Shown here: positions 1-64,000 of the stretch, one piece after another | How positions within the stretch are numbered: position 1 is the stretch's first letter | Layout of the letters: the number at the start of each line of letters is the position of its first letter | Notes under the pieces: generated by a model | The model's database searches: none | What the model was told of the DNA's origin: nothing | What the model saw: the letters and a program-made list of their open reading frames with translations, nothing else | Source of the DNA: a virus | Taxonomy: Duplodnaviria > Caudoviricetes | DNA length: 64,000 nt | IMG/VR virus record: IMGVR_UViG_2772190661_000001 | Location: 63,706-127,705 of that record | Direction: 5' to 3' (one strand) | Program-made: the position numbers and the translations under genes

Positions 1-238
1 CTTCATCAGCCGCGCCGCCTCGCGCATCGCGGCGCGCACGTCGAGGAGCCCGGACACGCTCACCTCGCAGGTGGGTGTCCGGCCGTACCGCGGGGAGTAG
101 AGCGGCACGGCCGGACGCGCGATCCCCCACAGGACACGCCACTCGCCACGGCCCGATCTGCCGCGGTGAGAGTCAGGGTTGCCCGGTCGTCTTCACGGGC
201 GCGAGCGGGACCACACGGTCACCACTTCTTAGCCTCGG

Positions 239-267
239 AGTGAACAGCTGATATAGCCCCCAGTCAA
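239..267 (-). promoter_or_regulatory. Putative sigma70-type (late?) promoter TTGACT-N17-TTCACT
   Basis: Minus-strand TTGACT (267-262) and TTCACT (244-239), 17-bp spacer, at the end of the early operon and facing off-window genes. Confidence 0.4.
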
Positions 268-554
268 GCAGGCGTCGTCCGGCGGTGCGGTCTGCGCCCG
301 GCCCAGAACGGCCGGCGTGGTTTCGGCTTGCCCTGCATGTCGTGCCGGGCTTCGACGCCGCGGCGGTCCATCTCGTCCTGGACCGCGTGCCCGTCGTAGA
401 GCGCGCGCCGGGTGGCGGGGTCGTAGCGGACGGGCCGGCAGTATTTGCGGATGGTGTTCGCGGCGACGCCGAGCATGTGGGCGAGGGTGTCGCGGTCGGC
501 GTGGATGGTGTCGCCGACGAACTCGCGGACGAGGACCGGGGTACGGGCGGTCAT
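264..554 (-). CDS. Small HTH DNA-binding protein (possible late regulator)
   Basis: DRDTLAHMLGVAANTIRKY HTH-like segment; ATG at 554 overlaps upstream stop. Confidence 0.6.
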   Translation of the reverse strand: MTARTPVLVREFVGDTIHADRDTLAHMLGVAANTIRKYCRPVRYDPATRRALYDGHAVQDEMDRRGVEARHDMQGKPKPRRPFWAGRRPHRRTTPA

Positions 555-916
555 GCCTTCCACTCCTCGCGCCATCCTTCGCGGCCGGCGTATGGCTGGG
601 CGAGCGCGTGAACGGCGTCCGACCACGCGTCGTTGTATCCGCCGTAGCCGGGCCCGAGGTCGAGGATTCGCCGCTTGGCGTCGATCTCGGCCAGGACGCG
701 TGTCGGGTCCCAGCGGGCCATGTGCACGCCGGACTTGCGCAGGCTGCCGCCCCAGGGCCCGGTCGCAAGAAAGCCGTTGCCGCCAGTGCCGACCATGTTG
801 ACGTCGCCCTCGTCGCAGGCCGCCCATTCGGTTGTGCTGTGATCGGCGGCGGCGGACGCGACCCGCTCGTCCTCGTCGAGCTGCGTGCGCAGAAACGCCA
901 CCAGCTCGGCGGTCAT
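551..916 (-). CDS. DUF6221 family protein
   Basis: LVAFLRTQLDEDERVA...RWDPTRVLAEIDAKRRIL...LAQPYAGREGW signature. Confidence 0.85.
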   Translation of the reverse strand: MTAELVAFLRTQLDEDERVASAAADHSTTEWAACDEGDVNMVGTGGNGFLATGPWGGSLRKSGVHMARWDPTRVLAEIDAKRRILDLGPGYGGYNDAWSDAVHALAQPYAGREGWREEWKA

Positions 917-1221
917 GCCGCCGCCTCCGTCGCAGCGCGGACCAGCTGGTCGAGGTAGTTCGGTGGGGCGAACGCGTCGCCGTACATCGGGTGCTCCGGC
1001 GGGATGGTCTTGAGCCGGAAGTTGCCGAGCCTGCAGATGTCCTCCCACTTCTCCACCCACCGTTTGCCGCGCGAGAAGACGCGGACGGTGATTCGGTCGT
1101 GGCCGTTGCCGGGGTTGACGAGGGTGACGTAGGCGCGGGCTCCGACGGCGGCGGTCGGCGTGGGGCGCATGTAGTTGCACTGGATGACCTGCCGGTCGCT
1201 GTCGCCGTTCATGCCGCCCAC
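913..1221 (-). CDS. Phage hypothetical protein
   Basis: Coupled ORF in the phage operon. Confidence 0.65.
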   Translation of the reverse strand: MGGMNGDSDRQVIQCNYMRPTPTAAVGARAYVTLVNPGNGHDRITVRVFSRGKRWVEKWEDICRLGNFRLKTIPPEHPMYGDAFAPPNYLDQLVRAATEAAA

Positions 1222-1248
1222 GGTATCCGCCGTCGCGCTGCCCTCGCG

Positions 1249-1968
1249 CTATCCGACCTGCCGGAAGCGTGGGCTCCCCCAGATCGGTGACACCTCGACG
1301 CGCGCGCCCGGATACGGGGCGTGGACCATGAGCCCGTCGCCGAGGTACAGGCCGACGTGTCCGGGGAGGACGACGATCGCGCCCGGCTCGGCCTGCGACC
1401 TGGACACGCCTCGCCCGCGTTGGGCTTGTGCCCCGGTGTAGTGCGGGAGCCGCACGCCGGCCTGTGCCCAGGCGGCCATGGTCAGCCCGGAGCAGTCGTA
1501 CCCGCCCGGCCCGACGCCGTTCTCGATGTACGGCTTCCCGACCTGGGCGAGCGCGAAGTCAACGGCGGGATGCGACGAGCGCGGGCGGCGCGGCTTGGAC
1601 GAGGCGGGACGTCCCCGCTTCTTCGGCGCGTTCTTGCCCTTGGCCGGCGTGGACTCGGCGCGCTTCTCGGCCCGGCGCTCGCTGCTCCCCCGGCTGGCCC
1701 GGACGGCGCGCTCCTGCCGCTCGACGGCCTCCGACATGGCGGCCAGCTCGGCACGCGCGGTCAGCGCCTCCCGCTGGACGGGGAGTCCTGCTCCTAATTT
1801 GCTGCCAGTTGCTCCCAAGTTAGGAGCAGGACTCAGCTCGACGGCCGCCGGTATGCGGGTCCGGTGCTGGTCCTGCGCGGCCGCCGTGGCGGCCTGGTCC
1901 GGGGCGAGCAGCGCCGGCATCCCGACGGCGGTTGCGGTGAGGAGGGTGACGGCGATGCGTACGCGCAT
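1249..1968 (-). CDS. Secreted NlpC/P60 (C40) peptidoglycan endopeptidase
   Basis: Signal peptide MRVRIAVTLLTATAVG; AQVGKPY...YDCSGL...GHVGLY...MVHA catalytic Cys/His/His. Confidence 0.92.
   Translation of the reverse strand: MRVRIAVTLLTATAVGMPALLAPDQAATAAAQDQHRTRIPAAVELSPAPNLGATGSKLGAGLPVQREALTARAELAAMSEAVERQERAVRASRGSSERRAEKRAESTPAKGKNAPKKRGRPASSKPRRPRSSHPAVDFALAQVGKPYIENGVGPGGYDCSGLTMAAWAQAGVRLPHYTGAQAQRGRGVSRSQAEPGAIVVLPGHVGLYLGDGLMVHAPYPGARVEVSPIWGSPRFRQVG
1783..1834. repeat. 19-bp inverted repeat (18/19 match, 14-bp loop) inside the NlpC/P60 linker
   Basis: GAGTCCTGCTCCTAATTTG ... CAAGTTAGGAGCAGGACTC. Confidence 0.85.
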
Positions 1969-2198
1969 GCGGCTCCGTTGGTCGGCCCGGTGCTCGCGTG
2001 CGTGGCCTGTTGGACCGGGCGCGGGTGCGCTGGTCGCGGTGTGGTGCTGGTCAGGCTCCCGGGCGGTGTCACGTCGGGCATTGTGCGCAGACGCGGGGCG
2101 CGCGGGTGGCGTTCTACTGCGGGATTGGGCCTGACTTTCACTCGGCGTGGGTACGCAGTGGACCGGGAGTAAGCGATGCTCACTCCCGGTCCACAAGG

Positions 2199-2492
2199 TC
2201 AGTACAGCCGGATCGGCCGCCGCAGCGCCTCCTGCAGCGCAGCCTCGGCCGCATCCTCGTCAATCACGTACGCCTGGCCCTCCGGCATGATCGACGACGG
2301 CTTGACCGTCACCCGCTGCGCCCCAGACTGCTCAACCGCGGCGCTGACCATGTCGGCCTGGTCGGGGTGGCAGATGACCGTCCGGCGCGGGTGGATGGCG
2401 TCGTAGATGGCGTTCATCTCCGCGAGCAGCGCGTCCACGTCGAGCGGAGGCGACGGCTGCGGCGGCTTGATGCGGAGGTGGCCCAGGTCCAT
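2199..2492 (-). CDS. Phage hypothetical protein
   Basis: Coupled ORF MDLGHLRIK... Confidence 0.65.
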   Translation of the reverse strand: MDLGHLRIKPPQPSPPLDVDALLAEMNAIYDAIHPRRTVICHPDQADMVSAAVEQSGAQRVTVKPSSIMPEGQAYVIDEDAAEAALQEALRRPIRLY

Positions 2493-3397
2493 CAGATCCG
2501 CCCCGCCATCGCGTCCGCCCACGCCCGGCGAGACGGCTCGTCGTCCAGCCGGAAGTCCGGCGCGGGCCCGCCGTTCTTCGGTGCCGTGCCGAGGTCGTCC
2601 CACCACGAGACGCCCCGGCAGCCCTCGGCGCGCAGCCTGGCCACGCACGCCACCATCAGCTCTGCGCGCCGGCCGCCGGTCGGGTCGTCCGGCCGCTTGG
2701 CGATGCCGAACTCCGGCAGGAACGGGGCGGTCCCGGTCACCTCAGCGAGGGTGAGCGGCGCCCACAGCAACTCGGCAACAGTCGGGTACGGCTTCCACGA
2801 GCGCGCGTACGTGTCAACGGCCGGGGCGCCCACGCCCGGCAGGTAAATCGAAAGGTCCCGGCCGCCCTTGTCCTCGACCCAGATGTTCGCGTCGATGTGG
2901 ACCAGCTCGACGATGCCGCCCTGGCCGAACTCGGCCAGCATGTTCGCGAGGACGAACTGGCGCCGCCGGTACTCGCGCGGGTCCGCGTCCTTCGGCCCGG
3001 GCTCGTGCATGTGGGAGATCAGGTAGTGCGGGAGCCCGTCGCGGCGCGGCGCCATGTTCGCAGGCGGTAGCCAGGCGCGGAGCATCTTCCGGGCGGTGTC
3101 GTCGTCTCCCCAGTCCTTGAAGCTGACGTGTGGGATCACACCTGGGCAGAGCTGCTGGACCTCGTTGATGCGCTGGTCGTCGTGGGGGCGCTGCCTGTCG
3201 TCGAGGACGGTGCGGGGCGGGATGCCCTTGCCGGGGCCGCCGAAGATCCGGGTCATGCGGGCGGCGGGCCAGCGGGCGAGGCGGGTGCCGTAGTCCTTGG
3301 GGTCGCAGGTGATGCCGACGAGCATGGCCGCCGGCGGGTAGGTGATCGTGACGGTGGCGGGCTGGCCGGTGTTGGTCGTACCGGTAATCGTGGTCAT
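2492..3397 (-). CDS. Putative GH26-like (clan GH-A) glycoside hydrolase
   Basis: HEP acid/base-like motif, FLPEFG nucleophile-like motif, GVSWWD near the C-terminus. Confidence 0.5.
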   Translation of the reverse strand: MTTITGTTNTGQPATVTITYPPAAMLVGITCDPKDYGTRLARWPAARMTRIFGGPGKGIPPRTVLDDRQRPHDDQRINEVQQLCPGVIPHVSFKDWGDDDTARKMLRAWLPPANMAPRRDGLPHYLISHMHEPGPKDADPREYRRRQFVLANMLAEFGQGGIVELVHIDANIWVEDKGGRDLSIYLPGVGAPAVDTYARSWKPYPTVAELLWAPLTLAEVTGTAPFLPEFGIAKRPDDPTGGRRAELMVACVARLRAEGCRGVSWWDDLGTAPKNGGPAPDFRLDDEPSRRAWADAMAGRI

Positions 3398-4071
3398 GCG
3401 ATCTCTCCTTGGTGGCGTGCGACGGCGTCGCGGACGGCGCGGGCAAGGTCAGGGTCGGGCCGGTCGGTGTAGACCATGACCACCTCGGTTTTGGCGGGCA
3501 GCATCGTCGCCACCCGGATCGGGGCCGGGCTGCCCCCGTAGCTGCGCTGCTCTCGGCCGACGGTCCGGCCGTGCTCGTTCTTGATCTCGACGGTCTCGAC
3601 GCGGCGGACCGAGGTCACGTGCTGGGTGATGCACTGGGTTCCGCCGTGGGGTGGCAGGAGTTCCCAGTGGCTGGCCTCGGTGCAGGCGTGGCAGCACAGG
3701 TCAGCGGGCGCTTCGCAGTTGCGGTTACGCATGTCGCAGCACGCGGCGGCGGGCGGCTGCGTACTGGCCGGCGGCTCGTCGCGCTCGTGGCAGCCGAGGT
3801 CGACGGCCCAGGCGCGTTCGAGCCAGCCGCGGTCGACCTGGTCGTGCATCGGGTCCCAGAAGTGCGAGCCGCGCTCGGTGTTGCGGGCGAGGTCGTCGAG
3901 GACCCGCTCCTCCAGGAGCCGCTTGAGGGCTGCGCACGGGGCGCAGCAGATCGGGCAGCAGCCGCCGACCTCGGGGTCTTCGGTGGCCGACCACAGCGAG
4001 GACAGGGCGTGCGAGGTGAGTTGGGCGGCCGTCTCGCGCGGCAGGGTGTACATCAGTGCCAGGTTGTTCAT
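3394..4071 (-). CDS. Cys-rich phage hypothetical protein
   Basis: CCPICCAPC and CCHACTE clusters; coupled ORF. Confidence 0.6.
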   Translation of the reverse strand: MNNLALMYTLPRETAAQLTSHALSSLWSATEDPEVGGCCPICCAPCAALKRLLEERVLDDLARNTERGSHFWDPMHDQVDRGWLERAWAVDLGCHERDEPPASTQPPAAACCDMRNRNCEAPADLCCHACTEASHWELLPPHGGTQCITQHVTSVRRVETVEIKNEHGRTVGREQRSYGGSPAPIRVATMLPAKTEVVMVYTDRPDPDLARAVRDAVARHQGEIA

Positions 4072-4080
4072 GCGGGCTCC

Positions 4081-4356
4081 TCAGAGGATGACGGTGCACG
4101 CGCCGCACAGCGCGTACGTGACGAGCAGGACGAGCCCGACCGCGGCCGCGAGCCGGAGACGGGCGAGCCGCTTCCACCCGCGTAGAGGCCGCCCGTAGAC
4201 GGCTCCGCGTTCGGCGTGACGGCCGGAGATCCGGTGGACGGGCGGCGGCGGGGTGAGGAGTTCGGCTACGGCGGCGGCGCCGACGAGCAGGTGCCGGCCG
4301 ATCCGGGCCCACAGTTCACGGCGGGTCGGCGGTGGGGCCCAGGGCGCGCGGGTCAC
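4081..4356 (-). CDS. Small membrane protein
   Basis: GTG start overlapping the upstream stop; hydrophobic C-terminus. Confidence 0.5.
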   Translation of the reverse strand: MTRAPWAPPPTRRELWARIGRHLLVGAAAVAELLTPPPPVHRISGRHAERGAVYGRPLRGWKRLARLRLAAAVGLVLLVTYALCGACTVIL

Positions 4357-5582
4357 GCCGCCACCTGCTCGTGGACGGCGATGCAGCGGCCGATCTCGGG
4401 CCGGAACATGCGCTTCGAGTCGCGCGGTTCGGTGACGTCGTGCCAGCCGACCGGGAGCCTGCCGCCACAGTCGCTGCACGCCGGCGCCCACGGCGAGGCC
4501 TGCGCGCGCTCGGCATCCTCGGTCGAGTACCGGCGCCGCTTGTCGACCGGCCAGTGGCGTTGGATCTGGACGGCGAGGTCGAGCCAGCCGCGCCCCTGCG
4601 CCCATGACGAGCGGCAGCGCCCGCAGTCGACCATGGTCGTGTGCGGGTCCTGCCACAGCGAGAAACCGCACGGCTGCTCGGCGCCGCTGTCGCGGTCGGT
4701 GAGCAGCGTCGGGCACCGGCCCAGATACGTTTCATCGCGGGTCTCGCCCAGGGCGCGCTCGAGTTCGGAGTGCAGGGCGCGCAGCTCGGCGTGCAGGCGG
4801 GGGATGCCGCCGAGGTTCCGGTCGCAGGCTTCGTCGAGCCAGCGGAGCAGCCAGCGCACGTCCCGGTCGGCGGCGGCGACGGTCCGGACGGCCCCGAACC
4901 GGGCACCCCACTCACCTGCGGCGGTGTCGGCGTGCTGGCCGGGGCCGGGCCCGAGCAGCATCCAGCCGACGGACATGCGCGGCTCGGCGTCGTCCTGGTC
5001 GGCGGCGATCCCGGTCGGTTCGCGGCCGGGGACGGACAGGCCCGCCTCGCGCCGCCACGCTGCGACGGTCGCGCGCAGCCACTCGACCGGCGGGATGGAG
5101 CCGACCTGGTCGTCCGGGAGGGCGTAGAGCTGCCGTCCGTCGGGGCCGGTGACGGGCTCCTGGGTCCAGGTGACGATCTGCTGCTCGCGGGCGGTGGCCA
5201 TGGTCCCGCCTCCGGCGAGCCGCACGGTCCCGGCGACGGTGACGGTGGAGAGTACGGCCGTCTTGCGGACGAGCGGCTGCAGGGCCCGGTGGTCACGGAT
5301 GACGGTCGCCGCGCCGGGCCCGAGGAGTGACAGGACGTCGAGCCGGGCCGGGGTTGGGCTGCCGGTCCGGGAGGTGGTGACGCGCTCCCCCTGCGGCGTC
5401 GACCCGGGCAGGAGGCAGAGGGCGAGCCGGGCGATCTGGCCGGGCATGGCGGTCAGCCAGTCGGACATGCGGACCCGGCAGACGGGGCAAGCCGCGCCTT
5501 CGTGTGGGCGGCGGTGTCCGCAGCACGGGCACGGGAGGTCAGGCGTTCGGACGATATCGGGCGTTTCAACGTTGCGCGTCAT
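4353..5582 (-). CDS. Zn-binding phage protein (possible transcriptional regulator)
   Basis: N-terminal CPCC/CPVC; C-terminal GRCP...C...CGRC and CSDC zinc ribbons. Confidence 0.65.
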   Translation of the reverse strand: MTRNVETPDIVRTPDLPCPCCGHRRPHEGAACPVCRVRMSDWLTAMPGQIARLALCLLPGSTPQGERVTTSRTGSPTPARLDVLSLLGPGAATVIRDHRALQPLVRKTAVLSTVTVAGTVRLAGGGTMATAREQQIVTWTQEPVTGPDGRQLYALPDDQVGSIPPVEWLRATVAAWRREAGLSVPGREPTGIAADQDDAEPRMSVGWMLLGPGPGQHADTAAGEWGARFGAVRTVAAADRDVRWLLRWLDEACDRNLGGIPRLHAELRALHSELERALGETRDETYLGRCPTLLTDRDSGAEQPCGFSLWQDPHTTMVDCGRCRSSWAQGRGWLDLAVQIQRHWPVDKRRRYSTEDAERAQASPWAPACSDCGGRLPVGWHDVTEPRDSKRMFRPEIGRCIAVHEQVAA

Positions 5583-5697
5583 CGTGGTGCTCCCGTGATC
5601 GGCTACGGTGCGAGACGCGATGCAACGGGGCTGCTGGGGAGCGGTTCTAGCTGCGGGAACGGCTCGGGCGACTTCGGACGCGCTCGGGCCGTTCGGC

Positions 5698-6021
5698 TTA
5701 TCTGGGCCGGGAGCCCCAGTCCTGTATCGCGGCGACCGCTCTCACGGTCCGATGGGCCAGCCGCACCGTGCGCGCGGTCGGCCGCCGGCCAGATAGCCGC
5801 ACCAGGGCCGCGAGCAGCCACGGGCTGTCCGCGTCGTACGGCTCCCCCATCGCCACCACGATCTGCAGGGCGCCGAGCATGTCCGCAACCGCGTCCTCGT
5901 TGTATCGGTGCCACCACGGCAGCCCGGCGTTAACCTCGGCGCGGACCGCGGCCACCCACTCCGGGTCCGCGGCGTCCATGGCGCGCTCCATCGCCTCGAT
6001 CACGTCGTCGGTGTCGGTCAT
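5698..6021 (-). CDS. Phage hypothetical protein
   Basis: Coupled ORF MTDTDDVIEAM... Confidence 0.55.
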   Translation of the reverse strand: MTDTDDVIEAMERAMDAADPEWVAAVRAEVNAGLPWWHRYNEDAVADMLGALQIVVAMGEPYDADSPWLLAALVRLSGRRPTARTVRLAHRTVRAVAAIQDWGSRPR

Positions 6022-6812
6022 GCGGCGATCCCCTTCATCGTCGGCTCGGCCGTCGCCAGGTCGATGTGACGAACGATCGACTCCCACACCCGCTCCTCCG
6101 CCGTCTGGACGCCGAGCTCGCTGAGGACTCCGACGATGACGACCTGGATGAGGACACCGACCTGCTTCGCCAGGTCGATCTTGGCTTGAGCGACGTTCGC
6201 CGAGACCGCCAGCGCGCAGAACTTGCCGACCATCTCGTGCGCCTTCCGCTCCAGCTCCGTCAGCGCCCGCACACCCTCGTCGACGGCGTAGACCAGGCCG
6301 CGGTCCGCGTCGTACTTGTGGCCGACGAGCGCGGTCACACCGCCCTGGGCGAAGACCCGGTTCAGGTCGGCGCGCGCGGTCTGGAGCTCGGGGTGTTCGT
6401 GCTGCCGCCGGCCCTGCTCGTCGACCTCGATCTGCTCGTCGATGAGGACGATCTGCTCCGCGGCGTGCGCGCGCTGGAGGCGCTCGGCGGCCTCGTACGC
6501 CTGCCCGATCAGGGAGCCGTACAGGTTGCAGCGCCACTTCCAGAACGCGATCAGGCGCAGGATTTCGACGCGCGGGTCGATGCTGGCCCCGTCGTGCCCG
6601 TCGAGGGTCCATTCGTTGAGCTGGAGACGAATCTGGCCTTTCGCGGCGTGCTCGGCCGGGGCGACGCCGGCGTGCCGGAGGCAGCCGGTGGTGCCGGGGG
6701 TGACCCATTGGCCGCACCAGCCGCCGCGGTTGTTCTTGTGCCGGTGGTGGCCGCATTTCTTCGGGTCGGTGGGCGGTGGCCCCATGGCGTTGTCGTTCCG
6801 CATGACCTTCAC
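6018..6812 (-). CDS. Terminase small subunit-like protein (HGGxSTG-like N-terminus)
   Basis: KCG...GWC...GTTGCLRHAG motif followed by a helical domain, as in actinophage TerS-like proteins. Confidence 0.55.
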   Translation of the reverse strand: MKVMRNDNAMGPPPTDPKKCGHHRHKNNRGGWCGQWVTPGTTGCLRHAGVAPAEHAAKGQIRLQLNEWTLDGHDGASIDPRVEILRLIAFWKWRCNLYGSLIGQAYEAAERLQRAHAAEQIVLIDEQIEVDEQGRRQHEHPELQTARADLNRVFAQGGVTALVGHKYDADRGLVYAVDEGVRALTELERKAHEMVGKFCALAVSANVAQAKIDLAKQVGVLIQVVIVGVLSELGVQTAEERVWESIVRHIDLATAEPTMKGIAA

Positions 6813-6855
6813 CTCCGTCTCGTCTCGGACCTCAACCTTGTATCAGGTTGTCGCG

Positions 6856-7266
6856 TCATCTACCACTCGCGGCCTGCGGCTGTGCGTGGTCGCGGATCTG
6901 TTCGCTCCAGGTTTTGGGCGGGTCGATCGCGGCCCCGGCGGCAACGCCCGCCCGGTAGCCGCTCCCCCACGACGCGCTGTGGACGTCGGGCAGGAGCCCG
7001 ATCGTGGCGAGTGCGTCGAGCGCTTCGCCCGGCTGGCGGAGACGCACGACGAGGCGGGTCATCCACCCGGTCCATTCCCCGTCGCATTCCTGGACGGTGA
7101 GCGTGTCGCCGTTCATCTGGATTCGGTGGGCTGGCCATTCGCCGCGGGCGGACTGCCAGGTGTGGAGTCCGTCTCGGCCGGTGCGCGGGTAGCGCTTCGT
7201 CCAGCCGTGCTGGCGCACCCAGCGGAGCGCGCGGATGATGCGCAGCTGCAGGTCGGGTTCGGTCAT
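6856..7266 (-). CDS. Phage hypothetical protein
   Basis: Coupled ORF MTEPDLQLR... Confidence 0.6.
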   Translation of the reverse strand: MTEPDLQLRIIRALRWVRQHGWTKRYPRTGRDGLHTWQSARGEWPAHRIQMNGDTLTVQECDGEWTGWMTRLVVRLRQPGEALDALATIGLLPDVHSASWGSGYRAGVAAGAAIDPPKTWSEQIRDHAQPQAASGR

Positions 7267-7559
7267 CGTCGTCGTCCTCGTCTCGGTGTCGGGTGCTGGG
7301 TGCGTTCGTGCTGCCGGATGCGCAGGATCGCGTCGTGGTCTCCTGCGGCCGGCCCGGCGCCGGGGCAGCTCTCGCGGATGCACCGCCAGCCGTCCGCCTG
7401 CGGGATGTCGTCCGGCAGGTCGCAGCCGGGGTGAGTGGAGAATCCGCCGGCCGCCGCCGCGGGGTGGAGCGGCCAGCCGCAGTCGGCGGCGCAGGTGAGT
7501 CCGGTGTGCACGGCTTCGTCGAGGACGCGGGTCCGGCCCGGGGCGACGGCGGTGGTCAT
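7263..7559 (-). CDS. Phage hypothetical protein (Cys/His-rich)
   Basis: Coupled ORF; CAADCG...HPGC. Confidence 0.55.
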   Translation of the reverse strand: MTTAVAPGRTRVLDEAVHTGLTCAADCGWPLHPAAAAGGFSTHPGCDLPDDIPQADGWRCIRESCPGAGPAAGDHDAILRIRQHERTQHPTPRRGRRR

Positions 7560-7780
7560 GCGGTGCCACTCCGGACAAGGTCAAGAAGGAACGCTCTCCT
7601 CCGGACCAGGTCGAGGAACGCCGCCCAGGCGAGGAAGTCGAATTCGAGCATGGGCGGGAACGGGTCCCATTCCTCTTCCGAGGCGTAGACGAGCACGCGG
7701 CGCTCCTTGGGGGCGATCCCGACCTCGACGCAGGTGTGCGACTCGCAGCGGGACGACTTCCGCCAGGCCATGTCAGCCAC
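7556..7780 (-). CDS. DUF397 domain protein
   Basis: WRKSSRCESHTCVEVG...F...AWAAFLDLVR signature. Confidence 0.85.
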   Translation of the reverse strand: MADMAWRKSSRCESHTCVEVGIAPKERRVLVYASEEEWDPFPPMLEFDFLAWAAFLDLVRRRAFLLDLVRSGTA

Positions 7781-7988
7781 GTCGCTTCCCGAACGCCAGG
7801 TAGAGGCCGCCGAGCACGAGCAGCACGGCGAGCGCGAACAGCGCGCTGATCCACAGCGGCGACAGGACCCACCACCAGCTCCAGTCGATGTAGCCGGTGA
7901 GCTTGAGGCCGATGAACAGGACGGCGAGCAGGCCGGCGAATCCGATGCTGCCTCCGCCACTGTTGGACGAGGTGGAGCTGCTGCTCAC
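7773..7988 (-). CDS. Small two-TM phage membrane protein
   Basis: GFAGLLAVLFIGLKLTGYIDWSWWWVLSPLWI, a widespread phage membrane family. Confidence 0.8.
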   Translation of the reverse strand: MSSSSTSSNSGGGSIGFAGLLAVLFIGLKLTGYIDWSWWWVLSPLWISALFALAVLLVLGGLYLAFGKRRG

Positions 7989-8275
7989 GGGGTCTCCTTC
8001 GGGGTTCGGTGCTGGTCCATGCAGGCGCACCCGCACGGCTTGGCCTGGGTGAGCGCGGCCCGCTGCTCGTCGGTGGTCGCGCCGGCGTGGGCGGCCTCGT
8101 CGGCGTCCATCCACGTGTGCGGGTCTGCCGGGCACTCCCTGAACTGGCACGGGTAGCACCTGGTCCAGCAGATCCCGGCGGCGCCGGACCCAAGCGCGAC
8201 GGCGATCTGCGCAGCCTGGCCGTCGGTGAGCGGCGGGGCGTCCATCTGCGCGCGGAGAATGACGGGCTCAGCCAT
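7985..8275 (-). CDS. Phage hypothetical protein (Cys-rich)
   Basis: Coupled ORF MAEPVIL... Confidence 0.55.
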   Translation of the reverse strand: MAEPVILRAQMDAPPLTDGQAAQIAVALGSGAAGICWTRCYPCQFRECPADPHTWMDADEAAHAGATTDEQRAALTQAKPCGCACMDQHRTPKETP

Positions 8276-8963
8276 GGCGCGTCTCCTCGCCGGGTGTCTG
8301 CTGGTCGCGGGCCGCGTACAGGTCGTCCACGCTGGTCCGTCTGTTGAGCCAGTCGTCGATCGCCTGGTGGAGGCGGTCACGGTCGCGCTCGGCGTGCCGG
8401 AGCCGGTCAACGATCGGCTGGAGGTGTGCCCAGAGGGCGTCGCTGACGTACGGGACGCCGGAGCACGCGCACGGCCGGGTCGCGCCGGGGCAGGCGGGCT
8501 CGTCGTGGCAGTGGTGCCATTGGAGGTAGTCGGGGGCGTTCGGGTCGTTGTCGTCGGCGTCGTAGCAGCCGGACTGGACGATGACGGCGCCGATCGCGGC
8601 CCGGATGCGTTCCTCGGTGAGGGGCGCGTCGCCGTTCGGCCCGCTGAGAGCGTCCAGGGCGACTTGGGGGTTACCGGGGTATGCGGCGGGTGGGTTCGAG
8701 CCTCCTGCGGGGCGCTCAGCATGCCGGACGGCAGTCTCTGGTTCGGTCATCGGGTCTCCAATCAGGTCGAGCAACGTCGGCCCTGCCTGCCGCGCAACTG
8801 GCAAACGAGGGCTGGTCGCGTTTCGGGGGTGCGGGATGCCGTACCTGGCCGCGCAGTCCGGGCCGTAGCCGACCGCGCGCGACACCGAGTCCGTGAGGAG
8901 CTGGCCGCAGCCGCCACGGCACGGGACCGGCGTAAGGCCAGCGAAGGGCAGGAGCGCGGTCAC
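8268..8963 (-). CDS. DUF6011 domain protein in frame with a second hypothetical domain
   Basis: CRGGCGQLLTDSVSRAVGYGPDC; internal GGAG plus ATG at 8750. Confidence 0.7.
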   Translation of the reverse strand: MTALLPFAGLTPVPCRGGCGQLLTDSVSRAVGYGPDCAARYGIPHPRNATSPRLPVARQAGPTLLDLIGDPMTEPETAVRHAERPAGGSNPPAAYPGNPQVALDALSGPNGDAPLTEERIRAAIGAVIVQSGCYDADDNDPNAPDYLQWHHCHDEPACPGATRPCACSGVPYVSDALWAHLQPIVDRLRHAERDRDRLHQAIDDWLNRRTSVDDLYAARDQQTPGEETRHG

Positions 8964-9709
8964 GCGGTCAGCTCCGCGAACAGGTCGCCCTGGGCGAGCC
9001 GTGCCACGATCGCCTCGCAGTAGCGCTCGTCCGCCTCGACCAGCACCGCGCGCCGGCCGAGGAGCCGGGCGGCGACCGCGGTGGAGCCGGACCCGGCGAA
9101 CGGGTCGAGCACCACACCGCCCGGCGGGCACCCGTATTCGATAAGTGGCGCCATGATCGCCGTCGGCTTCTCGGTCGGGTGGATCGCCCGGCCGTGCGCG
9201 GACGCGGCCTGGATGACGGACCGCTGCAGGCGCTGCCCGTCGTCGACGTACGACCCGCCGGAGATCTTCCCGGTGTGCGGTACGGCCGTACGGTTGCGGA
9301 CCGACTTCGCGGGGCCGGGGCGGGCGACGCGCGGCACCTCGTGCCGGATCGCCGACCATGCGCCGCGATACCAGTGCAGGGCGTGCTCGTGGACGCGCCG
9401 GAACCGGTCGGCGGCGAACCCGCTGCCGTTGTGCTTCTCCCAGACGACGTCCTGCGACATGGTCCAGGTGGAGAACTCGAGCGCGCGCTCGAGGAACATC
9501 CGCATGCTGCCGAAGCACCACATCGAGTCCGTGGCCTGTGCGGCGATCGTGGGCCAGCCGTCCGGCCACCGGTCCCAGGCCAGGGTCGTCTCGGCGTACG
9601 GCGGATCGGCCAGCACCAGGTCGACGCGGCCGAGGCCGGGCACGATCTCGCGCATGTCGCCGCAGTACAGCGTCACGGTCGCGTCGGCGTAGAACGGGGT
9701 CGGCGTCAC
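8960..9709 (-). CDS. Orphan N6A/N4C DNA methyltransferase (beta class)
   Basis: Motif IV DPPY precedes HPTEKP and motif I DPFAGSG. Confidence 0.92.
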   Translation of the reverse strand: MTPTPFYADATVTLYCGDMREIVPGLGRVDLVLADPPYAETTLAWDRWPDGWPTIAAQATDSMWCFGSMRMFLERALEFSTWTMSQDVVWEKHNGSGFAADRFRRVHEHALHWYRGAWSAIRHEVPRVARPGPAKSVRNRTAVPHTGKISGGSYVDDGQRLQRSVIQAASAHGRAIHPTEKPTAIMAPLIEYGCPPGGVVLDPFAGSGSTAVAARLLGRRAVLVEADERYCEAIVARLAQGDLFAELTA

Positions 9710-9927
9710 CACGGCATCCCGCCCAGGTCGTCCGGCACGTTGACCGACACGGGCGCGGTGTGGGTCGTCGGGCAGTCGGCGTGCCCGCACGGCGCCGGGA
9801 CCGGCAGGACCAGGCCGGGGTTCTCCGGCCGGGTCGCCGTCCTCGTTCCGTCCGGCGCGGTGGCCAACTGCCAGCCGTGGCGGGCGAAGAAGTCGACGGT
9901 CAGCCACGACATGCACACGGCGGTCAC
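9706..9927 (-). CDS. Phage hypothetical protein
   Basis: Coupled ORF between dnaB and the methyltransferase. Confidence 0.5.
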   Translation of the reverse strand: MTAVCMSWLTVDFFARHGWQLATAPDGTRTATRPENPGLVLPVPAPCGHADCPTTHTAPVSVNVPDDLGGMPW

Positions 9928-11294
9928 GGGAACATCCCCATGTCCGCGAACTGGGCCACGTGCAGCTTCGACGCGACCGTGACGGTCTCCTTCGGCCCGT
10001 TCCGGTTCTTCGCCACGATCAGGTCCGCCTCGCCGGCGCGCGGGGACTCGGCGTCGTAGTAGTCCGGCCGGTGGATCAGGATCACCACGTCGGCTTCCTG
10101 CTCGACCTCGCCCGAGTCGCGCATGTCCGAGAGCTGCGGGATCTTGTCCGTCCGGGACTCGGAGCCGCGGTTGAGCTGCGACGGCACGATCATCGGCACC
10201 TCCAGCTCCTGGCCGAGGGTCTTCAGCTCCTTCGCGTGGGTGCCGACCTCCAAGTCCTTGCGGTCGAACTTCCGGGTCGGGACGAACCGCTGCAGGTAGT
10301 CGGCATAGACGAGGCCGAGGGCGCCGTGCCGCTGCCGGAACCGGCGGGTCTCGGTCCGGATCCCGGCGACGGTGTTCGTGCGGTCGTCGATGTGCAGCGG
10401 CCACTTCGCGATCATCTGGCTGGCGGCGCGGGCCTTCGCCATCTGGTCGGAGTTCAGGTGCCCGGACGTGAACGCGGACAGGTTGATCCCGGCGACCGAC
10501 GACAGCAGCCGCCAGGTCAGCTCCCGCCGGGACATCTCCAGCGTGAACACGATCGCCGGGTGTCCGGCCCGTGCCGCGGCGACCGCGAACTGCAGCCCGA
10601 GGGTCGACTTCCCGGAGCCGGGCCTGCCGGCCGGGATGATGAGCTGGCCGGGCAGGAACCCTCCGAGGAGGTCGTCGAGGGCAGCGAGGCCGCTCGACAG
10701 GCCGCGCGGGATCTCACCCGCGATGATCCGCTCCAGGTGCGCGAGCTCGTCGTCGCCGAACTCCGAGAATGCGGCGAGGCTGCCCGAGGTCCGTTCGACG
10801 GTCGCCTCATGTACGGCGCGCTGCGCGTCGTCGATGACCTCGCTGGTCGGGGTTTGCAGCGACTGCGACACCTGGACGATCCGCAGGCCGGCCTCGTAGA
10901 GCTGGCGGCGCTGGGCCCAGTCGAGAACGATGCCAGCGTGGTAACCGGCCGTCCCGGATGTTGTCGCACGGGCGAGGAGGGTGTGCAGGTACGGGCCGCC
11001 GCCGATCCGCTTCAGGTCGCCGGACTCGTCCAGGGCGCGGGCGACGGCAACCGCGTCGGTGGGCTCGCCGGACGCCCACAGGCCGGTGATCGCGCCGAAG
11101 ATCCGGCCGTGCTTCGGGCTGTTGAAATGGCCGGCCTGGAGGATGTCGACGACATCATCAACGATGCGGGGCAGCCCCATCATCATGCCGAGAACGACCT
11201 GCTCGGCGGCCGGGTCGGCGAGCCCGCTCTCCGCGTAGCCGGGGTCGGCGAGCTCGACGGCGTGCAGGTGCCGGGTCTCGGTGGCGGTGCTCAT
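9924..11294 (-). CDS. dnaB: Phage replicative DNA helicase (DnaB family)
   Basis: AEQVVLG N-domain, GRPGSGKS Walker A, DYLQ, SQLNR, DSGEVEQEAD, KNRNG. Confidence 0.96.
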   Translation of the reverse strand: MSTATETRHLHAVELADPGYAESGLADPAAEQVVLGMMMGLPRIVDDVVDILQAGHFNSPKHGRIFGAITGLWASGEPTDAVAVARALDESGDLKRIGGGPYLHTLLARATTSGTAGYHAGIVLDWAQRRQLYEAGLRIVQVSQSLQTPTSEVIDDAQRAVHEATVERTSGSLAAFSEFGDDELAHLERIIAGEIPRGLSSGLAALDDLLGGFLPGQLIIPAGRPGSGKSTLGLQFAVAAARAGHPAIVFTLEMSRRELTWRLLSSVAGINLSAFTSGHLNSDQMAKARAASQMIAKWPLHIDDRTNTVAGIRTETRRFRQRHGALGLVYADYLQRFVPTRKFDRKDLEVGTHAKELKTLGQELEVPMIVPSQLNRGSESRTDKIPQLSDMRDSGEVEQEADVVILIHRPDYYDAESPRAGEADLIVAKNRNGPKETVTVASKLHVAQFADMGMFP

Positions 11295-11332
11295 CTACTG
11301 ACCTCCGGGAGTCGGGATGCAGGTGTGGGCCG

Positions 11333-12355
11333 TCATGCGGACTGCCGCCCGCCAGAGGAAAGCCGGTCGGCGCGGCACGGGCCGCAGGTCGCTGCGTTGA
11401 ACGTGGGGTGTTCGGGGCAGCGTTCGTTCGGCGGAACGCGGCGCGGGATCGGGCTGACGGGGGCGACGGTGGGCCGGTAGTCGTCCAGCCACCGGCTCTC
11501 GTTCAGCCACGTCGCCCCGTGGGCGATCGCGCGGGGCGGGGTGGCCTCGGCGCGGAGGTGCGCCACGTACCTGGCGAGCCCATCCGTCAGCACCTCGGCC
11601 GACACCTTCTTGCGTGCCCCGGTCCACGCCTTGCGTGCCGGCTGGCGGGCAACCTTCTTGGGGTAGCCGGACCACCAGGCGTCAAACTCGGCGTCCGCTC
11701 GCGCCAAGGCAGCCGCCTCGGCTGCGGCCTTGGCGGCCTTCGTCTGGGCGATCGACTGCTCGTGCAGCACCGCCATGCCGTCGAACCCGTCGAAGAGGTC
11801 ATCAGCAGGCGGTCGCCGCGCAGCGGTGACCATGTGCTCTTGACCTTCGGGGTTGGGAGTGGGAGTGGGATCCCGGCGCGCAGGCGTGCGCGAGCCATCG
11901 TTTGCTACGGCGTTGCTATCAACGTCATGGCAAGCCGATGGCAAATTGCCATCCTCAGCGATCTCCTGAGCGCTAGCCTCGGCCTCACGCTTCGCTGCCC
12001 ACCGCTTCTCTGCGCCGCGCTTGCCAGCCTCTGACCGGGCCTCTCGGGTCTTCTCCGTCGGCAGGTAGTCGCCAAAGTCGTGGAAGAACCAGCCGTCGTC
12101 GGCCGGGCTTACATCCCACAGCCCGTGCTGCACGAGCAGCTTCACGCCGACGCCGGCCTCCGACCCGAAGTAGCGGCGCGGGAGGCCTGAGGGCACGAAC
12201 CCGGGCGCACCCTTGCCCTTACGGCGGTTCCTGTTGACGTAGGCGAAGCACAGCGCCCACAGCCCGATGGCGGTCGCGGCGCCCTCCATCTCGTCGAGGA
12301 TCGCGAGCACCTTGGGGTGGTCGTCGAAGTTGTCGTCCATCCGGCCCCAGCCCAT
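11333..12355 (-). CDS. Phage replication initiator / replisome organizer
   Basis: N-terminal WGRMDDNFDDHPKV wHTH; C-terminal FDAWWSGYPKK...ATWLNESRW; directly upstream of dnaB. Confidence 0.8.
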   Translation of the reverse strand: MGWGRMDDNFDDHPKVLAILDEMEGAATAIGLWALCFAYVNRNRRKGKGAPGFVPSGLPRRYFGSEAGVGVKLLVQHGLWDVSPADDGWFFHDFGDYLPTEKTREARSEAGKRGAEKRWAAKREAEASAQEIAEDGNLPSACHDVDSNAVANDGSRTPARRDPTPTPNPEGQEHMVTAARRPPADDLFDGFDGMAVLHEQSIAQTKAAKAAAEAAALARADAEFDAWWSGYPKKVARQPARKAWTGARKKVSAEVLTDGLARYVAHLRAEATPPRAIAHGATWLNESRWLDDYRPTVAPVSPIPRRVPPNERCPEHPTFNAATCGPCRADRLSSGGRQSA

Positions 12356-13443
12356 CAGAGCAGCACGTCCTCAAGCAGGTAGGTGAGGCGGAACTTGATC
12401 GGCTTGCCGTGCCGGTCCGGCCACTCGGAAACCCCGGTACGGCGGGCGGCGCGCACGATGTCGATGAGGTGGTCGTCGCACCACAGGTCGTGACCTCCGC
12501 ACACGTCCTCACACTCCGTGCATTCGTCGAGGTGGACCGGGGTCATCGGCCGGAACGGGCAGAACTGCTGGTCCTCGTAGCGGCTGTTGCAGGCGCCGTC
12601 CGGCAGCTCGTCGGCTTCCTTGAAGGCGCGGGCGTATCTGGCGGCGATGCCGTCGATCTGCACGCTGGAACTGTGCGGGTTCATGTCCCGGGCGAGGCAG
12701 GTCCAGCACTCCCGCTCCCGCTCGGGAAGGGCCGTCAGGTACCGCACGTTCAGGAGGCGCGTGTACTCCTCAATCGCGGACCTGAACCGGCTCTCCGGCG
12801 GCAGGTCCGGCACCTCGAACTCGGACTGCTCGTCGGCCCAGTCGAGACAGATCTTTGCGTCCCTGCGCGGGATCGATTCGAGGAGTTCCCGGATGACGCG
12901 GTCCGCGTGCCCGAGCTGCATCTGCAGGCGCATAACCGCCCCGTACGCCCACGACGCGGCGCCGCCGGCCATCTCGGACTGGTAGAAGGCCAGCACCCTG
13001 CTGGCGCCGCTGGAGGACGGCGGTTCCAGCAGGTGCAGGATCTCCTCGGCGAGCGCCTCGCGGGCGTCTGCGGCGGCGGGCCCTTCGACTGTGCGGCGGG
13101 TCTCGGCGGGCAGGTCGTGCCAGTTCAGCCGTAGCCACTCCTCGTCGACAGTGAGGCCGGGGATGGTCGTCATCTCGTTGTGCTGGTCGTTGTAGAGCGG
13201 CTTCTCCGTCTGGATGGCGGCCTTCTCCGCGGTGAGCGCGTCGGCGCGGTTGGAGTAGTGCTCCCTGCGGATGTCAACGACCTGGTCAAACCAGGGCTTG
13301 TCGCGGGCGTGCTTGGCGATGCGGGCGCCGAAGTTCGCGGTGATGCCGACGTAGAGGAGCACGTCGGCTCTGTCGAAGAACCGGTAGAGCACGTGGGGCC
13401 GGTCTGCGAGGTCGAGCAGTGCGGCGCTGACCCGTACGGTCAT
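12355..13443 (-). CDS. GIY-YIG nuclease family protein
   Basis: VLYRFF...LLYVGIT...RIAKH...AE.AAI..EKPLYN. Confidence 0.85.
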   Translation of the reverse strand: MTVRVSAALLDLADRPHVLYRFFDRADVLLYVGITANFGARIAKHARDKPWFDQVVDIRREHYSNRADALTAEKAAIQTEKPLYNDQHNEMTTIPGLTVDEEWLRLNWHDLPAETRRTVEGPAAADAREALAEEILHLLEPPSSSGASRVLAFYQSEMAGGAASWAYGAVMRLQMQLGHADRVIRELLESIPRRDAKICLDWADEQSEFEVPDLPPESRFRSAIEEYTRLLNVRYLTALPERERECWTCLARDMNPHSSSVQIDGIAARYARAFKEADELPDGACNSRYEDQQFCPFRPMTPVHLDECTECEDVCGGHDLWCDDHLIDIVRAARRTGVSEWPDRHGKPIKFRLTYLLEDVLL

Positions 13444-13529
13444 CGGTTCCTCCTTCTATGTGGCGGTGCTGGTGCTGGAGCAGGTGGTGCGCCCGGCCGG
13501 GTGAGGTCCGGCCGGGCAGGGCGGGTCAG

Positions 13530-13946
13530 CTAGAACGGGTTCTCGCCGGGCGCGAGCGGCGCCGCGGGCGGGTCGTCCCACCGGTCGTCGTCGTGGTGGA
13601 TCGGGCAGCCTTCAACGGGTTCGCGTTCGGCGCCGTCGTCTTCGCCGACCGGGTAGTGGTGGCAGGCGCACCACCGGTAGGCGTCGGCGACGGCCACGAC
13701 CCGCCAGTCCCCGCCGCGCGTGTGGACGATCCAGTCGCCGAACTCGGCCTTGACCCGCCCGGCCGCCGTGTAGACGTTCAGGCCGGTGATGTGCAGGCCG
13801 CCGCCGGCCGCGGGGTCGTAGTGCGGTTTGGAGTCGGCCCATTCCCAGACGGCGGCGCCGTTCTCGCGGGTGAGCTGGACGGCCTCGCCGTCGGGTGTCT
13901 GCGTGGGCATCATGGTGGTCTTGTCCATGCCGGTACCGCCGTTCAC
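13530..13946 (-). CDS. Phage hypothetical protein
   Basis: EAVQLT...TAAGRVKAEFGDWIV motif common in phage proteins. Confidence 0.65.
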   Translation of the reverse strand: MNGGTGMDKTTMMPTQTPDGEAVQLTRENGAAVWEWADSKPHYDPAAGGGLHITGLNVYTAAGRVKAEFGDWIVHTRGGDWRVVAVADAYRWCACHHYPVGEDDGAEREPVEGCPIHHDDDRWDDPPAAPLAPGENPF

Positions 13947-14899
13947 GCGCTCACCGCCTCGGCGACGCGCGGGAACTCGCGGACGCGCAGGTCGGGCGGC
14001 CAGAACTGCCAGTCGCCGCCCTTCTTGTCAACCCTGGAGACGGGCGTGTCCGACGCGGACACCGAGCAGGAGTCGACGACGACCTGCGGCGATCGGGCGG
14101 CCCAGACGGAGCCGAGCTGCTTGACGAACGGGGCGGTCCCGGCGGTACGGCATCGACCGACGAGGTCCCGCACCCAGCTCAGGTCCATCGACCGGGATCG
14201 GGGGCCGCTCTCGCCGCCGGCGATGAGCCAGTCGATGCCGGCCAGGTCGAGCGACGGGAGCGGCCCGAGGAGCGGTTCGGCGGAGATGAACCGGACCGCG
14301 GCGGGCGTGTTGCGGAGTGCGTCGGCGCGGCGTACGTGCTGGTCGGACTCGATCGACGTGCCGATCCACACGTTAGGGAGCGGCCAGACGGTGCGGTGGT
14401 AGATGCCAGACTCCAGGCCGGGCACGTACGTCGGGCTGTGCGGCGTGGCGGCCCACTCCATGTCGGAGCGGAAGTGAACGCCCGGGGCGTGCCCGGACCC
14501 GCAGTCGCACAGGTCGGTGAGCATTCTGGCGGCGCGCTCGGGCCGCTTCGTGAGGATCTGGTAGGTCAGGTGCGGGGTGGACGCCATGACGGCAAAGACC
14601 CGGACGACGAACTCGCGCGGCACCCTCGCGTGGAAGAGGTCGCTCATGGAGTTGACGAAGATCATGCCCGGCTTGCGCCAGCGGAGCGGTTCGGTGAGCG
14701 CATCCGGGTGGACGGTGACGCCGAACCCGGGCCCGCTGGTGCGCGGGTCGCCGTCGTTCTGGTACTTCGCGGAACCCATGCCCTTGAGGCGCTTCGCCAT
14801 GGTCAGCGCGTAGCAGTTGTCGCAGCCGGCGGTGATGCGGTCGCAGCCGGTGGTGGCGTTCCAAACGCGCTCGGTCCACTCGATCGAAGTCTCAGCCAC
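13943..14899 (-). CDS. DUF5131 (phage Gp37/Gp68) three-Cys-motif protein
   Basis: IEWT..WN..TGC...GCDNCYA, FVNSMSDLFH, LTKRP, RFISAEPLL, GGESG. Confidence 0.93.
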   Translation of the reverse strand: MAETSIEWTERVWNATTGCDRITAGCDNCYALTMAKRLKGMGSAKYQNDGDPRTSGPGFGVTVHPDALTEPLRWRKPGMIFVNSMSDLFHARVPREFVVRVFAVMASTPHLTYQILTKRPERAARMLTDLCDCGSGHAPGVHFRSDMEWAATPHSPTYVPGLESGIYHRTVWPLPNVWIGTSIESDQHVRRADALRNTPAAVRFISAEPLLGPLPSLDLAGIDWLIAGGESGPRSRSMDLSWVRDLVGRCRTAGTAPFVKQLGSVWAARSPQVVVDSCSVSASDTPVSRVDKKGGDWQFWPPDLRVREFPRVAEAVSA

Positions 14900-15401
14900 G
14901 GGCGTTCTCCTCGCTGGTCGCGGACACGGTGGCGGTGCTGTTGGTGGCGCGCGGCCAGTCGCGGACGGCGGCGTCGAGCTTGGCGAGGGCCAGCTCGGCG
15001 GTCCGGTCGACGGGCCGGATCGCCTCCCGCTGCATCGCCTGCACGACCTGGTCGGCGGCCCGGCAGATGGGCTGCATGTCGATGACCTCGGAGCGCACCT
15101 GGTCGGCGTCGTCCATGAGCCAGCGCAGCAGCTCGCCGAGGTCCGGCATGATGTGGGCGCGGGCGGTCGGGTCTTCGGCGCGCCAGCGTGCGTCCGCTTC
15201 CCTCGTCCGGGTCCACTGGAGCTCGAACAGCGCGCGCAGGTCGCCGGCCTCGGCGTCGAGCCGCTCGATCTCGCGGACCAGGTCGAGGATGACGGTGCGC
15301 GGGTCGCCCTGAACGCAGGTACACGCGCCGGGCAGGCTGGCGTCGCACGGCCCGCACTGGCCGAGCCAGGTGTTGCGGATGGCGTCCAGGTCGACGGTCA
15401 T
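14892..15401 (-). CDS. Phage hypothetical protein
   Basis: Coupled ORF MTVDLDAIR... Confidence 0.6.
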   Translation of the reverse strand: MTVDLDAIRNTWLGQCGPCDASLPGACTCVQGDPRTVILDLVREIERLDAEAGDLRALFELQWTRTREADARWRAEDPTARAHIMPDLGELLRWLMDDADQVRSEVIDMQPICRAADQVVQAMQREAIRPVDRTAELALAKLDAAVRDWPRATNSTATVSATSEENARG

Positions 15402-15589
15402 CGGATGGGCTCCGTTCGGTGGGCGGCGCGCACGTCGGCCAGGCTGTCGCCGCGGCGGAGGAACTCGTCGACGTCGGCGTAGAACCACGGGACGTGCCGG
15501 TGGTTGGTGATCAGGTCGTCTTGGCGGAGGACGGCCCGCCGGTAGCGGCGGTTCTTCGCGGCCCAGGACCGGTTGACGCGGCGGCTCAT
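15398..15589 (-). CDS. Phage hypothetical protein
   Basis: Coupled short ORF. Confidence 0.5.
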   Translation of the reverse strand: MSRRVNRSWAAKNRRYRRAVLRQDDLITNHRHVPWFYADVDEFLRRGDSLADVRAAHRTEPIR

Positions 15590-15780
15590 CGGCCGTCCTC
15601 CGCCTGGTGCGGGTACTCGTCGTACGCCTGGATGAGCGCGTCAGCGGCGTCGTAACCGGGGTCGCCGCCGCCGTGCCGCCAGGTGGCGACGTGTTCGATC
15701 AGCGCGCGGGCGGCTGTGACCTCGGTCCGCCGGATCCGGCCGACGGCGATGAGGCGCTCGCACTCGTTCAGGGACTTCAC
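15586..15780 (-). CDS. Phage hypothetical protein
   Basis: Coupled short ORF with GTG start. Confidence 0.5.
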   Translation of the reverse strand: MKSLNECERLIAVGRIRRTEVTAARALIEHVATWRHGGGDPGYDAADALIQAYDEYPHQAEDGR

Positions 15781-16322
15781 GCCGCCACCTCGAGGTGGCG
15801 GCGTCCCGCGTGCACGCGAATGTCGAGCCGGCCGCCGATGGCGCGCGCGGTCCGCTGGTAGATCGCGAGCCGCATCTGGGCCGGGTCGAAGTTTTCGTTC
15901 TGGACGACCGCCGACGCGGACACCCCGATCCGGGCGCCGACGTCCTCGGCGCGCAGCCCGGCCTGTACGCGGGCCAGGCGGAGTTCGGCGGCGAGGAGCT
16001 TGAGCCGGATCCGGTCCGCGTGCCCGGGGGTGATCGGGGTGAGCTTCCGGAGCCCGTTCATGTACGCGTCGTCGGGCACGGCGGGCAGGCCGCGCAGCCG
16101 CAGGCCGACCGTGGCGTCCAGGGCCCTCGCCCACGCCAGGTACAGGCCTGCTCGGCTGCTGGTGCGGCGTTCCATCGTCCACACGCATCGGGCGCTGATG
16201 TGAAGCCGGCTGCCGAGCTGCCTGGTCGTCAGCCCGGCGTCGAGGCGTCGAGAGACGAGTGCGTCGCGGAGCCGGAGGCGGGCTTCCAGATCGTCGGGGT
16301 GGAGGTCGATTCCGGTGGTCAC
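15777..16322 (-). CDS. Tandem XRE-type HTH regulator
   Basis: Two HTH modules: RRLDAGLTTRQLG.. and ARVQAGLRAEDVGARIGVS. Confidence 0.75.
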   Translation of the reverse strand: MTTGIDLHPDDLEARLRLRDALVSRRLDAGLTTRQLGSRLHISARCVWTMERRTSSRAGLYLAWARALDATVGLRLRGLPAVPDDAYMNGLRKLTPITPGHADRIRLKLLAAELRLARVQAGLRAEDVGARIGVSASAVVQNENFDPAQMRLAIYQRTARAIGGRLDIRVHAGRRHLEVAA

Positions 16323-16438
16323 GGCCACCACCGCCGGGACGCAGCCAGCGCGACCATTGCGACGACGCCGGCGGTGAGAAGGGTCGGGGCGATCCATGCA
16401 GGCGCGGCTGCGGCGCCGAGCATCAGGTCGGTGATCAC
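16319..16438 (-). CDS. 39-aa single-TM peptide
   Basis: GTGA-coupled at both ends; MITDLMLGAAAAPAWIAPTLLTAGVVAMVALAASRRWWP; not in the ORF track. Confidence 0.5.
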   Translation of the reverse strand: MITDLMLGAAAAPAWIAPTLLTAGVVAMVALAASRRWWP

Positions 16439-16788
16439 AACTCACCGCCCGCGAGGATCCGGACGGCCAGCTCGAGCGCGTCCGCTTCACGGTCGGCGTG
16501 CTGCCCGACCGCGCTGGCCGGGTCGAGGTTGTCGGCGTACCGGCGCCGCGCGGCCGCCGCAAGCTGCAGCTGCCGCCTCCCCCAGATCGCGACCGCGTGC
16601 GCACGGTTCACGGCGCCGAGCCGGCCGAACGCCACCCGGCTGTAGTTCTTGACCGTGCCCTCGGACAGGTGAAGCCGCCGTCCGATCTCCGCGTTGTCGC
16701 AGCCGTCCGCGATTAGGACGAGGATCTCGTGCTGGCGGGAGGTGAGCACGCCGGACGTGGACCCGCTCACCGTCGTCGTGGTGGCCAT
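16435..16788 (-). CDS. Stand-alone LuxR-type HTH regulator
   Basis: LTSRQHEILVLIADGCDNAEIGRRLHLSEGTVKNY. Confidence 0.88.
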   Translation of the reverse strand: MATTTTVSGSTSGVLTSRQHEILVLIADGCDNAEIGRRLHLSEGTVKNYSRVAFGRLGAVNRAHAVAIWGRRQLQLAAAARRRYADNLDPASAVGQHADREADALELAVRILAGGEL

Positions 16789-17600
16789 CAGGCGGCCACC
16801 GCCTCGAAGTTGGTGAGGCAGCCGCAGCCACCCCAGTCCAGTTCGTCAAACAGGTCGCCCTGCTGCGCCAGCGCGGCGTCCTGCGCCTCGACCCGGGACC
16901 GGAAGAGACGAAGCGGCAGCGGCCGTGACTCGCCGCCCGAACGGTCCTTCAGAATCGACACGTCGGTGCCAAGTTCCGCCCGCATCTCCTCCTCGTGGGC
17001 TTCCTTTGCCGCGAAACGGTCGGGAAAGGTGCGCAATAGGTGCGCCCACTGGGCCTGTCCGCCCCGTACGCACGCCCCGCCGCAGTTGTTGTGCGGGAAG
17101 CCGATCCGGTTCAGCAGCGGCGGTTCGATATCGCGCCGCCGCAGTTGGTCCTCGATCTGCCGCTTGTCGACGTACGGCGGCTCACACATCGGGGTCTGGA
17201 CCGTCCACGGCTTCCACCCGGCGGCGATACCAGGAATGCGGTGCATCTCGGTCCAGTCGATGCCGACGTAGAGGACGGTGCTGGCCGGGTCGCAGTTCGC
17301 CTCCAGCCACCTACGACACGGCTTGATCTTCAATTCGAGGGAGCACTGCGCAACCCGAGAGTTCGACAGCCACCGGCGGTCGACGTCGACCCGCTCAGGA
17401 GTACGTCCGTCGCAGACACGGGTGACCGGCACGCCGATGTCGGCGGCAGCCTGGTCAAGGAACCGGTACAGGTCGGTGTCCTCGGCGAGGGTGTCGGCGA
17501 ACAGGAGCGTCAGATCGGCGGTGCCGTACCGGTCGGCGACCCTGCGGGCGGTCGCCCAGCTGCCCATGCCGCCCGACATCTGCACGACGTGCCGCGTCAC
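16788..17600 (-). CDS. PAPS-reductase-like / PP-loop phage protein
   Basis: SGGMGS PP-loop, FADT, CSLELK, HNNCGGAC, terminal GGCGC. Confidence 0.8.
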   Translation of the reverse strand: MTRHVVQMSGGMGSWATARRVADRYGTADLTLLFADTLAEDTDLYRFLDQAAADIGVPVTRVCDGRTPERVDVDRRWLSNSRVAQCSLELKIKPCRRWLEANCDPASTVLYVGIDWTEMHRIPGIAAGWKPWTVQTPMCEPPYVDKRQIEDQLRRRDIEPPLLNRIGFPHNNCGGACVRGGQAQWAHLLRTFPDRFAAKEAHEEEMRAELGTDVSILKDRSGGESRPLPLRLFRSRVEAQDAALAQQGDLFDELDWGGCGCLTNFEAVAA

Positions 17601-18421
17601 GCCGCCACCCCTGGGAGCATCGCCGGCGCGAGGTGCGCGTAGCCCGCGTCGAAGACCTGGTCGAACAGGTGCCGGTCACGCTCGTAGTACGCCTTCACGG
17701 ACCGCTCGCGGCCGTTGACCAGCGCCAGGACCTCGCCCGGGTTCTCGCCGTGCTCGAGCACGTACGCACCCTTGAGCTTCTTGCCGAACGTCGACCGGAT
17801 CGATACCAGGTCGGCCTTCGGCACACCGCGGTCGACCAGGTAGCCGTCGACCGTCAGTAGTCGGTCCTCGGGGGCGATGTCGGGCTTCTCGCCGACGACG
17901 AGCGCGTACTCGTGGCGGGCGCGGCCGTCGAGCCACACCGGGTCGGCGATCCCGCCCATGAGCGCGAGCAGTTCCAGCCGACGGCGGGCGCGGTCGGCGC
18001 GCTTCGCCTCGATCTCGTCGGCGAGGTCGGCGAGCTGCTCGTCGCTGGCCGCCTCGTTGATCGCGCCGCCCTTGGTCCAGAACTCGCGCAGAGCCTTCGC
18101 ACTCTTGCTCTGGTACTCGACGAGAAGCGGCTTCACCTCGGCGGCGACGCGGTCCTCGTGGATGTTGGCGAGGAGCATGGCCCAGGCGTCGAGGCCGATG
18201 ACGGCCATGTCCCGGACCTTGCCGTCCTCGGCAACCGTGGGGCACTGGCCCACAGTTGCCCACGACCGGCCGCGAATCTTGCGGAGCTGGGTGGAGTAGT
18301 CGATGCCGATCTCTTCGAGCGTCGGCTTGAGTACGACGTGCGGCTCGCCGTCGAACATGACGCTGTGGATCTGGGCGCCGTGGAATGGGATCAGGACGAT
18401 CTCGGCGGTGGGCGTGGTCAT
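17597..18421 (-). CDS. Phage antirepressor (P22 Ant N-terminal domain)
   Basis: IPFHG...PHVVLKP...IGIDYSTQLRK...TVAEDGKVRDM. Confidence 0.85.
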   Translation of the reverse strand: MTTPTAEIVLIPFHGAQIHSVMFDGEPHVVLKPTLEEIGIDYSTQLRKIRGRSWATVGQCPTVAEDGKVRDMAVIGLDAWAMLLANIHEDRVAAEVKPLLVEYQSKSAKALREFWTKGGAINEAASDEQLADLADEIEAKRADRARRRLELLALMGGIADPVWLDGRARHEYALVVGEKPDIAPEDRLLTVDGYLVDRGVPKADLVSIRSTFGKKLKGAYVLEHGENPGEVLALVNGRERSVKAYYERDRHLFDQVFDAGYAHLAPAMLPGVAA

Positions 18422-18891
18422 GAGGTCTCCTCGGTGAGGTCGCCGGGCTGGCCGGCGGAGCTGGTGTCGGTGGCGCCGAGCTGTGCGAGCACCTGGTGCT
18501 CGATGTCGGCGGGCAGCGTCCACAGGCCGAGCGCGCCGCGGGCGGCGATCGGCTCCGGGAGCGGCCGGGTGTTGGCGATCTGCCAGTGGTGCGCGCCCGG
18601 GCGGGCCCACATGCCGCACCGGCAGACGACGTACCGATCGGCGCGGGACGCCGAGCACACGCCGACGATCTCGGCGACGGCGATGACGTGCCCGACGGGC
18701 ACGCCCGGCGTCAGGTCGTCGCCGAACAGGGCGGAGACGTGCGGGTCGCGGATGCCGTCGCGGTCGATGCGCAGGCTGGCGTGGATCGCGATCAGCCCGC
18801 GGTGGCTGGTGGACCTGCTGCGGTTCTCGATGTTCTTTTCGCCGCGGATGATGCAGTCCGCCCAAGGCTTCTTGACCGTCAGCGCCTTCAC
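18418..18891 (-). CDS. ASCH domain protein
   Basis: MKALTVKKPWA..I..GEKNIENR...IAIHAS...RGALGLW. Confidence 0.9.
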   Translation of the reverse strand: MKALTVKKPWADCIIRGEKNIENRSRSTSHRGLIAIHASLRIDRDGIRDPHVSALFGDDLTPGVPVGHVIAVAEIVGVCSASRADRYVVCRCGMWARPGAHHWQIANTRPLPEPIAARGALGLWTLPADIEHQVLAQLGATDTSSAGQPGDLTEETS

Positions 18892-19604
18892 AGGGCACCG
18901 ACCGTGATTACGTCGGCCCCGTGCGGGAGTTGCTCGTCGCGGTGCGCGCCTGCGGTCGGGACCTTGCAGACGAGGCAGTGCCGGCGTACGTCTGGGAGCG
19001 GCCGTCCGGCGAGCGCGGCCTCGACCTCGGCGTTGAGGACGTCACCGACGGGCAGGCCGCAGCCGTTGCAGGCGCGCTTGGCGGTGATCCGCCGGTCCTC
19101 GGCTACATCAACGGGCAGGTCCGGGGACCAGGTGCGGGTCGGGTGGAGCTGCGACAGGTCGACGATGACGAGGGTCAGCGACCCGACCGGCTTGGAGATC
19201 GACCCAAGATGCGGGTACGGCCCGTCGAGGTGAGTTGGGTTGTCGTCCGGGATCATGCCGATGCCGGGCGCGTGGGCGGGCTTCTTCCCGCCGCGGACGA
19301 ACGCCGGCCCGAGCGCGTCCACGGACGGCTTGGCGGCATCGGTCCAGTTCCCGAGGATGTCCCGGCCGCGGTTCGTCGTCGGCCGGATGATCGCGTCGAC
19401 CCGGATGCGGTGCAGCCCGGTCGGGAGCTTCGCGTACTGGGCGAGCTGGTAGGTCACGTCCCGCCAGGCCTTCGTCACGCGGGCCTTCTCGCGCGAGTGC
19501 CCGCGGACGTTCGCGGTCAGGAACCCGCAGCCGGGGTCGTTGACGGTGATGGTCCAGGTGCGCGGGGCCGCGCCGTGGTGCGCGGACCCCGTCTCAATAC
19601 TCAT
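18888..19604 (-). CDS. RusA-like Holliday junction resolvase with C-terminal Zn module
   Basis: RD..N....K..VDAL...IPDD motif pattern. Confidence 0.65.
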   Translation of the reverse strand: MSIETGSAHHGAAPRTWTITVNDPGCGFLTANVRGHSREKARVTKAWRDVTYQLAQYAKLPTGLHRIRVDAIIRPTTNRGRDILGNWTDAAKPSVDALGPAFVRGGKKPAHAPGIGMIPDDNPTHLDGPYPHLGSISKPVGSLTLVIVDLSQLHPTRTWSPDLPVDVAEDRRITAKRACNGCGLPVGDVLNAEVEAALAGRPLPDVRRHCLVCKVPTAGAHRDEQLPHGADVITVGAL

Positions 19605-20671
19605 CAGGCGTCGGCCTGCTGCTCGCTAGCCCGGTTCAGGGCACGGATGAGCTGGTCGGCGTCGGCCTGGGTCAGCTCGTCGGTCGACTCCACCGACAGC
19701 CCGCCGAGCTCCTTCGCGACGATCGCCATCCGGGCGGCGTGGTTGTCGTCGCCCGCGTAGCCGAGCTTCGTCCACAGGCGGGTCAGGGCGGCCTTCTGCT
19801 GCGGCTGGATCGGTCCCGGCGCGGCCGGCGGGCCCGACACCGGCCGGTCTGCCGCGGGCGGTCCGGACACCGGGTCGATGACCTCACCCTCGAAGACCGG
19901 GTGGTCGGTGGCCTCGGCCGGGTCGGTGCCGGGGTTGATGTCGACACGGACACCGTCGTCGGCAGCGAGGGCAACCGCCAGCTCGGTCGACTTCGGCATG
20001 TACTTCGCGAGCTGCCGGACGACGGACTTGTGGGCCATGCCCTCGAAGTGGTCGACCCACGGGCCGAAGACCTTGCCGTCCTTGTTCTTCGCGGTCGCGT
20101 TCTTGTCCCGGTACTTGAGCATGTCGCGGTGGGACATGACGAAGAACGCGTGCCCGCCGCCGACGAACTTCACGACCGCGTAGTAGGCGATCGGGTCGCC
20201 GCGGTCCTCGAACAGGTTCGGCTTGTGCTTCAGGGTGTCGGCGAGCCCGTACTCGACGTCGAACTCGTCGTTCGCGTACACGGTCCGGGCGATCAGCGAC
20301 TGGATCTTCCCGGAGCGGTGGGCCAGCTCGATCAGGCCCTGGTAGCCGATCACGAGCTGCGCCTTGTAGCCCTTGTTCTTGCCGTCCCAGAACGGCAGCA
20401 GCCACGCGTGCCCGAGCACACCCGGCCGGAGCCCCAGCTGGGCGCACGTCATCAGCGACCCGAGGACCGAGGTCTCCTCGCACCTGGCGAGGTTCTTCGT
20501 CATCCGCATCGCCGTCAGGGCGTCCCGGACGAGCTGGACGGCCTCTGCGCCCTTCGGCATCGCGGCCTGGAACTGGGACTCCATCGACCGGATCCGGTCG
20601 GAGATCGAGCTGGTGGCGACACCACCGTTCTCACGGCGGGTAGCAAGGGCGGCAGCAGCAGCGTTGGTCAT
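19604..20671 (-). CDS. recT: RecT family single-strand annealing protein
   Basis: AQLGLRPGVLGHAWLLPF, AQLVIGYQGLIELAHRSG, W..HFEGMAHKSVVR. Confidence 0.95.
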   Translation of the reverse strand: MTNAAAAALATRRENGGVATSSISDRIRSMESQFQAAMPKGAEAVQLVRDALTAMRMTKNLARCEETSVLGSLMTCAQLGLRPGVLGHAWLLPFWDGKNKGYKAQLVIGYQGLIELAHRSGKIQSLIARTVYANDEFDVEYGLADTLKHKPNLFEDRGDPIAYYAVVKFVGGGHAFFVMSHRDMLKYRDKNATAKNKDGKVFGPWVDHFEGMAHKSVVRQLAKYMPKSTELAVALAADDGVRVDINPGTDPAEATDHPVFEGEVIDPVSGPPAADRPVSGPPAAPGPIQPQQKAALTRLWTKLGYAGDDNHAARMAIVAKELGGLSVESTDELTQADADQLIRALNRASEQQADA

Positions 20672-21657
20672 TTGGCGAGATCCTTTACGGAGAGGGAGCG
20701 GCTGGGGGATTTGCGGTAAAGCTCGGGGTTCGGCATCGGCACGCCGGCGGCCTCGGCCAGGTCGGCGGCGAGACGCGGCCAGTCGACGTGCCCGGTCTTG
20801 CTCGACCAGGCGACGGCGACCCGGCCGCCGAGCTGGCCTTTCTCGTTCTCGGCGAGGAGCTTCTTCAGCCCGGCGCCCGCGGTCTCCTTCGCGGCCTTGC
20901 CCGCCTTCTCGGCCTCAAGGCCGGCGAGGTAGGCGGCGTGGAGTTCCTCGGCATCGGTGCCGTCGAGGTCGACCTGCTTGCCGTTCGGGACCGGGTAGAG
21001 CGCGGCGAGTGCCTTGTTGTCGACCGCGCCGAGCGGCGGCTCGATCCCGTCGACGATGTGCTCGTCACGCCACGCGGCGACCTGCTCGACCATGTCCGCC
21101 TCGACGTCCAGGTCCCGGACGACCGTGCGCCGGATCAGGCCGTGGCCGGCAGCGAGCGCGATCAGTTCGACGGCGGGCCGGTCGAGGACGTGCATGGACC
21201 AGCGGCACTGGAACTCGTAGCCGAGCGGAATCCCGCCGTCGTCCCAGCCCTTCGCCGCACCCCAGCCCGAGGCGAGCCCGGCGGTCTTCGCCTCGACGAG
21301 CCGGCCGTCGGCGACCTCGGCGTCAGGAGAACACAGCCGCCACCCGTGGACCGGGTGCGCGTACATGCGATGGCCGGTCCGGCCGACGGGGGCGCCGATG
21401 AGCCGGGCGGCCTGGTCGACGATCCACGGCTCCAGCGCGGTCCCGAGATCCGATGCGGCGGTCGCGTCGTCGTCGGCCCAGGACCGGACGCCGGTCTTCT
21501 CCGCCCACACGTCCCACGGCGTCCGGTAGCTGGAGAAGCCGAGCACCGCGGAGATGTCCGAGCCGCCGAGCCCGCGGGTGCGGGCCAGGCGCCATTCGTC
21601 GTCGGTGGCGTCCCAGCTGGAGACCGGGACTGCGAGGGCGGGCATGGTCGCGGTCAT
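20668..21657 (-). CDS. YqaJ / lambda-exonuclease family (RecE partner)
   Basis: W...RTRGLGGSD, SPDA, EAKT, YEFQC. Confidence 0.93.
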   Translation of the reverse strand: MTATMPALAVPVSSWDATDDEWRLARTRGLGGSDISAVLGFSSYRTPWDVWAEKTGVRSWADDDATAASDLGTALEPWIVDQAARLIGAPVGRTGHRMYAHPVHGWRLCSPDAEVADGRLVEAKTAGLASGWGAAKGWDDGGIPLGYEFQCRWSMHVLDRPAVELIALAAGHGLIRRTVVRDLDVEADMVEQVAAWRDEHIVDGIEPPLGAVDNKALAALYPVPNGKQVDLDGTDAEELHAAYLAGLEAEKAGKAAKETAGAGLKKLLAENEKGQLGGRVAVAWSSKTGHVDWPRLAADLAEAAGVPMPNPELYRKSPSRSLSVKDLAK

Positions 21658-21938
21658 CGCCGAGCCTCCTGGTTCAGACCGTCGGCGACGGACACCATGA
21701 GCGCCCGAAGCCGGCGGTTCTCAGCGCGCAGCGACTCGACCTCGATCCGCAGGTCGGCGATGTCCTCGCGCAGGTCCGCCTCGCGGCAGTCACAGCCGAC
21801 GCGGTGGTCGGCGCACGCCGTGTAGCGCGGGTCCAGGGTGTTGACCGGCGGCGTGTAGTCGCTGGTCGAGCCGTCCGAGAACGTGACGGTGTCGGTACGG
21901 ACGGGCTTTCGTTCGGCGAGGGACGGCAGGCGGGTCAC
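21654..21938 (-). CDS. Phage hypothetical protein (coiled coil)
   Basis: Coupled ORF. Confidence 0.55.
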   Translation of the reverse strand: MTRLPSLAERKPVRTDTVTFSDGSTSDYTPPVNTLDPRYTACADHRVGCDCREADLREDIADLRIEVESLRAENRRLRALMVSVADGLNQEARR

Positions 21939-22126
21939 AGGTCCACCGCCCGCTGGAAGCGCGCGTCGGCGGCGATCTCGGCGCTGACGCACGCGGGCTG
22001 CTCACACCCGGACAGCAGGCCGGCGACGGGCCGCTGGCAGTACGGGCAGGTGACCGACTGCTGGGCGGCGCGCGCGGTCCGGACCCGCTCGATCAGGCCG
22101 GTGACGGCCGTGGTCAGCGCGGTCAC
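21935..22126 (-). CDS. Phage hypothetical protein (CPYC)
   Basis: Coupled ORF. Confidence 0.5.
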   Translation of the reverse strand: MTALTTAVTGLIERVRTARAAQQSVTCPYCQRPVAGLLSGCEQPACVSAEIAADARFQRAVDL

Positions 22127-22404
22127 AGCGCCACCACCAGCGCGGCAGCGGTCTCCTCGACCAGGGCGGCCCGGTCCAGCACCTCGACGTGGGTGAGGCT
22201 GACCGCGCCGGAGCAGCCCGAGATCCAGGCGACCGCGGTGTGCCCACCGAGGACCGTGGACGGGTGGTAGACCCGACCAACGCCGGACGGCGGGCCCTGG
22301 CGGCCACTCCGCCAGTAGCGGACCAGCATGCCGACCGGCGCCATCTCGTTGAACGCGTCCGCGGCGTCCTGCGCGGTGGCGGGGTTCTTCAGCTCGACGG
22401 TCAC
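22123..22404 (-). CDS. Phage hypothetical protein
   Basis: FN...PVG..VRY...VLGGHTAVAWI.G.SGAVSLTHV, a recurrent phage family. Confidence 0.6.
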   Translation of the reverse strand: MTVELKNPATAQDAADAFNEMAPVGMLVRYWRSGRQGPPSGVGRVYHPSTVLGGHTAVAWISGCSGAVSLTHVEVLDRAALVEETAAALVVAL

Positions 22405-22763
22405 AGCGCCACCGCCGTCGCGTCCCACGCGGCCTGGATCCGGGCGTGCGAGGCAGCCTGCGCCGCCGACCGGGCCGGGTCCGCGGCCAGCTCGGCGCGG
22501 GCCTGCTCGGCGTCGGCGCGCCGCTTTGCCTGCCCGGCCTGCAGCGTCTCGACGGCGGCAGCCCGCTCGTCCTCGTTCAGGTGCGCAACCGCGTCACGGC
22601 GGGGCTTGTGGAACTGCACCTGATAGCCGGTGCGGCTGCGGCAGTGGATACCCGGCCTGGCGTTGCAGGTCTTGCACGTCTCGGTGATCGGGGCCAGCGC
22701 TGCCGCGGCCACGCGGCGGTAGAGGAGGAATGCGGCGCTCGGGCGCTCCGGGGCGATCGTCAT
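22401..22763 (-). CDS. Zinc-finger phage protein
   Basis: CKTCNARPGIHC...FHKPR. Confidence 0.65.
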   Translation of the reverse strand: MTIAPERPSAAFLLYRRVAAAALAPITETCKTCNARPGIHCRSRTGYQVQFHKPRRDAVAHLNEDERAAAVETLQAGQAKRRADAEQARAELAADPARSAAQAASHARIQAAWDATAVAL

Positions 22764-23194
22764 GCCGCACCGCCGACGAGCATCTGCGCGCGGACGAACA
22801 GCACCTCGTCGTCAGCCCACGACGTCGGACCGGACCGGGCCGCGACGAACTCGCGGACGATACCCTCCAACGCCAGCTCGCGCGCCGACGGCACCGGGGC
22901 GGGCTCGCCGCGGTCGTCCGGGCCGCCGTCGAAGTAGGCGCCGGCGCACTTCGGCGACCCGAACAGCATCCCGGCCGGGTCTTCGAACACGGTCCGCCCG
23001 TCGTGCCCGGACAGGTCGGCGTCGGTCGCGTCCAGGAATTGGCGGCCGCACTGGCAGAGGTCGTCGGCGAACACGATCATCGTCCCGGCCGGGCGGGCGG
23101 CGAGGTCCGCGGCGATCTCCGGGTTCGGGTGCCAGGCGACACACCGGACCTCGACCGGGGTGGCGGGACGGCGGGCGTGCTTCGGGGCGGTCAT
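22760..23194 (-). CDS. Phage hypothetical protein
   Basis: Coupled ORF. Confidence 0.5.
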   Translation of the reverse strand: MTAPKHARRPATPVEVRCVAWHPNPEIAADLAARPAGTMIVFADDLCQCGRQFLDATDADLSGHDGRTVFEDPAGMLFGSPKCAGAYFDGGPDDRGEPAPVPSARELALEGIVREFVAARSGPTSWADDEVLFVRAQMLVGGAA

Positions 23195-23628
23195 GCCGCC
23201 ACCTCCTGGGTGTCGGCGGTCCACGGGCCGGCGTGCACACTGCGAGACACGGCGACCACGCCCGGGATCAGAACGGCCAAGTCACGTGCGGCCCGCTCGT
23301 CCTGCTGCGGCCGAACGACGCCGTTCGGGAAGATGGCCGCCCACTCGACCTGGGTGGTCGAGCCGTTCGGGGTGGGCGTCGCGGCCCAGCCCTTCGGGAT
23401 CGCGGACAGCTGCAGGCCGACGGCGGCGAGTGCGGCCCGTAGGTCCTGGATGGAGGCGCGGCGCTCGCCGGCCTCGTGGGAGCGGTGCGTCGGGGCGAGC
23501 TTGCCGATCATCGCGGCGAACTTGTTGATGGACAGGCCGCGGGCTTCGCGCTGCTCGGCGACGAGGCGCCAGAGCGGGTCGGGCCCGGTGATATTGGTGG
23601 TTGTCGGTGTAGTCTGCTCAGCGAGCAT
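23191..23628 (-). CDS. XRE-family HTH protein
   Basis: REARGLSINKFAAMIG...HEAGERR. Confidence 0.75.
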   Translation of the reverse strand: MLAEQTTPTTTNITGPDPLWRLVAEQREARGLSINKFAAMIGKLAPTHRSHEAGERRASIQDLRAALAAVGLQLSAIPKGWAATPTPNGSTTQVEWAAIFPNGVVRPQQDERAARDLAVLIPGVVAVSRSVHAGPWTADTQEVAA

Positions 23629-23699
23629 CTCGGCGTCCTCTCAGGTGGACGGTTGAGCTGTGAAGCCCTGGCCGGTCGGACGGCCGGGGCTTCCTTGCG

Positions 23700-24035
23700 T
23701 TAAGCCGTGGCGACGCGCTTGGCGCGGCTACGGCCGCGGGTGCGCATGCCGGCGGCGACCTGGCGCATGGTGTTGCTGTCCGCGATCCGCTTCGCTTCCG
23801 CGGCGTTGGCCGCTTCGGTCGCCTGCCGGGTGTAGGCCTCGGCAGCCTTGTAGATCTGCTCGCGGGTCATGCCGTACGTGCCCTTGCGGTTTACGTGGTC
23901 GATGCGGCCGGCCTTGCACTCGTCCATGACGGAGCGGACGGTCCAGCCGGTTAGGTACTCGACCTGTTCCAGGGTGTAGACGAACGGGTCCGGGGCGCCG
24001 GGGATGAATAGCGGCTGCTCGATGACGTCGGTCAT
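23700..24035 (-). CDS. Excisionase-like HTH protein
   Basis: YTLEQVEYLTGWTVRSV...GRIDHV; second gene of the early operon. Confidence 0.65.
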   Translation of the reverse strand: MTDVIEQPLFIPGAPDPFVYTLEQVEYLTGWTVRSVMDECKAGRIDHVNRKGTYGMTREQIYKAAEAYTRQATEAANAAEAKRIADSNTMRQVAAGMRTRGRSRAKRVATA

Positions 24036-24274
24036 GCCGCGGCCGCCGTCGGCCCGGCCTTGAGGAGGTCGTCGTAGCTGACGCCGAGGGCGTCGGTGAT
24101 GCGGCCGTAGGTCGCGGGCTTCACGGTGGGCCGCTGGCCGCGTTCGATCTGCGCGACGTAGGAGACGGACAGGCCGATCGTGTCGGCGAGCTGGGTGATC
24201 GTGAGGCGCTTCCGCTGGCGCTGTTGGCGCATCTTCGCCCCGTCGACGCGGGGGCTGGCGTGCATGGGCTCCAT
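24032..24274 (-). CDS. Cro-like XRE HTH regulator
   Basis: RQRKRLTITQLADTIGLSVSYVAQIERG; first gene of the early operon. Confidence 0.85.
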   Translation of the reverse strand: MEPMHASPRVDGAKMRQQRQRKRLTITQLADTIGLSVSYVAQIERGQRPTVKPATYGRITDALGVSYDDLLKAGPTAAAA

Positions 24275-24282
24275 GAAGCAGA

Positions 24283-24311
24283 AGCGTACAGGATTGAGCA
24301 GGATTGAGCAG
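24283..24311 (-). promoter_or_regulatory. Early promoter -10 (TACGCT) with tandem 10-bp operator-like repeat
   Basis: CAGGATTGAG x2 (24289-24308) adjoining TACGCT, 8 nt before the cro ATG (near-leaderless). Confidence 0.5.
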
Positions 24312-24398
24312 CACTTGTCGCCAGCCTGTCGCCCGAGCGTGTTGCGGCCGGCCGCGCGCTGCAGTCAGGCAGCTCTGCGCAGCAGAAACCAGGGCAGC

Positions 24399-24463
24399 AA
24401 AAAACGCCGTGCCCCCACGGTGCCCCTAGAGTTTCTAGGAGCCCCATGAGGGCACGGCGTTTT
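24399..24463 (-). terminator. Long intrinsic terminator after tRNA-Arg
   Basis: 30-bp arms with 3 G-U pairs and 1 mismatch in the minus-strand RNA, ending in a U-tract. Confidence 0.8.
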
Positions 24464-24469
24464 AGCAGG

Positions 24470-24542
24470 TGCCTCTGGAGAGATTCGAACTCCCGACACC
24501 CGGATCCGTAATCCGGTGCTCTATCCGCTGAGCTACAGAGGC
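24470..24542 (-). tRNA. tRNA-Arg(ACG)
   Basis: GCCTCTG acceptor, CCGGA-TT-ACG-GA-TCCGG, GTTCGAA T-loop; no encoded CCA. Confidence 0.95.
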
Positions 24543-24543
24543 G

Positions 24544-24637
24544 TGGAGGAGAGTGAGGGATTCGAACCCTCGGCGGAGGTGTTCGCCCCCGCTACGGTGT
24601 AGCAAACCGCTGCCTTGGACCGCTCGGCCAACTCTCC
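24544..24637 (-). tRNA. tRNA-Ser(GCT)
   Basis: GGAGAGT acceptor, GCGGT-TT-GCT-AC-ACCGT, long variable arm, encoded CCA. Confidence 0.93.
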
Positions 24638-24654
24638 TTGCATTGCGAGAAACG

Positions 24655-24726
24655 CTGCGGGCGGAGGATTCGAACCTCCATCGTCCGGGTCAGAGCCGGA
24701 TGTGCTGCCGGTTGCACCAGCCCGCA
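24655..24726 (-). tRNA. tRNA-Gln(CTG)
   Basis: U1-A72, TCCGG-CT-CTG-AC-CCGGA. Confidence 0.9.
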
Positions 24727-24765
24727 CCGGGGCGTCCCGGGCCGTGATCGACACGGCCCGGGACG

Positions 24766-25203
24766 TCACAGGGCCATTGCCGCCCAGGTGGGGGCGACCG
24801 GCCGGAATCGCAGGGGCATGCGCGCCTCGACAGGCGTGCGGTCACCCTTGCGCTGGTTACAGGCGCCGCACGCGGCGGCCGTGTTCGCCCATGAGTTGCG
24901 GCCGCCGCGCGAGCGGGGCATCACGTGGTCGATCGTCGAGGCGTGGCCGCCGCAGTAGACGCAGCGACGGCCGTCCCGGACCAGCACGCCGGCCCGCGAC
25001 CAGCCGGGGCCACGCGAGTGCCGCCAGCGCGTCACCACGTAGCTGACCAGCCGCACCACGGTCGGCACCGGCCAGACGCCTATCTGCGAGTCGGGGTGCG
25101 ACTCGTGAACCTCCGCCACGCGGCGCACCAGCATCCGCACCGCGTGGCGGAGACTGACCCGGTGCAACGGGCCGAGGTCGGCGTTCAGCACCAGCACGTC
25201 CAC
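24766..25203 (-). CDS. HNH endonuclease within the tRNA operon
   Basis: VLVLNA N-terminus; RDGRRCVYCG...TIDHVMPRSRGG.NSWAN...C..CN..K. Confidence 0.95.
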   Translation of the reverse strand: MDVLVLNADLGPLHRVSLRHAVRMLVRRVAEVHESHPDSQIGVWPVPTVVRLVSYVVTRWRHSRGPGWSRAGVLVRDGRRCVYCGGHASTIDHVMPRSRGGRNSWANTAAACGACNQRKGDRTPVEARMPLRFRPVAPTWAAMAL

Positions 25204-25236
25204 CGGATCCTCCTTTCATGGGTTTGTCGAGGTGAG

Positions 25237-25307
25237 AGCGGTTACGGGGAGTCGAACCCCGGTCTGCTGCATGGCAAGCAGCCGCACTGCCGTTGTGCTA
25301 CAACCGC
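25237..25307 (-). tRNA. tRNA-Gly(GCC)
   Basis: GCGGTTG acceptor, GCTGC-TT-GCC-AT-GCAGC, U73. Confidence 0.92.
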
Positions 25308-25311
25308 ATCG

Positions 25312-25386
25312 TCGGGATGCCCGGATTCGAACCGGGGGCCTTCCGCTCCCAAAGCGGACGCGCTGACCAAGCTGCGCCACATCCCG
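25312..25386 (-). tRNA. tRNA-Pro(TGG)
   Basis: CGGGATG acceptor, TCCGC-TT-TGG-GA-GCGGA, A73. Confidence 0.94.
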
Positions 25387-25454
25387 TACTTAACCATCCG
25401 CTATGGAATTCTCAATCATCATTTCCGTGCGCATAAAATGCGCAGGACAAAGCG

Positions 25455-25527
25455 CACGGGCGGCAGGAGTCGAACCCGCAACCTACGGTTTTGGAGGCCG
25501 TTGCTCTACCAGTTGAGCTACACCCGT
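25455..25527 (-). tRNA. tRNA-Trp(CCA)
   Basis: ACGGGTG acceptor, ACGGC-CT-CCA-AA-ACCGT, G73. Confidence 0.92.
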
Positions 25528-25537
25528 ATGGGATACG

Positions 25538-25571
25538 AAAAACCGCCCGGTCCGATGTCGGACTCAGGCGG
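25538..25571 (-). terminator. Attenuator-type intrinsic terminator upstream of the first tRNA
   Basis: CCGCCTG-A-GTCCG-ACAT-CGGAC-CGGGCGG-TTTTT, 10 nt before tRNA-Trp. Confidence 0.8.
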
Positions 25572-25593
25572 CGCGTCTAGCCGGGTAGGCGTA

Positions 25594-25695
25594 CTACCCC
25601 AGGCGGCGCCGCTTGTCGGGACCTCGGACGGATGAACTCGGCTGCAGGCGCCAGGCAACACTCTTCGCCATTACTACGTTCTTCGACATCGCCAT
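25594..25695 (-). CDS. 33-aa leader peptide (uORF)
   Basis: AAGGAGG RBS then MAMSKNVVMAKSVAWRLQPSSSVRGPDKRRRLG*, ending 22 nt before the terminator stem. Confidence 0.65.
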   Translation of the reverse strand: MAMSKNVVMAKSVAWRLQPSSSVRGPDKRRRLG

Positions 25696-25736
25696 CGCCT
25701 CCTTCGTTTCGTCCGTCTCGCTCGGTGCTGGAATAC

Positions 25737-25774
25737 ACGTTAGTGACCCCGCACAACACGCACAACCAATTAAA
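25737..25774 (-). promoter_or_regulatory. SigA/HrdB promoter with upstream AT tract (WhiB7/WblC-like)
   Basis: TTTAATT-GG-TTGTGC-N17-TAACGT on the minus strand. Confidence 0.6.
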
Positions 25775-25827
25775 CGCGATTCCCACGGTACGCCCGCGGG
25801 AGCACCCGACAATCGCTGGTAGGGTGC

Positions 25828-26394
25828 GTGATCATGCGGCTCGGGAAGCAGATGCGCGCCCGCCGGAGCAGTGAGCTCGCGGCCCTGCGCGCCGAGGTCG
25901 CCGCGCTCCGCGCCGAGGTGGCGGCGCTCCGCCCGTCCCCGCCGCCGCCCGCCGACGACCTCGCACAGGATTACCGCACCTGGCGGGACGGCCCGCTGCT
26001 CCGGCTCGCGAAGGTGCTCACCCGCCGCGCCGGGTCCGACGCGCCCGCACCGGCCCGCGGCGCCGCGATGCACGCGCTCTGCCGGGTGCTCCTGACCCCG
26101 GCCACCGACGCGGAGACCCGGCACCGCCTGGTCGGCGACACCGTCACCGACCTGCTGGGCGACACCTCGTGGCGCAACGACGCGGCGCTCGTCCGTACCC
26201 TCATCGAGGCTCGTGACGGCGCCACACCGCTGCGCGACGCCGTCGCCGTGCACGAGTGGCTCTGGCCGGCCGGGGGCGTCGCGCTCGACCCGGCCCGGCA
26301 CGACATCCTGCCCGGCTCCGAGGGCGGCCGCGTCGTCGCGACCGCCGCCCCGGGCCTCCGTGGTGCCGTGTTACCGCTCGTCGTGGCCGGGTGA
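25828..26394 (+). CDS. Hypothetical protein with GrpE-like C-terminus
   Basis: N-terminal coiled coil; G..LDPARHD...GRVV....PGL...VL..V resembles the GrpE beta domain. Confidence 0.5.
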   Translation: MIMRLGKQMRARRSSELAALRAEVAALRAEVAALRPSPPPPADDLAQDYRTWRDGPLLRLAKVLTRRAGSDAPAPARGAAMHALCRVLLTPATDAETRHRLVGDTVTDLLGDTSWRNDAALVRTLIEARDGATPLRDAVAVHEWLWPAGGVALDPARHDILPGSEGGRVVATAAPGLRGAVLPLVVAG

Positions 26395-26398
26395 GCCG

Positions 26399-28348
26399 CT
26401 ACTGCTGATCCATGGTGGCGATCGCGAGACCGTTACCGAACGTGACCGACCACACCTGAGACCGCTCGGCATCCGACGGATCGGCCATGTCGGCCGCGAA
26501 GTCGTTGAGCGCGTAGGGGCCGCCGTTGATCGTGCGGATCTCGGCCTCCTCCGCGGGCGCGATCCACAGCGGACCCAGCCCGTCGCTGTTGCCCGCGTTC
26601 TTGTCCGCCGCCTCGCGGATCCGGAGCTTGAGGTGGCCGCCGGCCGTGCTCGCGGAGTCGACGACCATCAGGAACGGGCCGGGCCCGCTGTAGTCGGTGC
26701 CGGGCAGCTCCAGGTACGCGTCCGGGTCGTCCGGGTTGGCCTCCTTGACGGCCTGCACCACGCGCGGGTCGAGCGGCTCGCCCCGGTTGTTCCGCGGGCC
26801 GGTGCCGACCGGCGTGGCGCTGGGGGTGGCGGCGGGCGTGTTCGACGGAGCGCCGCTGGTCGGGCCGTTCTGCGGCGACCCGATCTTCTCGTCGCCACGG
26901 TTCCCGTAGGCGACATATCCGGCGCCCGCCGCGGCCAGCACCAGCAGGATCACCAGCGCGACCGGCCAGCGGCGCTTCTTCCTCGGCGGCGGACCGGCCG
27001 GCACCGCCGCGGCCCCGGTCGCCCTGCGCCCCGGCCTGCCCGGCACCTCGAACTGCGAGTACGGCCGCGTCGGCGCGAGCCCGTCGTCGGCCTGCGGGGC
27101 CCGCGACGGCACCGGCTGGGCCGGCGCACCGCGCGGGGGTGTCAACGGCGCCATAGTGACCGGCGGGGCGTGCAGCACGTTCGCCAGGCCCGGACCGGAC
27201 GGCGACGCCGGATAGGCCGGCGGCGCGGAGACCTGGCCCGCGAGCGCCGCGGCCACCTGCTCCCGCGTCACGCGCGCGGTCCGGTCCGCGTCCAGGCCAC
27301 CCACGGTCTCGGCCGTGACCGCGCCGTTCGCCACCGCCAGCTCCGGCTGCTCGATCACGGCCGGCGCCACGCTCAGCGCGCGGTGCAGCATGGACGCGAC
27401 CAGCGGCACCCGGCTCGCGCCGCCGACCAGCAGCACACCCTTCAGCGCGGACGCCTCCACGCCGGCCTCGCGCAGCACCAGGCGCGTGGTCGCCACCGTA
27501 CGGTCGATCACCGGCCGGGCCAGCGCCTCGAACTGCTCGCGGCCGAGCGGCGCCTCCACCTCCAGCAGCGGCAGGTGGATGTGGGTGGCCGAGGACCGGG
27601 ACAGCATCTCCTTGCCGGTACGCACGTCCGCCCACAGTGCACGCGAGGCCCGCCGGTCCGCCGCGTCGGCCGGCGCGGTCAGGCGCGCCCAGGCCGCCGG
27701 GTCCTTCGGCGCGTACACCGCGCCGAGGTGCGCGACGATCGCCGCGTCCAGGTCCAGGCCACCGCCGTCGGACAGCCCCGACGTGGCCAGCAGTGCGAAA
27801 CCGTCCCCGGTCCGCCGGATCACCGACGCGTCGTACGTGCCCGCGCCCAGGTCACAGACGACCACGCTGCCGCCGACCGGGATCGTGGTCCCGGCCGTGC
27901 TCGCGAAGTACGCCGCCGCCGCGACCGGCTCGCTGACCAGCCGCACGTTGCGCAGGCCCGCACGCGCCGCCGAGTCCAGCAGCACGTCCCGCCGCCGCTT
28001 GCCCCAGGCCGCCGGGTGCGTGATCGTCACCCGGTCCGGCGTGCCCTGCACCTGGTCCGCCACCCGCCGCAGCACGGCCGCGAACATGTCCGGCACCGCC
28101 ACCTCGACGCCCCCGAGCAGCACGGACTGCTCGTCGATGCGCTGCTTCGGGTACGGCTCATAGCTCTCCGGCGCCGTCCGGGCCGCGTGCGCCGCATCCG
28201 GCCCCACCAGCAGCCGGCCGCCCGGATCCGCACAGACCCCCGACGGCAGCGACGGCGCGCCGTCGAACAGCACCGGGCGTACCCCCAGCGGACCATCGAA
28301 CACTGCCACCGTGCTGGAGGTGCCGAAATCTATGCAGAGGTGCGTCAC
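26399..28348 (-). CDS. Hsp70-family ATPase with Pro-rich linker, TM helix and extracytoplasmic domain
   Basis: IDFGTSST, EPVAAA, DLGAGTYD, LVGGASRVP; KKRRWPVALVILLVLAAAG TM. Confidence 0.9.
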   Translation of the reverse strand: MTHLCIDFGTSSTVAVFDGPLGVRPVLFDGAPSLPSGVCADPGGRLLVGPDAAHAARTAPESYEPYPKQRIDEQSVLLGGVEVAVPDMFAAVLRRVADQVQGTPDRVTITHPAAWGKRRRDVLLDSAARAGLRNVRLVSEPVAAAAYFASTAGTTIPVGGSVVVCDLGAGTYDASVIRRTGDGFALLATSGLSDGGGLDLDAAIVAHLGAVYAPKDPAAWARLTAPADAADRRASRALWADVRTGKEMLSRSSATHIHLPLLEVEAPLGREQFEALARPVIDRTVATTRLVLREAGVEASALKGVLLVGGASRVPLVASMLHRALSVAPAVIEQPELAVANGAVTAETVGGLDADRTARVTREQVAAALAGQVSAPPAYPASPSGPGLANVLHAPPVTMAPLTPPRGAPAQPVPSRAPQADDGLAPTRPYSQFEVPGRPGRRATGAAAVPAGPPPRKKRRWPVALVILLVLAAAGAGYVAYGNRGDEKIGSPQNGPTSGAPSNTPAATPSATPVGTGPRNNRGEPLDPRVVQAVKEANPDDPDAYLELPGTDYSGPGPFLMVVDSASTAGGHLKLRIREAADKNAGNSDGLGPLWIAPAEEAEIRTINGGPYALNDFAADMADPSDAERSQVWSVTFGNGLAIATMDQQ

Positions 28349-28750
28349 CGAACCAAGATAGCGGCCCCTCGCCCCACGCGCGTCCCAGGTGGACCGCCCT
28401 CCCCGGCCGTCCCGCAGGTCCTGCACCCACGATCGACTCGTCGCTGACCTGCTGCGACGGCGGCAGCATCCAGCGGGCATGCCCTCGGTGATCGCGGACC
28501 GCCGGTCCGGCACGGTGTCCGCGGTGCCGTAGGCGTGGGTCGGCCTCGCCCGGTCCACCCCGTCAAGATCTTCAAGCACGGACCAGAGCCCTGACCAGGG
28601 GGTACGACATCCCGCCGCGCACCGGCACGCGCGGCAGCAAACGTGAGCGGCGGCGGGAGTCGCGTGCTCTTCGGTGACCAGCGGCGGCACCGGCTCCGAT
28701 CGGGGATCGGAAGCGGAGCGCCAGCGGAGTCTTCCGAACCCCGGAGGTTG

Positions 28751-28872
28751 GCCCGCGGGAGCAACGCTGCGGGACCACGCCGGAAGCGGGCACGTCGTGG
28801 GGTCCGGGGCTCGGGCCCCGGGGAAACACAGCGCCCGCGGGAGCAACGCTGCCGGACCACGCCGGAAGCGGG
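28751..28872. repeat. Two 40-bp direct repeats (1 mismatch) with a 42-bp spacer
   Basis: GCCCGCGGGAGCAACGCTGCSGGACCACGCCGGAAGCGGG at 28751-28790 and 28833-28872. Confidence 0.85.
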
Positions 28873-28880
28873 AAAGCGGC

Positions 28881-29228
28881 CTATCGGGTCTGGATCTTGC
28901 GGCCTCGGGCGCCCAATGGAATCTGAGCGGGGTCGACGGCGACCGAGGTCAGGTTCTTGTAGGCGTAGCCGCGGGAGGTCAGCCACTCGTCGGCGAGGAG
29001 TTCGGCGCGGGTGGCGGTGACGTCGAGGTCCTCGTCGTCGTCGGCCTCGACGAGGTAGCGGAACGTGAAGAACGGGCGGGCGGCCAGGTCGTAGGCGAGG
29101 TGGCCCTCGGGCGTGTAGGCCGTGGTGAGGAAGTCACGGCCGGCGGCGTCGGCGGTCAGGGCCGCGGTCTGCTCCGGGGTCAGTCGGTCGAAGGCGCCAC
29201 GCACGGTCACTCGGATGCCACGGCTCAT
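28881..29228 (-). CDS. DUF6204 family protein
   Basis: [10 protein letters not shown]...[22 protein letters not shown]. Confidence 0.8.
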
Positions 29229-29282
29229 GGCGCGACCCTATCGAGCCCCGGAGGCCGGTCGCATCCGATTATCGTCGTCGGC

Positions 29283-29405
29283 ATGTCTGTGCTCGTGGCT
29301 TTCAGTGTGTCGCCGCTCGGAGCGGGCGAAGAGGTCGGGACGATCGTGGCGGAGGCGGTACGCGTGGTGCGCGCCTCCGGGCTGCCGAACCGGACCGACG
29401 CAATG
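29283..29405 (+). pseudogene. 5' fragment of an MTH1187/YkoF-like thiamine-binding protein, split by integration (attL near 29400-29410)
   Basis: [13 protein letters not shown]...[20 protein letters not shown], then loss of family similarity and a composition shift just before the integrase. Confidence 0.85.
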
Positions 29406-29451
29406 CCGCCTAAACTGCATCTCATGTTTCCCCAGATAGAGAGCGAATCGT

Positions 29452-30987
29452 GTGATGCGAAATCCCTCGGATTGGGCAGGTAGCACTGACAGCGGCTCTC
29501 CCAAGTACGCCGTGGCCTACATACGGGTGTCCCGGGTGGGCGGACGGGACGATGACCTCATCTCTCCGGAGTTGCAGCGATTCCAGATCGATGAGCTTGC
29601 CCGGCGCGAAGGGATCAAGATCGTCGAGGAGATGCAGGATCTAGACCGGTCCGGACGCGACTTCACCAAACGTCGCGTCGAGGAGATCATCGACGGAATC
29701 CGGAACGGCAAGTGGCAGTACGTCCTGCTCTGGAAGTGGTCCCGCTGGGGCCGCAACATGCGCCAGTCTCAGCTGTACCTGGGTCGGGCTGAGGACGCTG
29801 GCGGCGTCGTACGCGCAGCGACGGAGGATTTCGACCCGGGAACAACTATCGGCCGCTTCAGCCGAGACCAGATGCTGTCCTTCGCGCAACTGCAATCGGA
29901 CATGATCGGTGACAGTTGGCGTGATACCCAGGACCGTCGTCGCCGCAATGGCCTACCTCATAACGGTCGGCCTCGGTTCGGGTACGAGTACAGCCGGAAG
30001 ACCGGCTATACCCCTCATCCTGAAACCGGGCCACTGCTGGCGAGCTTCTATGAGCGGTATGTTGCCGGGGAGTCCTTCTACAAGCTCGTCCTGGAGTTGA
30101 ACCGCAGCGGCATCCAGCCGCCCCAGACGGATGTTTGGAGTCAGACGGCGCTCTCGGTTCTCATGGATACGGGTTTCGCGGCTGGGCTGATTCGAGAGAA
30201 GTCTTCCCAACAGCGTCGCCGTGAGGGCAAGGCCACCAGGCGCACGCTCGACTCGTACGATATCTGGCGCGTAGGCGCACATGAGCCGTTGATTTCAGAG
30301 CCGGTCTGGGTTCGGTATCTCGAACGCCGCAAGCAACAGGCGAAGCTTCCTCCGAGGTCTCGGTCGCCGAAGTACGCCTTGTCGTCTGTCATGCGGTGTG
30401 CACTGTGCGGAGCGTCGATGACAGTGATGCATGGAAGGAACGGGCGTCAGTGGTCGTGTTCGAAGGCACGAGCGTCCCGGCACCACGAGCCGAACTACAT
30501 TTCGGACGTCCGGGCAAGTCAAGAGGCTTTGGACTGGTTGTTGTCCAATGTGCCGGAGAAGTCTAGTGGGGCGGTAACGGAGGAGGCTCGTCGGCTGGAG
30601 CGAGGTCGTGTGGCACGTGACCGCGTGGCCCGGCTGTCCGAGCAGGACAAGAAGATCAAGGGGCGGCGAGCGAAGCTGATCGACCTGTACTCCGATGATT
30701 TGGTGACGCGCGAGGAGTTTGAGGAGAGGCGTGCATCGCTTCTGGTGGAGTTGGAGGTGGTGCAGGCTGCCCTCGCTGAGGCGCGAGAGGATGAGCGGCG
30801 TTCGGGGGTAAGTTATGTCCGGGCCTTTTCGACACTGGCTCAGGAGTGGGATCTTTGGGAACCGGATAAGCGGCGGGAGGCATTGCTTCAGTTGGTGGGT
30901 AGTGTGACGGTTCTCCCGAAGAGTGCGAACGAATCTAAGCGACTCGTCGTTGTTCCAATATGGGATAGAACCGGCGAGGTGGGATAG
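29452..30987 (+). CDS. Large serine recombinase (integrase)
   Basis: AYIRVS catalytic Ser, D..SG, SRWGR, recombinase domain, CALCG...C zinc ribbon, coiled coil. Confidence 0.95.
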
Positions 30988-31028
30988 TTATTCCAATTTG
31001 CCGCCACGATATCTGTGACCGATGCCGT

Positions 31029-31262
31029 TCAGGCGGCGTCGGCGCCCCTGCGGCGCGTCGCCAAATTCTGGGCAGCATGAGCCTCGCGTAAGCAGGTCTC
31101 TAGGTGGGCATGAGCGGCGATTCTCCAGAAATCGGCTACAGCCTGCTCCCGGGTCTTGTGGGGATTTTTCGGATCGGCGCGGCCTGCGTCAGGCAGGGCT
31201 CGCCGTCGGCGATCTTCTCCAGATGGCCGGCTGGAACGGTTCGACTTTGCGTCCTTCAACAT
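31029..31262 (-). CDS. Small basic protein convergent on the integrase (possible RDF)
   Basis: Position and size only. Confidence 0.3.
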   Translation of the reverse strand: MLKDAKSNRSSRPSGEDRRRRALPDAGRADPKNPHKTREQAVADFWRIAAHAHLETCLREAHAAQNLATRRRGADAA

Positions 31263-32966
31263 GGGCGACTCTTTGAATTTGGAACACTTGGTCATTTGAT
31301 TTCGGCGCGTCCTCAACCCTCCGAGCAGGGTGTTGACCTGAAAGTACGCGTAGTGCAGTTTGATTCCCCAATTTCAATTGTTTGGTAAGGCGCCCTACGG
31401 CATCTCCGGCGTTTTCCTCGCCATGGCACGGTCCGCAGGGGCCCCTATGCCCGTCGAGTCGTCCCGGGCATCATGCCTAGAGCCTCCTAGGAGGCTAGTC
31501 CACTATCTTTCTCCACCCCCGCAGCAAGCCTCAGTTCCACGCCGCTATACACCGAGCTAAACACAGGGCCACAAAAGAAGACCAGCGGTGCAAATCAAAT
31601 GGAACGAATTTTGGTTCCCGCCTCCGGCCCGTGGTAAATGGATAGATGGCGGACAAGCGCGCCATCTGGGCTACCTTTCGCAGTTCAGCCGCTCCGTCTA
31701 TCGGGGACGTCAACCGCGGCCCGCTCGAGATCACCGCCCGGATCCGGCACGAGGTGGTAGTCAGTCGACTTTTACCGGCAGAAGAAACGTACGGCGGTCT
31801 GGCGCAAGCAGACCGAGCGCCTGCCGGATGATGTCGGATTTGGCAGGTCGGGATCGCGCAGGGCGGTCCGGAGCTGGTGGCCCGTTGGCGCGCGGGGTTC
31901 TTGGTCTCGATGACCGCACGTCACTCACCTGGGCGAGGTGCCGCCGGGCGTGTCTGCGGCTGGGTGAGACTGGGGCGGAGGGTGGTTACCACCGCCTCGA
32001 CTACGTCCAGCGGATGAGCCTGGCCGTCTGGTACGACACGTCAGAGGTGCCGGCCCTCGGGGACCTGGAGCGCTGGGTCCGCCTGCGATAGAAGCTGGCG
32101 TCGGCTTCCGTATCTCGGCTCAGACACCGGGCGGAGCATCCTGATGGCCCCAGCCCTGCGGCGCCCGGACGGACCGAACGTCAAGAAAGGATGTGCCGCC
32201 TTGGCCGCGCTCACGGGCCTTCTCGCCGGTGCCACTGGCGCGATCACCGCCTGGCTGCCCGACAACCTTGGTAGCTGATCTCGATGCCGGGCGAGTCCAT
32301 CGTGATCAAGGGCCTCGCCCGTGGGCCGCCGTCACCGCTCTTCGACTCGACGTGGGCGAGGAGCACCAGGGTGATCACCGTGGCGATGAGCCCGATCGCG
32401 CGGCCGTGCCGAGCAGCGCGGCGGGGAGGGGGAACTCACGGTTGAGCAGGTCGGTGAAGGCTCCGAAGAGCAGCCCGCGCACGGCAAGCAGCGGCGCGCA
32501 CCGTACGAGCGCGGCGATCGCCAGCACGGTCTCCCACGGCCTTCTGACCACCTCGCCGTGGCCGTCGACCCGCCGCATGATCTCGGCAGCGTCGGCGCGG
32601 CCGCCCCATCGCACCCGGTCAGGTAGCCGACCTCAGCGAGCGTCGGCGGGACCGCCCGGCGACGTATAGGCGTAGGCGAGATGTCCACCGACGTATGTTG
32701 TGCACCTCGCCGCCTGCCGACCCGCGGCCACCACGCGGCCTCCCACAGATGGGCCAACTGGGACACGAAAGCGGCATCCCGCAGGGACGCCGTCTGCAGG
32801 GCGTTACGCACCGCGTCGATGCGGTCTTGCCTACTGCCGTCCCCCCACCTGCGCCCGCCTTGGGGTCAGCGGTGCGGATGTGAAAGCCATCGGGTGAATG
32901 GGCAGTACATCCGATCAATCGTTTATGTCGGATTTACGATAGAAGACCGTAGTATCACCGGCGATC

Positions 32967-35900
32967 ATGGGAGGTACTGCGGAAATGCCGCGGATTACAC
33001 ATGCCGACATATCGGCATCCACCAGAAAGCTGCTGCCCCCCAGCAGCCGCCGGCGCTTCGCGATGTCGATCGCCGCGCTGACATCAGCGGCCCTGCTCGC
33101 CACGCTGCTGGCAACACCTGCGCGCGCGACGGTCACCCAGGTGTTCCCGACGCCGGCTTCGGAGCCGCAACTCGAGGCCGGCATCGCGGAGACTGTCACT
33201 GGCTCCGGAGATCTCCCCGGCACGGGCACTTATGACTGGTCCGGCGGCGTGACTGTCGTCAAGGGCGCGGCATACGTGATCGACCGAGGCCGCATCGCGC
33301 GCGTGAATCTCACTTCCGGGCAGGTCACGACAACGGCGGGCGTCGCCGCCCAGGAAGACTGCCGCGACGCCGCCACGGGCGCGGATGTCCGGTTCTACAA
33401 CCAGGGCGAATTCCGCATGGCCGGCACCGACGGCACATTCATCTACACCGTCGGCTACTGCGGCCTGCAGCGTGTCGATCCCGACACCGGCGCGACCGTC
33501 ACCTTCCCCCAGTACTACAAGCACGCCTCGGTGGCCGGGCGTTACCTCTACGCGGTCAACAACTCTGGTCAGCTTTTCCAGCACGACCTTCAGGACTTCC
33601 CCAACCGGCGCCAGATCGGCCAGGTCAACGCGATCACCCCCATCGCGGCGGACAACGACAGCGTCTGGTACTCCCAAGGCACCCTGCTGCGCCGCGTCGA
33701 CATCGCCACCGGCGAGGACGTCACCGTCACCACCCGCACGGGGCTGCCGGGCCAGGTACACCGCATCCAGACAATCGGCGGTTACCTCTACGCCGCTGTC
33801 ATGCAGTCTTACGCTGGCCTGTACCAGCTGGTCCGAATCTCGAAGACCGACGGCGAACCCCAGCAGATCGAGGGCGGCAACGAGGGCCAGCGCGGCTTCA
33901 ACTTCACTAAGATCACCGGTATCGCCGCCGACGGCCAGAAGCTTTACCTCGTCGACAGCGCGCCCACGGCCACCCACCTCAAGACGATCACGCCTACCGG
34001 AGTGCGTACCTTCGCCAACATCTCGGGCCCGCAGCTCGGTGCCGGTATCGCGGAAACCCTCACCCGCTCCGGAGACCTCGCCGGCACCGAGACCTGGGAA
34101 TCATCCGGTGGCGTGGCCGTGGCCGGCGGCGCCGCCTACGTCATCGACCGCCACCGCCTCGCGCGGGTCAACCTGACCACCGGCGAGGTCACCACCGCCG
34201 CCGGATCGGCTGCTGAGCAAGGCTGCCGAGACAGCGCCACTGGTGGCGACGTGCGGCTCACCAACGCGCAGGAACTCCGCATGGCCGGCACCGACGGCGC
34301 CTACATCTACCTCACCGGCCCGTGCGGGCTCCACCGCGTCGACCCGGGGACCGGAGCCACCAGCACCTTCGCCGGCGGCTACCGGTACGCGACCGTAGCC
34401 GGGCACTACCTGTATGGCATGACCACCCGGAACGAACTCTTCCAACACGACCTACGACACATCGCCAACCGCCGCCGCCTCAGCACCGGCTTCCCGATCA
34501 CCGCGATCACCGCGGACACCGACAGCATCTGGTACCTGCTAGCCGACGGCCTCCACCGCCTCAACATCGCCACCGGCCAGGACGTAACCATCCCGTCCGC
34601 GTTCCCCGGCGGGCTGAACCGCCTGCAGTCGATCGGCGACTACCTCTACGCCAACCTGCACTTCGCCCGCGACTCCTCCAGCCCGCACCAGCTCGTCCGG
34701 ATCGCCAAAGCCGACGGCAAGGTGCAGCACATCGATGGCGGCGACCGAGGCCAGGACGGCTTCAACTTCAACAAGATCGCCGGCATTGCCGCCGACGGCC
34801 GCAAGCTTTACATCGTCGACAGCCAGCCGACGGTCACGCATCTGAAGGTCATCACGCCCACCGATATCCGCACCTTCGCGCCCCCGGCCGCAGGGCCTGA
34901 GCTCGACGCAGCGGTCGTGTCCACCGTGGGAGGGATTTCACTACTGCCGTCTCCATACCTGTCGCTGCAGACCGGCGGTATCGCCATGCTCGGTAAAAGC
35001 GTGGTCGCCATCGACGGCCGCCGGGTAGTCCGGGTAGACCCCGCCACCGGCGCGGTGACACCAATTGCCGGCGACCAAGCAGCCACCGGCTGCACCAATA
35101 GTTCCACCGGCTCCGCCGTCCGGTTCGGAAGCCACTTCCTCAGAATGATGGGCACCGACGGCGTCTACATCTACATCGTCGACACCGAATGCGGGCCCCG
35201 CAGAATCGACTCCACCACCGGTGCCACCACCTACATCGCACCCGACAGGTACGACTACGGAACGGTAGCCGGCGAGTTCCTGTACGCGATCTCAAACAGC
35301 GGAACGATCTACCGGCACGACCTACGCAGCCCCAATCAGCGCACCGAGATCGGCACGACGCCCTATCCCGGACCGATCGCCGCTGACAGCGAATACGTCT
35401 GGCATCTGGACGGCCGTGGCGGCACGCTCTACAGCATCGCCCTCGACACCCTCCGGGCGCAGACCACTGCCGCCAGGCTTCCCGTCTGCAGGGGATACTG
35501 GGCCTGCGACGGACCTGGCAGATACCGGCCGCCCTCTGTCCTCGTCTCGGCAGGAAACTCGCTGTACGCAGGAATCAGAAGTGCATCCGCCCCCTATGGC
35601 TTCACCACTCTCGTCGAGATTGGCAAGAGCAGCCTAATCGTCAATGAGGTTGCCGGCACTCAACAGTCCGTGCAGCAAGATGGAGGCGCAGACCACGCCG
35701 GCTTCTCCAGCATTGTTGGCCTAACTACTGCGGGCGACACCCTACTGATTGCCGACTCCACTGAAGCCAAGACAGTGATCCGGCGCGCACAGGATCCGTT
35801 CACTGCAATCGATCGCCTTTTAACTCCTCCAACCAACTCGGTACCGAAAGCCGGCACACGGTCCATCGATATAGGCGGCCCTACCCAGCCAGATGCCCCG

Positions 35901-36803
35901 ATGAATTCCATCGACATCAGGAACAACTACACCCTGGTACCCGAGGGAAATCCGATGGATTTGATACCGGAGGGCTTCGAGGCGGCGTACGTACCCGGCC
36001 CCTCCGGCAAGGTTCTGACATGGGACCCGCAAACACAGCTCTGCACCTCCAATTGCGGCGAAATATACACTTTGTCGCACCGCCTCTACGAGAATGAGGG
36101 CGGGGGCTACACTTGGTGGCACGCCCTGCGCAGCGAAATAACCGGACGGACGCCGGAATATTTCGAGGCCGATCTTGTCAAGACTATTGTCGACTGGCAG
36201 CGAATATTCAATCTTGACGGGACCGTCAGGAAAGACTTCACCGCATCCTACATCGAGGCATATTGCGTCGAGAATGCCAGGGACATCAACGACTGCGACA
36301 CGGCCAAGACAGAGTCCGCCGCGGAGACCGTACTCAAGTATGTTGACATAACGACGTCCATCCTGCAATTTCTGCACACCCTCCCAGGTGGGCGCCAACC
36401 GATGCTCAACGAAGAGCAGCTCGCCATGAAGTTCCGGCTCCAAGGATTGGCCGCCAAGGCCTGCAGATCGGTACCGCGCGGATCGCTGTCCAAATCAGCC
36501 TGGGGTGAACTCGTTCACGAAGAGTTCGAGGACCTCGTGCAGATTGCCAGAAAGACAAACCCTAAGTTGTTCGGCGAAACCGCCTACTTCAGCGGTAAAG
36601 GGATTCCCAAACCACCAGGCCCCCGCCAGTACGACCACAGGTATCCAGATGCCATATTCGGTGCCACGGAGGACACGCCAGAGGTTGTGTTTGATCTGAA
36701 ATCCGGCCTTGGGCTTATCCGCAGGGAGTGGGTCAGGGACCTGTTCAGGGAGTTGCCGTTCGGATTCGACGACATTCCCGTGGTAAGACTCTACTGCCCG
36801 TAA
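32967..36803 (+). CDS. Secreted triple beta-propeller protein with C-terminal PD-(D/E)XK-like toxin domain
   Basis: SRRRF + hydrophobic + ARA signal; three ~290-aa repeats; C-terminal WGELVH...E...YPDAIFG...VFDLKSG. Confidence 0.8.
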   Translation: MGGTAEMPRITHADISASTRKLLPPSSRRRFAMSIAALTSAALLATLLATPARATVTQVFPTPASEPQLEAGIAETVTGSGDLPGTGTYDWSGGVTVVKGAAYVIDRGRIARVNLTSGQVTTTAGVAAQEDCRDAATGADVRFYNQGEFRMAGTDGTFIYTVGYCGLQRVDPDTGATVTFPQYYKHASVAGRYLYAVNNSGQLFQHDLQDFPNRRQIGQVNAITPIAADNDSVWYSQGTLLRRVDIATGEDVTVTTRTGLPGQVHRIQTIGGYLYAAVMQSYAGLYQLVRISKTDGEPQQIEGGNEGQRGFNFTKITGIAADGQKLYLVDSAPTATHLKTITPTGVRTFANISGPQLGAGIAETLTRSGDLAGTETWESSGGVAVAGGAAYVIDRHRLARVNLTTGEVTTAAGSAAEQGCRDSATGGDVRLTNAQELRMAGTDGAYIYLTGPCGLHRVDPGTGATSTFAGGYRYATVAGHYLYGMTTRNELFQHDLRHIANRRRLSTGFPITAITADTDSIWYLLADGLHRLNIATGQDVTIPSAFPGGLNRLQSIGDYLYANLHFARDSSSPHQLVRIAKADGKVQHIDGGDRGQDGFNFNKIAGIAADGRKLYIVDSQPTVTHLKVITPTDIRTFAPPAAGPELDAAVVSTVGGISLLPSPYLSLQTGGIAMLGKSVVAIDGRRVVRVDPATGAVTPIAGDQAATGCTNSSTGSAVRFGSHFLRMMGTDGVYIYIVDTECGPRRIDSTTGATTYIAPDRYDYGTVAGEFLYAISNSGTIYRHDLRSPNQRTEIGTTPYPGPIAADSEYVWHLDGRGGTLYSIALDTLRAQTTAARLPVCRGYWACDGPGRYRPPSVLVSAGNSLYAGIRSASAPYGFTTLVEIGKSSLIVNEVAGTQQSVQQDGGADHAGFSSIVGLTTAGDTLLIADSTEAKTVIRRAQDPFTAIDRLLTPPTNSVPKAGTRSIDIGGPTQPDAPMNSIDIRNNYTLVPEGNPMDLIPEGFEAAYVPGPSGKVLTWDPQTQLCTSNCGEIYTLSHRLYENEGGGYTWWHALRSEITGRTPEYFEADLVKTIVDWQRIFNLDGTVRKDFTASYIEAYCVENARDINDCDTAKTESAAETVLKYVDITTSILQFLHTLPGGRQPMLNEEQLAMKFRLQGLAAKACRSVPRGSLSKSAWGELVHEEFEDLVQIARKTNPKLFGETAYFSGKGIPKPPGPRQYDHRYPDAIFGATEDTPEVVFDLKSGLGLIRREWVRDLFRELPFGFDDIPVVRLYCP

Positions 36804-36804
36804 C

Positions 36805-37497
36805 ATGAGAATCGGAATTTCGGAGACTCGTTTGCGCACCGACCTGTGGCGCGCCTGCGCACAGCAGTACCTCGCCCCACACCTACCCGGAAGCTGGACG
36901 GTATCTGGCAGCCTGCTCCACCACAGCCAGAACGAATGGATCATCTGCGCGCTGTACGTGAGCCAATACAGCAAGGCGAATTGGTTCACCGTCGAGCGCC
37001 TAGTACAACTTCTGCCGATTCCGGCAACACAACTCGAAGGGCCATTCTTTCATACCCTCACGAATGGCCCAGAAAATGAGCCACTAGTAGTTCCAGAAAA
37101 CGTCGAACTAGCGGCACCAGTCATGACCCGAGTGCTGAACATTGTCCAAGCCGAGGCCATGCCCTACTTCAAGTCAATCGCCACAATCGACGGATATCTA
37201 ACAGAAATTTGGGAGAGAAGCCACTCCGCTCCTGCCAATTTTTACCATCTAGAAAAGATCTGCTACATCTTACTCCTAAAAGATGATGTCACCGGTGCAA
37301 GAGAGGCTTTCCTGCGGGCGGTCAACAGTCCCGCAACAAATCGGTGGCCAGAAGCCGCAAACAAGCTAAAGAAACGCATGTCGCGCGTAATGTCTCTTGC
37401 CGAATCGAGCCCGGACCTCGCAAAGGTATTGCTGCGCGAGTGGTCGTCTGAATCATGGAGGAATATCAGCGGCGGAACGTTGAAACCACCCGACTAA
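36805..37497 (+). CDS. Putative cognate immunity protein
   Basis: Starts 1 nt after the toxin stop, lower GC like the toxin tip, cytoplasmic, helical C-terminus. Confidence 0.65.
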   Translation: MRIGISETRLRTDLWRACAQQYLAPHLPGSWTVSGSLLHHSQNEWIICALYVSQYSKANWFTVERLVQLLPIPATQLEGPFFHTLTNGPENEPLVVPENVELAAPVMTRVLNIVQAEAMPYFKSIATIDGYLTEIWERSHSAPANFYHLEKICYILLLKDDVTGAREAFLRAVNSPATNRWPEAANKLKKRMSRVMSLAESSPDLAKVLLREWSSESWRNISGGTLKPPD

Positions 37498-37504
37498 CGA
37501 TTGA

Positions 37505-37545
37505 CGATGCAGGCCGGCCCACGCTCGCGCACCCCGGCCTGCATC
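37505..37545 (+). terminator. Stem-loop after the immunity gene
   Basis: CGATGCAGGCCGG ... CCGGCCTGCATCG. Confidence 0.6.
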
Positions 37546-37718
37546 GAACTTAGTAGCACGGCCGCCATTCTTGATCATGACCAGAAAACGAGGGCTAGCC
37601 TCGGCCCCTTCGTTAAGGGTTTATCCAAGGGCCGGGCAGAAATGAAGAAGTGCATTCCGATCAGGCAATAGGGCTTGCTGAGGGTCCACATTGTTCTGTC
37701 ACGAAAGGCACTTGCAGG

Positions 37719-38640
37719 GTGCAGACTACCGCAACGCGTCCGAAGGTTACGGTGACCGGCGGCGGCCGGGGTGTGGTCGGTCATGCAGGTGCCCGGCTGC
37801 TCACCGATCTGGCGGACGCGACCGGTCTGGCCAGCGCGTTCGGTGATGCTCTCGCCGGGTTGCGGCAGCGGCAGGGCGGGCATGACCCAGGCCGGATCGC
37901 TGTCGATCTCGCCGTGACGCTCGCCGATGGCGGTAAGGCGATCGCGGACCTGACGGTGCTGCGGGATCAGCGGGCCTTGTTCGGGCCGGTCGCGTCGGAT
38001 CCGGCCGCGTGGCGGCTGCTGTCCCGGCTCGACGAGACCTCCCTGGCCGCGCTGCGGGCCGCCCGTGCCCAGGCTCGTAAACTTACCTGGGCCCAGCACG
38101 CCGACGTCCGCGGTGACCTGCCCCAGGCTGCGGTCGCCGGGCGGCAGGTTGACTGGCTGGTCCTGGATATCGACGCGACGATGGTCATCTGTCACTCCGA
38201 GAAGGAAGCAGCGACCCAGACCTGGAAGGAGGCGTTCGGGTTCCATCCATTGCTATGTTTCCTGGACAACACCGGTGAAGCCCTCGCCAGCCTGCTATGT
38301 GAGGGCCGGGCCGGATCGAACACCACCGACCACATCACCGTCCTGGACCAGGCCCTAGCCCAGATACCCGATGACGTCCGGCACGGGACCCCGATCCTGC
38401 TGCGCTCGGATGCGGCCGGGTCCACGCACGGCTCCTCGCCCACACCCGGTCGCTGCGCCAGGAGCATCATGACATTCGGTTCAGCGTCGGTGCCGCGATC
38501 ACCGTCCCCGTCCGGGAAGCGATCCAGGCCGCCACCGACTGGGTTCCCACCATCGATACCGACGATGACATGCGTGAACACGCCGAGGTCTGCGAGATCA
38601 CCGGCCTCCTCGATCCGGATGGCTGGCCTGAGGGCACCAG
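37719..38640 (+). pseudogene. IS1380-family transposase, frameshifted and truncated
   Basis: GVVGHAG, HDPGRIAVDLAV, FGPVASD, LDIDAT..CHSEKE, GFHPLL, LRSDAAG; frame shifts near 38430 (GFSVGA continues in another frame). Confidence 0.88.
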
Positions 38641-39427
38641 ACCGGGTTGTCATCCGGCCAGGGCAGGACCTGTTACAGCAGTCGCGGGACCCCACGATTC
38701 GGGTGAGGTACCTGCGAAGGGTCAATCCAGCAGCGATGCCGCGTCGCTGGTGCTGCCGGGCTCGATGCATCCAGTCTGGGCTTGTCTCGCGTTCAGCGGT
38801 CAGGCAACGGAGCCGTGGTGGAGCGCCCATAACGGCACCGCTGGTTCCAGATCCAGCCTGGCCCTCAGCACATGTAGCCGGACGGGCGCTGGCAGGTCCA
38901 CGCCGCCTCCCGCGGCGACCACCGCTGGTACCGCGTCCTGCACGATGACGCCGTCACCGACGGCCGCCGGGCCGGTTCTGCCGCCGCGGCCCATTCAGTC
39001 CCGTGAGCAGCGCGAGTTCCGATGCAAGTGCCCACCGTGCGGGATTTATCCGCCTGCGGGCTGTCGGCCGGTCCCACTGTGGATGCGGCCTTGCGCTGTG
39101 GTCCCTCCGCCGAATCTGGTGGAGGGGCCACAGCTGGACGCCCTCGGCGTGCAGGGGGATGCAGGCGAGGACATCCAAGGAGGGGTTCGGCCACAGCGTA
39201 GGCAAAATCGACCATCGTGTAGGCCGAACGACTATCCGCCAACCCACAAACGATGGGCGACCGTACCCGCGGCCGACCTCGGGCTGCAGACCGCGTCGGG
39301 CGAGCGGGACGGCGTGTGCCGTGACCGATCCGGTATGACACTCGACGGCCGGGCCGGTCGACGCGTCGATGCCGAGCCCCTAGCCTGAACCCTTGTGGAC
39401 GTCCGGCGTCGGAAGGCGGAACTACCC

Positions 39428-39740
39428 GTGGACACCGCCCTCGACGTGACAACAGCCGCGGACGGCACCCTCGTCATCGCCCCGCACGGCGACGTCGGCG
39501 CCGATGACGCGGCGTGCTCCGGCAGACTCTTGTCCACGCGGTACGCAGGACACGCCCGCTACGGCTGGAGGTCGCGCTGGCCGACATCGGCACCATCGAC
39601 TCGATCAGCATCGGCACCCTCGCCGCAGTCTGTGCCCTCGCCGACGTGCACCACGTCGCGGTCTTCTACACGCATACCTCCGGCCGCTCGCGTCGATGCT
39701 GACCGCGGCCAGCGTGCCCACACACCGCATCCGCTCGTAG
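39428..39740 (+). pseudogene. STAS (anti-anti-sigma) domain remnant with two frameshifts
   Basis: VIAPHGDV / LRQTLV...LADIGTIDSISIGTL / PLASMLTAA spread across three frames. Confidence 0.65.
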
Positions 39741-39838
39741 CACGCACCCTCCGGCCTGTCCGCGCGCCGTCCGCGAAGCCATAGCCTGTCGCAGCTCGCC
39801 GGAGGCGGGCGGAGAAGCTCGGCCCGTGGGTGAGAGCG

Positions 39839-40321
39839 CTACCTGGTACGGCGCAGAGCCGGCCACTGGTATCCGCATGCGTTGCACCGTACCGGCGGCT
39901 GACGGCGGTAGTGGCGGACCCAGTGCAGGCCGAGGAGGAAGCCGAGAACAACGGTCGGGCCGAGCGTGAAGAGCAGCGGCAGATTGTCATGATTGCCCTG
40001 CTGGAGATCGGTGCAGCCGCCGATGGTGACGATCGGCCCGAACAGGGAGGAGAAGATCACCAGCATGACGCCGGCGAAGTTGCGCCAATGACCCGCCGCC
40101 GAGGTTCCCCGCACGATCTTCGTGTGGTCGCCGCACTGCGGGCAGGACAGCCGGGGCGGGGCCACCACCCGGAGGAAAAGCCAGAACGCCGCGACGAGGA
40201 CGCCGGGTACGAGCTCCCAGGCGAGTTGATCAGGATGCCGCACCGCGAAGACGACACCCACCACGCAGGCGCCACCGGCGAAGAGGAAGAGCAGCGCGCG
40301 CTTCACACCAGCCTGGTCCAT
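39839..40321 (-). CDS. Membrane protein with two CxxC motifs
   Basis: Four hydrophobic segments; CPQCG and CNACG. Confidence 0.6.
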   Translation of the reverse strand: MDQAGVKRALLFLFAGGACVVGVVFAVRHPDQLAWELVPGVLVAAFWLFLRVVAPPRLSCPQCGDHTKIVRGTSAAGHWRNFAGVMLVIFSSLFGPIVTIGGCTDLQQGNHDNLPLLFTLGPTVVLGFLLGLHWVRHYRRQPPVRCNACGYQWPALRRTR

Positions 40322-40860
40322 GTCCACAGCAGAGCACCCGGACCCTGCACCCTGGCATCGGCCCGGACGGCACCGTGCCCTGGCCAAGAAGAGCGAACAG
40401 TCACCCGACGCGGTATTCCATGCCGCCAGGACGCGCTGAGGCGTCGACGACCCGGTCGGCGAAACCGCTGCCCTACCGTCTCGGCCCACAGCACACAGCC
40501 ACGACTCCCGCCGCTTGCCGGCCACATACCGTGGCAGGCGCGGCTCCGCACCGGGCGGGTGAACCGGATGCAGCTCACCCGCGGCGGCGGTCGGCCCAGC
40601 GGGCAATGGGGTCGTCCAAGATGCTCTTCGTGACCCACGGCCCAGCCCCGTCGCGCGCTCTGCGCGGCGTTCGGCCGCACCGTGGATGTCCGCGTCGACC
40701 GTGGCCGAAGCACGGTCTCAAGTCCCCGGCACCCGAATCGCACCTGTTCTTCCAGGTCAACGGCACCGCCGTGACAGCTCAGGCACAGGATGAGCCGCGA
40801 ATCTGGGTATCAGCTCGACCGGCACGGTGCCGGTCCCAGGCTGAGGGAAGCAGGCACCTT

Positions 40861-41520
40861 TTGAAGCTCAAGAAGATCGGTCTCGTCGCCGCCAGCACCG
40901 CCGCGGCCGGAATCCTCGTGTTCGGCGGGGCCACCCTGGCCAGCGCCGCGACCGCGACGCCCACCCCGTCCGCGTCCGCGGACTCGTCGAACGGCACGCC
41001 CGGCCAGGGTCACGAGCACACCGACGTGACCGGCGACGAGGCCACGAAGGTCACGGCCGCGGTCACGGCGAAGGACTCCACGGTCACCGTCACCAGCGTC
41101 CGCAAGGACCCAGACGGCTCCTACGACGTCTTCGGCACCAAAAACAGCGACAAGGCCATGTTCGAGGTCTCCGCCGACCTCAGCACGGTCACGCAGGGCA
41201 CCGGCCGTGGCCACGGCGGCGGGGGCGGCGGCCGGGACGGATCGACGGACACGGCGGTGACCGGCGACGAGGCCACCAAGGTCACCGCAGCGGTCACCGC
41301 GAAGGACTCCACGGTCACCGTCACCAGCGTCCGCAAGGACCCAGACGGCTCCTACGACGTCTTCGGCACCAAAAACAGCGACAAGGTCATGTTCGAGGTC
41401 TCCGCCGACCTCGGCACCGTCACCTCGCAGACGGCCTGGCCGGGCAAGGGCCACGGCCCGGAGCAGGGCACGCCGGACAGCGACCCGAGTGCGACGCCGA
41501 GCACCAGCCCGACCAACTGA
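40861..41520 (+). CDS. Secreted protein with two PepSY-like repeats
   Basis: TTG start, signal peptide KKIGLVAA...ASA; duplicated VTGDEATKVTAAV...MFEVSADL. Confidence 0.8.
   Translation: MKLKKIGLVAASTAAAGILVFGGATLASAATATPTPSASADSSNGTPGQGHEHTDVTGDEATKVTAAVTAKDSTVTVTSVRKDPDGSYDVFGTKNSDKAMFEVSADLSTVTQGTGRGHGGGGGGRDGSTDTAVTGDEATKVTAAVTAKDSTVTVTSVRKDPDGSYDVFGTKNSDKVMFEVSADLGTVTSQTAWPGKGHGPEQGTPDSDPSATPSTSPTN
41026..41423 (+). repeat. Near-identical intragenic duplication (~167 bp x2, period 231)
   Basis: 41026-41192 versus 41257-41423. Confidence 0.9.
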
Positions 41521-41574
41521 ACCGTCGCCTCGCCTCGATCGGTCACCGGCCAGGACACTGGGCTGGCGACCGGG

Positions 41575-42108
41575 GTGCGACACATGGCCATGCTGCTGCA
41601 CTCACCACTCGGGCCGCGCCTGGCCGGCCCCGGTGTCGACGTGCGGGCATACATCGGGTGGAGGCAAGTCGAGCCGTTGCGGCCGTTGCCGATCGTGGAT
41701 GTCCGCGCGGCCGCCGCAGGCGGTCTCGATCCGCACCGGCGACCTCGGACGAGTCCGAGCCGTGGTGCAGGAGTTCTCCTACCACCACAGCAGCGTGACG
41801 ATCGCGCCGACGCCCACATTCGAAGCGTCCGTCCGGTGGTCCGCATCAGCGATCTCGCCATCGGAGACCCTGTCCTGCAACACCGCGTCCACGCGAACCT
41901 GGGCACGCTCGTCGCCTACCCCGTCGCCATGGTCCCTTCAGGTCTGCGGCGCTGGCGGCAAGGAACATCAGCATGGACCGCCGTGCCGGGTCGGGCCGCG
42001 ATCCTCTATCCGGATGGGCCGGTCATGCCCGGCTGCCGGGCCAACAGCGGCGCGCAGACGATACTCGATCGTGTTATGTCCGTCGACCGCGCGATCCGCT
42101 CGCCGTAG
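41575..42108 (+). CDS. Hypothetical protein
   Basis: ORF with plausible high-GC codon usage. Confidence 0.4.
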   Translation: MRHMAMLLHSPLGPRLAGPGVDVRAYIGWRQVEPLRPLPIVDVRAAAAGGLDPHRRPRTSPSRGAGVLLPPQQRDDRADAHIRSVRPVVRISDLAIGDPVLQHRVHANLGTLVAYPVAMVPSGLRRWRQGTSAWTAVPGRAAILYPDGPVMPGCRANSGAQTILDRVMSVDRAIRSP

Positions 42109-42215
42109 TCCCCTACCGGGAGACCCTGGTGACCAGGAGCCAGCAGCCACACATCCTCGATCTCGCAAGGGAATCGGGGGCAGCACGTCGGAGATAGTGC
42201 CGATCACCGCCGTGA

Positions 42216-42512
42216 TCATGCCGCTAGCCTGCTTGCGAGGATCGCGGGAGCCGCGCGGCGAAAGAATCGATGCGGTCCTTCGGCCCTCCGACAATCGCTC
42301 CTACTACCCGCGGTGTCGGCGGGGTTGGTGACCAGGTGCTCGGGCGATGACAGCTCAGATGCCGGCACGGCGACTATCGTGCCGGCATCTAGGAGAACCA
42401 TGATCTCGGCATCTTCCGTGCCGGGGATCGCGCCGGCGACGGAGCCGCGCCGGCCGTCAGGTTCTATACGCACCCGTCGGCCGACGCGGACCGGACCTGT
42501 CGGATCTGCCAT
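42216..42512 (-). CDS. Hypothetical SH3-like small protein
   Basis: VGRRVRI..DGRRGSV...VLLDAG beta-rich pattern. Confidence 0.4.
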   Translation of the reverse strand: MADPTGPVRVGRRVRIEPDGRRGSVAGAIPGTEDAEIMVLLDAGTIVAVPASELSSPEHLVTNPADTAGSRSDCRRAEGPHRFFRRAAPAILASRLAA

Positions 42513-42869
42513 GTGGTCAACGATACGTTGACCACATGACGGAGACGTATATGGGTGTAACGCTCACCGCACGGTGAGTGGTCTTGAGCGCCAGATTGGT
42601 GCGGTGGCGGGACGGCGCCGACGTCTTTGCGGGAGACTGAGTAAAGGGCGCCGCCCCTGTGCAATATTACCGTGTCTGATTCGCGGGCTACTCGCGGTCG
42701 AGAACGTCGCCGTCGCCCGACTGTTCGTGTGGCGAGCGTCGTTCCCGCGGTGCCGGCTGTATTTACGTGACGCGGCCGTATCCCGGAACGAGCGCGAAAC
42801 CGTCCTTCCGTCCGAACGGCTTGCACGGTTGCGGCGGGCCCGCTCTCGCCGGCCCAGTCAGGCCGGTGT

Positions 42870-43472
42870 TCACACGGCACGGATGAGCGCGGGCGCAATG
42901 CGACCGGGTCCGATTCTGCGGCCGTCGGGAAGAGTCGTACAACCGCATTTCTCGCAGAAGTGGCTGGCTGCCCACAGCCGCCGCGCGGCGATCATCGTCG
43001 GCCCGATCCCGCGCTCCGTTCGCCACAGAAGGGCGCCTATCGCGCCGCACGGCAGGACGAGCCCAAGAGACATACAGACCAGCAGGCCGACGCCACCCGT
43101 GTGTTCACCCGTCAGCACCGACAGGGCAGAGACGACTGCGGCCAGCGCGAGCCCGCTGACGCCCACGAGCGCGACGATCGCCGGCAGCACCCATGATCCG
43201 GGGGCTCGTGGCGGTGCGAGCCGCGCGCCGAGGTCCGTGATCGCCACGCCGGTCTGCGTGTGCTGCCAGCTCATGCCGGTGGCGCTCACGGAGGAGGTCC
43301 GGGAGGAGTAGGCGAGCCGGCTGCGCTCGTACAGCACCGGCACACCGATCAACGCGCCACCACATGCGCAGCCACCGGTACTCGGCGCGGGCGGGCGGGG
43401 AGTCGGTCCGCGGTCGCGTGGAGACGCCGCCTGGCTCGTCGTCGGCTCATACCCGGCAGGCATCGCTCTCAC
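42870..43472 (-). CDS. Two-TM membrane protein with Zn ribbon
   Basis: CACG, LAPPRAP, two TM helices, CEKCG. Confidence 0.55.
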   Translation of the reverse strand: MRAMPAGYEPTTSQAASPRDRGPTPRPPAPSTGGCACGGALIGVPVLYERSRLAYSSRTSSVSATGMSWQHTQTGVAITDLGARLAPPRAPGSWVLPAIVALVGVSGLALAAVVSALSVLTGEHTGGVGLLVCMSLGLVLPCGAIGALLWRTERGIGPTMIAARRLWAASHFCEKCGCTTLPDGRRIGPGRIAPALIRAV

Positions 43473-43968
43473 CCCATCGACATTCTCAGGTCTCCGGATT
43501 CACGGTAGATCCCGACACGCCATGACCGACAGTCGGATACCGCGCGGCACTACGCCCGTTTTCCGCATCAGCTCCCTGCGCACACAATCTGTCACGATCG
43601 CATCGCGGAGAGCATAAATTTGCTCACTCGTACGTTTCGGTGTCGGATTTGGGCCGTTCTAGAATAATTAGCCCGGATAGACAATCGCCAGAGCGCATAA
43701 GGTTGGCGACACATTGCCTGCCGACAGGCTGACGCACGTCCTGCCGACGTGATCCTTCGCGGCACAAGTGGCCAATCGCCGCGCATCCACGCGGCAGATT
43801 AACGCATCGCGGCATTCGATCCCACATGACGTGTTCCGCCGCTCTGTTCCTGACAGCATCTTTATCGTGATCGATGTCGGTGAGCGCGTGTGCCGCACGG
43901 CGGATGCAGCGCCCCGTTCAGGTCCTCGCCCGTGTTCTCGGGCACCTAGTCTCCCGTCGGGCGAGCGT

Positions 43969-46900
43969 TCAGGCGACCGTGACGTCGATCTGGGGCTTGA
44001 CCCGACGCTGGGTCACCTTCGACAGCCGTCCATCCTGTTCGAGCCGTTTGAGGATCCGCAGGTGGTGGGCATCATTGGGGAACGTCGGTGTCGCGTCAGG
44101 GGTGGACAGGTCGGCGTACGGGCCGCCGAGGTGCGCGAGGACGGTGAGGATCTCATCGGCCGAGAAGGTGTTCTCGGGCTGGTCGACCAGCGGAACCACC
44201 AGCTGCGCATCGTGGGTTGCCTGGGCGATCCGCTCCAGGTGGGCGGGCGTCACCGGCACCTGGGCTGTCGCGGCGAAGCGCCCGGCGGCCCGCAGCGCAT
44301 CGTGGTGGCCGGTCGGGACGAACTCGTCCAGCCGGGACAGGACGGTCTGCCGGAGCGTCTTGCTGATAGAGGTGCTGCCCAGCAACCGGGCCGTCATGTC
44401 TGGGTCGAGCAGGGCGGGCGTGACGAAGTCGGCGAAGTTCGCCGAGGACTCGATGCCGTGCCGGATGGTCTCCCAGTCGCTGGTGGCGAATCGCTGGAAC
44501 ACCCCGGCGGTGTCGTTGCAGATCCGTTGGCGGAGCAGTTCGCCGAGCAGCGGGCCGTTCTCCTGCTCGATGTCGCTCGCGGCGACCCACTCGGTCAGGT
44601 CGAGCGAGGCGACCAGCGCGGCTCGGGTCCCGGGGTCGGGGATCGTCTTGCGGCTGCGAAGGATCGCGACCGCGACCTGCATCTCCTGCGCGCCGACGGT
44701 ATCGGGCTCACCGGCGCGAGCCGTGATCGCGCCCGCGTCGACGAGCAGCCCGGCAAGGTCGGTGTCGACCTCACCGGTCTGGTCGATGTAGGCGGCGGTG
44801 TTGGTCACCGTCGCGGGGAACCGCCGGGAGCGGGCCAGCGCGGGCCAGACCTGCGCGGGTACGTCGGCGATGTCCTCGATCCGGCACGTCTGCGCCGCCT
44901 GGCGGCAGGCACGCTCCGTCAGGCCGGTCTCCCAGTCGGAGATGTCGGTGACGATCTCTGCGAACGTGCCGGGGTCCGCGACCGTGACCGTCGTGGGCGC
45001 GTCGGTGTCGACCGCGTCGAGGTAGTCGGCGGGCTGGGCGACGCAGTAGTCGTAGACGGTGGAGTCGATCGCTTTGATGGTGTCCAGGCTCAGAGTCGGC
45101 GGATCGTGCAGCGCGCTACGCAGGTTTCCGCTGGTGATGGTGTACATGCTGTCGGCGACGACCAACGCTCGAACGCCATCGTCGAGGACGGCCAGGTCGT
45201 CGATCACCACCCGGGCCTGCCCGAGCAGCGCGACCGCGTTGCCTGCCGAGGTCGGGTCAACGGGCTGGGTCAGGCAGGGCAGGCGGGTGTAGTTGTCCTG
45301 AAGGTAGGTGGTCACAGGCGCATCGATCTGCCAGCCGAGGTCCGGGCCGGCGTGCGCGACGGCCACGTCAACCAGATCGAGACGGCGGTCCGGCGGCAGA
45401 TCCGCCGCCTCCAGGATCCGGCTCAGGATCGGCGACCATGTGCCGGACAGGTACCGGACGGCCTCCGCGGCCTGCTCTCCGCCGCTCAGGTAGGCCTGGA
45501 GGAAGTCGCGCTCGGCTGGGCCGTCGATCCCGGTCAGGCGGCCGAGGACGGTCCGGGCGCCGGAGTCCTGGTTGGCCAGCAGATAGTCCAGGATTTCGAT
45601 GTTGTAGGCGCTGTGCAGGTCGAGGAAGTCCGCCTTGGTCTCCCGCAGAACGCCTGCGACGTTGGCCATTCCGCCGAAGGCGTAGTAGGTGTCGGGGACG
45701 TTGGGCTGGACGTGCTGCACGATGAAGTTCAGGGCGCGGGCGGAGACGCGCTCACCGTAGTAGTGGGCCACGTAGAGTGCGAAGTTCTGGTCGATGAAGC
45801 CGCGCCGGATCAGGTCACGGGCGACTTCGGAGCCGATCGTCTTCTTGAGGAGTCCCTGGAAGGGGACCTCGACGTCGCCGCGGACAAGGGTGAAGGCGGG
45901 GTTCGCGGCGAGGTCGGCGAAGTCGGCCTTCCGCAGCTCCGCGATCTCGGCGTTCACCTGCTCACGTTCGGCGTCCAGTTCCTGACGCTCGCGGGAGTCC
46001 CAGTCGTCCAGGTCAACCTCGGGCAGGAGGAGCTCGCGGATGTCGGTCACCGGGATGTGCACCTGCTGAGGCGAGCCGTAATGATGCGTGAGGGTCACGG
46101 TCAGCCCGTTTCCGTCGGCGATCACCGCCCGCCAGAATGACGCGGTGCCGGCCTGGGCGGGAGTGAAAGCCTGAGTGCCGATCGCATAGTCAGCGCGGGT
46201 GTAGTGGCTATAGGGGGTGGAGCGCCGGAGGGCGTCGACGTACCAGTTCAGGCGCCGGCCGAGCTGTTCAGGCTTGTCCTGGAGGGCGCGGGCGAGCGTC
46301 TCGGAGCCGGCGATCTCGCTGAGGCGGGTGCGCCGTTTCGCAATGGACTGATTCACCAGGGCGCGGCTGAGGAAGTAGAGCATGTCGAGGTCGCTGCGGC
46401 CCAACGCGATCTGCTCGAAGTCGCCGAGGTGGATGTTCTTGTAGACCATCATCGCGAAGACCGCGTCGGCGCGCAGCTGGGGCACGCCCTGCTTCGCGGT
46501 GATCAGGCGGGCGGCGAACACCACGTACTCGTTACGAACATTCGTCAGCAGCCGCATGTCGACGATGTGCCGGCCGACCAGGTCGACCAGGTCCGGAGCC
46601 ACCGGAACGACGCCCTGCGCGGCCAGCAGACCGGTGAGCAGATCCCGTGACGTGCGGTGCGTGATGAACGGCACCACCGGCACGACCAGGTCGAAGAACT
46701 TCGTCCGGTTCGCCCGCACCGCCTCCGCCGAGGCGGCGTCGTCCGGCCCCGTAGTGTCGGCGCCCAGGCCCTCGAAGATGCTGTCCTTCAGCGCGTAGAT
46801 GAACCGGAACGTCCGGCGCCGCGCCGCGTGCGAGGTGTTGAGTAGTGTGTTCAGCTCGCGCAGCGCCTCGAAGATGTGCGGGTCGTCGAACCGGTCGAGG

Positions 46901-47643
46901 TCCTCGAAGACGACTACGTCGTACGTCGTCGACTCGAAGAAGTAGATGATCTCGTCGAGGTACTTGTCGAAGTAGCTGACCTCTTGCGCCCCCAGCGCGA
47001 TGGTCGCGCCGGCGGCGGACACCGAGGATAGGACCCGGTTGTGCAGGGCCTGCCTGACCCACGTCAGCGCGGCCACGATCAGCAGCCCGAACAGCAGGAC
47101 CGCACCGGCCCTCACCGGCCACGGATGGTTCTTGGTGGCGCCCGTCAGACGGGGGAAGTCGCCGAGGAGGAACAGGATCAGCCCGACCGCCGTGACCTGT
47201 GCCGTCGCGACGATGACGCCCCGGAGAAGGTGCGGCTTGTCGATGCGCCGGAAGCGCGACCGGGGTAGCACCCGCTGCGGCTGGCTGTGCAGGAGCTGCT
47301 TGACGAGCTCTCGCTCGATCCGGTTGGTGGTCGACTCCTCCTCCCCCTCCGTTTTCTCCTCCCCCTTCGAGGAAGGGCCGAGGGTCGACAGCGAGAGGTT
47401 GAGAGCGCGTCGCGAATGCTGGTCGGTGAACTTCTTCAGGATGCTGGACTTGCCCGCGCCGTACCGGCCGGTCAGCGCGATGTTGCGCACGTCCGGCCGC
47501 TCCAAGGCGGCGTTCAGCCGTACGAGGTACTCGTCGTGCTGCTCCGGCTGGAATTGTGGCGTCAGCGGAAGCAGGGCGACATGCTCCTCTCCAGGCTTCG
47601 GCGAGCCGGCCCACCACGCCTGCAGCCGTTTCCACCCGCGCAC
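43969..47643 (-). CDS. YobI-like KAP-family P-loop NTPase
   Basis: NIALTGRYGAGKSS Walker A, two TM helices, VVVFEDLDRF Walker B, RTKFFD, long helical C-terminus. Confidence 0.85.
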   Translation of the reverse strand: MRGWKRLQAWWAGSPKPGEEHVALLPLTPQFQPEQHDEYLVRLNAALERPDVRNIALTGRYGAGKSSILKKFTDQHSRRALNLSLSTLGPSSKGEEKTEGEEESTTNRIERELVKQLLHSQPQRVLPRSRFRRIDKPHLLRGVIVATAQVTAVGLILFLLGDFPRLTGATKNHPWPVRAGAVLLFGLLIVAALTWVRQALHNRVLSSVSAAGATIALGAQEVSYFDKYLDEIIYFFESTTYDVVVFEDLDRFDDPHIFEALRELNTLLNTSHAARRRTFRFIYALKDSIFEGLGADTTGPDDAASAEAVRANRTKFFDLVVPVVPFITHRTSRDLLTGLLAAQGVVPVAPDLVDLVGRHIVDMRLLTNVRNEYVVFAARLITAKQGVPQLRADAVFAMMVYKNIHLGDFEQIALGRSDLDMLYFLSRALVNQSIAKRRTRLSEIAGSETLARALQDKPEQLGRRLNWYVDALRRSTPYSHYTRADYAIGTQAFTPAQAGTASFWRAVIADGNGLTVTLTHHYGSPQQVHIPVTDIRELLLPEVDLDDWDSRERQELDAEREQVNAEIAELRKADFADLAANPAFTLVRGDVEVPFQGLLKKTIGSEVARDLIRRGFIDQNFALYVAHYYGERVSARALNFIVQHVQPNVPDTYYAFGGMANVAGVLRETKADFLDLHSAYNIEILDYLLANQDSGARTVLGRLTGIDGPAERDFLQAYLSGGEQAAEAVRYLSGTWSPILSRILEAADLPPDRRLDLVDVAVAHAGPDLGWQIDAPVTTYLQDNYTRLPCLTQPVDPTSAGNAVALLGQARVVIDDLAVLDDGVRALVVADSMYTITSGNLRSALHDPPTLSLDTIKAIDSTVYDYCVAQPADYLDAVDTDAPTTVTVADPGTFAEIVTDISDWETGLTERACRQAAQTCRIEDIADVPAQVWPALARSRRFPATVTNTAAYIDQTGEVDTDLAGLLVDAGAITARAGEPDTVGAQEMQVAVAILRSRKTIPDPGTRAALVASLDLTEWVAASDIEQENGPLLGELLRQRICNDTAGVFQRFATSDWETIRHGIESSANFADFVTPALLDPDMTARLLGSTSISKTLRQTVLSRLDEFVPTGHHDALRAAGRFAATAQVPVTPAHLERIAQATHDAQLVVPLVDQPENTFSADEILTVLAHLGGPYADLSTPDATPTFPNDAHHLRILKRLEQDGRLSKVTQRRVKPQIDVTVA

Positions 47644-48185
47644 CTTCTCCCCTTTCCCTCCGTGACCAGCAAAGACTAAGGGAGACCCCGGCATCGTCCA
47701 CATGCGGCTGTCACCGCCGCGGTGATCCCCAGACCGTGCCCACGAGCCCATGCCGGGACGAGGCCCCGCGCGCCCGGCGCACCCCGGAGGCCGGCCAGGT
47801 CTCCAGCACGAGCACCCGCGCAGAGGATGGCGCGCTCGGCAAGCGGTCGTCGTGGACGCGGCCGATCGGACGGCCAGCACGCGCAGCAGGACCTTTAACC
47901 CAACCCGCGGGATAGCGACCCGGCGGGGGGGGCGAGTCGATCAACAGCCCCGGCCCAGACCGCCCGACCCGGACGAAGCCCGGCTCCAGCTCGACCCGGC
48001 GCCGAGCGCCGCCCGCCCACCGAGAGCTGGACCGGAGGGGCACGCCCGGGTTTCACTCGAACGAGATCCCGACGCCCTAGTCGGACAATACGATAAACCT
48101 TCACGTTCCGGCATGCCCGGCCTGGGCATCCTGCACCAACCGGGTCAGCCGCTGGCCATCCTCGCGCACGGTCTACTTGCCCACC

Positions 48186-48600
48186 TCAGAGATCGAGCTG
48201 GTGCGAGCCGATGGTGACCTTCACGGGGCGGTGATCCGAGACCGGCGCCGTGTCCCGCCTGCCGGCGCCGAAGCCGTCGTGGTCTGCGCCGGTGACCGGC
48301 AGGCCGGTCACCGCGGCGCCGGGCAGGTGGTAGGTGGCGTACCAGCGGTCGATCCGGCGGCCCGATCGGTAGCGGCCCTTCGCATCGTGGATCGTGGCCG
48401 CCGAGGGAACACCGGCCAGCAGCGCGCAGTCGCGCATCCCGACCCGCTGTGGGGATTCCAGCCGGGCCGCCGCCCTCCGATCGGCCCGGTCCTGCCCGTC
48501 CAGCTGGTGCACGTGCTGCGGATGCCACGTCGCGTGCATGTACGGGGTCGTCGTCGTACTTGACCCGGCCGTCGTCGGGCAGCGGCGTGGCCGCCGAGCA
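48186..48600 (-). pseudogene. Endonuclease/exonuclease/phosphatase (EEP) C-terminal fragment
   Basis: RRIDRWYAT and SDHRPV motifs; no N-terminal half. Confidence 0.6.
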
Positions 48601-48614
48601 CGGTGGTGTGCAGG

Positions 48615-49034
48615 TCATTTCGGCAGTGTGGGCTTCATCGGTCCGGCCTTCGGTGAAACCAGGTCCGGTCGTAGTGCCGTGCCTTCAGCGGCCAGTGATC
48701 CGACGGCGTCCGCCCACCACCACAACCCCGTGCCGATCCCTACGCGCGGCGCCTCAGCCGACAGTCCGGGGCCGCGCATCCGCTTCAACTCGACACCGGG
48801 AATCAGCACCAAAATGTCGCGGCCGTCGGACATCCGTACCCGCCAGGCGAACCATCCACCCGCGTCGGCGCCGGCATCCCGTTCCGGATCTCCCTCGATC
48901 TCTGCCACACGATGCTTGACTACGGTGACGTCCATGTCCTGTTCGCGTGCGCGGACATCCGCGAGCAGCGTGGTAAGCGCGGCCGCGGCGAGTTGCTCGG
49001 TGGCGCCTTCGATCTCATCCCCCGGTTTGATCAT
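48615..49034 (-). CDS. Hypothetical protein
   Basis: 139-aa ORF with plausible codon usage. Confidence 0.5.
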   Translation of the reverse strand: MIKPGDEIEGATEQLAAAALTTLLADVRAREQDMDVTVVKHRVAEIEGDPERDAGADAGGWFAWRVRMSDGRDILVLIPGVELKRMRGPGLSAEAPRVGIGTGLWWWADAVGSLAAEGTALRPDLVSPKAGPMKPTLPK

Positions 49035-49112
49035 GAACCGACCCTACGAGACACGACCGTCCCCGCACCAGGTGACGCACGACCCCGCCCACCGCGTGAC
49101 CAGCAGAAGTGT

Positions 49113-50339
49113 TCACGACGCGTCGCTGTCCCGGCCGTACCATGCGGCGTGTTCGTCGTAGGTGATCTGGTGGGCGAGGCAGTGGTGCAGCTGGCCGAGG
49201 AAGCGGCTGTAGACGCGGCGCAGCGCGGCGGCGTGCCGGTCACCGGCGGCTTTGCGCTGGTCGTAGAGGGCACGGGCGCCGGGTGAGGCGCGCAGGGAGG
49301 CGTAGGCCCACAGGTGGCCGGTTTCGGCGAGGATCGTGTTGGTGTGGCGGCGGTGGCGGATGCGCGTGTGGCTGCCGCTGGCCCAGGTCAGCGGGGCGGC
49401 GCCGGCGTAGGCGCGCAGCGCGCGGGCGGTGGCGAATCGGGTGAGGTCGTCGCCGAGTTCGCCGAGGAGTCGTGGGGCCAGGTGCGGTCCGAGGCCGGGG
49501 AAGCTGGTGTAGATCGGCGCGTGCGGGTGGCTGTCGAACAGCCGGTTGGTGTGCTGCTGGAGACGGTCGCCGGCGTCGAGTGCGGTGGCGATCTGGTCGA
49601 GGAGTGCGCCGGTGATCGCCGCGCTGGCCGCGGTGACCTCGGCGTGCTCGTGCAGGGCGGGGGCGTGGAAGACCTCGTGCAGGCGGACAGCTTCGCCAGC
49701 GACCCCGCGGACCCGGCCGGAGCGCTCCAGCAGGCGCTCGAGGCGGCGCACGGTGAGGCGGCGCGCCGCCGCCGGGCTGGGCGCGATCCGCAGGATGAGC
49801 CGGGGTGCGGGGCGTTGGAGAGCGCTGCGGCCGGGCCAGGCGACGGCCACGGCGGGGAAGTACGTGGTCAGGTGGGCGCGGAGCTGGCTGGTGTGCAGCC
49901 GTGCGTTGTGGCTGGTGCGGCGTTGGGCGCGTACTGCGGTGCGGATCGCGCGGACCGCGGGTGTGATGTCCGGGGCCGGCCGGCAGGGGGCGGTCGCGAC
50001 GACGTGGGCGAGCAGGACGGCGTCGCCGCGATCAGATTTACGGCCCGGGTTGCCGTGCCGGGTCCGGTGGGCGTGGGCCTGCTGCGGTGGGATCGGGACG
50101 ATCCGGGCGCCGTGCTGGCGCAGGAAGGTCACGAGGAGACCGTCGTTCGTCTCGATGCCGATCGGGATGCGCCGCCACATGCGGTGCACGCCGGCGAGGG
50201 CGTCGATGAGCTGGGTGAGCCCGTCGGTGGTGTGCGGTACCCGCAGTTGCAGGACCGGTTCGGTGGGGCTGATGACGGCGAGGTCGTGGTGGGTGGTGGA
50301 CCAGTCGATCCCGGCCCACAGCTGCCGTGCGCTGCTCAT
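49113..50339 (-). CDS. IS110-family DEDD recombinase/transposase
   Basis: AGIDWS, IGIET, KSDRGDA (DEDD), SFPGLG, YAGAAP.TWASG (Ser loop). Confidence 0.92.
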   Translation of the reverse strand: MSSARQLWAGIDWSTTHHDLAVISPTEPVLQLRVPHTTDGLTQLIDALAGVHRMWRRIPIGIETNDGLLVTFLRQHGARIVPIPPQQAHAHRTRHGNPGRKSDRGDAVLLAHVVATAPCRPAPDITPAVRAIRTAVRAQRRTSHNARLHTSQLRAHLTTYFPAVAVAWPGRSALQRPAPRLILRIAPSPAAARRLTVRRLERLLERSGRVRGVAGEAVRLHEVFHAPALHEHAEVTAASAAITGALLDQIATALDAGDRLQQHTNRLFDSHPHAPIYTSFPGLGPHLAPRLLGELGDDLTRFATARALRAYAGAAPLTWASGSHTRIRHRRHTNTILAETGHLWAYASLRASPGARALYDQRKAAGDRHAAALRRVYSRFLGQLHHCLAHQITYDEHAAWYGRDSDAS

Positions 50340-50499
50340 GATGGTGGTCCTGTCGTCGTGTGGGGTGCCGGTCCGGGCGCGCGATCTCACGGAAGAGCTC
50401 AAGGGCTCGGGATCTCAATAGGCGTCTCCCGGACCGGCACGTCTCACCACCCGCGGTGCCGCCGCAGCCGTTTCCTGGTGTGGCGGGCCGCCGCAGGGG

Positions 50500-51519
50500 T
50501 TAGATGGTGGTGCCGTGGCTGGCACGGAGCCGGCCGGCGAGCGGCGCGTAGTCGGGGAGCCAGTCGCCGAGCCGGTGCAGGGCCGGGCGGTCGCCGCGGT
50601 GGGTGCCGAGCACGACCAGACCACGCGGGGCGTCGGGAAGTGCTTCGGTGCTGCCGTCGGGGCGCAGCCGGTACGCGGGCCGGGTGCTGTCCGGGGCCTG
50701 GATCGACATGAGCGTGCCGTCGCCGGGAATCCAGCGGATCGTGTGCCCGTCCAGCAGCGTCGTACGGAAGGTGTCCGACGCGGTGCTGGCAGGGCACGGG
50801 GCGGGCCGGCGCGCGGCCGCGACGATGCGGGCGATCTCCGTGCTCCCGGTGACCGGCGCGGCCCGGCCGGCGCGGGACAGGATGATGCGATCCGGCTGGT
50901 CCCGGTGCCGGGCTGCCTCGAGGTCGTCCCACAGCCACACCTGCGTGGTGCCGGAGACGAAGACCGGGCCGATGTCCGGCTGGCGGCCGTCGACCGGCAC
51001 TTGCAGGTCCTGCACGACGACCGCACCCGCCCCGGGTATCCGGCGCTGGCGGGTCATCACCCGCAGCCGGCCGGAGGTACGTGCGTGGGCCTCGGCGAGA
51101 TTGGCGAACGTCTCCAGGCCGCGGTCGGCCGAAACGCTGTCGTAGCGGGTGTCCGCCTGCCAGGTCTCGGGGATCCACCAGCCGAACACGCGCGGGCCGG
51201 GCAGGCGCCGGAATCCGCACAGTGGGCAGCGTGCCCGGTGCTGCTGTCGGTAGCGGACCGGCCCGAGTAGAGGTCCGCCGCCGGTCATCAGCTGCTGCAG
51301 CTGCCACCGGAAGATCTCGATCTCCAGGCTGCTGCCGTCGACCGCTTCCAGCGTGCGCGGCCGCCCGGTGACCGGATCGCGGACCTCCGCGATCGTCACC
51401 CGCTGCACGATCGGACAGTGCCCGTCCGGCAGCGCATCGGCGGGCGGGCGGGTCGGGTGGAGGATGGTCACGTGCTGCTCCCCTTGGGCGTACTCGCGTA
51501 CGAGCTGGTGGCACAGCAC
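50500..51519 (-). CDS. Hypothetical protein (CPLC)
   Basis: 339-aa ORF with element-like codon usage. Confidence 0.5.
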   Translation of the reverse strand: MLCHQLVREYAQGEQHVTILHPTRPPADALPDGHCPIVQRVTIAEVRDPVTGRPRTLEAVDGSSLEIEIFRWQLQQLMTGGGPLLGPVRYRQQHRARCPLCGFRRLPGPRVFGWWIPETWQADTRYDSVSADRGLETFANLAEAHARTSGRLRVMTRQRRIPGAGAVVVQDLQVPVDGRQPDIGPVFVSGTTQVWLWDDLEAARHRDQPDRIILSRAGRAAPVTGSTEIARIVAAARRPAPCPASTASDTFRTTLLDGHTIRWIPGDGTLMSIQAPDSTRPAYRLRPDGSTEALPDAPRGLVVLGTHRGDRPALHRLGDWLPDYAPLAGRLRASHGTTI

Positions 51520-51658
51520 ACCGCTACACCACCATGATCAGACAAGGGATCCTCGGCGTCAGACCGTCACCGGGTCTGGGCCGCTATCGGCACCATGGCC
51601 GCAGAGCACGCATAAATATCCTCGCGGCTGACTCCACCGCGCTACGCCGCCACCATAG

Positions 51659-51690
51659 CGATCCCGGCGCCCCTCGATCCCGGCGCCCCT
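51659..51690. repeat. Tandem 16-bp direct repeat with a third degenerate copy
   Basis: CGATCCCGGCGCCCCT x2; CGATCCCGGCAGCCCT at 51951-51966. Confidence 0.75.
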
Positions 51691-52066
51691 CGCGCTACCC
51701 GTCAGCGCTCGCCCTGGCCGTCGATTCGTCCGACGCCGTTCAGCTGCCATCGTGGGACCAGATGCAGCCTTTCCGCCCTATCGACGGAGCGCCTCGCCGG
51801 CGAGGCAGGCCTCCGGGATGGACGACTTCACGTTCCACACCTCGTCCGTGGTGGCGAACTGGACGATCCATCCTGTCGGCCCGCCAAAGGGCTACCACAC
51901 CAGCGTCAGGGCAACCAGGACGCTACGCGCCGCTTCGCGGTCGCCTTCGGCGATCCCGGCAGCCCTGACGCTGGCGCGGTAGATCGAAGATCAGGCCGAC
52001 GGGATGGATCTCTCACCCAGCACAAGAATGCAAGATCAACAGCCTCGGGTCGCTACGTGGTGCAAA

Positions 52067-52128
52067 TTGACGCCCGACCCAAAACAAGGTATATTAGTAG
52101 TTATCGCATCGGGATGGCAAGCCCTGCG
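52067..52128 (+). promoter_or_regulatory. Conserved promoter + hairpin leader, copy 1
   Basis: TTGACG-N17(..AAACAAGG)-TATATT-AGTAG; GGG-ATGGCAAG-CCC hairpin. Confidence 0.85.
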
Positions 52129-52164
52129 CGACCAGCAAGACACCATCGACCGAAAGGCAACCTC

Positions 52165-53310
52165 ATGTCGGCCCTTCTGCACGAACTCCAGCAGCCGTTG
52201 CGGCTCGCCGCGCTGCCAACCCTCGTGGAGACCCTGCGCATCCGGCAGGAGCGCAAGATCGATGCCGTGCTCCCCGCGAGCGCCATCTGCGCCGAGGACG
52301 GCGATCTGCGGCTCCGGGACACTGAAAGCCTGCTCACCCCGGAGGGCGTAACCCGTACCAGCGGCCTGTACGCGCCCACCAGCATCTGCGACAGCACCTT
52401 GTCCTCGAAGCTGGCGATTCCGCTGCCGTACCTGCGGAAGATGCGCGCCGAGGACACGGGCTTGCTCGATACCAACATCAACACGTGGCTTCGCCGTCTC
52501 GAAGACCGCCGCTTCCTGGTCCGCTGCTTCTCCGACGGCCCGGACGGTGTCGGTGTCGCCCGCGCCGTCCTCTCGACCAACTACAAGATCATCGATCACA
52601 CCGATGTGCTATTCGCGGTGCTACGCGGCATCAAGGAATCGGGGATGGCGGTCACCGCTACGGCGGACCTGACCGAGCGGCGGATGACTGTGAGGGTGCA
52701 GTCGGAGGAGATCCGAGCGCTCGCCCCGGCGTTGCTGCGCCGGTATCGGTCGCCATTCAGCGACGCCACCGGCGCCGACGATCCCACGGTGTTCGCCGGG
52801 TTCGTGTTCACCAACGGCGAGACCGGCGCGAGCCGATGGACCGTGACGCCGCGGATCGTGGTGCGGGTCTGCTCCAACGGCATGACCATGAACGAGGACA
52901 TGATCGGTGCTGTCCATCTCGGCGCGGAGCTGGCCGATACCGGTGTGATCGCCTGGTCTGAGGACACGCGGGCGGCGAACCTGACGCTCATCGTGAAGCA
53001 GGCCCGCGACGCCGTGCGCAGCTTCCTGGACGTGGATTACGTCACGCGGAAGCTGACCGAGATCGAGAGGAAGGCAGGACGGGAGATCAGCGACCCCCAG
53101 GCCGCGATCCAGGTCGTCTCCCAGCGGCTGCGGTTCACCGCCGACGAGCAGCGGGAGATCCTCAACCACTTCATCGCTGGCGGAGACCGGACGGCCGGCG
53201 GGGTCATGCACGCGGTGACGAGCACCGCGCAGACACTGACCGATCCTGACGCCGCCTTCGCCATGGAGATGCAGGGCGTGCGGGCGATGGAGATCGCCGC
53301 GACCGCCTGA
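52165..53310 (+). CDS. DUF932 domain protein
   Basis: KLAIP..Y, FLVRCF, ARAVLSTNY, NGETG, VCSNG, HLG motifs. Confidence 0.85.
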   Translation: MSALLHELQQPLRLAALPTLVETLRIRQERKIDAVLPASAICAEDGDLRLRDTESLLTPEGVTRTSGLYAPTSICDSTLSSKLAIPLPYLRKMRAEDTGLLDTNINTWLRRLEDRRFLVRCFSDGPDGVGVARAVLSTNYKIIDHTDVLFAVLRGIKESGMAVTATADLTERRMTVRVQSEEIRALAPALLRRYRSPFSDATGADDPTVFAGFVFTNGETGASRWTVTPRIVVRVCSNGMTMNEDMIGAVHLGAELADTGVIAWSEDTRAANLTLIVKQARDAVRSFLDVDYVTRKLTEIERKAGREISDPQAAIQVVSQRLRFTADEQREILNHFIAGGDRTAGGVMHAVTSTAQTLTDPDAAFAMEMQGVRAMEIAATA

Positions 53311-53315
53311 ACGCC

Positions 53316-53349
53316 GCCACCCCCGGAGCCAGTGCGCTCCGGGGGTGGC
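53316..53349 (+). terminator. 14-bp GC stem-loop after DUF932
   Basis: GCCACCCCCGGAGC-N6-GCTCCGGGGGTGGC. Confidence 0.65.
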
Positions 53350-53414
53350 CCGCGCCCATCCCGTCGCCGTCACGCATGGCCTTGAACAGGCCACCCTCGA
53401 TCATCGGAGTTACC

Positions 53415-54002
53415 GTGCCCACATCTCTACGCATCGCCGTTCCTCACGGCGTGCAGCTACCGCGAACCCTGACCGAAGCCGACGCCGTCGACCTGGTGAG
53501 CAGGCTCGCAGAACACTACGGATGGTCATACCAGCTCTTTGGCCGAGGCGTCGTCGAAGAGCACCTGGCCGTCAACCGCGACCACCCGGCGGAAAGCAAG
53601 TCCCGGCATCGCCTGAGCGAGCAGCAGTGGCGCCGCGTGCGGAAGACCGCAGCCTGGCGGTCGGTACGCAGGGTCGGCATCCGCGCCGTCGTCGAGGCGG
53701 GCCTGCTCGATGCGGCCGTCCGGCAGGCGGGTCTGGAATGCCTCGCGTGCGGTGCCGCGCTGGACGCCGCGCCCGATCTGACCTGGAGTCATTGCGCCTC
53801 GTGCCTGGTGCGCACCGACCTTGGCACCCTCCAGCAGGCGCGCTGCCCTGCCACCGCGGCCGAAAAAGCGCACCAGTTCGCAGAGTCGAGGTGTGTCCGT
53901 TGCGGGATCCCCGCCCCCGAGACGCCATCGCAGTCCAGAGTCGAGCCGGTGCCGGATGATCCGGCCACGCGGCACCTGACGGTCGTACCCGACGCCGCCT
54001 GA
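53415..54002 (+). CDS. Zn-ribbon hypothetical protein
   Basis: GGAG + GTG; CLAC, CASC, C...H...CVRC. Confidence 0.6.
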   Translation: MPTSLRIAVPHGVQLPRTLTEADAVDLVSRLAEHYGWSYQLFGRGVVEEHLAVNRDHPAESKSRHRLSEQQWRRVRKTAAWRSVRRVGIRAVVEAGLLDAAVRQAGLECLACGAALDAAPDLTWSHCASCLVRTDLGTLQQARCPATAAEKAHQFAESRCVRCGIPAPETPSQSRVEPVPDDPATRHLTVVPDAA

Positions 54003-54137
54003 GGCACCCGGAACGCCCCCGACTTCCCCCAGTGGCGAAAGGGGCTGCTGGCCGCTTGCCGCTTCCACTCGGCCAGCAGCCCCGCCCGCCGATGCCTCAT
54101 CCGCCCATCATGGCGGACCGATTCTCGGAGAGTCACT

Positions 54138-54749
54138 ATGCAGCACGTCATCGGTACGAACAGGTGCATCACGGTGCCGGACATCATCGCGAAGCTGGCC
54201 GCGCGAGGGGTTCCGGAGCACGTCATGGAGGTGTGGCAACAGCCCCCGGGATGTCCGATGCTGGCAATCGGCCCGCGCACGCCCTCCGGCCACTTCCGCG
54301 TGATTCTCGGCAGAGTTCACCTCGGCGACCCGCCATACGTCGCGCTTGGCGAGGGCGTCGCCGCGATGCGCGACAACGACGGCACCACCGAGGACGCCAT
54401 CACGTTCACCGATCAGGACACCGCCTCCACCATCGCCGCCCGGGTGCACACGCTGCTTCACGCCCCGGGCGTGTGCGCCGACTGCGGCTGGAGTCAGGGG
54501 GCCGGCCACTTCGACGGCTGCTTCACCCCCTTCACCCGCGCAGCGCGCATCACCGCCGACGCGCTGCGCGCGCTCGCGCGGGTATTCGACGATGCGCAGC
54601 TGATGGCCCGAGACGGCAACGAGCTGGCCGCGCGGATCGGCGTGGCGTACCCATTTGGAGCCGCACTGCACGAGGTCGCCGCCGCAGCGCAGACGTGGGC
54701 CGGCGCGCTGACAGACATCCCGTCCTCGCAGGATGACATGGCGGCATGA
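54138..54749 (+). CDS. Hypothetical protein
   Basis: GGAG RBS; CADC...H..C. Confidence 0.65.
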   Translation: MQHVIGTNRCITVPDIIAKLAARGVPEHVMEVWQQPPGCPMLAIGPRTPSGHFRVILGRVHLGDPPYVALGEGVAAMRDNDGTTEDAITFTDQDTASTIAARVHTLLHAPGVCADCGWSQGAGHFDGCFTPFTRAARITADALRALARVFDDAQLMARDGNELAARIGVAYPFGAALHEVAAAAQTWAGALTDIPSSQDDMAA

Positions 54750-55091
54750 ACCGGCTGGCGCGGCTCCTTTAACGAGTCAGTCCCGTAGACCGGAGCGGCC
54801 TTCGGCCGCGCTGCCTTACCCTTTCTCGGCCACCGGCTGCGCCGGAAGTGTGGGTGCTGGCCATCGTCAGTCAAATCCGGGACGGGCGAGCAAAACATCA
54901 TGCGGAAGAACACATGATCTTTTGCTCGAAACCCCCGTCCCGGATGTGACAGCCGCCGTCCAGCACCGGAGCGAGCACGCTCGCCCCCCGCCGGCCGAAA
55001 AAGGGCGAGGCCACGAGCCCCAAGTGCGAGCGTTTCGTCGGCACCTTACGCCGCCCGACTCAGACAAAAGAGGCGAACAGGCATAGAAAGG

Positions 55092-55155
55092 TGGACCTCA
55101 GCCCACAAACAAGGTATATTAGTAGCAGCTCGGCAGGGAGGGCAAGCCCAGCCGA
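55092..55155 (+). promoter_or_regulatory. Conserved promoter + hairpin leader, copy 2
   Basis: TGGACC-N17-TATATT-AGTAG; TCGGC..GGG-AGGGCAAG-CCC..GCCGA. Confidence 0.85.
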
Positions 55156-55187
55156 CATCAGCAGGAGACCACCAGAGAAGGACATCC

Positions 55188-55793
55188 ATGGACGAGGGCA
55201 CGAATTCCATCGCCGCATACGTACCGCCATTGCGGGTTCTGCGAGGTCACGTCAGTCGCAGCACCGCATACGAAATCGACGGACACCGGTACGGCGTCCG
55301 GGTCAGCAAGATCCGGTATTGGGTCGAGACCGCTACGCGCGGCCCAAAGCGGCAGCAGCACAGAGTCATGGCGCAGACCACCAACCCGCACCAGCCCGGC
55401 AGCCCGTGGAACAACCCGTGGCCGAAGTCCACGTACTTTCGCTGGGTCATGCTGTGCCTGGACCCGAATGGTCAGATGGAGTGGACCGGAGTTCATGACT
55501 TCGACGTGACTCCGGAATTTGACGCCCGCCTGAAGCTCAGCGGCGTCCACGCCCAACTGACCGACCCGGAGCGGGAGCAGTACGAGGTGCTGGCGGACAA
55601 GTCACGACTGCGTCGCGGGCCCTGGATACAGTTCGCCCGCACCGTGGACGCCGTGGCCGCACACATCGCGGCCACCGGCGAGGACCCGCACACGCACCGT
55701 GGCACCTGGGACAGTCCCGACGGCCCCGTCTTCCTGGGAACCGATCACGTACCGGTCTACCTGGCGAGCGCCCGCTCACGCCCGGCGCATTGA
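55188..55793 (+). CDS. Hypothetical protein (leading-region type)
   Basis: AAGGA RBS; AYEIDG..YG...IRYWVE...QTTNP...WN.P.KSTY. Confidence 0.75.
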   Translation: MDEGTNSIAAYVPPLRVLRGHVSRSTAYEIDGHRYGVRVSKIRYWVETATRGPKRQQHRVMAQTTNPHQPGSPWNNPWPKSTYFRWVMLCLDPNGQMEWTGVHDFDVTPEFDARLKLSGVHAQLTDPEREQYEVLADKSRLRRGPWIQFARTVDAVAAHIAATGEDPHTHRGTWDSPDGPVFLGTDHVPVYLASARSRPAH

Positions 55794-55801
55794 TCATCGC
55801 C

Positions 55802-55831
55802 GCCGCGTCCGGGGCGGGCCCCGGACGCGGC
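55802..55831 (+). terminator. GC stem-loop after the CDS
   Basis: GCCGCGTCCGGGG ... CCCCGGACGCGGC. Confidence 0.6.
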
Positions 55832-55878
55832 ACCACCCACCACACCGGACCATCCACCTGGGGTCTCCATATTCCAGG

Positions 55879-55940
55879 TGGACACGAAATCAAAAACAAG
55901 GTATATTATTAGTTATTGACGGGGAGGCAAGCCCCGCCGA
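55879..55940 (+). promoter_or_regulatory. Conserved promoter + hairpin leader, copy 3
   Basis: TGGACA-N17-TATATT-ATTAG; CGGGG-AGGCAAG-CCCCG. Confidence 0.85.
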
Positions 55941-55971
55941 CACGGCAAGCCACCGCCGAAAGGAACGCGTC

Positions 55972-56445
55972 TTGACGGTCATCGATTTACTTCCCGGTAG
56001 CGCCGAACACGACCCGGCGACCGACCTCTCCGGCGATCGCGGTTTCGCCGACCTGATTCGCGGGCCGCAACCGATGCCCAGGCCCTTGGACACACGGTCG
56101 CTGGAGCTGATCGAGAGCGCCCGCGAGCAGGTGACGCACGCGGTCCGTGAGCTGCTGTGCGACGGTCTCGCGGCAGAGTGCCTGGCGATCCCACTCACCG
56201 ACTGGGAACGGGTCACCCGATTCTGGACGGACGAGTCGATCACTCTTCTCGTCCGGCTCAGTGAGCCCGCCTGCCCGCAGGCCCCCATCGCGGCGGGACT
56301 CGTCGCCGACCTCCGGGCGCTGGTGTCCCTGGTCCTGCACCACCACAACCGGTGGCGAACATGGGCCGAGGTCACGGACGCGGCCGAGCGGACCGCGCAG
56401 CACGCACGGTGGGCCTCCAACAGCATCCACGCCCTCACCAGCTGA
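55972..56445 (+). CDS. Hypothetical protein
   Basis: AAAGGA RBS + TTG start. Confidence 0.6.
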   Translation: MTVIDLLPGSAEHDPATDLSGDRGFADLIRGPQPMPRPLDTRSLELIESAREQVTHAVRELLCDGLAAECLAIPLTDWERVTRFWTDESITLLVRLSEPACPQAPIAAGLVADLRALVSLVLHHHNRWRTWAEVTDAAERTAQHARWASNSIHALTS

Positions 56446-56612
56446 CAGCGGCCGGGCGTCCGAGCCAGCACGGCCCGGACGCCCCCCGGCTCGGCTCGCT
56501 GCTCCTGGCGGAAGCTCCTATGTCCGCCACCGCCCCACGACGACCGGCCCAGATCGGGAGGCAAGCCCGTGACGGAGTCCGGCCAGCAAGAAACCGATTC
56601 CAAGGAGACACC

Positions 56613-58460
56613 GTGAGCATCACCGCACTGCCCCATGACCTCACCTCGCCAGCAGATGACGACCTGCTCGCCGACGAGGGTGAGGCGAACTCCCACGATT
56701 CATCGGTCACAGAGGACCGGGACACCGTCCAGCACACGCCCGGCGAAGCGGACCAGGACGAGGAGCTTCCCGGCCGGTACAGGTCCATCCCCGTCAAGAG
56801 CGTCATCGTCAACGAACGCAACGTCCGCACCGATGCCGTCGCCCTGCCCGGCATCGTGATGAACCTGCGCACCAGCGGCATGAAGGGCATGCTCGCGCCC
56901 GTCATCGTCGTCTCTCTCGGCACCAGCGACGCCCCGGAGGCAGACCCGGAGATCGTCGCGCAGGCCGACAGCGGCGACGGGGACCACGACGGCGGCGAGG
57001 GCAAAGACGCAGACGAAAGCGAAGACGAGGACACCACGACGTACCTGCTGATCGATGGCGAACAGCGGTACCTGTCCGCCGTGGAGGCAGGGCAGAAGAA
57101 GATCCAAGCGATCATCCGTGACGATCTGGCCGGTGACCGAGATCAGATCATCGCGATGCTGCGCCAGTCGCACCGCACCGACCCGTCCGGGATGCAGCAG
57201 GCCCGCGCGTTCGAGCTGCTGGCCTTGGACGGCATGTCCGACGACGAGATCGCCGACAGCACCGGCTACCTGCCTCAGGTCGTCACCGCCAGCCGCCGGG
57301 CAGCACGTATGGGCACCAGCCTCACCGCCTCCGCCGCCCAGACCGGCCTCGACCTCACCCAGCTCGCCAAGCTCGCCGAGTACGCCGACGACGAGCAGGC
57401 GGCTGCGGCGCTCATCGCTGCCGCAGAAGACGGCCCGCACGAGTTCGCCCGCGCCGCCCTGCGGGCGGACAACGCCCGCGAGGCCGCACGTCAATGCGAG
57501 GTGCGCCGGGCCGCCCTGCGCGCCGAGGGCGTGGCGCTTCTCGCTCAGCGGCCCGATTGGTCCGACAAGACGCACAAGCCGCTGGTGGAGCTGCGCAACC
57601 ATGACGGCCGCACGGTGACGGCCGACAGCCACCGCAGCTGCCCCGGCCACGCCATCTACCTGACGACCGGTGACCCGAGGCCCCGAGAGTTCTACTACTG
57701 CACCGACTACGCCAAGCACCGCCACCAGCTCTACAGCAGCATCAGCGGCGCGCGACGCGGCAAGATGTCGGAAGCCGAGCGCGCCGACCTGCGTATCACC
57801 AAGGAGAACAACCGGCGCATGGACGCCGCCAGCCCCGTCCGCCGGGAGTTCGTCGCCCAGATGCTGGCGGCCCGGAAGGCACCGAAGGGCGTCGGACGGC
57901 TGGTCGCCCAAATGCTCACCACACACTGCGAGGTGCTGGAGTCCTGGTCCAAGCGCGGTCGGCCGATGCTCGACGAGCTGATGTATCCCGGCAAGGCGCG
58001 CCGCCCCGGCACCGCGTACGTTCCGGCCAAGGCCACCGAGGAACGCTGCCGCACCATCATGCTGACCGCGATCGCCGCCGCGATCGAAAGCCGCATCACC
58101 AAGACGACGTGGCGCACCGTCGAACCCGCCGTGGCGCTGTGGCTGGAATTCTGCGAGACGAACGGCTTCGCCCTCGACCCGGTGGAAAAGATCATCATCG
58201 AGAAGGCGGGTCCGGCCGGAAGGCCGAGGCCGGGTACACCCCCACTGAGCACGACCGTGTCGCAGATCGCGGCGGGCCCGGACATCACTGCGACGGACAC
58301 AGACCCGGTAAATGACCTGGCGTTCGGTGAGGAGGAGCCGCCGGAGCCGATCGATACCGGCGATGAGCTTGCCCAGCTCGCGGCACTCGTGAGCGCTCCC
58401 GGCCCCACGGATGAATCCGATGACGATGACTTCGACGCGTCCATCCCGGTAGCCGCCTGA
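56613..58460 (+). CDS. ParB/Srx N-terminal domain protein (plasmid/ICE leading-region type)
   Basis: NERNVR, LAPVIV, LIDGEQR, HTH (DDEIADSTGY), C-terminal HRSCPGH...YYCTD. Confidence 0.85.
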   Translation: MSITALPHDLTSPADDDLLADEGEANSHDSSVTEDRDTVQHTPGEADQDEELPGRYRSIPVKSVIVNERNVRTDAVALPGIVMNLRTSGMKGMLAPVIVVSLGTSDAPEADPEIVAQADSGDGDHDGGEGKDADESEDEDTTTYLLIDGEQRYLSAVEAGQKKIQAIIRDDLAGDRDQIIAMLRQSHRTDPSGMQQARAFELLALDGMSDDEIADSTGYLPQVVTASRRAARMGTSLTASAAQTGLDLTQLAKLAEYADDEQAAAALIAAAEDGPHEFARAALRADNAREAARQCEVRRAALRAEGVALLAQRPDWSDKTHKPLVELRNHDGRTVTADSHRSCPGHAIYLTTGDPRPREFYYCTDYAKHRHQLYSSISGARRGKMSEAERADLRITKENNRRMDAASPVRREFVAQMLAARKAPKGVGRLVAQMLTTHCEVLESWSKRGRPMLDELMYPGKARRPGTAYVPAKATEERCRTIMLTAIAAAIESRITKTTWRTVEPAVALWLEFCETNGFALDPVEKIIIEKAGPAGRPRPGTPPLSTTVSQIAAGPDITATDTDPVNDLAFGEEEPPEPIDTGDELAQLAALVSAPGPTDESDDDDFDASIPVAA

Positions 58461-58542
58461 CGGCGTCAGCGTGGCGCGTGCCGGACGCCCACCCGGTGCG
58501 CGCCACACCGCCTCCCTTACGGAACCCAGCCACCAGCCGAGC

Positions 58543-58602
58543 TGGACACTTCCGCACAAACGAGGTATATTAGTAGCTATTGGCGGGGAGGCAAGCCCCG
58601 CC
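58543..58602 (+). promoter_or_regulatory. Conserved promoter + hairpin leader, copy 4
   Basis: TGGACA-N17-TATATT-AGTAG; GGCGGGG-AGGCAAG-CCCCGCC. Confidence 0.85.
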
Positions 58603-58641
58603 GCACCACAGCAGAAACCACCACGGCGAAAGGCATCCATC

Positions 58642-58929
58642 ATGAGCACCCACACCCTGATAGCCATCAAGGCCTCACCTGCCGTGCAGGTCACCGCCGG
58701 GTGGGACGGCCCGCTCGGCACGTTCTTCGGCTCAGTGGTCGACAACGGCGATGAGATCTTCGCGGTCGGCACTACCCGGCGGAAGGTCACCGACCCTGCC
58801 GTCGTGATCGACGGGCTGCGCCCCTACGCGCTCATCCCCGACAGCCTGCGCGCAACCCTCCGCGCGGACGCCTGGCGTGAGGGGAACCGTCAGGTACCGG
58901 CACCGGTCAGCGCCGCACCGGCTTCCTGA
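58642..58929 (+). CDS. Hypothetical protein
   Basis: GWDGPLGTFFGSV motif seen in small mobile-element proteins. Confidence 0.7.
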   Translation: MSTHTLIAIKASPAVQVTAGWDGPLGTFFGSVVDNGDEIFAVGTTRRKVTDPAVVIDGLRPYALIPDSLRATLRADAWREGNRQVPAPVSAAPAS

Positions 58930-59208
58930 CCCTCGCCAAGCCCGTCACCGCGCCGGGCGGAGCACGCACGACATGCCCCGCCCGGCTGCGGTTCACGCCG
59001 CGGGAGCACGCGTCCCGCGTGCATTGAGCACGCGCTCCGCGTCTCCATCTGCCCGCGCCCCGCTGTGCTCGCCGGCCGCACGGACGCGCATCGAGCGCCC
59101 CCGCGCGGGCCCCGCGGCGGCGCCTCACGTGCCGCCGACGGCAGCAACCGACAACACCTCATCCGGTCCGGGTGCCGACGCGCCCGGCCGGCTCCGAAAG
59201 GCTTTCAG

Positions 59209-59565
59209 ATGTCCCAACGCTACGAGACGTATCACGGCGGCGCAGAGATCGAGATCGTCCCACCAGGGACTGCTCTCGGCGACGAACTCACCGACGATCA
59301 CTCCCTGGTCATCGGCAATCCATGGTCCTCCGCCCTGGCACTGACCGGGGGATTCGACGTCATCGAGTCCTTCGCCCGCGAGATCCTCGCCGAGGTCGCC
59401 GACGCCCGCCGCACCGCCGACGTCATCGACGTCGAAGAAGTCCCTACGAACGCGCTCTCCGCATCTCCACACCAGCCCTTCGCCACGACGCCACCGCCCA
59501 CCTACGTCGACACCCCGCACGATGCCGCACACCGCGCCATCGCCGCCGCGCAGGAACTGCGGTGA
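59209..59565 (+). CDS. Small acidic hypothetical protein
   Basis: GAAAGG RBS; D/E-rich. Confidence 0.6.
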   Translation: MSQRYETYHGGAEIEIVPPGTALGDELTDDHSLVIGNPWSSALALTGGFDVIESFAREILAEVADARRTADVIDVEEVPTNALSASPHQPFATTPPPTYVDTPHDAAHRAIAAAQELR

Positions 59566-59996
59566 AAGCCCGCAGAGCCGATGGCGGTACAGAGGCCGCC
59601 GTGCGTGAGATGCGTCGACACCTGCGCCGCGCCCGCGCGGCGGCAGAGGCGGACAGCGCCGCCCAGGAAATCGCGGTGCTGCGGGCCGCGCTGGACTTCG
59701 CGGTCTCCGTGCGCTGGCCGGACCTGCCCGACATCGGCGTGCCACGCACGGCCAGCATGCGCACCATCGTCCTCATCCGCAGGGCCACCGATCCTGATCC
59801 ATGGCACTACCTCACGGTGCAGGACCTGAAGCGCGGCGACGAATTCGCCTTCGTCGACGCCGCCGGTTTACCGACCACCTGTCATGTGCTGGAAGCCCGC
59901 TTCGGCATCGACACGGACACCTGCCATCTCTACCTCAGCGCACTCGACTTGGTCGGCTTCACCGCCCCTCTACGGGCCACCATCACCCGCGCATAG
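59562..59996 (+). CDS. Hypothetical protein
   Basis: GTGA-coupled to the previous ORF. Confidence 0.55.
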   Translation: MKARRADGGTEAAVREMRRHLRRARAAAEADSAAQEIAVLRAALDFAVSVRWPDLPDIGVPRTASMRTIVLIRRATDPDPWHYLTVQDLKRGDEFAFVDAAGLPTTCHVLEARFGIDTDTCHLYLSALDLVGFTAPLRATITRA

Positions 59997-60141
59997 CCCT
60001 ATCACGGCAGAACGCGCGGACTCCCCTGTACTCCGCCACGCACCGGCGATCCCGTCCACGCCAGGCCGCAGGTCCGCACGGACACGCTGCCCGGCTCTGA
60101 TCGGCGCGCCCCGCCGATACCCCGGAAGGAATCTCATTGCG

Positions 60142-61743
60142 ATGACCGAACACACCGACGCCTCCGACAACCTGGCCGGTCGTAGCCCGTACCGGCTGCC
60201 GGCCGAGATGTACGCGCCGCAGCTGCCCAGCGACGACGACGCGCCGCTGGCGATCGCGCACGACCACCATCACGGCACCCGGCTGGAGGGCGGGTGCCGT
60301 GATGACGGGACCCTGCCCATCGCCGAACGCCACGGCCTCGCCTGGCGGCGCGACTGTGGCGTGCACCTGTCCGGCAGCCGGGACAGCTTCGCCGATCTGT
60401 CGCTCATCACCGCGCTCGCCGCGGACCTGCGCGCCGCCGGGCACCGCGTCGCCGTTCACATCGACGACCTCTGGCGGCCTGCCCACGCCCGCCAGGACGA
60501 CCGCGCGGCCCGCGCCGGGGCTCGCGCGGCCCGGCTCGAATACCGCGCGGGTCTCGCCGCCGGCTGCGCCGCCACCGCGTACGCCGCCGAGCGGGACATC
60601 CGCGACGGCTGGCCCCTTGGACAGCCGATCCTCACCGACCACCACAGCGCACCACGGCACCGGCGCGCGCTGGCGCGCGCCGACGCTCACCGGGAGAAAG
60701 CAGCCGCCGAATCCGAGTACGCCGCATACCTCACCGGGCGGGCCGCCGCCGCGCGCCGCACCGAGGCCGACGCCCACGGCCACCCCCGGGCCCTCATGCG
60801 CCGCCTCGACACGCTCACCGCAGACCTGCGCCGCTGGGAACACGTCGCCGAAACGGCCACGACCCCGGCCAGGCAGCGCCGGGCCGCGCTGGAGGCCGAA
60901 CGGATCCACGAGGACATCGCCCACCAGCAGGCCGTGCTCGCCGAGCTCGCCGCACGGGACGAGTTCGTCGCCTGGTCACGCGAAGACTTCCGGCCCGGGG
61001 ACCTGGCCAACATCGGTGGGCTGTGGTGCCACGTCGCGCGCGTCAACCGGGCCAGCATCAGCGTCCTGCGGCCCGACGCCTACCCCGGCGAGAAAGCCCG
61101 CCCGGTGCGGTGGGACGCCGTGCACGGCCGCCGACGCGACGGCCAGCAGCACGACACCCCCACCGGCACGCCGTGGCCGGTCGCGCATGCCGTCGCCGTC
61201 GACCGGTGGCAGCGCCTGCAGGCACGCGCCGATTCCACCAGCCGCGGCACCGCCGACGAGGCCCGGCACGTGGCCGCCGCGCGCCGGATCGCCGCCGGCC
61301 TGCCCGTCACCGCCGCCGCGGCCGAACTCGCCGCCCGGCCAGGCCCCGACCACATCGACGGCCAGCGCACCGCAGCGAGGCTGACCTTGGAGATCTTCGA
61401 CCGGCTCGCCGCCGGCGACACCCCGGCCGACGTCACCGCCGCGGTCGCCGACTCTGTCGCCGCGCTCCGCGCGCTCTGCCCGCCCCCAGCCTGGACCATG
61501 CCCGACGGCCAGCCCATCGACAGGCGCATAGACCAGCTGCAGCCCGGCGACATCATCGCCGGTATATGGGAGCGCGGCTATTCCGGCCGGATCCTCGCGC
61601 GCACCGTCTGCGGCCCCGTCGCCGACGTCAGCACCGCCCGCGACCGGCGTGAGTCCGGCACCTGGCACACCATCACCCTCAGCGCCGGCGAGCAGTACGA
61701 CCACCAGTCACACATCTGGTTCGCCGTCCACCCCCGCCCGTAG
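60142..61743 (+). CDS. DUF3560 domain protein
   Basis: PLGQPILTDHHS..RHRR; WSREDFRPGD...VARVNRASISV. Confidence 0.85.
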   Translation: MTEHTDASDNLAGRSPYRLPAEMYAPQLPSDDDAPLAIAHDHHHGTRLEGGCRDDGTLPIAERHGLAWRRDCGVHLSGSRDSFADLSLITALAADLRAAGHRVAVHIDDLWRPAHARQDDRAARAGARAARLEYRAGLAAGCAATAYAAERDIRDGWPLGQPILTDHHSAPRHRRALARADAHREKAAAESEYAAYLTGRAAAARRTEADAHGHPRALMRRLDTLTADLRRWEHVAETATTPARQRRAALEAERIHEDIAHQQAVLAELAARDEFVAWSREDFRPGDLANIGGLWCHVARVNRASISVLRPDAYPGEKARPVRWDAVHGRRRDGQQHDTPTGTPWPVAHAVAVDRWQRLQARADSTSRGTADEARHVAAARRIAAGLPVTAAAAELAARPGPDHIDGQRTAARLTLEIFDRLAAGDTPADVTAAVADSVAALRALCPPPAWTMPDGQPIDRRIDQLQPGDIIAGIWERGYSGRILARTVCGPVADVSTARDRRESGTWHTITLSAGEQYDHQSHIWFAVHPRP

Positions 61744-61837
61744 CACCCCCGGCGACGCGGCCCGCACGCCTCGCCGGACGGCAGCCTGCCGACCGAGCCC
61801 GGACCGCGTCGCCGACTCTTCCAGACAGGACCTCACC

Positions 61838-62449
61838 ATGCGCTTTCCCCTGTACTTGCTGATCTCCCGATCCGCTGCTGGCACCGACATCACCGTGTTC
61901 GCCACCAGCACCGACGCCTATACCGCGCGCGCTGCCGCGGCCCGCGCCGACTGGGCACAGCTCGCGGGCCGACCATTGACCGGCCCCGGCCGGCCGACCG
62001 ACGCCACCGTCCCGGACACGCCCCCGGCCGACGACGAACGAGCCGGCAACTTCGACTGGGCCACCCGCCACGACCAGGGTGCCAACGAATCCAGCTACGT
62101 CGAGGAACACCACCTCGACCTCGCCGCACTCGATCCGGCCGCTCTCGCCTGCTGGCAGAACGCCATCGCCACCGAGATCGCGCACCGCACACCGCCACTC
62201 ACGAACGACGCCGTCACCGACTGCGCCAGCACACCGACGGGCACCTCACCTTCCGCCACCACACCAACACTGGGCGAAGTGTTCGACCCGCGTGAGGTCG
62301 GCGTGATGTTCTCCTGGCCCGTGCACGGTGCCGGCCGAGCAATGCCGGTCCGCGACGCGGCGGGCCGGATCCGAGTCTTCGAATCGGACGGACGACGGGT
62401 CGGATGGGCAGACATCGGAGCAGTCGAGTGGACGGACAGCCTCCCATGA
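61838..62449 (+). CDS. Hypothetical protein
   Basis: AGGA RBS + ATG. Confidence 0.5.
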   Translation: MRFPLYLLISRSAAGTDITVFATSTDAYTARAAAARADWAQLAGRPLTGPGRPTDATVPDTPPADDERAGNFDWATRHDQGANESSYVEEHHLDLAALDPAALACWQNAIATEIAHRTPPLTNDAVTDCASTPTGTSPSATTPTLGEVFDPREVGVMFSWPVHGAGRAMPVRDAAGRIRVFESDGRRVGWADIGAVEWTDSLP

Positions 62450-62667
62450 GCGAGTCACCCCGCCCGCGCGTGGAACTCACCGCGACTGTCTTACGTCACG
62501 TGCGCCAAGCGTTGAGCGAGTACGGAGGTGACCAGGCGAACGGGCCGCGGATGGTAATCACTCCCGACCCGGCCGAGCCGTGCTACTTCCACGTCTCGCT
62601 ACGCACGGCGCCGTCGGCCCACATGATCACCATGCATGTCAGCGTCGATGACATCGAGATGCACTGA
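62446..62667 (+). CDS. Hypothetical protein
   Basis: ATGA-coupled to the previous ORF. Confidence 0.45.
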   Translation: MSESPRPRVELTATVLRHVRQALSEYGGDQANGPRMVITPDPAEPCYFHVSLRTAPSAHMITMHVSVDDIEMH

Positions 62668-63136
62668 CCTCACCGCCAGCACAGCCACCTCCGCCAGACA
62701 TCGATCACACGACGCCTGGCGGACCGCCCAGCGTCTGATGCTGCCTCGCGACGTAACAACCCGGCGATACCGAGAAAGGTAAACGCGGCCGACGCCCACC
62801 CCGAAGGGGGAAACACCACAAGGGTGCGTCTGGCAAGAACCGCCGGCCGCTTCAGCAAGAAACCACTCCGAGAACAGCGGCCTTTCGGTCACTGCGCCAG
62901 AGATAGGCATCTCAGCCCTGGACTATACCGGCCCACACCCAGGCTCGGGCACTGCGTGTTCCGCCTGGCAGACACGCTGGATGGGCCATATGACCGGTCT
63001 CGGAGAGGTAGGCCTCGTGCTTCCCCACATCGTCACCGAATCGGCGGTGCACCGGCGCACCGTGACAGCACCGCCTCAGCCGTCATGGCCGGGAACCCGG
63101 CTGCGCACCCGTCGCGCGATACGGCACGATCAGCAC

Positions 63137-64000
63137 ATGGCACGCGCTATCGACCGCAGCGGGGACCCTGACGAGCTCGTGGGCACCCACGAGGCCGCAC
63201 GCGTGCTCGGCTACCCACAGCACAAGGCACTACCACAAGGCCTTCTTGACCGCGCCGACGAGATCGACGACGACGGCCACGTCCTACGGCGCCGGTTCCG
63301 GCGCGCAACGCTGTGGGACTACGCCGACACCGGCCTTGGTGCCGGGACCACCGCCGTCGACGGTCCGGAGCACTTGGACCGACGTGGAGTTGCCGAACGC
63401 GCCGGCGTGCGCGTCGGCGCCGTGGACGTCTGGATCGCTCATCGGTCTACCAATGGCTTCCCGCCCATGACCCGGGACCACGGGTGCGACGCGGACGCTC
63501 TCGACGCGTGGCTTGCACGACGCGCCGAGGAGCGCCGCGGCCTCCTTACCGAGGTCGATTACACCGCCGATCCCGAAGACCTCGTCAGCCAGGCAGGCGT
63601 GGCGCGTATCGCCGGCTACGCGAAAGTCGAGAATCTGCGCGGCTCATCGCTGATCACTGCCCTGGACCAGCGCAACAACCCGGAACATAATCAGCAACTG
63701 CCCAGCGGCCGCATCCGCAAACGCTGGCCGGTCCGCGTCGTCTGGGAAGTCCTGGAGCAGCGGACCGGCCGGACGGGTCGGCCGACCGGTGCGATCGCGG
63801 CCAGCCGTGTCGTCGACCGCAGCGGCGATCCTGACGAATTGGTCGCTGCCGCCGAAGCCGCTCGAGTGCTCGGCTACCCACGTCCCGCCAGCCTGCCTCC
63901 ACGCGTCCTCGACGCCGCAGACGAGGTGACGACCAGTGAGACCGGCAAGGTCACGCGTCGTCGTTGGAAACGATCGACTCTCTGGGGAATCGCCGGCTGA
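63137..64000 (+). CDS. Protein of four tandem Xis/MerR-like winged-HTH modules
   Basis: DRSGDPDELV..EAARVLGY...RRR(F/W).R.TLW twice, plus two diverged modules; start uncertain. Confidence 0.65.
   Translation: MARAIDRSGDPDELVGTHEAARVLGYPQHKALPQGLLDRADEIDDDGHVLRRRFRRATLWDYADTGLGAGTTAVDGPEHLDRRGVAERAGVRVGAVDVWIAHRSTNGFPPMTRDHGCDADALDAWLARRAEERRGLLTEVDYTADPEDLVSQAGVARIAGYAKVENLRGSSLITALDQRNNPEHNQQLPSGRIRKRWPVRVVWEVLEQRTGRTGRPTGAIAASRVVDRSGDPDELVAAAEAARVLGYPRPASLPPRVLDAADEVTTSETGKVTRRRWKRSTLWGIAG

What the first reader, a model, noticed from the sequence alone, without database searches (positions are those of the whole stretch)
24399..25774. Leader-peptide-attenuated tRNA + HNH operon, a candidate translation-stress tRNA rescue system
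Seen (minus strand): promoter TTGTGC-N17-TAACGT with an AT tract 2 bp upstream of -35; RBS AAGGAGG; a 33-codon uORF; an intrinsic terminator placed 10 nt BEFORE the first tRNA; tRNA-Trp, Pro, Gly; HNH nuclease; tRNA-Gln, Ser, Arg; a 30-bp terminator. The uORF end (CCGCCUGG) can pair with the terminator 3' arm (CCGGGCGG), and the stop codon lies in its own GGGUAG/CUACCC hairpin, so mutually exclusive folds exist. Known: WhiB7/WblC binds an AT tract just upstream of -35, whiB7/wblC is controlled by uORF-mediated attenuation, and HNH genes accompany actinobacterial tRNA arrays. Inference: a normally silent back-up tRNA operon that switches on when ribosomes stall (antibiotics or anticodon-nuclease attack).
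Basis: partly seen in the sequence, partly recalled or inferred. Interest (0 to 1): 0.85.

Follow-up and report, generated by a model that had tools for sequence, protein, structure and literature searches.

The report
Ribosome-sensing switch gating spare tRNA genes
A conserved promoter, mini-gene and stop/go RNA switch sits ahead of a block of spare tRNA genes and a nuclease gene, so the cell (or a phage) probably makes these tRNAs only when protein synthesis falters; I found no paper describing this control for tRNA genes.

Summary
All six tRNAs, the HNH gene, the promoter, the SD, the 33-codon uORF and the terminator 10 nt before tRNA-Trp are at the stated places.

The leader is not chance. 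Forty-four distinct homologous leaders precede tRNA arrays in Micromonosporaceae. A model of its 3' part hits 100 of 151 family genomes and IMG/VR viral contigs. It also precedes a stand-alone HNH gene and an RtcB RNA-ligase gene.

Conserved features:
- an A/T tract, -35, 17-18 nt spacer and TANNNT promoter, matching the published WblC/WhiB7 consensus;
- an SD and a uORF whose stop lies 41-53 nt before the terminator 3' arm;
- an antiterminator pairing the last uORF codons (GGYGGCG) with the terminator 5' arm.

Most likely a ribosome that keeps pace with RNA polymerase allows termination, and a delayed ribosome gives read-through.

- its antiterminator pairing is not the conserved one;
- codon matching to the array is weak;
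- the 3' "30-bp terminator" belongs to a ~92-kb prophage integrated into the array's tRNA-Arg, which cut off five further tRNAs.

There are no expression data. Earlier notes of this scan describe similar switches on other DNA.

The parts
25768..25774 (-). A/T tract (TTTAATT), 2 bp upstream of the -35; candidate WblC/WhiB7 AT-hook site
   Evidence: Sequence. An A/T-rich hexamer 2-4 nt upstream of the -35 occurs in 39/44 homologous leaders against 0.6 expected. The genome's own whiB7 promoter has ATTAATT-CGT-TTGCCT.
25760..25765 (-). -35 hexamer TTGTGC
   Evidence: TTGNNN is conserved, with a 17-18 nt spacer.
25737..25742 (-). -10 hexamer TAACGT (TANNNT)
   Evidence: CACTAACGTGTATTCCAGCACCGAGCGAGAC is conserved in same-genus loci.
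25698..25704 (-). Shine-Dalgarno AAGGAGG of the uORF
   Evidence: SD-like motif in 42/44 leaders against 13% background.
25594..25695 (-). uORF, 33 codons plus TAG (MAMSKNVVMAKSVAWRLQPSSSVRGPDKRRRLG)
   Evidence: A uORF of 33-62 codons is present in 44/44 leaders, 25 of them 42-43 codons, with the stop 41-53 nt before the terminator 3' arm.
25606..25612 (-). Antiterminator 5' strand GCGGCGC, inside the last uORF codons
   Evidence: It is the complement of 25574-25568. The homologous GGYGGCG:CGCCRCC helix is 92% paired in 34 leaders, with one CG to UA compensation. It forms in the partial-transcript MFE of this leader.
25583..25599 (-). Small hairpin GGGUAG/CUACCC holding the stop codon (apical part of the antiterminator)
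   Evidence: MFE fold. The inner helix is 62% paired across leaders, with compensatory changes.
25542..25574 (-). Intrinsic terminator hairpin 25572-25542. Its 5' arm, together with 25574-25573, is also the antiterminator 3' strand (25574-25568)
   Evidence: Fold. 94% of cells are paired across 34 leaders.
25538..25542 (-). U-tract of the leader terminator, 10 nt before tRNA-Trp
   Evidence: The terminator-to-tRNA distance is 5-46 nt in most leaders that are followed directly by tRNA-Trp, which leaves no room for a separate promoter.
25454..25527 (-). tRNA-Trp(CCA), accessory copy
25311..25386 (-). tRNA-Pro(TGG), accessory copy
25236..25307 (-). tRNA-Gly(GCC), accessory copy
24766..25203 (-). 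HNH nuclease gene (145 aa), always between tRNA-Gly(GCC) and tRNA-Gln(CTG) in related arrays
   Evidence: Pfam result. 70-95% amino-acid identity across genera. The HNH core resembles the Cas9/IscB type.
24654..24726 (-). tRNA-Gln(CTG), accessory copy
24544..24637 (-). tRNA-Ser(GCT), accessory copy
24468..24542 (-). tRNA-Arg(ACG), accessory copy; its 3' 45 nt are an att core
24469..24513 (-). 45-bp att core (attR), repeated perfectly 91.8 kb away at C4:312341-312385
   Evidence: BLAST result. Sister species have the array uninterrupted.
24399..24463 (-). Long hairpin plus T-run terminator on the prophage side of the att site; it is not the array's native end

Best explanation
This is a member of a family-wide control cassette with two tiers, which gates accessory (second-copy) tRNA genes and an HNH gene. 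Tier 1 is a promoter with the WblC/WhiB7 architecture, an A/T tract just upstream of the -35, so initiation is probably boosted by the actinobacterial translation-stress activator. Tier 2 is a ribosome-dependent transcription attenuator. The transcript opens with a strongly SD-led uORF whose last codons (GCGGCGC here, GGYGGCG in most relatives) are complementary to the 5' arm of an intrinsic terminator that ends 10 nt before tRNA-Trp. If the first ribosome keeps pace with RNA polymerase and occupies the last codons or the stop codon when the terminator region is made, the antiterminator cannot form. The terminator then folds and transcription stops. If the ribosome is late, stalled anywhere earlier in the uORF, or never loaded, the uORF end pairs first with the terminator 5' arm and polymerase reads into tRNA-Trp, Pro, Gly, HNH, Gln, Ser and Arg. 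The switch therefore reports general translation speed rather than the supply of one amino acid. Shown: the anatomy, its conservation, the alternative pairings, the accessory status of the tRNAs and the associated gene set. Inferred: the direction of the switch, WblC dependence and the inducing conditions. In this strain a ~91.8-kb prophage later integrated into the array's tRNA-Arg. The operon now ends at a phage terminator, and tRNA-Pro(GGG), two tRNA-Val, tRNA-His and tRNA-Met are stranded 92 kb away.
For: Anatomy at the stated coordinates. Each of the six tRNAs has a divergent housekeeping counterpart elsewhere in the genome. There are 44 distinct homologous leaders ahead of arrays of 4-37 tRNAs, and the full-length leader profile gave no hit in the stand-alone HNH loci of that set. 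A uORF is present in 44/44, with 25 at 42-43 codons, an SD in 42/44 and the stop 41-53 nt before the terminator 3' arm. The antiterminator outer helix is 92% paired against 51% or less for slid controls. A CG to UA change there also converts the terminator pair GC to AU. In folding simulations the partial transcript forms the antiterminator in 38/44 leaders. The naked full leader is bistable, with the terminator in 27 and the antiterminator in 15. With a ribosome footprint on the stop codon, the terminator forms in 37/44. The terminator lies 5-46 nt from the first tRNA in most leaders followed directly by tRNA-Trp, so the tRNAs can only be reached by read-through. The promoter composite occurs in 39/44 against 0.6 in shuffles and matches the published WblC consensus (PMC7157823). 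The genome encodes WhiB7 with an AT-hook and a similar promoter. The covariance model hits 100/151 family genomes in 47/69 genera, against 2 weak hits in 150 genomes of other families. Of 20 further hits, 17 precede tRNA arrays, one precedes HNH alone and one precedes RtcB (Pfam 4.8e-128). In S. coelicolor, rtcB and six tRNA genes are listed as WblC-activated; the rtcB row (SCO3299) carries values of 319.9 and 248.4. In Anabaena a silent tRNA array, an HNH gene and rtcB are co-induced by translation stress (PMC8421152).
Against: There are no transcript data for this organism. Substitutions in the uORF show no codon periodicity (0.22/0.19/0.20), so translation is inferred from the SD, the start and the stop placement, not from coding selection. 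One alternative frame is also open in 26/44 leaders, as expected in GC-rich DNA. Covariation is limited because the helices are almost invariant. In 15/44 leaders the naked full-length MFE is the antiterminator, so basal read-through could be high. The window's own leader is a divergent member: nhmmer E 1e-14, and it was not among the matches of the covariance model, which was built without its subgroup. The window's A/T tract (TTTAATT) departs from GAAAWY.
Confidence: 0.65

Rival explanations
1. Codon-specific tRNA-depletion sensor. The uORF is written in codons read by the downstream tRNAs, so the array is induced only when those particular tRNAs are scarce or cleaved (trp/his-type logic applied to tRNAs).
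For: The window uORF contains TGG, CGC, CGA, CAG, CCG, AGT and GGT, each readable by one of the six tRNAs. Trp is common at codon 3 (TGG in 21/36) and tRNA-Trp usually comes first in the array. On average uORF codons are slightly more often readable by the array than HNH codons, 0.55 against 0.50, higher in 30/44.
Against: The excess is small and the loci are related. In the window it is 0.31 against 0.27. The six-tRNA set is an accident of the prophage cut, because the native array had about 11 tRNAs. Codon 3 varies TGG/CGG/AGG, which suggests a nucleotide constraint rather than an amino-acid one. The RtcB leader has only 16 codons and the second array of this genome has an Ala-rich uORF that shares no evident peptide similarity. 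There are no runs of a regulatory codon.
Confidence: 0.15
2. Phage regulatory module. The cassette belongs to large temperate actinophages, and the chromosomal copies are prophage remnants. It serves to time phage tRNA, HNH and RtcB expression during infection, for example to outlast host tRNA-cleaving defences, rather than to provide a host stress response.
For: Twenty-six IMG/VR viral contigs (17-166 kb) carry the same array type: Trp first, 16-36 tRNAs, and HNH at 61-77% identity. The leader profile hits 13 of them. Most of those keep the TTGNNN-N17/18-TACNGT promoter, and where an open frame could be read it ends in GRWR-type residues. HNH homologues lie beside tRNA clusters in large actinophages. 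Array position differs between species of the genus. A phage uses the array's own tRNA-Arg as its att site.
Against: This is compatible with the best explanation and is not an alternative mechanism. In this genome the array is flanked on one side by ordinary chromosomal-looking genes. The leader is present in two thirds of the family genomes sampled, often in several copies. IMG/VR contigs may include mis-called host DNA.
Confidence: 0.3
3. No switch. The uORF is a small independent gene or a spurious frame, the hairpin is simply its terminator or an insulator, and the tRNAs are transcribed by leaky read-through or from elsewhere.
For: There is no codon periodicity. The single-sequence fold is no better than shuffles. 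The generic promoter scan found nothing.
Against: The uORF stop, the antiterminator strand and the terminator keep fixed mutual positions across 44 leaders while uORF length varies from 16 to 62 codons. Complementarity of the uORF end to the terminator 5' arm is retained with a different sequence and register in the window's subgroup. There is no room for a promoter between the terminator and the first tRNA. The same cassette recurs before functionally related genes.
Confidence: 0.07

Closest known systems
whiB7/wblC leader of Actinobacteria (WhiB7-activated promoter, long 5' leader with uORF and intrinsic terminator)
   Same: Same host group and same two tiers: an A/T tract just upstream of the -35, then a uORF, then a Rho-independent terminator. 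This genome's own whiB7 shows this layout. The covariance model of the array leader weakly hit a whiB7 leader in another family (E 7e-5).
   Different: The regulated product is a block of tRNA genes plus HNH (elsewhere RtcB), not a transcription factor. The uORF is about 42 codons against about 125 in this genome's whiB7 leader. There was no detectable sequence homology by nhmmer. That whiB7 uses uORF attenuation is taken from my own knowledge and from titles seen; I did not read those papers here.
WblC regulon of Streptomyces coelicolor (PMC7157823)
   Same: Promoter consensus GAAAWY, 3 bp, TKGMNN, 16-19 bp, TANNNT. The WblC-activated gene table lists six tRNA genes and rtcB (SCO3299, with values 319.9 and 248.4).
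   Different: Those are single housekeeping-type tRNA genes with values of about 2-6 in the same table. The paper describes no tRNA array, no HNH gene (zero occurrences) and no attenuator.
Anabaena sp. PCC 7120 L-array (trn operon), PMC8421152
   Same: A normally silent accessory tRNA array induced by translation stress and co-regulated with an HNH gene and rtcB, which is the same gene trio.
   Different: Control there is through direct repeats over the -10 and TSS (a presumed repressor). The words 'attenuat', 'leader' and 'terminator' do not occur in that paper. It is a different phylum.
Leader-peptide attenuators of amino-acid operons (trpL, hisL, ilvL; actinobacterial ilvB and trp leaders)
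   Same: A uORF, a terminator, and an antiterminator whose formation depends on ribosome position. A ribosome at the end of the uORF favours termination.
   Different: There is no run of regulatory codons and no clear anti-antiterminator (1:2) element. The P1 hairpin inside the uORF is 87% paired and may be a pause site. The output is tRNA, not biosynthetic enzymes.
tRNA array units of Mycobacterium and mycobacteriophages (PMC5966550; PMC4758250)
   Same: Horizontally moving clusters of supernumerary tRNAs, with HNH as the most widespread embedded gene.
   Different: Those papers do not mention a leader, promoter or terminator. The window array has 6 tRNAs, about 11 before the insertion, which is below the 20-gene definition.

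Membership tests
Ribosome-dependent (leader-peptide) transcription attenuator | Short ORF with a ribosome-binding site in the 5' leader | tested here: met
   AAGGAGG lies 2 nt before the ATG, with a 33-codon frame. An SD is present in 42/44 homologues and a uORF in 44/44.
Ribosome-dependent (leader-peptide) transcription attenuator | Intrinsic terminator between the uORF and the regulated genes | tested here: met
   Hairpin 25572-25542 plus five U residues. 94% paired in 34 leaders.
Ribosome-dependent (leader-peptide) transcription attenuator | Mutually exclusive antiterminator whose 5' strand lies within the footprint of a ribosome at the end of the uORF | tested here: met
   25612-25606 pairs with 25574-25568. 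92% paired against 51% or less when slid, with one compensatory change shared with the terminator.
Ribosome-dependent (leader-peptide) transcription attenuator | Regulatory codons in the uORF that match the signal sensed | tested here: not met
   There are no codon runs. The match to the array's tRNAs is 0.55 against 0.50 in the control ORF. There is no codon periodicity.
Ribosome-dependent (leader-peptide) transcription attenuator | Condition-dependent read-through shown experimentally | not testable with these tools
   Only soil metatranscriptome contigs were on offer.
WblC/WhiB7-activated promoter | A/T-rich motif about 3 bp upstream of the -35, 16-19 bp spacer, TANNNT -10 | tested here: met
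   TTTAATT-GG-TTGTGC-N17-TAACGT. Present in 39/44 homologues against 0.6 in shuffles. The consensus is from PMC7157823.
WblC/WhiB7-activated promoter | Host encodes WhiB7 with a C-terminal AT-hook | tested here: met
   The protein at C10:~155020 ends ...WGVWGGE...RKRPRGRPRK.
WblC/WhiB7-activated promoter | WhiB7 binding and WhiB7-dependent induction | not testable with these tools
   This needs ChIP or EMSA and a whiB7 mutant.
tRNA array unit / L-array (at least 20 tRNA genes, at least 2 per kb; PMC4758250) | At least 20 tRNA genes at high density | tested here: not met
   Six tRNAs here and about 11 before the prophage cut. Relatives under the same leader reach 36-37.
T-box riboswitch | Match to the T-box covariance model (specifier loop, T-box sequence) | tested here: not met
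   No Rfam hit other than tRNAs at E up to 1 in 20000-30000.
HNH (His-Me finger) nuclease | HNH domain with Cys4 zinc site and catalytic D-H...N...N | tested here: met
   Pfam HNH_5 and HNH. C81, C84, C112, C115, D92, H93, N107 and N116 are invariant.

The most novel reading that the evidence does not exclude
The cassette is a mobile 'translation-rescue regulon' shared by Micromonosporaceae and their large phages. A host-WhiB7-responsive promoter plus a ribosome-coupling attenuator would switch on spare tRNA sets, the RtcB RNA ligase and a conserved HNH nuclease together when translation is damaged, for instance by tRNA-cleaving defence or attack systems or by ribosome-targeting antibiotics. 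Phages would carry it to outlast host anticodon nucleases, and lysogens would keep it as a stress organ. The HNH protein would then have a cellular role in this response rather than being a homing endonuclease.
Probability: 0.3. Interest if true: 0.85.

Novelty: new variant of a known kind. Interest (0 to 1): 0.7.

Why it matters
Accessory tRNA arrays are widespread in bacteria and phages, but how they are controlled is known for only one cyanobacterium. Here a defined cis-element, testable by mutation, would explain how actinobacteria and their phages keep spare tRNAs, an RNA ligase and a nuclease silent until translation falters. It would link tRNA arrays to the WhiB7 intrinsic-resistance response. 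It would also extend leader-peptide attenuation from amino-acid and resistance genes to tRNA genes. The element is compact (about 240 nt) and portable, so it could serve as a reporter of ribosome-polymerase coupling in actinomycetes.

Tried and rejected
- **Public RNA runs.** Only soil metatranscriptome contigs with small shares were offered. Laid at 90% likeness they cover tRNA pieces and parts of HNH from relatives and nothing of the leader. Contigs cannot show ends or levels, so no conclusion was drawn.
- **Generic sigma-70 and terminator scan.** It found no promoter and missed the leader terminator, so it was not informative for this GC-rich actinomycete.
- **Single-sequence fold z-score.** It was unremarkable at -0.52.
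- **RNAalifold on the first raw alignment.** It recovered only the terminator and four pairs of P1, so the helices had to be defined by hand and counted.
- **P2 hairpin inside the uORF.** It is 67-71% paired and was left as uncertain.
- **Coding selection on the leader peptide.** None was detected.
- **Codon matching to the array.** It is weak.
- **T-box or any Rfam family.** No hit.
- **Homology of the array leader to this genome's whiB7 leader.** Not detected by nhmmer.
- **The divergent 188-aa ORF upstream (25828-26394) as a general partner.** It is conserved only within the genus and has no family hit.
- **AlphaFold model of HNH.** The HNH core is confident, but the N-terminal 65 residues have pLDDT 43-56, so no fold search was run.
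It is possible in this sequence because the uORF end repeats the terminator 5' arm motif. It would still leave a hairpin abutting the U-tract, and it is not the pairing kept in relatives.
Full report
**What is in the window**

All score 58-67 bits against Rfam tRNA. The 145-aa ORF between Gly and Gln is an HNH nuclease. The sequence shows:

- A/T tract TTTAATT (25774-25768), then GG
- -35 TTGTGC (25765-25760), then a 17-nt spacer
- -10 TAACGT (25742-25737)
- SD AAGGAGG (25704-25698)
- a 33-codon uORF (25695-25594)
- a hairpin around the stop codon
- a terminator hairpin (25572-25542) with U-tract 25542-25538, 10 nt before tRNA-Trp

The MFE fold shows the stop-codon hairpin and the terminator. 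As a single sequence this is not statistically remarkable: the fold z-score is -0.52 and the generic scanner found no promoter. The case therefore rests on comparison with other loci.

**The tRNAs are spare copies**

ARAGORN on the whole 11-Mb assembly finds, for each of the six anticodons, a different and more canonical gene elsewhere. The window copies differ from these at many positions.

**The operon as drawn is not the native unit**

In four species of the same genus the array runs on after tRNA-Arg into Pro-GGG, (Ser-CGA), Val-GAC, Val-CAC and His. In this genome those genes lie 92 kb away on the same strand. A perfect 45-bp direct repeat of the 3' part of tRNA-Arg is present at C4:404214-404258 (window 24469-24513) and at C4:312341-312385.

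The interval holds an XRE/Cro-like gene, RecT, YqaJ, DnaB, DUF5131, GIY-YIG and a phage zinc-finger protein. A 426-aa ORF sits beside the far repeat. I take it to be the integrase from its position, but I did not scan it. So a ~91.8-kb prophage integrated into the array's own tRNA-Arg.

**The leader is conserved**

A DNA search of 200 genomes of the family found the Gly-HNH-Gln core in many genera. Arrays there have up to 37 tRNAs and almost always start with tRNA-Trp. A profile of the region upstream of tRNA-Trp found 62 leaders, 45 of them distinct, in the loci fetched by the genome search and the search for related loci. A uORF could be delimited in 44 of the 45. The profile gave no hit in the stand-alone HNH loci of that set.

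Record titles place these loci in Catenuloplanes, Actinoplanes, Asanoa, Phytohabitans, Plantactinospora, Virgisporangium and other Micromonosporaceae, plus Cryptosporangium and an Umezawaea MAG.

An 88-position covariance model of the uORF end, antiterminator and terminator hit 100 of 151 family genomes (47 of 69 genera), with 1-4 copies each. It hit only 2 of 150 genomes from other families of the class, and one of those was a whiB7 leader. The model did not report the window's own leader, whose subgroup was left out when it was built. It did report a second leader in this genome, at C20:18557-18646, ahead of Leu-GAG, Leu-CAG, Ala-CGC, Tyr and Cys.

**Promoter**

In 39 of 44 leaders a hexamer with at least 4 A/T lies 2-4 nt upstream of T[TG]GNNN, followed by a 16-19 nt spacer (nearly always 17-18) and TANNNT. 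Shuffled sequences give 0.6 such cases. For at least two of the remaining five, extra sequence between promoter and uORF seems to have pushed the promoter out of the scanned stretch.

This is the architecture published for WblC-activated promoters of S. coelicolor: GAAAWY, 3 bp, TKGMNN, 16-19 bp, TANNNT (PMC7157823). The genome encodes a WhiB7 orthologue with an AT-hook. Its own promoter reads ATTAATT-CGT-TTGCCT-N18-TAGCCT and is followed by a long uORF and a terminator.

**The uORF**

| Feature | Result |
|---|---|
| Start codon | ATG in 39, GTG in 5 |
| SD-like motif | 42/44, against 13% of background windows |
| Length | 33-62 codons; 25 of 44 are 42-43 |
| Stop position | 41-53 nt before the terminator 3' arm |

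Substitutions show no codon periodicity (0.22/0.19/0.20) and GC3 is 0.79 against about 0.92 for genes. The peptide as such is therefore not under selection. What is kept is the frame, its end point and particular nucleotides. I read this as selection on where the ribosome goes, not on the peptide it makes.

**The switch**

The last codons of the uORF (consensus GGYGGCG, 5-11 nt before the stop) are complementary to the terminator 5' arm (CGCCRCC). On 34 leaders this helix is 92% paired, against 36-51% when the partner is slid. Two leaders changed C-G to U-A there, and the same base change turns the terminator pair G-C into A-U. In the window's subgroup the sequences and register differ (GCGGCGC 25612-25606 with GCGCCGC 25574-25568), but the complementarity is kept. 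The stop codon sits in the apical part of this helix.

Folding each leader gave the following:

- The transcript made just before the terminator 3' arm emerges has the antiterminator in 38/44.
- The naked full leader is bistable, with the terminator in 27 and the antiterminator in 15.
- With 28 nt around the stop codon masked as a ribosome footprint, the terminator forms in 37/44.

A further hairpin inside the uORF (P1, codons about 10-17) is 87% paired, with compensatory changes at 6 of 9 pairs. It could be a pause site that synchronises ribosome and polymerase; this is conjecture.

The terminator is 5-46 nt from the first tRNA in most leaders followed directly by tRNA-Trp, so the tRNAs can only be reached by read-through.

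**What is sensed**

Codon matching between the uORF and the array is weak: 0.55 of uORF codons are readable by the array's tRNAs against 0.50 of HNH codons, and 0.31 against 0.27 in the window. The six-tRNA set is an artefact of the prophage cut. The RtcB leader has a 16-codon, apparently leaderless uORF that still ends GRWRA-stop at the same place. I therefore favour a general sensor of ribosome-polymerase coupling over a codon-specific one.

**What the cassette controls**

I fetched 20 further model hits that were not chosen for HNH. Seventeen precede tRNA arrays, one precedes a stand-alone HNH gene, one precedes RtcB (Pfam 4.8e-128) and one precedes an unidentified region.

This trio matches two published systems. 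In S. coelicolor, rtcB (SCO3299, with table values of 319.9 and 248.4) and six tRNA genes are listed as WblC-activated. In Anabaena a silent tRNA array, an HNH gene and rtcB are co-induced by translation stress through promoter repeats (PMC8421152). Neither paper, nor the Mycobacterium array papers, mentions a leader or attenuator ahead of tRNA arrays. Two full-text searches for such a report found none.

**Phage link**

Twenty-six IMG/VR viral contigs carry the same array type, with HNH at 61-77% identity. The leader profile hits 13 of them. Most of those keep the promoter, and several keep an open frame with the same C-terminal residues. HNH homologues also sit beside tRNA clusters in large cultured actinophages. 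The cassette is therefore shared between phages and chromosomes. In this genome one flank of the array looks like ordinary chromosomal genes.

**HNH protein**

It is 70-95% identical across genera, with an invariant zinc site and catalytic residues, and its core is of the Cas9/IscB HNH type. The N-terminal half folded with low confidence. Its role is unknown. Its conservation, and the fact that it has its own leader in some genomes, argue for a role in the response rather than for a decaying homing enzyme. This is inference.

**Limits and provenance**

- There are no expression data.
- Loci from related genomes are not independent.
- E-values of the model are rough.
- Genomes G138, G106, G065 and G197 are flagged unpublished. 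L016 (from G138) is one of the 44 leaders, and these genomes are counted in the tallies. No conclusion depends on them.
- Earlier AI notes of this scan report similar uORF-gated tRNA arrays on other DNA. I used them as leads only.

Noticed in passing
window 1-24467, continuing outside the window to C4:312386: A ~91.8-kb prophage is integrated into the array's tRNA-Arg(ACG). It is bounded by a perfect 45-bp direct repeat (window 24469-24513 and C4:312341-312385). It carries XRE/Cro-like, RecT, YqaJ, DnaB, DUF5131 and GIY-YIG genes. A 426-aa ORF at C4:312522-313802 beside the far repeat is presumably the integrase; I did not scan it.
   Followed up: yes
G000 C20:18557-19128 (locus L143): The same genome has a second leader (uORF MSGQKLLAAAAAARLDLDCLYQALLADRGGYLS, antiterminator, terminator) ahead of tRNA-Leu(GAG), Leu(CAG), Ala(CGC), Tyr and Cys. 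It has no HNH gene and no obvious WhiB7-type promoter.
   Followed up: partly
L155:280-1640 and L149:260-890: The same leader family precedes an RtcB RNA-ligase gene, with a 16-codon and apparently leaderless uORF. In another genome it precedes a stand-alone HNH gene.
   Followed up: partly
L144:1200-1700: The covariance model of the array leader weakly matches (E 7e-5, full length) the attenuator of a whiB7 gene in a different actinobacterial family. This could be a distant relationship or convergence of the two leaders.
   Followed up: no
G000 C10:154340-155030: The whiB7 locus of this genome has an AT-tract promoter, a uORF of about 125 codons and a terminator ahead of a WhiB7 protein with an AT-hook.
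   Followed up: partly
window 26399-30984: Upstream of the array lie an 815-aa protein with a partial Hsp70/MreB-like ATPase domain, a DUF6204 protein and a large serine recombinase (29452-30984). GC content dips to 0.60-0.65 at 29-32 kb, which suggests another mobile element or island edge.
   Followed up: no
window 25828-26394 (+): A divergent 188-aa ORF with high GC3 and no family hit is conserved next to the leader only within the genus (55-64% identity).
   Followed up: partly
window 25400-25450: The only long AT-rich spacer of the array, between tRNA-Trp and tRNA-Pro, contains a small hairpin followed by ATTTTATGCG, which the terminator scan flagged (25457-25440). Its function is unknown.
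   Followed up: no
phage records (e.g. Microbacterium phage Big4, 90552-91608): HNH homologues (37-44% identity) lie within about 1 kb of tRNA clusters in large cultured actinophages of Microbacterium, Gordonia and Arthrobacter.
   Followed up: no

What the first reader, a model, noticed from the sequence alone, without database searches (positions are those of the whole stretch)
25594..25695. Leader peptide contains codons read by all six downstream tRNAs
Seen: codons 12-25 are AGT GTT GCC TGG CGC CTG CAG CCG AGT TCA TCC GTC CGA GGT. These include Ser-AGT x2 (tRNA-Ser GCT), Trp-TGG (CCA), Arg-CGC/CGA (ACG), Gln-CAG (CTG), Pro-CCG (TGG by wobble) and Gly-GGT (GCC), then CGG CGC CGC near the stop. 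AGT, CGA and GGT are uncommon in this high-GC context. Inference: the leader may sense depletion of the very isoacceptors the operon supplies, a multi-tRNA analogue of amino-acid attenuation. Caveat: Arg, Pro, Gly and Ser are common, so chance is not excluded.
Basis: partly seen in the sequence, partly recalled or inferred. Interest (0 to 1): 0.75.

Follow-up and report, generated by a model that had tools for sequence, protein, structure and literature searches.

The report
Codon-matched leader gating a tRNA operon
A 31-codon mini-gene followed by a switchable transcription stop sits in front of a spare tRNA operon, and in about 150 related operons this mini-gene uses the codons that its own operon's tRNAs read. 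The cell therefore probably makes these tRNAs when those codons are decoded slowly, a control I could not find described for tRNA genes.

Summary
The minus-strand mini-gene (25689/25695 to 25594) has a strong ribosome-binding site. It ends inside a hairpin and is followed by a GC-rich terminator 10 nt before tRNA-Trp.

For this window alone, codons for all six tRNAs would arise by chance in 3.5-3.9% of ORFs of this size, which is weak.
- **First set (78 homologous arrays of 1-25 tRNAs, Micromonosporaceae):** a leader carries codons for 93% of its own array's tRNAs, against 71% for other arrays' leaders. 40 of 41 leader clusters are positive, permutation p < 1/5000, and there is no signal in the wrong reading frames.
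- **Second set (73 arrays, picked automatically):** 91% against 74%.
- **Arrays without tRNA-Trp** mostly lack upstream Trp codons.

The last codons of the mini-gene pair with the terminator's 5' arm. A ribosome that reaches the stop codon should therefore allow termination, and a stalled ribosome should allow read-through.

Most promoters have the layout of WhiB7-dependent promoters.

Corrections: the operon originally held ten tRNAs and was split by a ~92 kb insertion in tRNA-Arg. The CGG CGC CGC run near the stop is structural, not a sensor.

This scan has noted the same principle before in phage genomes. I found no published account.

The parts
25769..25774 (-). AT-rich hexamer TTTAAT, 3 nt upstream of the -35 hexamer (the layout of WhiB7/WblC-dependent promoters)
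   Evidence: Read from the sequence. The same layout (AT-rich hexamer, N3, TTGnnn, 17-18 nt, TAnnnT) occurs in 62 of 78 homologous leaders. PMC7157823 places the WblC motif 3 nt upstream of -35. Dependence on WhiB7 is inferred.
25760..25765 (-). -35-like hexamer TTGTGC
   Evidence: It lies 17 nt from the -10-like hexamer. The consensus scan did not list it because it departs from TTGACA.
25737..25742 (-). -10-like hexamer TAACGT (TAnnnT)
   Evidence: Its position is conserved, 34-70 nt upstream of the leader start codon in homologues.
25698..25704 (-). Shine-Dalgarno AAGGAGG
   Evidence: It lies 8 nt before the ATG at 25689 and 2 nt before the ATG at 25695.
25594..25689 (-). Leader ORF, 31 codons plus stop (alternative start at 25695 gives 33 codons). 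It carries codons for all six proximal tRNAs and 8 of the ancestral 10.
   Evidence: It belongs to a leader family with conserved length (mode 43-44 codons), an early Trp codon and a conserved C-terminal motif.
25606..25612 (-). 5' strand of the predicted antiterminator (GCGGCGC, within the Lys-Arg-Arg-Arg codons)
   Evidence: It pairs with 25574..25568 when the terminator's 3' arm is withheld. The same arrangement occurs in 66-70 of 72 homologues. The core complementarity is kept in 85.8% of cells but has almost no covariation.
25580..25604 (-). Hairpin P1 enclosing the stop codon TAG (25596..25594), nested inside the antiterminator
   Evidence: Hairpins around the stop codon are seen in the homologues, with different sequences.
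25543..25574 (-). Intrinsic terminator hairpin (25571..25543). Its 5' arm and 3 nt upstream (25574..25568) form the 3' strand of the antiterminator.
   Evidence: -25.4 kcal/mol over the folded 48-nt stretch. In the alignment of 41 leaders 91.8% of cells pair and 6 of 11 pairs show changes on both sides, against 28-56% paired in slid controls.
25538..25542 (-). T-run of the terminator, 10 nt before tRNA-Trp, which leaves no room for a separate promoter
25454..25527 (-). tRNA-Trp (CCA), first gene of the array
   Evidence: It is a second copy; the housekeeping tRNA-Trp is on contig C22.
25311..25386 (-). tRNA-Pro (TGG)
25236..25307 (-). tRNA-Gly (GCC)
24766..25203 (-). HNH endonuclease gene embedded in the array, with its own AAGGAGG site
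   Evidence: Pfam HNH_5/HNH. Conserved inside 32 of 80 homologous arrays at 70-95% identity.
24654..24726 (-). tRNA-Gln (CTG)
24544..24637 (-). tRNA-Ser (GCT)
24468..24542 (-). tRNA-Arg (ACG). Its 3' 45 nt (24469-24513) are one copy of the attachment-site repeat of a ~92 kb inserted element.
   Evidence: An exact 45-nt direct repeat lies at contig C4 312341-312385, next to tRNA-Pro(GGG), Val, Val and His.

Best explanation
This is a ribosome-mediated (leader-peptide) transcription attenuator that gates an accessory tRNA operon in a Catenuloplanes chromosome (Micromonosporaceae).

**Proposed mechanism.** Transcription starts at a promoter with the WhiB7/WblC layout. The transcript first encodes a 31-codon leader.
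- The leader's last codons, together with a hairpin that holds the stop codon, pair with the 5' arm of a strong intrinsic terminator. That terminator lies 10 nt before tRNA-Trp.
- If a ribosome translates to the stop codon, it occupies and melts this antiterminator. The terminator then forms and the tRNAs are not made.
- If the ribosome is held up earlier in the leader, the antiterminator persists and RNA polymerase reads into the array.

**What the leader senses.** The leader is written in codons read by the array's own tRNAs, preferentially the rare wobble-read T-ending ones. Slow decoding of any of those codons therefore switches on exactly the tRNAs that can relieve it. Their accumulation should shut the operon off again, giving negative feedback.

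**Shown here:** the anatomy; its conservation in about 150 arrays; the frame-specific statistical match between leader codons and array content; and the conserved terminator.

**Inferred:** the antiterminator's role; ribosome dependence; WhiB7 dependence; and the natural trigger, which could be tRNA loss (for example through tRNA-cutting toxins), ribosome-targeting antibiotics or starvation.
For: **Anatomy in the window.** Shine-Dalgarno site, ORF, stop-codon hairpin and terminator plus T-run 10 nt before tRNA-Trp.

**Family conservation.**
- 78 tRNA-Trp-led arrays carry a leader with a ribosome-binding site, modal length 43-44 codons, an early Trp codon and a conserved C-terminal motif.
- An RNA model of the stop-to-terminator region hits 104 of 151 family genomes in 37 of 52 genera, often 2-4 times per genome.

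**Codon matching.**
- Own 0.931 vs other 0.714; 40 of 41 clusters positive; 0 of 5000 permutations as high.
- No effect in frames +1 and +2.
- Per-anticodon tests: Tyr 13/13 vs 11/64; His 23/23 vs 30/54; Asn 16/16 vs 29/61; Lys-CTT 15/19 vs 10/58; Ser-GCT 44/45 vs 17/32.
- Synonymous level: 0.731 vs 0.672, p = 1e-4.
- Independent sister pairs: 78 vs 42, p = 6e-4.

**Replication on 73 automatically annotated arrays.**
- 0.908 vs 0.736, with 52 of 55 clusters positive.
- Arrays not led by tRNA-Trp: 0.90 vs 0.67.
- A Trp codon upstream of the last five codons occurs in 32/33 Trp-led leaders vs 17/40 non-Trp-led, p = 3e-7.
- A second array in this same genome (Leu, Leu, Ala, Tyr, Cys) has a Trp-free leader rich in Leu and Ala, with Tyr and Cys codons.

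**Position.** Array-specific matching is absent in the last 5 codons (ratio 1.06) and strongest at codons -6 to -15 (1.4-1.5). This fits a ribosome that must stop short of the antiterminator.

**Wobble codons.** NNY codons served by the array's own G34 tRNAs are T-ending in 30.2% of cases. The figure is 15.8% for unserved NNY codons and 6.4% in genes (odds ratio 2.3).

**Structure.** Terminator covariation. The terminator's 5' arm pairs with the last nine or fewer leader codons in 66-70 of 72 arrays.

**Promoter.** AT-rich hexamer, N3, then -35 in 62 of 78 leaders. A whiB7 gene with an AT-hook is present. WblC directly activates tRNA genes in S. coelicolor (PMC7157823).
Against: - There are no transcript or reporter data for any member. 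No RNA-seq of this organism was found.
- For this window alone the match is only p of about 0.04, and the leader lacks codons for two of the ancestral ten tRNAs.
- Antiterminator pairing rests on conserved complementarity with almost no covariation. G-rich shuffles also pair fairly well (mean z = -1.6).
- Arrays that differ only recently do not show matching leader differences.
- About half of the leader codons are not read by the array's own tRNAs.
- Related arrays are not independent, so p-values overstate. The effect size and its replication are the stronger evidence.
- Making more tRNA would not help under amino-acid starvation, which would also stall the leader.
- Wobble rules and ARAGORN anticodon calls are approximations. 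CAT may be initiator, elongator Met or Ile2.
Confidence: 0.75

Rival explanations
1. This is a general translation-stress or antibiotic attenuator, like the whiB7 or erm leaders. Any ribosome slowdown, or a drug-dependent arrest at the conserved peptide motifs (early Trp, C-terminal Arg-Trp), causes read-through. The identity of the other codons is irrelevant.
For: The promoter layout is WhiB7-type. The N- and C-terminal peptide motifs and the leader length are conserved. Accessory tRNA arrays are induced by ribosome-targeting drugs in Anabaena (PMC8421152). The proposed switch would respond to any stall.
Against: This reading does not predict that leader codon content tracks array content. 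That tracking is seen in two data sets and only in the reading frame. Nor does it predict the excess of wobble codons specifically at array-served codons. The C-terminal motif is explained by pairing with the terminator arm. The two readings are not exclusive: general stress sensing is probably also true.
Confidence: 0.12
2. The match is a by-product of shared ancestry or of the codon and amino-acid bias of a mobile element. That element would carry both the leader and tRNAs tuned to its own genes, with no sensing role.
For: Arrays are patchily distributed. They often occur in several copies per genome, carry an HNH gene, and five IMG/VR viral contigs hold the terminator-tRNA-Trp pattern. Close relatives share both leader and array. 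Recent array changes are not mirrored in the leader.
Against: Shared descent inflates significance but cannot raise own-array coverage above the other-array level unless the leader and array matched to begin with. 40/41 and 52/55 clusters are positive. Element-wide bias cannot explain presence or absence of single amino acids in a roughly 43-codon peptide, such as Tyr 13/13 vs 11/64. Nor can it explain leaders with 5-6 Asp codons before Trp+Asp arrays, or a 13-codon leader made only of Met, Arg, Ala, Leu and Trp before an Arg-Leu-Ala-Met array. In the window's genus the locus is chromosomal and syntenic.
Confidence: 0.06
3. The small ORF encodes a stand-alone small protein, or is not translated at all. 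The hairpin is simply its terminator, and the tRNAs are transcribed independently.
For: No expression data exist. The whole-leader fold is not exceptional (z = -1.4).
Against: Only 10 nt separate the T-run from tRNA-Trp (8-25 nt in most homologues), which leaves no room for a promoter. The ORF, its ribosome-binding site and its length are conserved while the peptide sequence is not. No Rfam family matches.
Confidence: 0.04

Closest known systems
Multivalent leader-peptide attenuators of amino-acid operons (thrL and ilvL of enterobacteria; trpL, hisL, pheL; actinobacterial ilvB/leuA/trp leaders)
   Same: Both have a short translated leader, regulatory codons chosen to match the regulated genes, and an intrinsic terminator whose 5' arm can pair instead with a segment that a ribosome at the leader's stop codon covers. 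In both, stalling gives read-through. Like thr and ilv, several amino acids are sensed by one leader.
   Different: The regulated genes are tRNAs, not biosynthetic enzymes. Up to about 20 different codon families are represented instead of runs of one to three amino acids. No third 'pause/1:2' hairpin is evident, so no translation at all should give read-through rather than super-attenuation (inference). The promoter has a WhiB7-type layout.
whiB7/wblC leader of Actinobacteria (autoregulated promoter plus uORF plus terminator) and the WblC regulon
   Same: The layout is an AT-rich motif 3 nt upstream of -35, then a uORF, then an intrinsic terminator. The expected response is to impaired translation. 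The S. coelicolor WblC regulon includes six tRNA genes (PMC7157823).
   Different: This genome's own whiB7 leader is not homologous to the array leader. The S. coelicolor tRNAs reported are single genes with modest induction, and no leader peptide is described for them. Matching of codons to downstream tRNAs is not part of the whiB7 model.
Inducible long tRNA arrays (L-arrays), e.g. the trn operon of Anabaena sp. PCC 7120 (PMC8421152)
   Same: Both are supernumerary, horizontally spread tRNA gene arrays that are silent in normal growth and switched on by translational stress.
   Different: In Anabaena the control is ascribed to direct repeats at the promoter, a putative repressor site. No leader peptide or attenuator is described; a search of that paper for 'attenuat', 'leader' and 'terminator' gave no occurrences. 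The window's array is short: 6 tRNAs now, 10 before the insertion.
Leader-peptide attenuators of tRNA synthetase genes in Streptomyces (trpS, alaS; PMC8079986)
   Same: Both are actinobacterial ribosome-mediated attenuators that couple the decoding of particular codons to the supply side of the same decoding step.
   Different: Those leaders sense one amino acid and regulate a protein gene. Here there are many codons, and the product is the tRNA itself.
T-box riboswitches
   Same: Both sense the tRNA supply and control a terminator/antiterminator upstream of translation-related genes.
   Different: T-boxes bind uncharged tRNA directly, without translation. No T-box or other Rfam family matches here, and here the sensor is a translated ORF.

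Membership tests
Ribosome-mediated (leader-peptide) transcription attenuator | A short ORF with a ribosome-binding site in the 5' leader of the regulated genes | tested here: met
   AAGGAGG lies 8 nt before the ATG at 25689 and the ORF is 31 codons. The ORF and its ribosome-binding site are conserved in 78 + 73 homologous loci.
Ribosome-mediated (leader-peptide) transcription attenuator | An intrinsic terminator between the leader ORF and the regulated genes | tested here: met
   Hairpin 25571..25543 plus a T-run, 10 nt before tRNA-Trp. 91.8% of cells pair, with 6 pairs changed on both sides.
Ribosome-mediated (leader-peptide) transcription attenuator | An alternative antiterminator that shares a strand with the terminator and whose formation depends on ribosome position | tested here: inconclusive
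   The terminator's 5' arm pairs with the last nine or fewer leader codons in 66-70 of 72 arrays when the 3' arm is withheld. 85.8% of cells pair, but both strands are conserved, so there is almost no covariation. Shuffle z = -1.6.
Ribosome-mediated (leader-peptide) transcription attenuator | Regulatory codons in the leader correspond to what the regulated genes supply | tested here: met
   Own-array coverage is 0.93 vs 0.71, and 0.91 vs 0.74 in the replication set. The effect is frame-specific and holds in per-anticodon tests.
Ribosome-mediated (leader-peptide) transcription attenuator | Read-through increases when ribosomes stall in the leader | not testable with these tools
   This needs reporters, Term-seq or ribosome profiling. 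No RNA data exist for the organism.
WhiB7/WblC-dependent promoter | An AT-rich motif 3 nt upstream of the -35 hexamer | tested here: met
   The window reads TTTAAT-TGG-TTGTGC-17 nt-TAACGT. The same layout occurs in 62 of 78 leaders, and some hexamers read GAAAAT, which fits the published GAAAWY (PMC7157823).
WhiB7/WblC-dependent promoter | Transcription depends on WhiB7 and is induced by translation inhibitors | not testable with these tools
   A whiB7 homologue with a C-terminal AT-hook exists on contig C10. Its binding or dependence was not tested.
tRNA array unit / L-array (Tran et al. 2016 definition: at least 20 tRNA genes, at least 2 per kb) | At least 20 tRNA genes at high density | tested here: not met
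   The window holds 6 tRNAs, 10 before the insertion. Homologous arrays range from 1 to about 36 tRNAs, so only some meet the definition.
T-box riboswitch | A match to the T-box covariance model (specifier loop, T-box sequence) | tested here: not met
   An Rfam scan of 23500-27000 at E <= 1 found only tRNAs and chance hits.

The most novel reading that the evidence does not exclude
Micromonosporaceae may carry a dedicated tRNA-damage response. One class of codon-matched leader attenuators, driven from WhiB7-type promoters, would switch on back-up tRNA arrays, an array-associated HNH nuclease and, in some genomes, the RNA-repair ligase RtcB. The trigger would be loss of particular tRNAs, for example to anticodon nucleases of competitors, toxin-antitoxin systems or phage-defence systems. 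Each leader would then be a readable 'inventory' of what its array can replace. Together with the phage cases noted elsewhere in this scan, codon-matched attenuation would be a general and so far undescribed rule for accessory tRNA genes.
Probability: 0.3. Interest if true: 0.92.

Novelty: new variant of a known kind. Interest (0 to 1): 0.85.

Why it matters
- **An open regulatory question.** How individual bacterial tRNA genes are regulated is largely unknown. The authors of the Anabaena array study call their result the first indications of how tRNA genes are regulated (PMC8421152). Here a classical mechanism, leader-peptide attenuation, appears to be turned on the tRNAs themselves. One short ORF would report on up to about twenty codon families at once.
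- **A role for spare arrays.** This gives accessory tRNA arrays a concrete, testable role: supply on demand when particular codons are decoded slowly. It links them to the WhiB7 intrinsic-resistance response and possibly to defence against tRNA-cutting toxins.
- **A tool for annotation and design.** The leaders form a natural library of multi-codon sensors. The content of an array can be partly predicted from its leader, which helps annotation. The design could also be reused as a synthetic reporter of codon-specific translation stress.

Tried and rejected
- **Rfam:** a scan of 23500-27000 at E <= 1 found only the six tRNAs and chance hits. There is no known leader or riboswitch.
- **Phage database:** a blastn search against GenBank phages matched only the tRNAs and never the leader.
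- **whiB7 leader homology:** the whiB7 leader of the same genome has its own long ORF and terminator and is not homologous to the array leader. The array did not simply copy it.
- **Gene order:** the order of codons in the leader does not follow the order of tRNAs in the array (mean Kendall tau 0.01, n = 34).
- **Promoter scan:** the sigma-70 consensus scan found no promoter and did not list the main terminator, because the hairpin has an internal loop. Both were defined by comparison instead.
- **Other model hits in this genome:** the R1 hits on contigs C9 and C35 are ordinary terminators after protein genes, not leaders.
- **Distribution outside the family:** the terminator-tRNA-Trp pattern was found in 1 of about 355 genomes of 18 other families of the order. 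An attenuator hit was also found in an Umezawaea MAG, and a weak one in an Amycolatopsis MAG.
- **Expression:** no RNA run of this organism exists.
  - Soil metatranscriptome contigs laid at 80% likeness or more cover the tRNAs and the HNH gene of relatives. One 258-nt contig bridges the HNH start and tRNA-Gly.
  - Nothing covers the leader, and DNA carry-over cannot be excluded, so I draw no conclusion.
- **Close sister arrays:** at pair level the result is 17 positive vs 10 negative, not significant.
- **Manual choices:** eleven leaders of the first set were chosen by hand, by family resemblance and blind to array content. The replication set was fully automatic.
- **Unpublished genome:** the tally includes G138, which is unpublished. 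None of its sequence was fetched or used in any statistic.
Full report
**What is in the window.** The finding's ORF lies on the minus strand (25695..25594) and translates to a 33-residue peptide.
- An AAGGAGG site sits 8 nt before the second ATG (25689) and only 2 nt before the first. The leader is therefore most likely 31 codons.
- The stop codon lies inside a small hairpin. After it comes a GC-rich hairpin (25571..25543) with a run of five T, and only 10 nt later tRNA-Trp begins.
- ARAGORN and Rfam agree on six minus-strand tRNAs: Trp-CCA, Pro-TGG, Gly-GCC, Gln-CTG, Ser-GCT and Arg-ACG.
- An HNH endonuclease gene lies between tRNA-Gly and tRNA-Gln.
- Upstream of the leader there is a plausible promoter: TTTAAT, 3 nt, TTGTGC, 17 nt, TAACGT.

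**The observation.**
- AGT, CGA, GGT, GTA, GTT and TCA are indeed rare in this genome's genes, at 2-9% of their synonymous sets.
- Taken alone the match is weak. 3.9% of random 30-codon draws from the genome's codon usage cover all six tRNAs, and so do 3.5% of 3,881 mechanical ATG-ORFs of 28-36 codons.

**Genomic context and a correction.** The genome is about 11 Mb. The closest named relatives of the locus are Catenuloplanes, Actinoplanes, Paractinoplanes and other Micromonosporaceae.
- Genes downstream of tRNA-Arg are phage-like: Cro-type HTH, RecE and RecT. They are absent from homologous arrays, whereas the divergent upstream gene is syntenic within the genus.
- The last 45 nt of tRNA-Arg are repeated exactly about 92 kb away on the same strand. 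The repeat lies directly beside tRNA-Pro(GGG), Val(GAC), Val(CAC) and His(GTG).
- An integrative element has therefore inserted into tRNA-Arg and split a ten-tRNA operon. Same-genus relatives still have the undivided form.
- The leader has codons for 8 of those 10 tRNAs.

**A leader family.** A DNA search of 400 genomes of the family found the leader-plus-tRNA-Trp region in all five same-genus genomes. It also found many arrays in other genera that begin with tRNA-Trp and share the roughly 25 nt before it. I fetched 80 of these.
- 78 carry, upstream of tRNA-Trp, a ribosome-binding site and an ORF of mostly 30-49 codons, with a mode of 43-44.
- The ORF has an early Trp codon (M-x-W-Q/T) and usually ends in (G/E)-R-W-x-G.
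- After it come a stop-codon hairpin and a terminator whose base reads (G)CCGCCC...GGGCGG(C), followed by a T-run.
- Array content varies from 1 to 25 tRNAs.

**The covariation test.** For each array I counted the fraction of its tRNAs (Trp excluded) that have a cognate codon in a given leader.
- Own leaders give 0.931, and leaders from other sequence clusters give 0.714. 40 of 41 clusters are positive. Among cluster representatives the observed mean of 0.927 exceeds all 5000 permutations (0.741 +/- 0.024).
- Read in the two wrong frames, the same DNA shows no difference: 0.60 vs 0.61 and 0.65 vs 0.64.
- Single tRNA species behave the same way:
  - Tyr codons occur in 13/13 leaders of arrays with tRNA-Tyr, against 11/64 without it.
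  - His: 23/23 vs 30/54.
  - Asn: 16/16 vs 29/61.
  - Lys-CTT: 15/19 vs 10/58.
  - Ile: 16/18 vs 19/59.
  - Cys: 9/9 vs 26/68.
  - Ser-GCT: 44/45 vs 17/32.
- Arrays consisting of Trp plus Asp have leaders with five or six Asp codons.
- Among synonymous codons, the isoacceptor-readable share is 0.731 for own arrays against 0.672 (p = 1e-4 at cluster level).
- In 33 independent sister pairs, the array that has a tRNA more often has more of its codons (78 vs 42, p = 6e-4). Pairs with nearly identical leaders show nothing, so the leader adapts slowly.

**Replication.** I built a covariance model from 41 aligned stop-to-terminator regions.
- In the window's own genome it found the window's leader and a second one on contig C20. 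That second leader stands before a Leu-Leu-Ala-Tyr-Cys array. It has no Trp codon and is rich in Leu and Ala, with Tyr and Cys codons.
- Across 151 family genomes the model hit 104, in 37 of 52 genera. That tally includes one unpublished genome, G138, which I did not use otherwise.
- I fetched 100 further hits and annotated terminator, leader and array by script alone.
- In the 73 with both a leader and tRNAs, own coverage is 0.908 against 0.736. The wrong frames are flat, 52 of 55 clusters are positive and no permutation reaches the observed value.
- The 40 arrays not led by tRNA-Trp give 0.90 vs 0.67.
- A Trp codon upstream of the last five codons occurs in 32/33 Trp-led leaders but only 17/40 others (p = 3e-7).
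- One 13-codon leader, made only of Met, Arg, Ala, Leu and Trp, precedes an Arg-Leu-Ala-Met array.

**How it probably works.**
- When the terminator's 3' arm is left out of the fold, its 5' arm pairs with the last few leader codons, and the stop-codon hairpin is nested inside this helix. This holds in the window (GCGGCGC at 25612..25606 with 25574..25568) and in 66-70 of 72 homologues.
- A ribosome at or near the stop codon would cover that strand and free the 5' arm for the terminator. A ribosome stalled further upstream would leave the antiterminator intact.
- Position data agree. Array-specific matching is absent in the last five codons (ratio 1.06) and greatest at codons -6 to -15 (1.4-1.5).
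- The terminator has covariation support. The antiterminator has conserved complementarity (85.8% of cells) but no real covariation, so it remains an inference.
- Leaders also favour wobble-read codons. NNY codons served by the array's own G34 tRNAs end in T in 30.2% of cases, against 15.8% for other NNY codons and 6.4% in genes (odds ratio 2.3). This would sharpen sensitivity to tRNA supply.

**Promoter.** 62 of 78 leaders have an AT-rich hexamer exactly 3 nt upstream of a TTGnnn -35, followed by 17-18 nt and TAnnnT. This is the layout reported for WblC/WhiB7 targets, and that regulon includes tRNA genes in S. coelicolor (PMC7157823). The genome has a whiB7 gene with an AT-hook, but its leader is unrelated. 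WhiB7 dependence is inferred.

**Comparison with what is known.**
- The logic is that of multivalent leader-peptide attenuators (thr, ilv, trp, his) and of actinobacterial leaders before trpS and alaS (PMC8079986). Here, however, the regulated products are the tRNAs themselves.
- The Anabaena L-array is induced by translational stress through promoter repeats, and no leader is described for it (PMC8421152).
- Full-text searches for leader-peptide or attenuator control of tRNA arrays found nothing.
- This scan's own notes report codon-matched leaders before tRNA blocks in several phage genomes. Those are unchecked AI notes on other DNA. They agree with this reading but do not count as support for it.

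**Limits.**
- There are no expression data for any member.
- Related arrays are not independent.
- Anticodon calls and wobble rules are approximate.
- The natural trigger is unknown. It could be tRNA damage, antibiotics or starvation.
- The same attenuator type stands before rtcB (an RNA-repair ligase) in two genomes and directly before the HNH gene in others. This hints at a tRNA-damage response, but only as a lead.

Noticed in passing
window 24469-24513 and contig C4 312341-312385 (about 92 kb upstream of the window copy; outside the window): An exact 45-bp direct repeat of the tRNA-Arg(ACG) 3' end brackets a ~92 kb element. That element includes window 1-24468 (Cro-like HTH, zinc-finger protein, RecE/RecT). 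The distal part of the tRNA operon (Pro-GGG, Val-GAC, Val-CAC, His-GTG) lies just beyond the far repeat. This explains why no integrase sits next to the cro-like gene in the window. The integrase was not looked for at the far end.
   Followed up: partly
window 24766-25203 (-); L170:6031-6471, L214:5940-6377: The HNH endonuclease gene inside the array is conserved in 32 of 80 homologous arrays at 70-95% identity. In some genomes it stands directly behind the same type of leader-terminator, with no tRNA within 6 kb. It therefore looks like regular cargo of this control unit rather than a random homing insert. Its function is unknown.
   Followed up: partly
L227:5281-6504 (-) and L245:588-1775 (+): In two genomes of one genus, a short Arg/Leu-rich leader with the same stop-codon hairpin and terminator precedes rtcB (Pfam RtcB, E = 1e-121), an RNA-repair ligase. 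No tRNA genes lie nearby.
   Followed up: partly
own genome, contig C20 18551-19128: This is a second attenuated tRNA array in the same genome (Leu-GAG, Leu-CAG, Ala-CGC, Tyr-GTA, Cys-GCA). Its 33-codon leader lacks Trp and is rich in Leu and Ala, with Tyr and Cys codons. Same-genus genomes have a counterpart (L255).
   Followed up: yes
own genome, contig C10 about 154460-155400: This is a whiB7 homologue with a C-terminal AT-hook. It is preceded by a long leader containing an ORF that ends about 30 nt before an intrinsic terminator. This is probably the usual whiB7 attenuator and is unrelated in sequence to the tRNA leaders.
   Followed up: partly
window 25828-26394 (+), 26399-28846 (-), 28881-29228 (-): Upstream of the leader lie three genes. 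A divergent 188-aa protein has no Pfam or PHROG match and is syntenic in the genus. An 815-aa protein has an Hsp70/MreB-like ATPase core. The third is a DUF6204 protein.
   Followed up: no
L336-L340 (IMG/VR contigs): Five predicted viral or proviral contigs (31-152 kb) contain the exact terminator-T-run-tRNA-Trp pattern. They may be phage-borne arrays, or prophage calls that swallowed a chromosomal array used as an integration site, as in this window.
   Followed up: no
leaders of L038-L255: Leader length is strongly constrained: 35 of 78 leaders are 43 or 44 codons, while the peptide sequence is not conserved. This suggests a timing or distance requirement between the start codon and the terminator. 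Leader GC3 is 0.80.
   Followed up: partly
L308, L327, L306, L290; L257, L334: In some Couchioplanes, Hamadaea, Pseudosporangium and Nucisporomicrobium loci the attenuator hit lies immediately upstream of the HNH gene. Attenuator hits also occur in MAGs labelled Umezawaea (56 bits) and Amycolatopsis (25 bits), outside Micromonosporaceae.
   Followed up: no

What the first reader, a model, noticed from the sequence alone, without database searches (positions are those of the whole stretch)
52067..58640. Four-copy promoter plus GGCAAG-loop hairpin leader defining an establishment-type regulon
Seen: at 52067, 55092, 55879 and 58543 the same cassette T(T/G)GAC-N17 (ending AAAC(A/G)AGG)-TATATT-A(G/T)TAG is followed by a hairpin with a GGCAAG loop and differing but still paired stems, then a CAGCA..ACC tract and a purine-rich RBS. 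A fifth promoter-less hairpin and tract (56555-56595) precedes parB. The genes served are DUF932, ParB-like, DUF3560 and small unknowns, all co-oriented. Known: conjugative leading regions carry such genes and anti-defence factors under repeated upstream elements (IncN CUP repeats, pLS20/p576 establishment sequences). Inference: an actinobacterial zygotic-induction regulon with a DNA operator over -10 and a conserved RNA element for antitermination or translational control.
Basis: partly seen in the sequence, partly recalled or inferred. Interest (0 to 1): 0.8.

Follow-up and report, generated by a model that had tools for sequence, protein, structure and literature searches.

The report
Repeated promoter-hairpin leader of an ICE
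A strong promoter followed by a small conserved RNA hairpin and a C/A-rich leader is repeated in front of the genes that probably enter a new host first on an integrated conjugative element; the same design recurs up to about 30 times on related Streptomyces plasmids and Micromonospora elements and seems undescribed, though it is a variant of a known kind of plasmid control module.

Summary
The box AACRAGGTATATTAKTAG occurs 4 times in the window and once 541 nt past its end. The GGCAAG hairpin occurs 6 times. Nearly all copies in the 11-Mb genome lie in this island.

The island is a conjugative element. A TrwC/MOBF relaxase gene lies 3.6 kb past the window, co-oriented with the served genes.

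The same architecture heads the homologous genes in five other actinomycete elements:
- a promoter, TnGACn-17-TAnAnT;
- a stem-loop starting 6-10 nt after the -10, with a GCAA (GNRA-type) loop core;
- a spacer of 50% C, 31% A and 3% T;
- a Shine-Dalgarno, with the start codon about 48 nt after the loop.

One Streptomyces plasmid has at least 24 copies, all on one strand, in an ArdA/SSB/DUF932 gene array upstream of mobF. Stems differ between elements but still pair. Promoterless copies before parB are conserved.

No Rfam family, PafBC motif or Frpo-type fold fits, and I found no paper describing it.

I read it as a portable promoter-plus-mRNA-leader module for leading-region genes. An operator over the -10 and antitermination remain untested. 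The scan has noted analogous modules with other loop sequences, for example on a Kineococcus plasmid. Long hairpins that fold better on the template strand lie beside three cassettes.

The parts
52067..52164 (+). Cassette 1. -35 TTGACG 52067-52072; -10 TATATT 52090-52095. Hairpin 52105-52128: outer stem CGCA/TGCG, inner stem GGG/CCC, loop ATGGCAAG. Then the CAGCAAGACACCA tract and SD AAAGG 52153-52157.
52165..53310 (+). DUF932-like gene (381 aa), first gene served. It is followed by two unknown genes (53376-54002, 54138-54749), each behind a GC-rich hairpin.
55092..55187 (+). Cassette 2. -35 TGGACC; -10 TATATT 55115-55120. Hairpin 55130-55155: stems TCGGC/GCCGA and GGG/CCC, loop AGGGCAAG. Then tract and SD.
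55188..55793 (+). Unknown 201-aa gene served by cassette 2.
55879..55971 (+). Cassette 3. -35 TGGACA; -10 TATATT 55902-55907. Hairpin 55916-55940: stem CGGGG/CCCCG, loop AGGCAAG. Then tract and SD.
55972..56445 (+). Unknown 157-aa gene (TTG start) served by cassette 3. It has a homologue behind a cassette in the related element G193.
56543..56612 (+). Promoterless leader. Hairpin CGGG/CCCG 56555-56569 with loop AGGCAAG, a possible outer stem, the CAGCAAGAAACC tract and SD AAGGAG. It lies after a terminator-like hairpin at 56447-56491.
   Evidence: Promoterless leaders before parB also occur in L021 and L024.
56613..58460 (+). ParB-like gene (615 aa).
58543..58641 (+). Cassette 4. -35 TGGACA; -10 TATATT 58566-58571. 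Hairpin 58582-58602: stem GGCGGGG/CCCCGCC, loop AGGCAAG. Then tract and SD.
58642..58929 (+). Unknown 95-aa gene served by cassette 4. The DUF3560 gene (59884-61743) lies further down the same strand.
62818..62874 (+). Degenerate leader. The tract CAGCAAGAAACCAC is kept and the hairpin has decayed. It lies upstream of a 339-aa gene (62981-64000) with a weak MerR/excisionase-type HTH match, which is conserved in the four Micromonosporaceae elements.
51863..52012 (-). Long hairpin element 55 nt upstream of cassette 1. Associated with the cassettes; function unknown.
54850..54970 (-). Long hairpin element 120 nt upstream of cassette 2.

Best explanation
The repeats are copies of a modular expression cassette. 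It heads the transcription units of the probable leading (first-transferred) region of a MOBF-type integrative conjugative element.

A full copy has four parts:
1. A near-consensus housekeeping-sigma promoter, TnGACn-17 bp-TAnAnT.
2. An imperfect 9-14-bp stem-loop that starts 6-10 nt after the -10, that is, at or next to the expected transcription start. Its 7-8-nt purine-rich loop has the invariant core GCAA.
3. A 25-30-nt C/A-rich, G-poor, almost U-free spacer.
4. A strong Shine-Dalgarno, with the start codon about 48 nt after the loop.

I think the hairpin and spacer act in cis in the mRNA as a portable 5' leader. The hairpin would cap the 5' end against 5'-end-dependent decay. The unstructured spacer would keep the ribosome-binding site open. 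Together with a strong promoter and a GC-rich 3' hairpin behind each gene, this would give a fast burst of expression once the DNA is double-stranded in the recipient. The conserved loop is probably also read by an unknown common factor.

Shown here: the architecture, its conservation across six elements, pairing kept through sequence change, its independence of the promoter, and its association with genes upstream of the relaxase gene.

Inferred: the transcription start, action at the RNA level, the direction of the effect, and the order of DNA entry.
For: Rigid geometry in 46 curated copies from 6 elements:
- 35 copies have a -35/-10 pair, 30 of them with a 17-bp spacer.
- The distance from the -10 end to the loop core is 22 nt in 23 of 35.
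- 45 of 46 have an SD and a start codon 41-55 nt (median 48) after the core, with no reading-frame bias (19/16/10).
- The spacer is C 50%, A 31%, G 16%, T 3%.

Loop core: GCAA in 38 of 46, GCGAA in 5, GTAA in 1.

Pairing:
- Stems differ between elements but pair, for example GGGG/CCCC, GGGCG/CGCCC, GGGTG/CACCC, CTCCGGAG/CTCCGGAG, GGTCAGGCCCGG/CCGGGCCTGACC.
- On the model-fitted alignment, 75.8% of cells pair against 66.9% in shuffles, 33 cells changed on both sides, and 0 of 500 shuffles reach the score.
- 42 of 46 hairpins fold better than the mean of dinucleotide shuffles.

Independence of the promoter: promoterless leaders before parB are kept in this element, L021 and L024, and before other genes in the Streptomyces plasmid.

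Gene-by-gene modularity: every gene is followed by a GC-rich hairpin without a U tract.

Setting:
- The relaxase gene lies downstream on the same strand.
- All 24 model hits on NZ_CP108490 are on one strand, in an array with ArdA, SSB and DUF932 that ends 3.4 kb before mobF.
- The homologous DUF932-like gene carries the cassette in five elements.

Strand: the sense strand of the short hairpin folds slightly better than its complement (31 against 13 with DNA parameters, 27 against 19 with RNA parameters).
Against: - There are no transcript data, so the start site and the existence of the leader RNA are inferred (no RNA run holds the stretch).
- A stabilising hairpin does not by itself need a conserved loop, so something sequence-specific is unexplained.
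- The inner G/C helix is nearly invariant, and its covariation is no better than a 1-column slip. Most of the covariation sits in outer stems, which are hard to align.
- Copies within one element are not independent.
- The strand test is weak and did not favour the sense strand when the spacer was included.
- Single-stranded C-rich RNA is the preferred cleavage context of mycobacterial RNase E (PMC10641625). The spacer could therefore shorten mRNA life rather than extend it.
- oriT was not located, so 'leading region' rests on analogy.
Confidence: 0.45

Rival explanations
1. The hairpin is a recognition site for a trans-acting factor. One version is a nut/boxB-like site that makes RNA polymerase read through the hairpin terminators behind each gene. 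Another is the binding site of a translational repressor or small RNA that shuts the whole set off after establishment.
For: - The loop core is as conserved as the promoter across six elements while the stems change.
- GCAA and GTAA are GNRA tetraloops. The GCGAA variant is a GNRNA pentaloop of the kind that folds like GNRA in lambda boxB (own knowledge).
- A conserved linear tract follows the hairpin.
- Terminator-like hairpins follow each gene, and one lies just before the promoterless copy upstream of parB.
Against: - No N-like or other RNA-binding protein was identified. Only the DUF932-like protein, the ParB-like protein and the relaxase are shared between the Micromonosporaceae and Streptomyces elements at E 1e-4.
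- Most genes have their own promoter, which lessens the need for antitermination.
- The tract is not similar to boxA.
- The loop is 7-8 nt as predicted, not a closed tetraloop.
Confidence: 0.25
2. The hairpin-plus-C-rich tract is an RNase E (or RNase III) entry or processing site. It would cut polycistronic transcripts into single-gene mRNAs, or make the mRNAs short-lived so that expression is only transient.
For: - Mycobacterial RNase E cleaves single-stranded C-rich RNA 5' of cytidines, often in 5' UTRs and between genes (PMC10641625).
- The spacer is 50% C and predicted unpaired.
- Promoterless copies sit between cistrons.
Against: - The reported motif RN/CNU needs a U, and the spacer has 3% T.
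- A copy directly after a promoter needs no processing.
- No cleavage data exist.
Confidence: 0.1
3. The structure works in single-stranded DNA during transfer, for example as a priming site or a replication or transcription roadblock on the entering strand, and not in RNA.
For: - All copies have one orientation relative to the relaxase gene.
- Long hairpins beside three cassettes fold better on the template strand in 7 of 8 cases tested. This suggests that DNA structure matters in this region.
Against: - The short hairpin is slightly more stable on the sense strand, not the template strand.
- It keeps a fixed distance to the start codon and the SD, which is a feature of an mRNA.
- It holds no -35/-10 pair in its stem, unlike Frpo.
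Confidence: 0.1
4. The inverted repeat and the conserved box around the -10 are double-stranded DNA operators of an element-encoded repressor (a Reg576- or ArdK-type zygotic induction circuit). The RNA fold is incidental.
For: - In this element all 5 promoters share AAAAC(A/G/T)AGGTATATTA(G/T)TAG, and so do 2 of 3 promoters of the related element G193. That is more than sigma factor recognition requires.
- Such circuits are known for leading-region genes (PMC6294495, PMC6289460).
Against: - The spacer box is not conserved in the Streptomyces or Micromonospora lineages.
- The hairpin arms vary in sequence with pairing kept and the loop is asymmetric. That is not what a dimeric DNA-binding protein selects.
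- Promoterless copies exist.
- No repressor was identified.
Confidence: 0.07
5. The copies are recent duplications or gene-conversion products of one promoter region and have no special function beyond being a promoter.
For: Copies within one element are very alike.
Against: The architecture is kept in six elements from Micromonosporaceae and Streptomyces whose proteins are only 28-60% identical, with different stem and spacer sequences.
Confidence: 0.03

Closest known systems
CUP (conserved upstream) repeats of the IncN plasmid pKM101/R46 leading region, bound by ArdK (Delver and Belogurov 1997, as cited in PMC6289460)
   Same: A conserved promoter-bearing segment is repeated in front of several co-oriented leading-region genes (anti-restriction and others), giving one co-regulated set.
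   Different: CUP is a Proteobacterial DNA operator/promoter unit with a known repressor. Here there is no sequence similarity, no repressor has been identified, and the most conserved part is a transcribed stem-loop and leader that also occurs without a promoter.
Reg576-controlled establishment promoters of Bacillus plasmid p576 (PMC6294495)
   Same: Several strong double-stranded-DNA promoters sit in front of putative establishment genes of a Gram-positive conjugative element. They are not ssDNA promoters.
   Different: p576 uses dual TTATCCC heptamer operators and an RHH repressor. No repeated heptamer or dyad operator was found here, and p576 has no conserved leader hairpin.
Frpo/ssi single-stranded-DNA promoters of F and IncI1 plasmids (PMC11541004, PMC13478746)
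   Same: Repeated structured elements lie upstream of leading-region genes, with one orientation relative to the transferred strand.
   Different: Frpo is a long hairpin holding the -35 and -10 in its stem. The cassette promoter is linear and the hairpin is short and downstream of the -10. The long hairpins next to three cassettes resemble Frpo in size only, and I saw no -35/-10 pair in their stems.
Lambda-type nut sites (boxA plus the boxB hairpin with a GNRA-like loop); own knowledge
   Same: A promoter-proximal small hairpin with a GNRA-type loop sits next to a conserved linear tract, in a unit followed by terminators.
   Different: The order is reversed relative to lambda and there is no boxA similarity. 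The loop is larger, no N-like protein is known, and there are many copies, one per gene.
5'-terminal stabilising stem-loops (E. coli ompA, B. subtilis ermC and aprE leaders; own knowledge; review PMC3997798)
   Same: A stem-loop at or within a few nt of the mRNA 5' end, followed by an unstructured leader and an RBS.
   Different: Those are single-gene features without a conserved loop. Here a family is reiterated across mobile elements with an invariant loop core.
Promoter-plus-leader-hairpin module noted by this scan on a Kineococcus plasmid (e1-2762818, e1-2762846; unchecked AI notes)
   Same: A strong promoter fused to a small stem-loop with an invariant loop and varying stems, repeated before small plasmid genes of an actinobacterium.
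   Different: The reported loop sequence is different ((A)CAGCGAC). A sequence look-up found no look-alike of the present cassette among earlier windows.

Membership tests
Any Rfam 15 family | Covariance-model match at or near the gathering score | tested here: not met
   A whole-window scan at gathering thresholds found only tRNAs. The permissive scan of 51900-58800 gave only chance-level hits to unrelated families, none on the leaders.
Sigma-70/HrdB-type promoter | -35 TTGACA-like and -10 TAnnnT hexamers 16-18 bp apart | tested here: met
   The four window copies score 9-10 of 12 with a 17-bp spacer. Of the 46 copies in six elements, 35 have such a pair and 30 of these have a 17-bp spacer. 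Activity was not tested.
Frpo/ssi ssDNA promoter | A long hairpin in the transferred strand that rebuilds the -35 and -10 in its stem | tested here: not met
   The cassette promoter lies outside any long stem. The adjacent long hairpins showed no -35/-10 pair at promoter spacing on inspection.
Frpo/ssi ssDNA promoter | Transcription from single-stranded DNA early after entry | not testable with these tools
   Needs mating time-course RNA data.
PafBC (RecA-NDp) promoter of actinobacteria | TGTCRGTG-like element 8 nt upstream of TAnnnT (motif recalled from own knowledge) | tested here: not met
   The 17 nt upstream of the -10 in the cassette copies hold no TGTCRG (sequences). TGTCGG occurs only downstream of the -10 in the Streptomyces plasmid copies.
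CUP/ArdK-type or Reg576-type establishment regulon | The same promoter-bearing segment repeated before leading-region genes | tested here: met
CUP/ArdK-type or Reg576-type establishment regulon | An element-encoded repressor binding an operator in each copy, with transient derepression after transfer | not testable with these tools
   No repressor was identified. The 339-aa protein with a weak HTH match is only a candidate. The operator-like box is lineage-specific.
Leading region of a conjugative element | Adjacent to oriT on the side transferred first, with genes oriented so that the transferred strand is the template | tested here: inconclusive
   The relaxase gene lies downstream on the same strand. 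ArdA and SSB sit in the homologous array of NZ_CP108490. Long hairpins favour the template strand. oriT and nic were not found.
Lambda-type nut site | A boxB hairpin with a GNRA-like loop, plus boxA, read by an N-type protein and Nus factors | tested here: inconclusive
   A GNRA-type core is present in 39 of 46 copies, and a GCGAA pentaloop variant in 5. There is no boxA-like sequence and no N-like protein was identified.
Intrinsic terminator or attenuator | A GC-rich hairpin followed by a U tract | tested here: not met
   The spacer after the hairpin has 3% T. The terminator scan found none at the leaders.
Leaderless or upstream small ORF | A conserved reading frame through the element | tested here: not met
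   The distance from loop core to start codon shows no frame preference (19/16/10). An ATG near the expected transcription start occurs only in some lineages.

The most novel reading that the evidence does not exclude
The GCAA-loop hairpin is the recognition site of a dedicated factor. Together with the long template-strand hairpins beside the cassettes it forms a two-step entry switch of actinomycete conjugative elements. First, single-stranded hairpins act while the DNA enters, by priming or by ssDNA-dependent transcription. Then the canonical promoters fire. A hairpin-binding protein or RNA then carries transcription through the inter-gene hairpins, or shuts the set off. This would be an actinobacterial counterpart of Frpo plus nut.
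Probability: 0.18. Interest if true: 0.8.

Novelty: new variant of a known kind. Interest (0 to 1): 0.6.

Why it matters
Work on how conjugative elements express their first genes in a new host has centred on Proteobacteria (Frpo, CUP) and a few Bacillus plasmids. For actinomycetes, the main antibiotic producers, I found nothing described.

The module gives three things:
- A sequence signature that marks candidate establishment and anti-defence genes in Streptomyces plasmids and Micromonosporaceae ICEs. Most of the dozens of genes it marks have no known function.
- A compact natural expression cassette (promoter, 5' hairpin, leader, RBS) that could be tested directly as a tool in high-GC hosts.
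- A defined small RNA element with an invariant loop, whose reader, if there is one, would be a new regulator of plasmid establishment.

Tried and rejected
- Exact-pattern scan of one genome per species (GGTATATTANTAGN{6,24}GGCAAGCC). Only six chance hits came back, in unrelated low-GC bacteria.
- Family-wide pattern scan. 1 of 400 genomes matched (G193, a true relative).
- Class-wide model search. 0 real hits in 150 genomes, and the single hit lies in coding-like sequence. The first-look filter scored only 35 candidates per genome, so sensitivity was low.
- Viral contigs. The hairpin core matches 57 contigs once each, but none matches the leader model. These are chance hits.
- RNA evidence. 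No RNA holder is listed for the stretch, so there is no expression evidence either way.
- Strand of action from folding energies. The result was mixed when the spacer was included and only weakly favoured the sense strand for the hairpin alone.
- G.T against A.C counts on the alignment (28 against 19) were not decisive, because the outer stems are misaligned.
- Upstream or leaderless small ORF. Rejected, as there is no frame conservation.
It is not present.
- Frpo-like promoter inside the long hairpins. None seen.
- oriT upstream of the relaxase gene. The alignment of three elements showed no clear conserved inverted repeat or nic-like box.
- BLAST of the Streptomyces cassette against all plasmids. 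It found only one further plasmid. Short, diverged leaders are beyond BLAST.
- Cellulosimicrobium plasmid with ParB and DUF3560 homologues. It has no match to the model.

Full report
**1. The observation**

The box AACRAGGTATATTAKTAG occurs at 52083, 55108, 55895 and 58559, all on the + strand, with none expected by chance. The hairpin motif GGRKGGCAAGCCC occurs at 52112, 55137, 55922, 56556 and 58586, against 0.7 expected.

In the whole 11-Mb genome AGGTATATTA occurs exactly only at these four places and at a fifth, 541 nt beyond the end of the window. Three other places match it only with one mismatch. The hairpin motif occurs six times in the island and once elsewhere.

A consensus scan ranks the four sites as the best sigma-70-type promoters in 12.5 kb: TTGACG or TGGACx, a 17-nt spacer, then TATATT. 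A first covariance model also picked up a decayed seventh leader at 62818-62874.

**2. What the island is**

Left of the cassettes lie a large serine recombinase gene (29452-30987), a transposase gene and defence-like genes. Right of the window, 3.6 kb on, lies a 1438-aa TrwC relaxase-helicase gene on the same strand. A GGDEF gene behind the sixth cassette lies in between. So this is an integrative conjugative or mobilisable element of the MOBF type.

The genes served are:
- a DUF932-like protein. It is below the Pfam threshold itself, but 53% identical to a RefSeq 'DUF932' protein and a strong match to phrog_1362;
- a ParB-like protein;
- small proteins of unknown function.

DUF3560 is present, but not directly behind a cassette.

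**3. Relatives**

The closest ParB-like homologues (44-47% identity) are from Micromonospora. Their contigs show the same gene order: DUF932-like, 178 aa, ParB, an HTH-type protein, a large unknown, GGDEF, TrwC. Their intergenic regions have the same layout with other sequences: AGGTATAGT, a GC stem with loop ACGGCAAC or ACGGCGAA, a tract such as CACCACACAAACCCCAACCC, AAGGAG, then ATG.

A second Micromonosporaceae genome (G193) has three copies before the homologous genes.

Streptomyces sp. NBC_01244 plasmid NZ_CP108490 has 24 model hits, and 29 copies by motif. All are on one strand, at 12.7-20.7 kb and 48-79.4 kb. The latter block is an array of about 60 small co-oriented genes that includes ArdA, SSB and DUF932. 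It ends 3.4 kb before mobF.

S. halstedii plasmid NZ_CP109045 has further copies with stems GGGCG/CGCCC or GGGTG/CACCC around loops ending in GCAAG.

Upstream regions of DUF932 homologues on other actinomycete plasmids vary:
- Some show the same plan with other loops (Streptomyces NBC_00989, S. chartreusis, Amycolatopsis).
- Some show only a hairpin plus a C-rich tract (Pseudonocardia and others).

**4. Anatomy in numbers**

In 46 curated copies from six elements:
- 35 have a recognisable -35/-10 pair, 30 of them with a 17-bp spacer.
- The loop core lies 22 nt after the -10 in 23 of 35.
- 45 have an SD and a start codon 41-55 nt (median 48) after the core, with no frame preference.
- The spacer is C 50%, A 31%, G 16%, T 3%.

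The stem begins 6-10 nt after the -10, which is where transcription is expected to start (own knowledge). The loop core is GCAA in 38 copies, GCGAA in 5 and GTAA in 1. That is a GNRA-type tetranucleotide or its pentaloop variant, set in a purine-rich 7-8-nt loop.

**5. Is the fold selected?**

Stems differ between elements while pairing is kept.

On the model-fitted alignment of 37 copies, an 11-pair structure has 75.8% of cells paired against 66.9% in shuffles. There are 33 cells with changes on both sides, and 0 of 500 shuffles reach the covariation score. It also beats all slid controls.

The inner G/C helix is almost invariant. On a MAFFT alignment it is no better than a one-column slip. 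The support therefore comes mainly from the outer stem, and it is limited by alignment quality and by the relatedness of copies.

42 of 46 hairpins fold better than the mean of their dinucleotide shuffles, with a median z of -1.4.

**6. Which strand, and which molecule?**

The fixed distance to the SD and start codon, the promoterless copies between cistrons, and a slight energetic advantage of the sense strand all favour an RNA leader. The energetic test is weak. There are no transcript data.

**7. What it is not**

- No Rfam family matches.
- It is not an intrinsic terminator. There is no U tract.
- It is not a small ORF.
- It is not an Frpo-type hairpin promoter.
- It was not found in phage-like contigs.
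- It is rare in chromosomes: 1 of 400 family genomes and 0 of 150 class genomes. That fits a feature of particular mobile elements.

**8. Mechanism**

I favour a portable promoter-plus-mRNA-leader module. It combines a strong housekeeping promoter, a 5'-terminal stem-loop, an unstructured G-poor spacer, a strong SD, and a GC-rich 3' hairpin after each gene. That design fits rapid, high expression of single genes.

The invariant loop suggests a reader as well, such as a nut-like antitermination factor, a translational repressor or a small RNA. Mycobacterial RNase E prefers single-stranded C-rich RNA (PMC10641625), so the spacer could instead mark the mRNAs for processing or fast decay. The sign of the effect is open.

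The box AAAACAAGG before the -10 is shared with G193. It is not a family-wide feature.

**9. Leading region?**

In MOBF plasmids the relaxase gene enters last, and leading genes are transcribed towards oriT with the transferred strand as template (own knowledge; PMC11541004 for the orientation rule). If oriT lies between the array and the relaxase gene, the cassette genes fit that rule. I could not locate oriT.

Indirect support comes from long hairpins:
- Three hairpins of 121-197 nt (z -9 to -11) lie 50-120 nt upstream of cassettes 1, 2 and 6.
- Positional homologues exist in both Micromonospora elements, with wholly different stem sequences.
- Long inverted repeats precede cassette blocks in the Streptomyces plasmid.
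- 7 of 8 of these elements fold better on the template strand.

These elements may act in single-stranded DNA. They lie outside the given finding and remain unexplained.

**10. Known work and novelty**

Repeated promoter units before leading-region genes are known: the CUP repeats with ArdK in IncN (PMC6289460, citing Delver and Belogurov 1997) and the Reg576 operators in p576 (PMC6294495). So are ssDNA promoters (PMC11541004, PMC13478746).

My searches found no description of such a module in actinomycetes.

This scan's earlier notes report analogous promoter-hairpin modules with other loops on other actinobacterial plasmids. None matches this sequence.

I class it as a new variant of a known kind.

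Noticed in passing
window 51863-52012, 54850-54970; L006:225-421 (225-421 nt past the window end): Three very stable long hairpins (DNA fold z -9.3, -10.3, -11.1) lie 50-120 nt upstream of cassettes 1, 2 and 6. Positional homologues in two Micromonospora elements (L021:7600-7730, L024:7642-7770) keep the architecture with quite different stem sequences: an outer stem, a GATC-N-GATC junction, and a 25-29-bp inner stem with GTCAAG/CTTGAC at the loop. 7 of 8 such elements, including three on the Streptomyces plasmid, fold better on the template strand. They are candidates for an ssDNA-active element or an oriT-type repeat.
   Followed up: partly
window 53316-53349, 54034-54090, 55802-55831, 56447-56491: Every gene of the block is followed by a GC-rich hairpin without a U tract, so the region is built of leader-gene-trailer units.
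   Followed up: partly
L052 (NZ_CP108490), e.g. 25880-25915, 30390-30420, 15640-15670: In many Streptomyces cassettes the -35 hexamer sits in the loop, or in the 3' arm, of a GC-rich inverted repeat. An example is CCGGGGCGGGGGAG GTTGAC TCCCCCGCCCCGG. It looks as if the upstream terminator and the promoter overlap.
   Followed up: no
plasmid hits H36, H38, H43, H49, H50, H51: On several linear Streptomyces plasmids the DUF932-like gene lies only 2-3 kb from an end of the record, that is, next to a telomere.
   Followed up: no
L006:623-1225; L021:15595-16236; L024:15244-15882: A small stand-alone GGDEF (diguanylate cyclase) gene behind a cassette is conserved between the HTH-type gene and the relaxase gene in the Micromonosporaceae elements. 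This is an unusual gene for a leading region.
   Followed up: no
L024:13567-15084: The 505-aa protein at this position in Micromonospora sp. C51 carries a weak precomputed AcrVA2-like (anti-CRISPR) Pfam hit. The gene sits behind a cassette.
   Followed up: no
window 24470-25527 and 26399-47880: There is a cluster of six tRNA genes just left of the element. Inside the element are an Hsp70-like 815-aa protein, a 1278-aa PQQ-repeat protein and a 1303-aa YobI-like P-loop NTPase, which looks like defence-type cargo.
   Followed up: no
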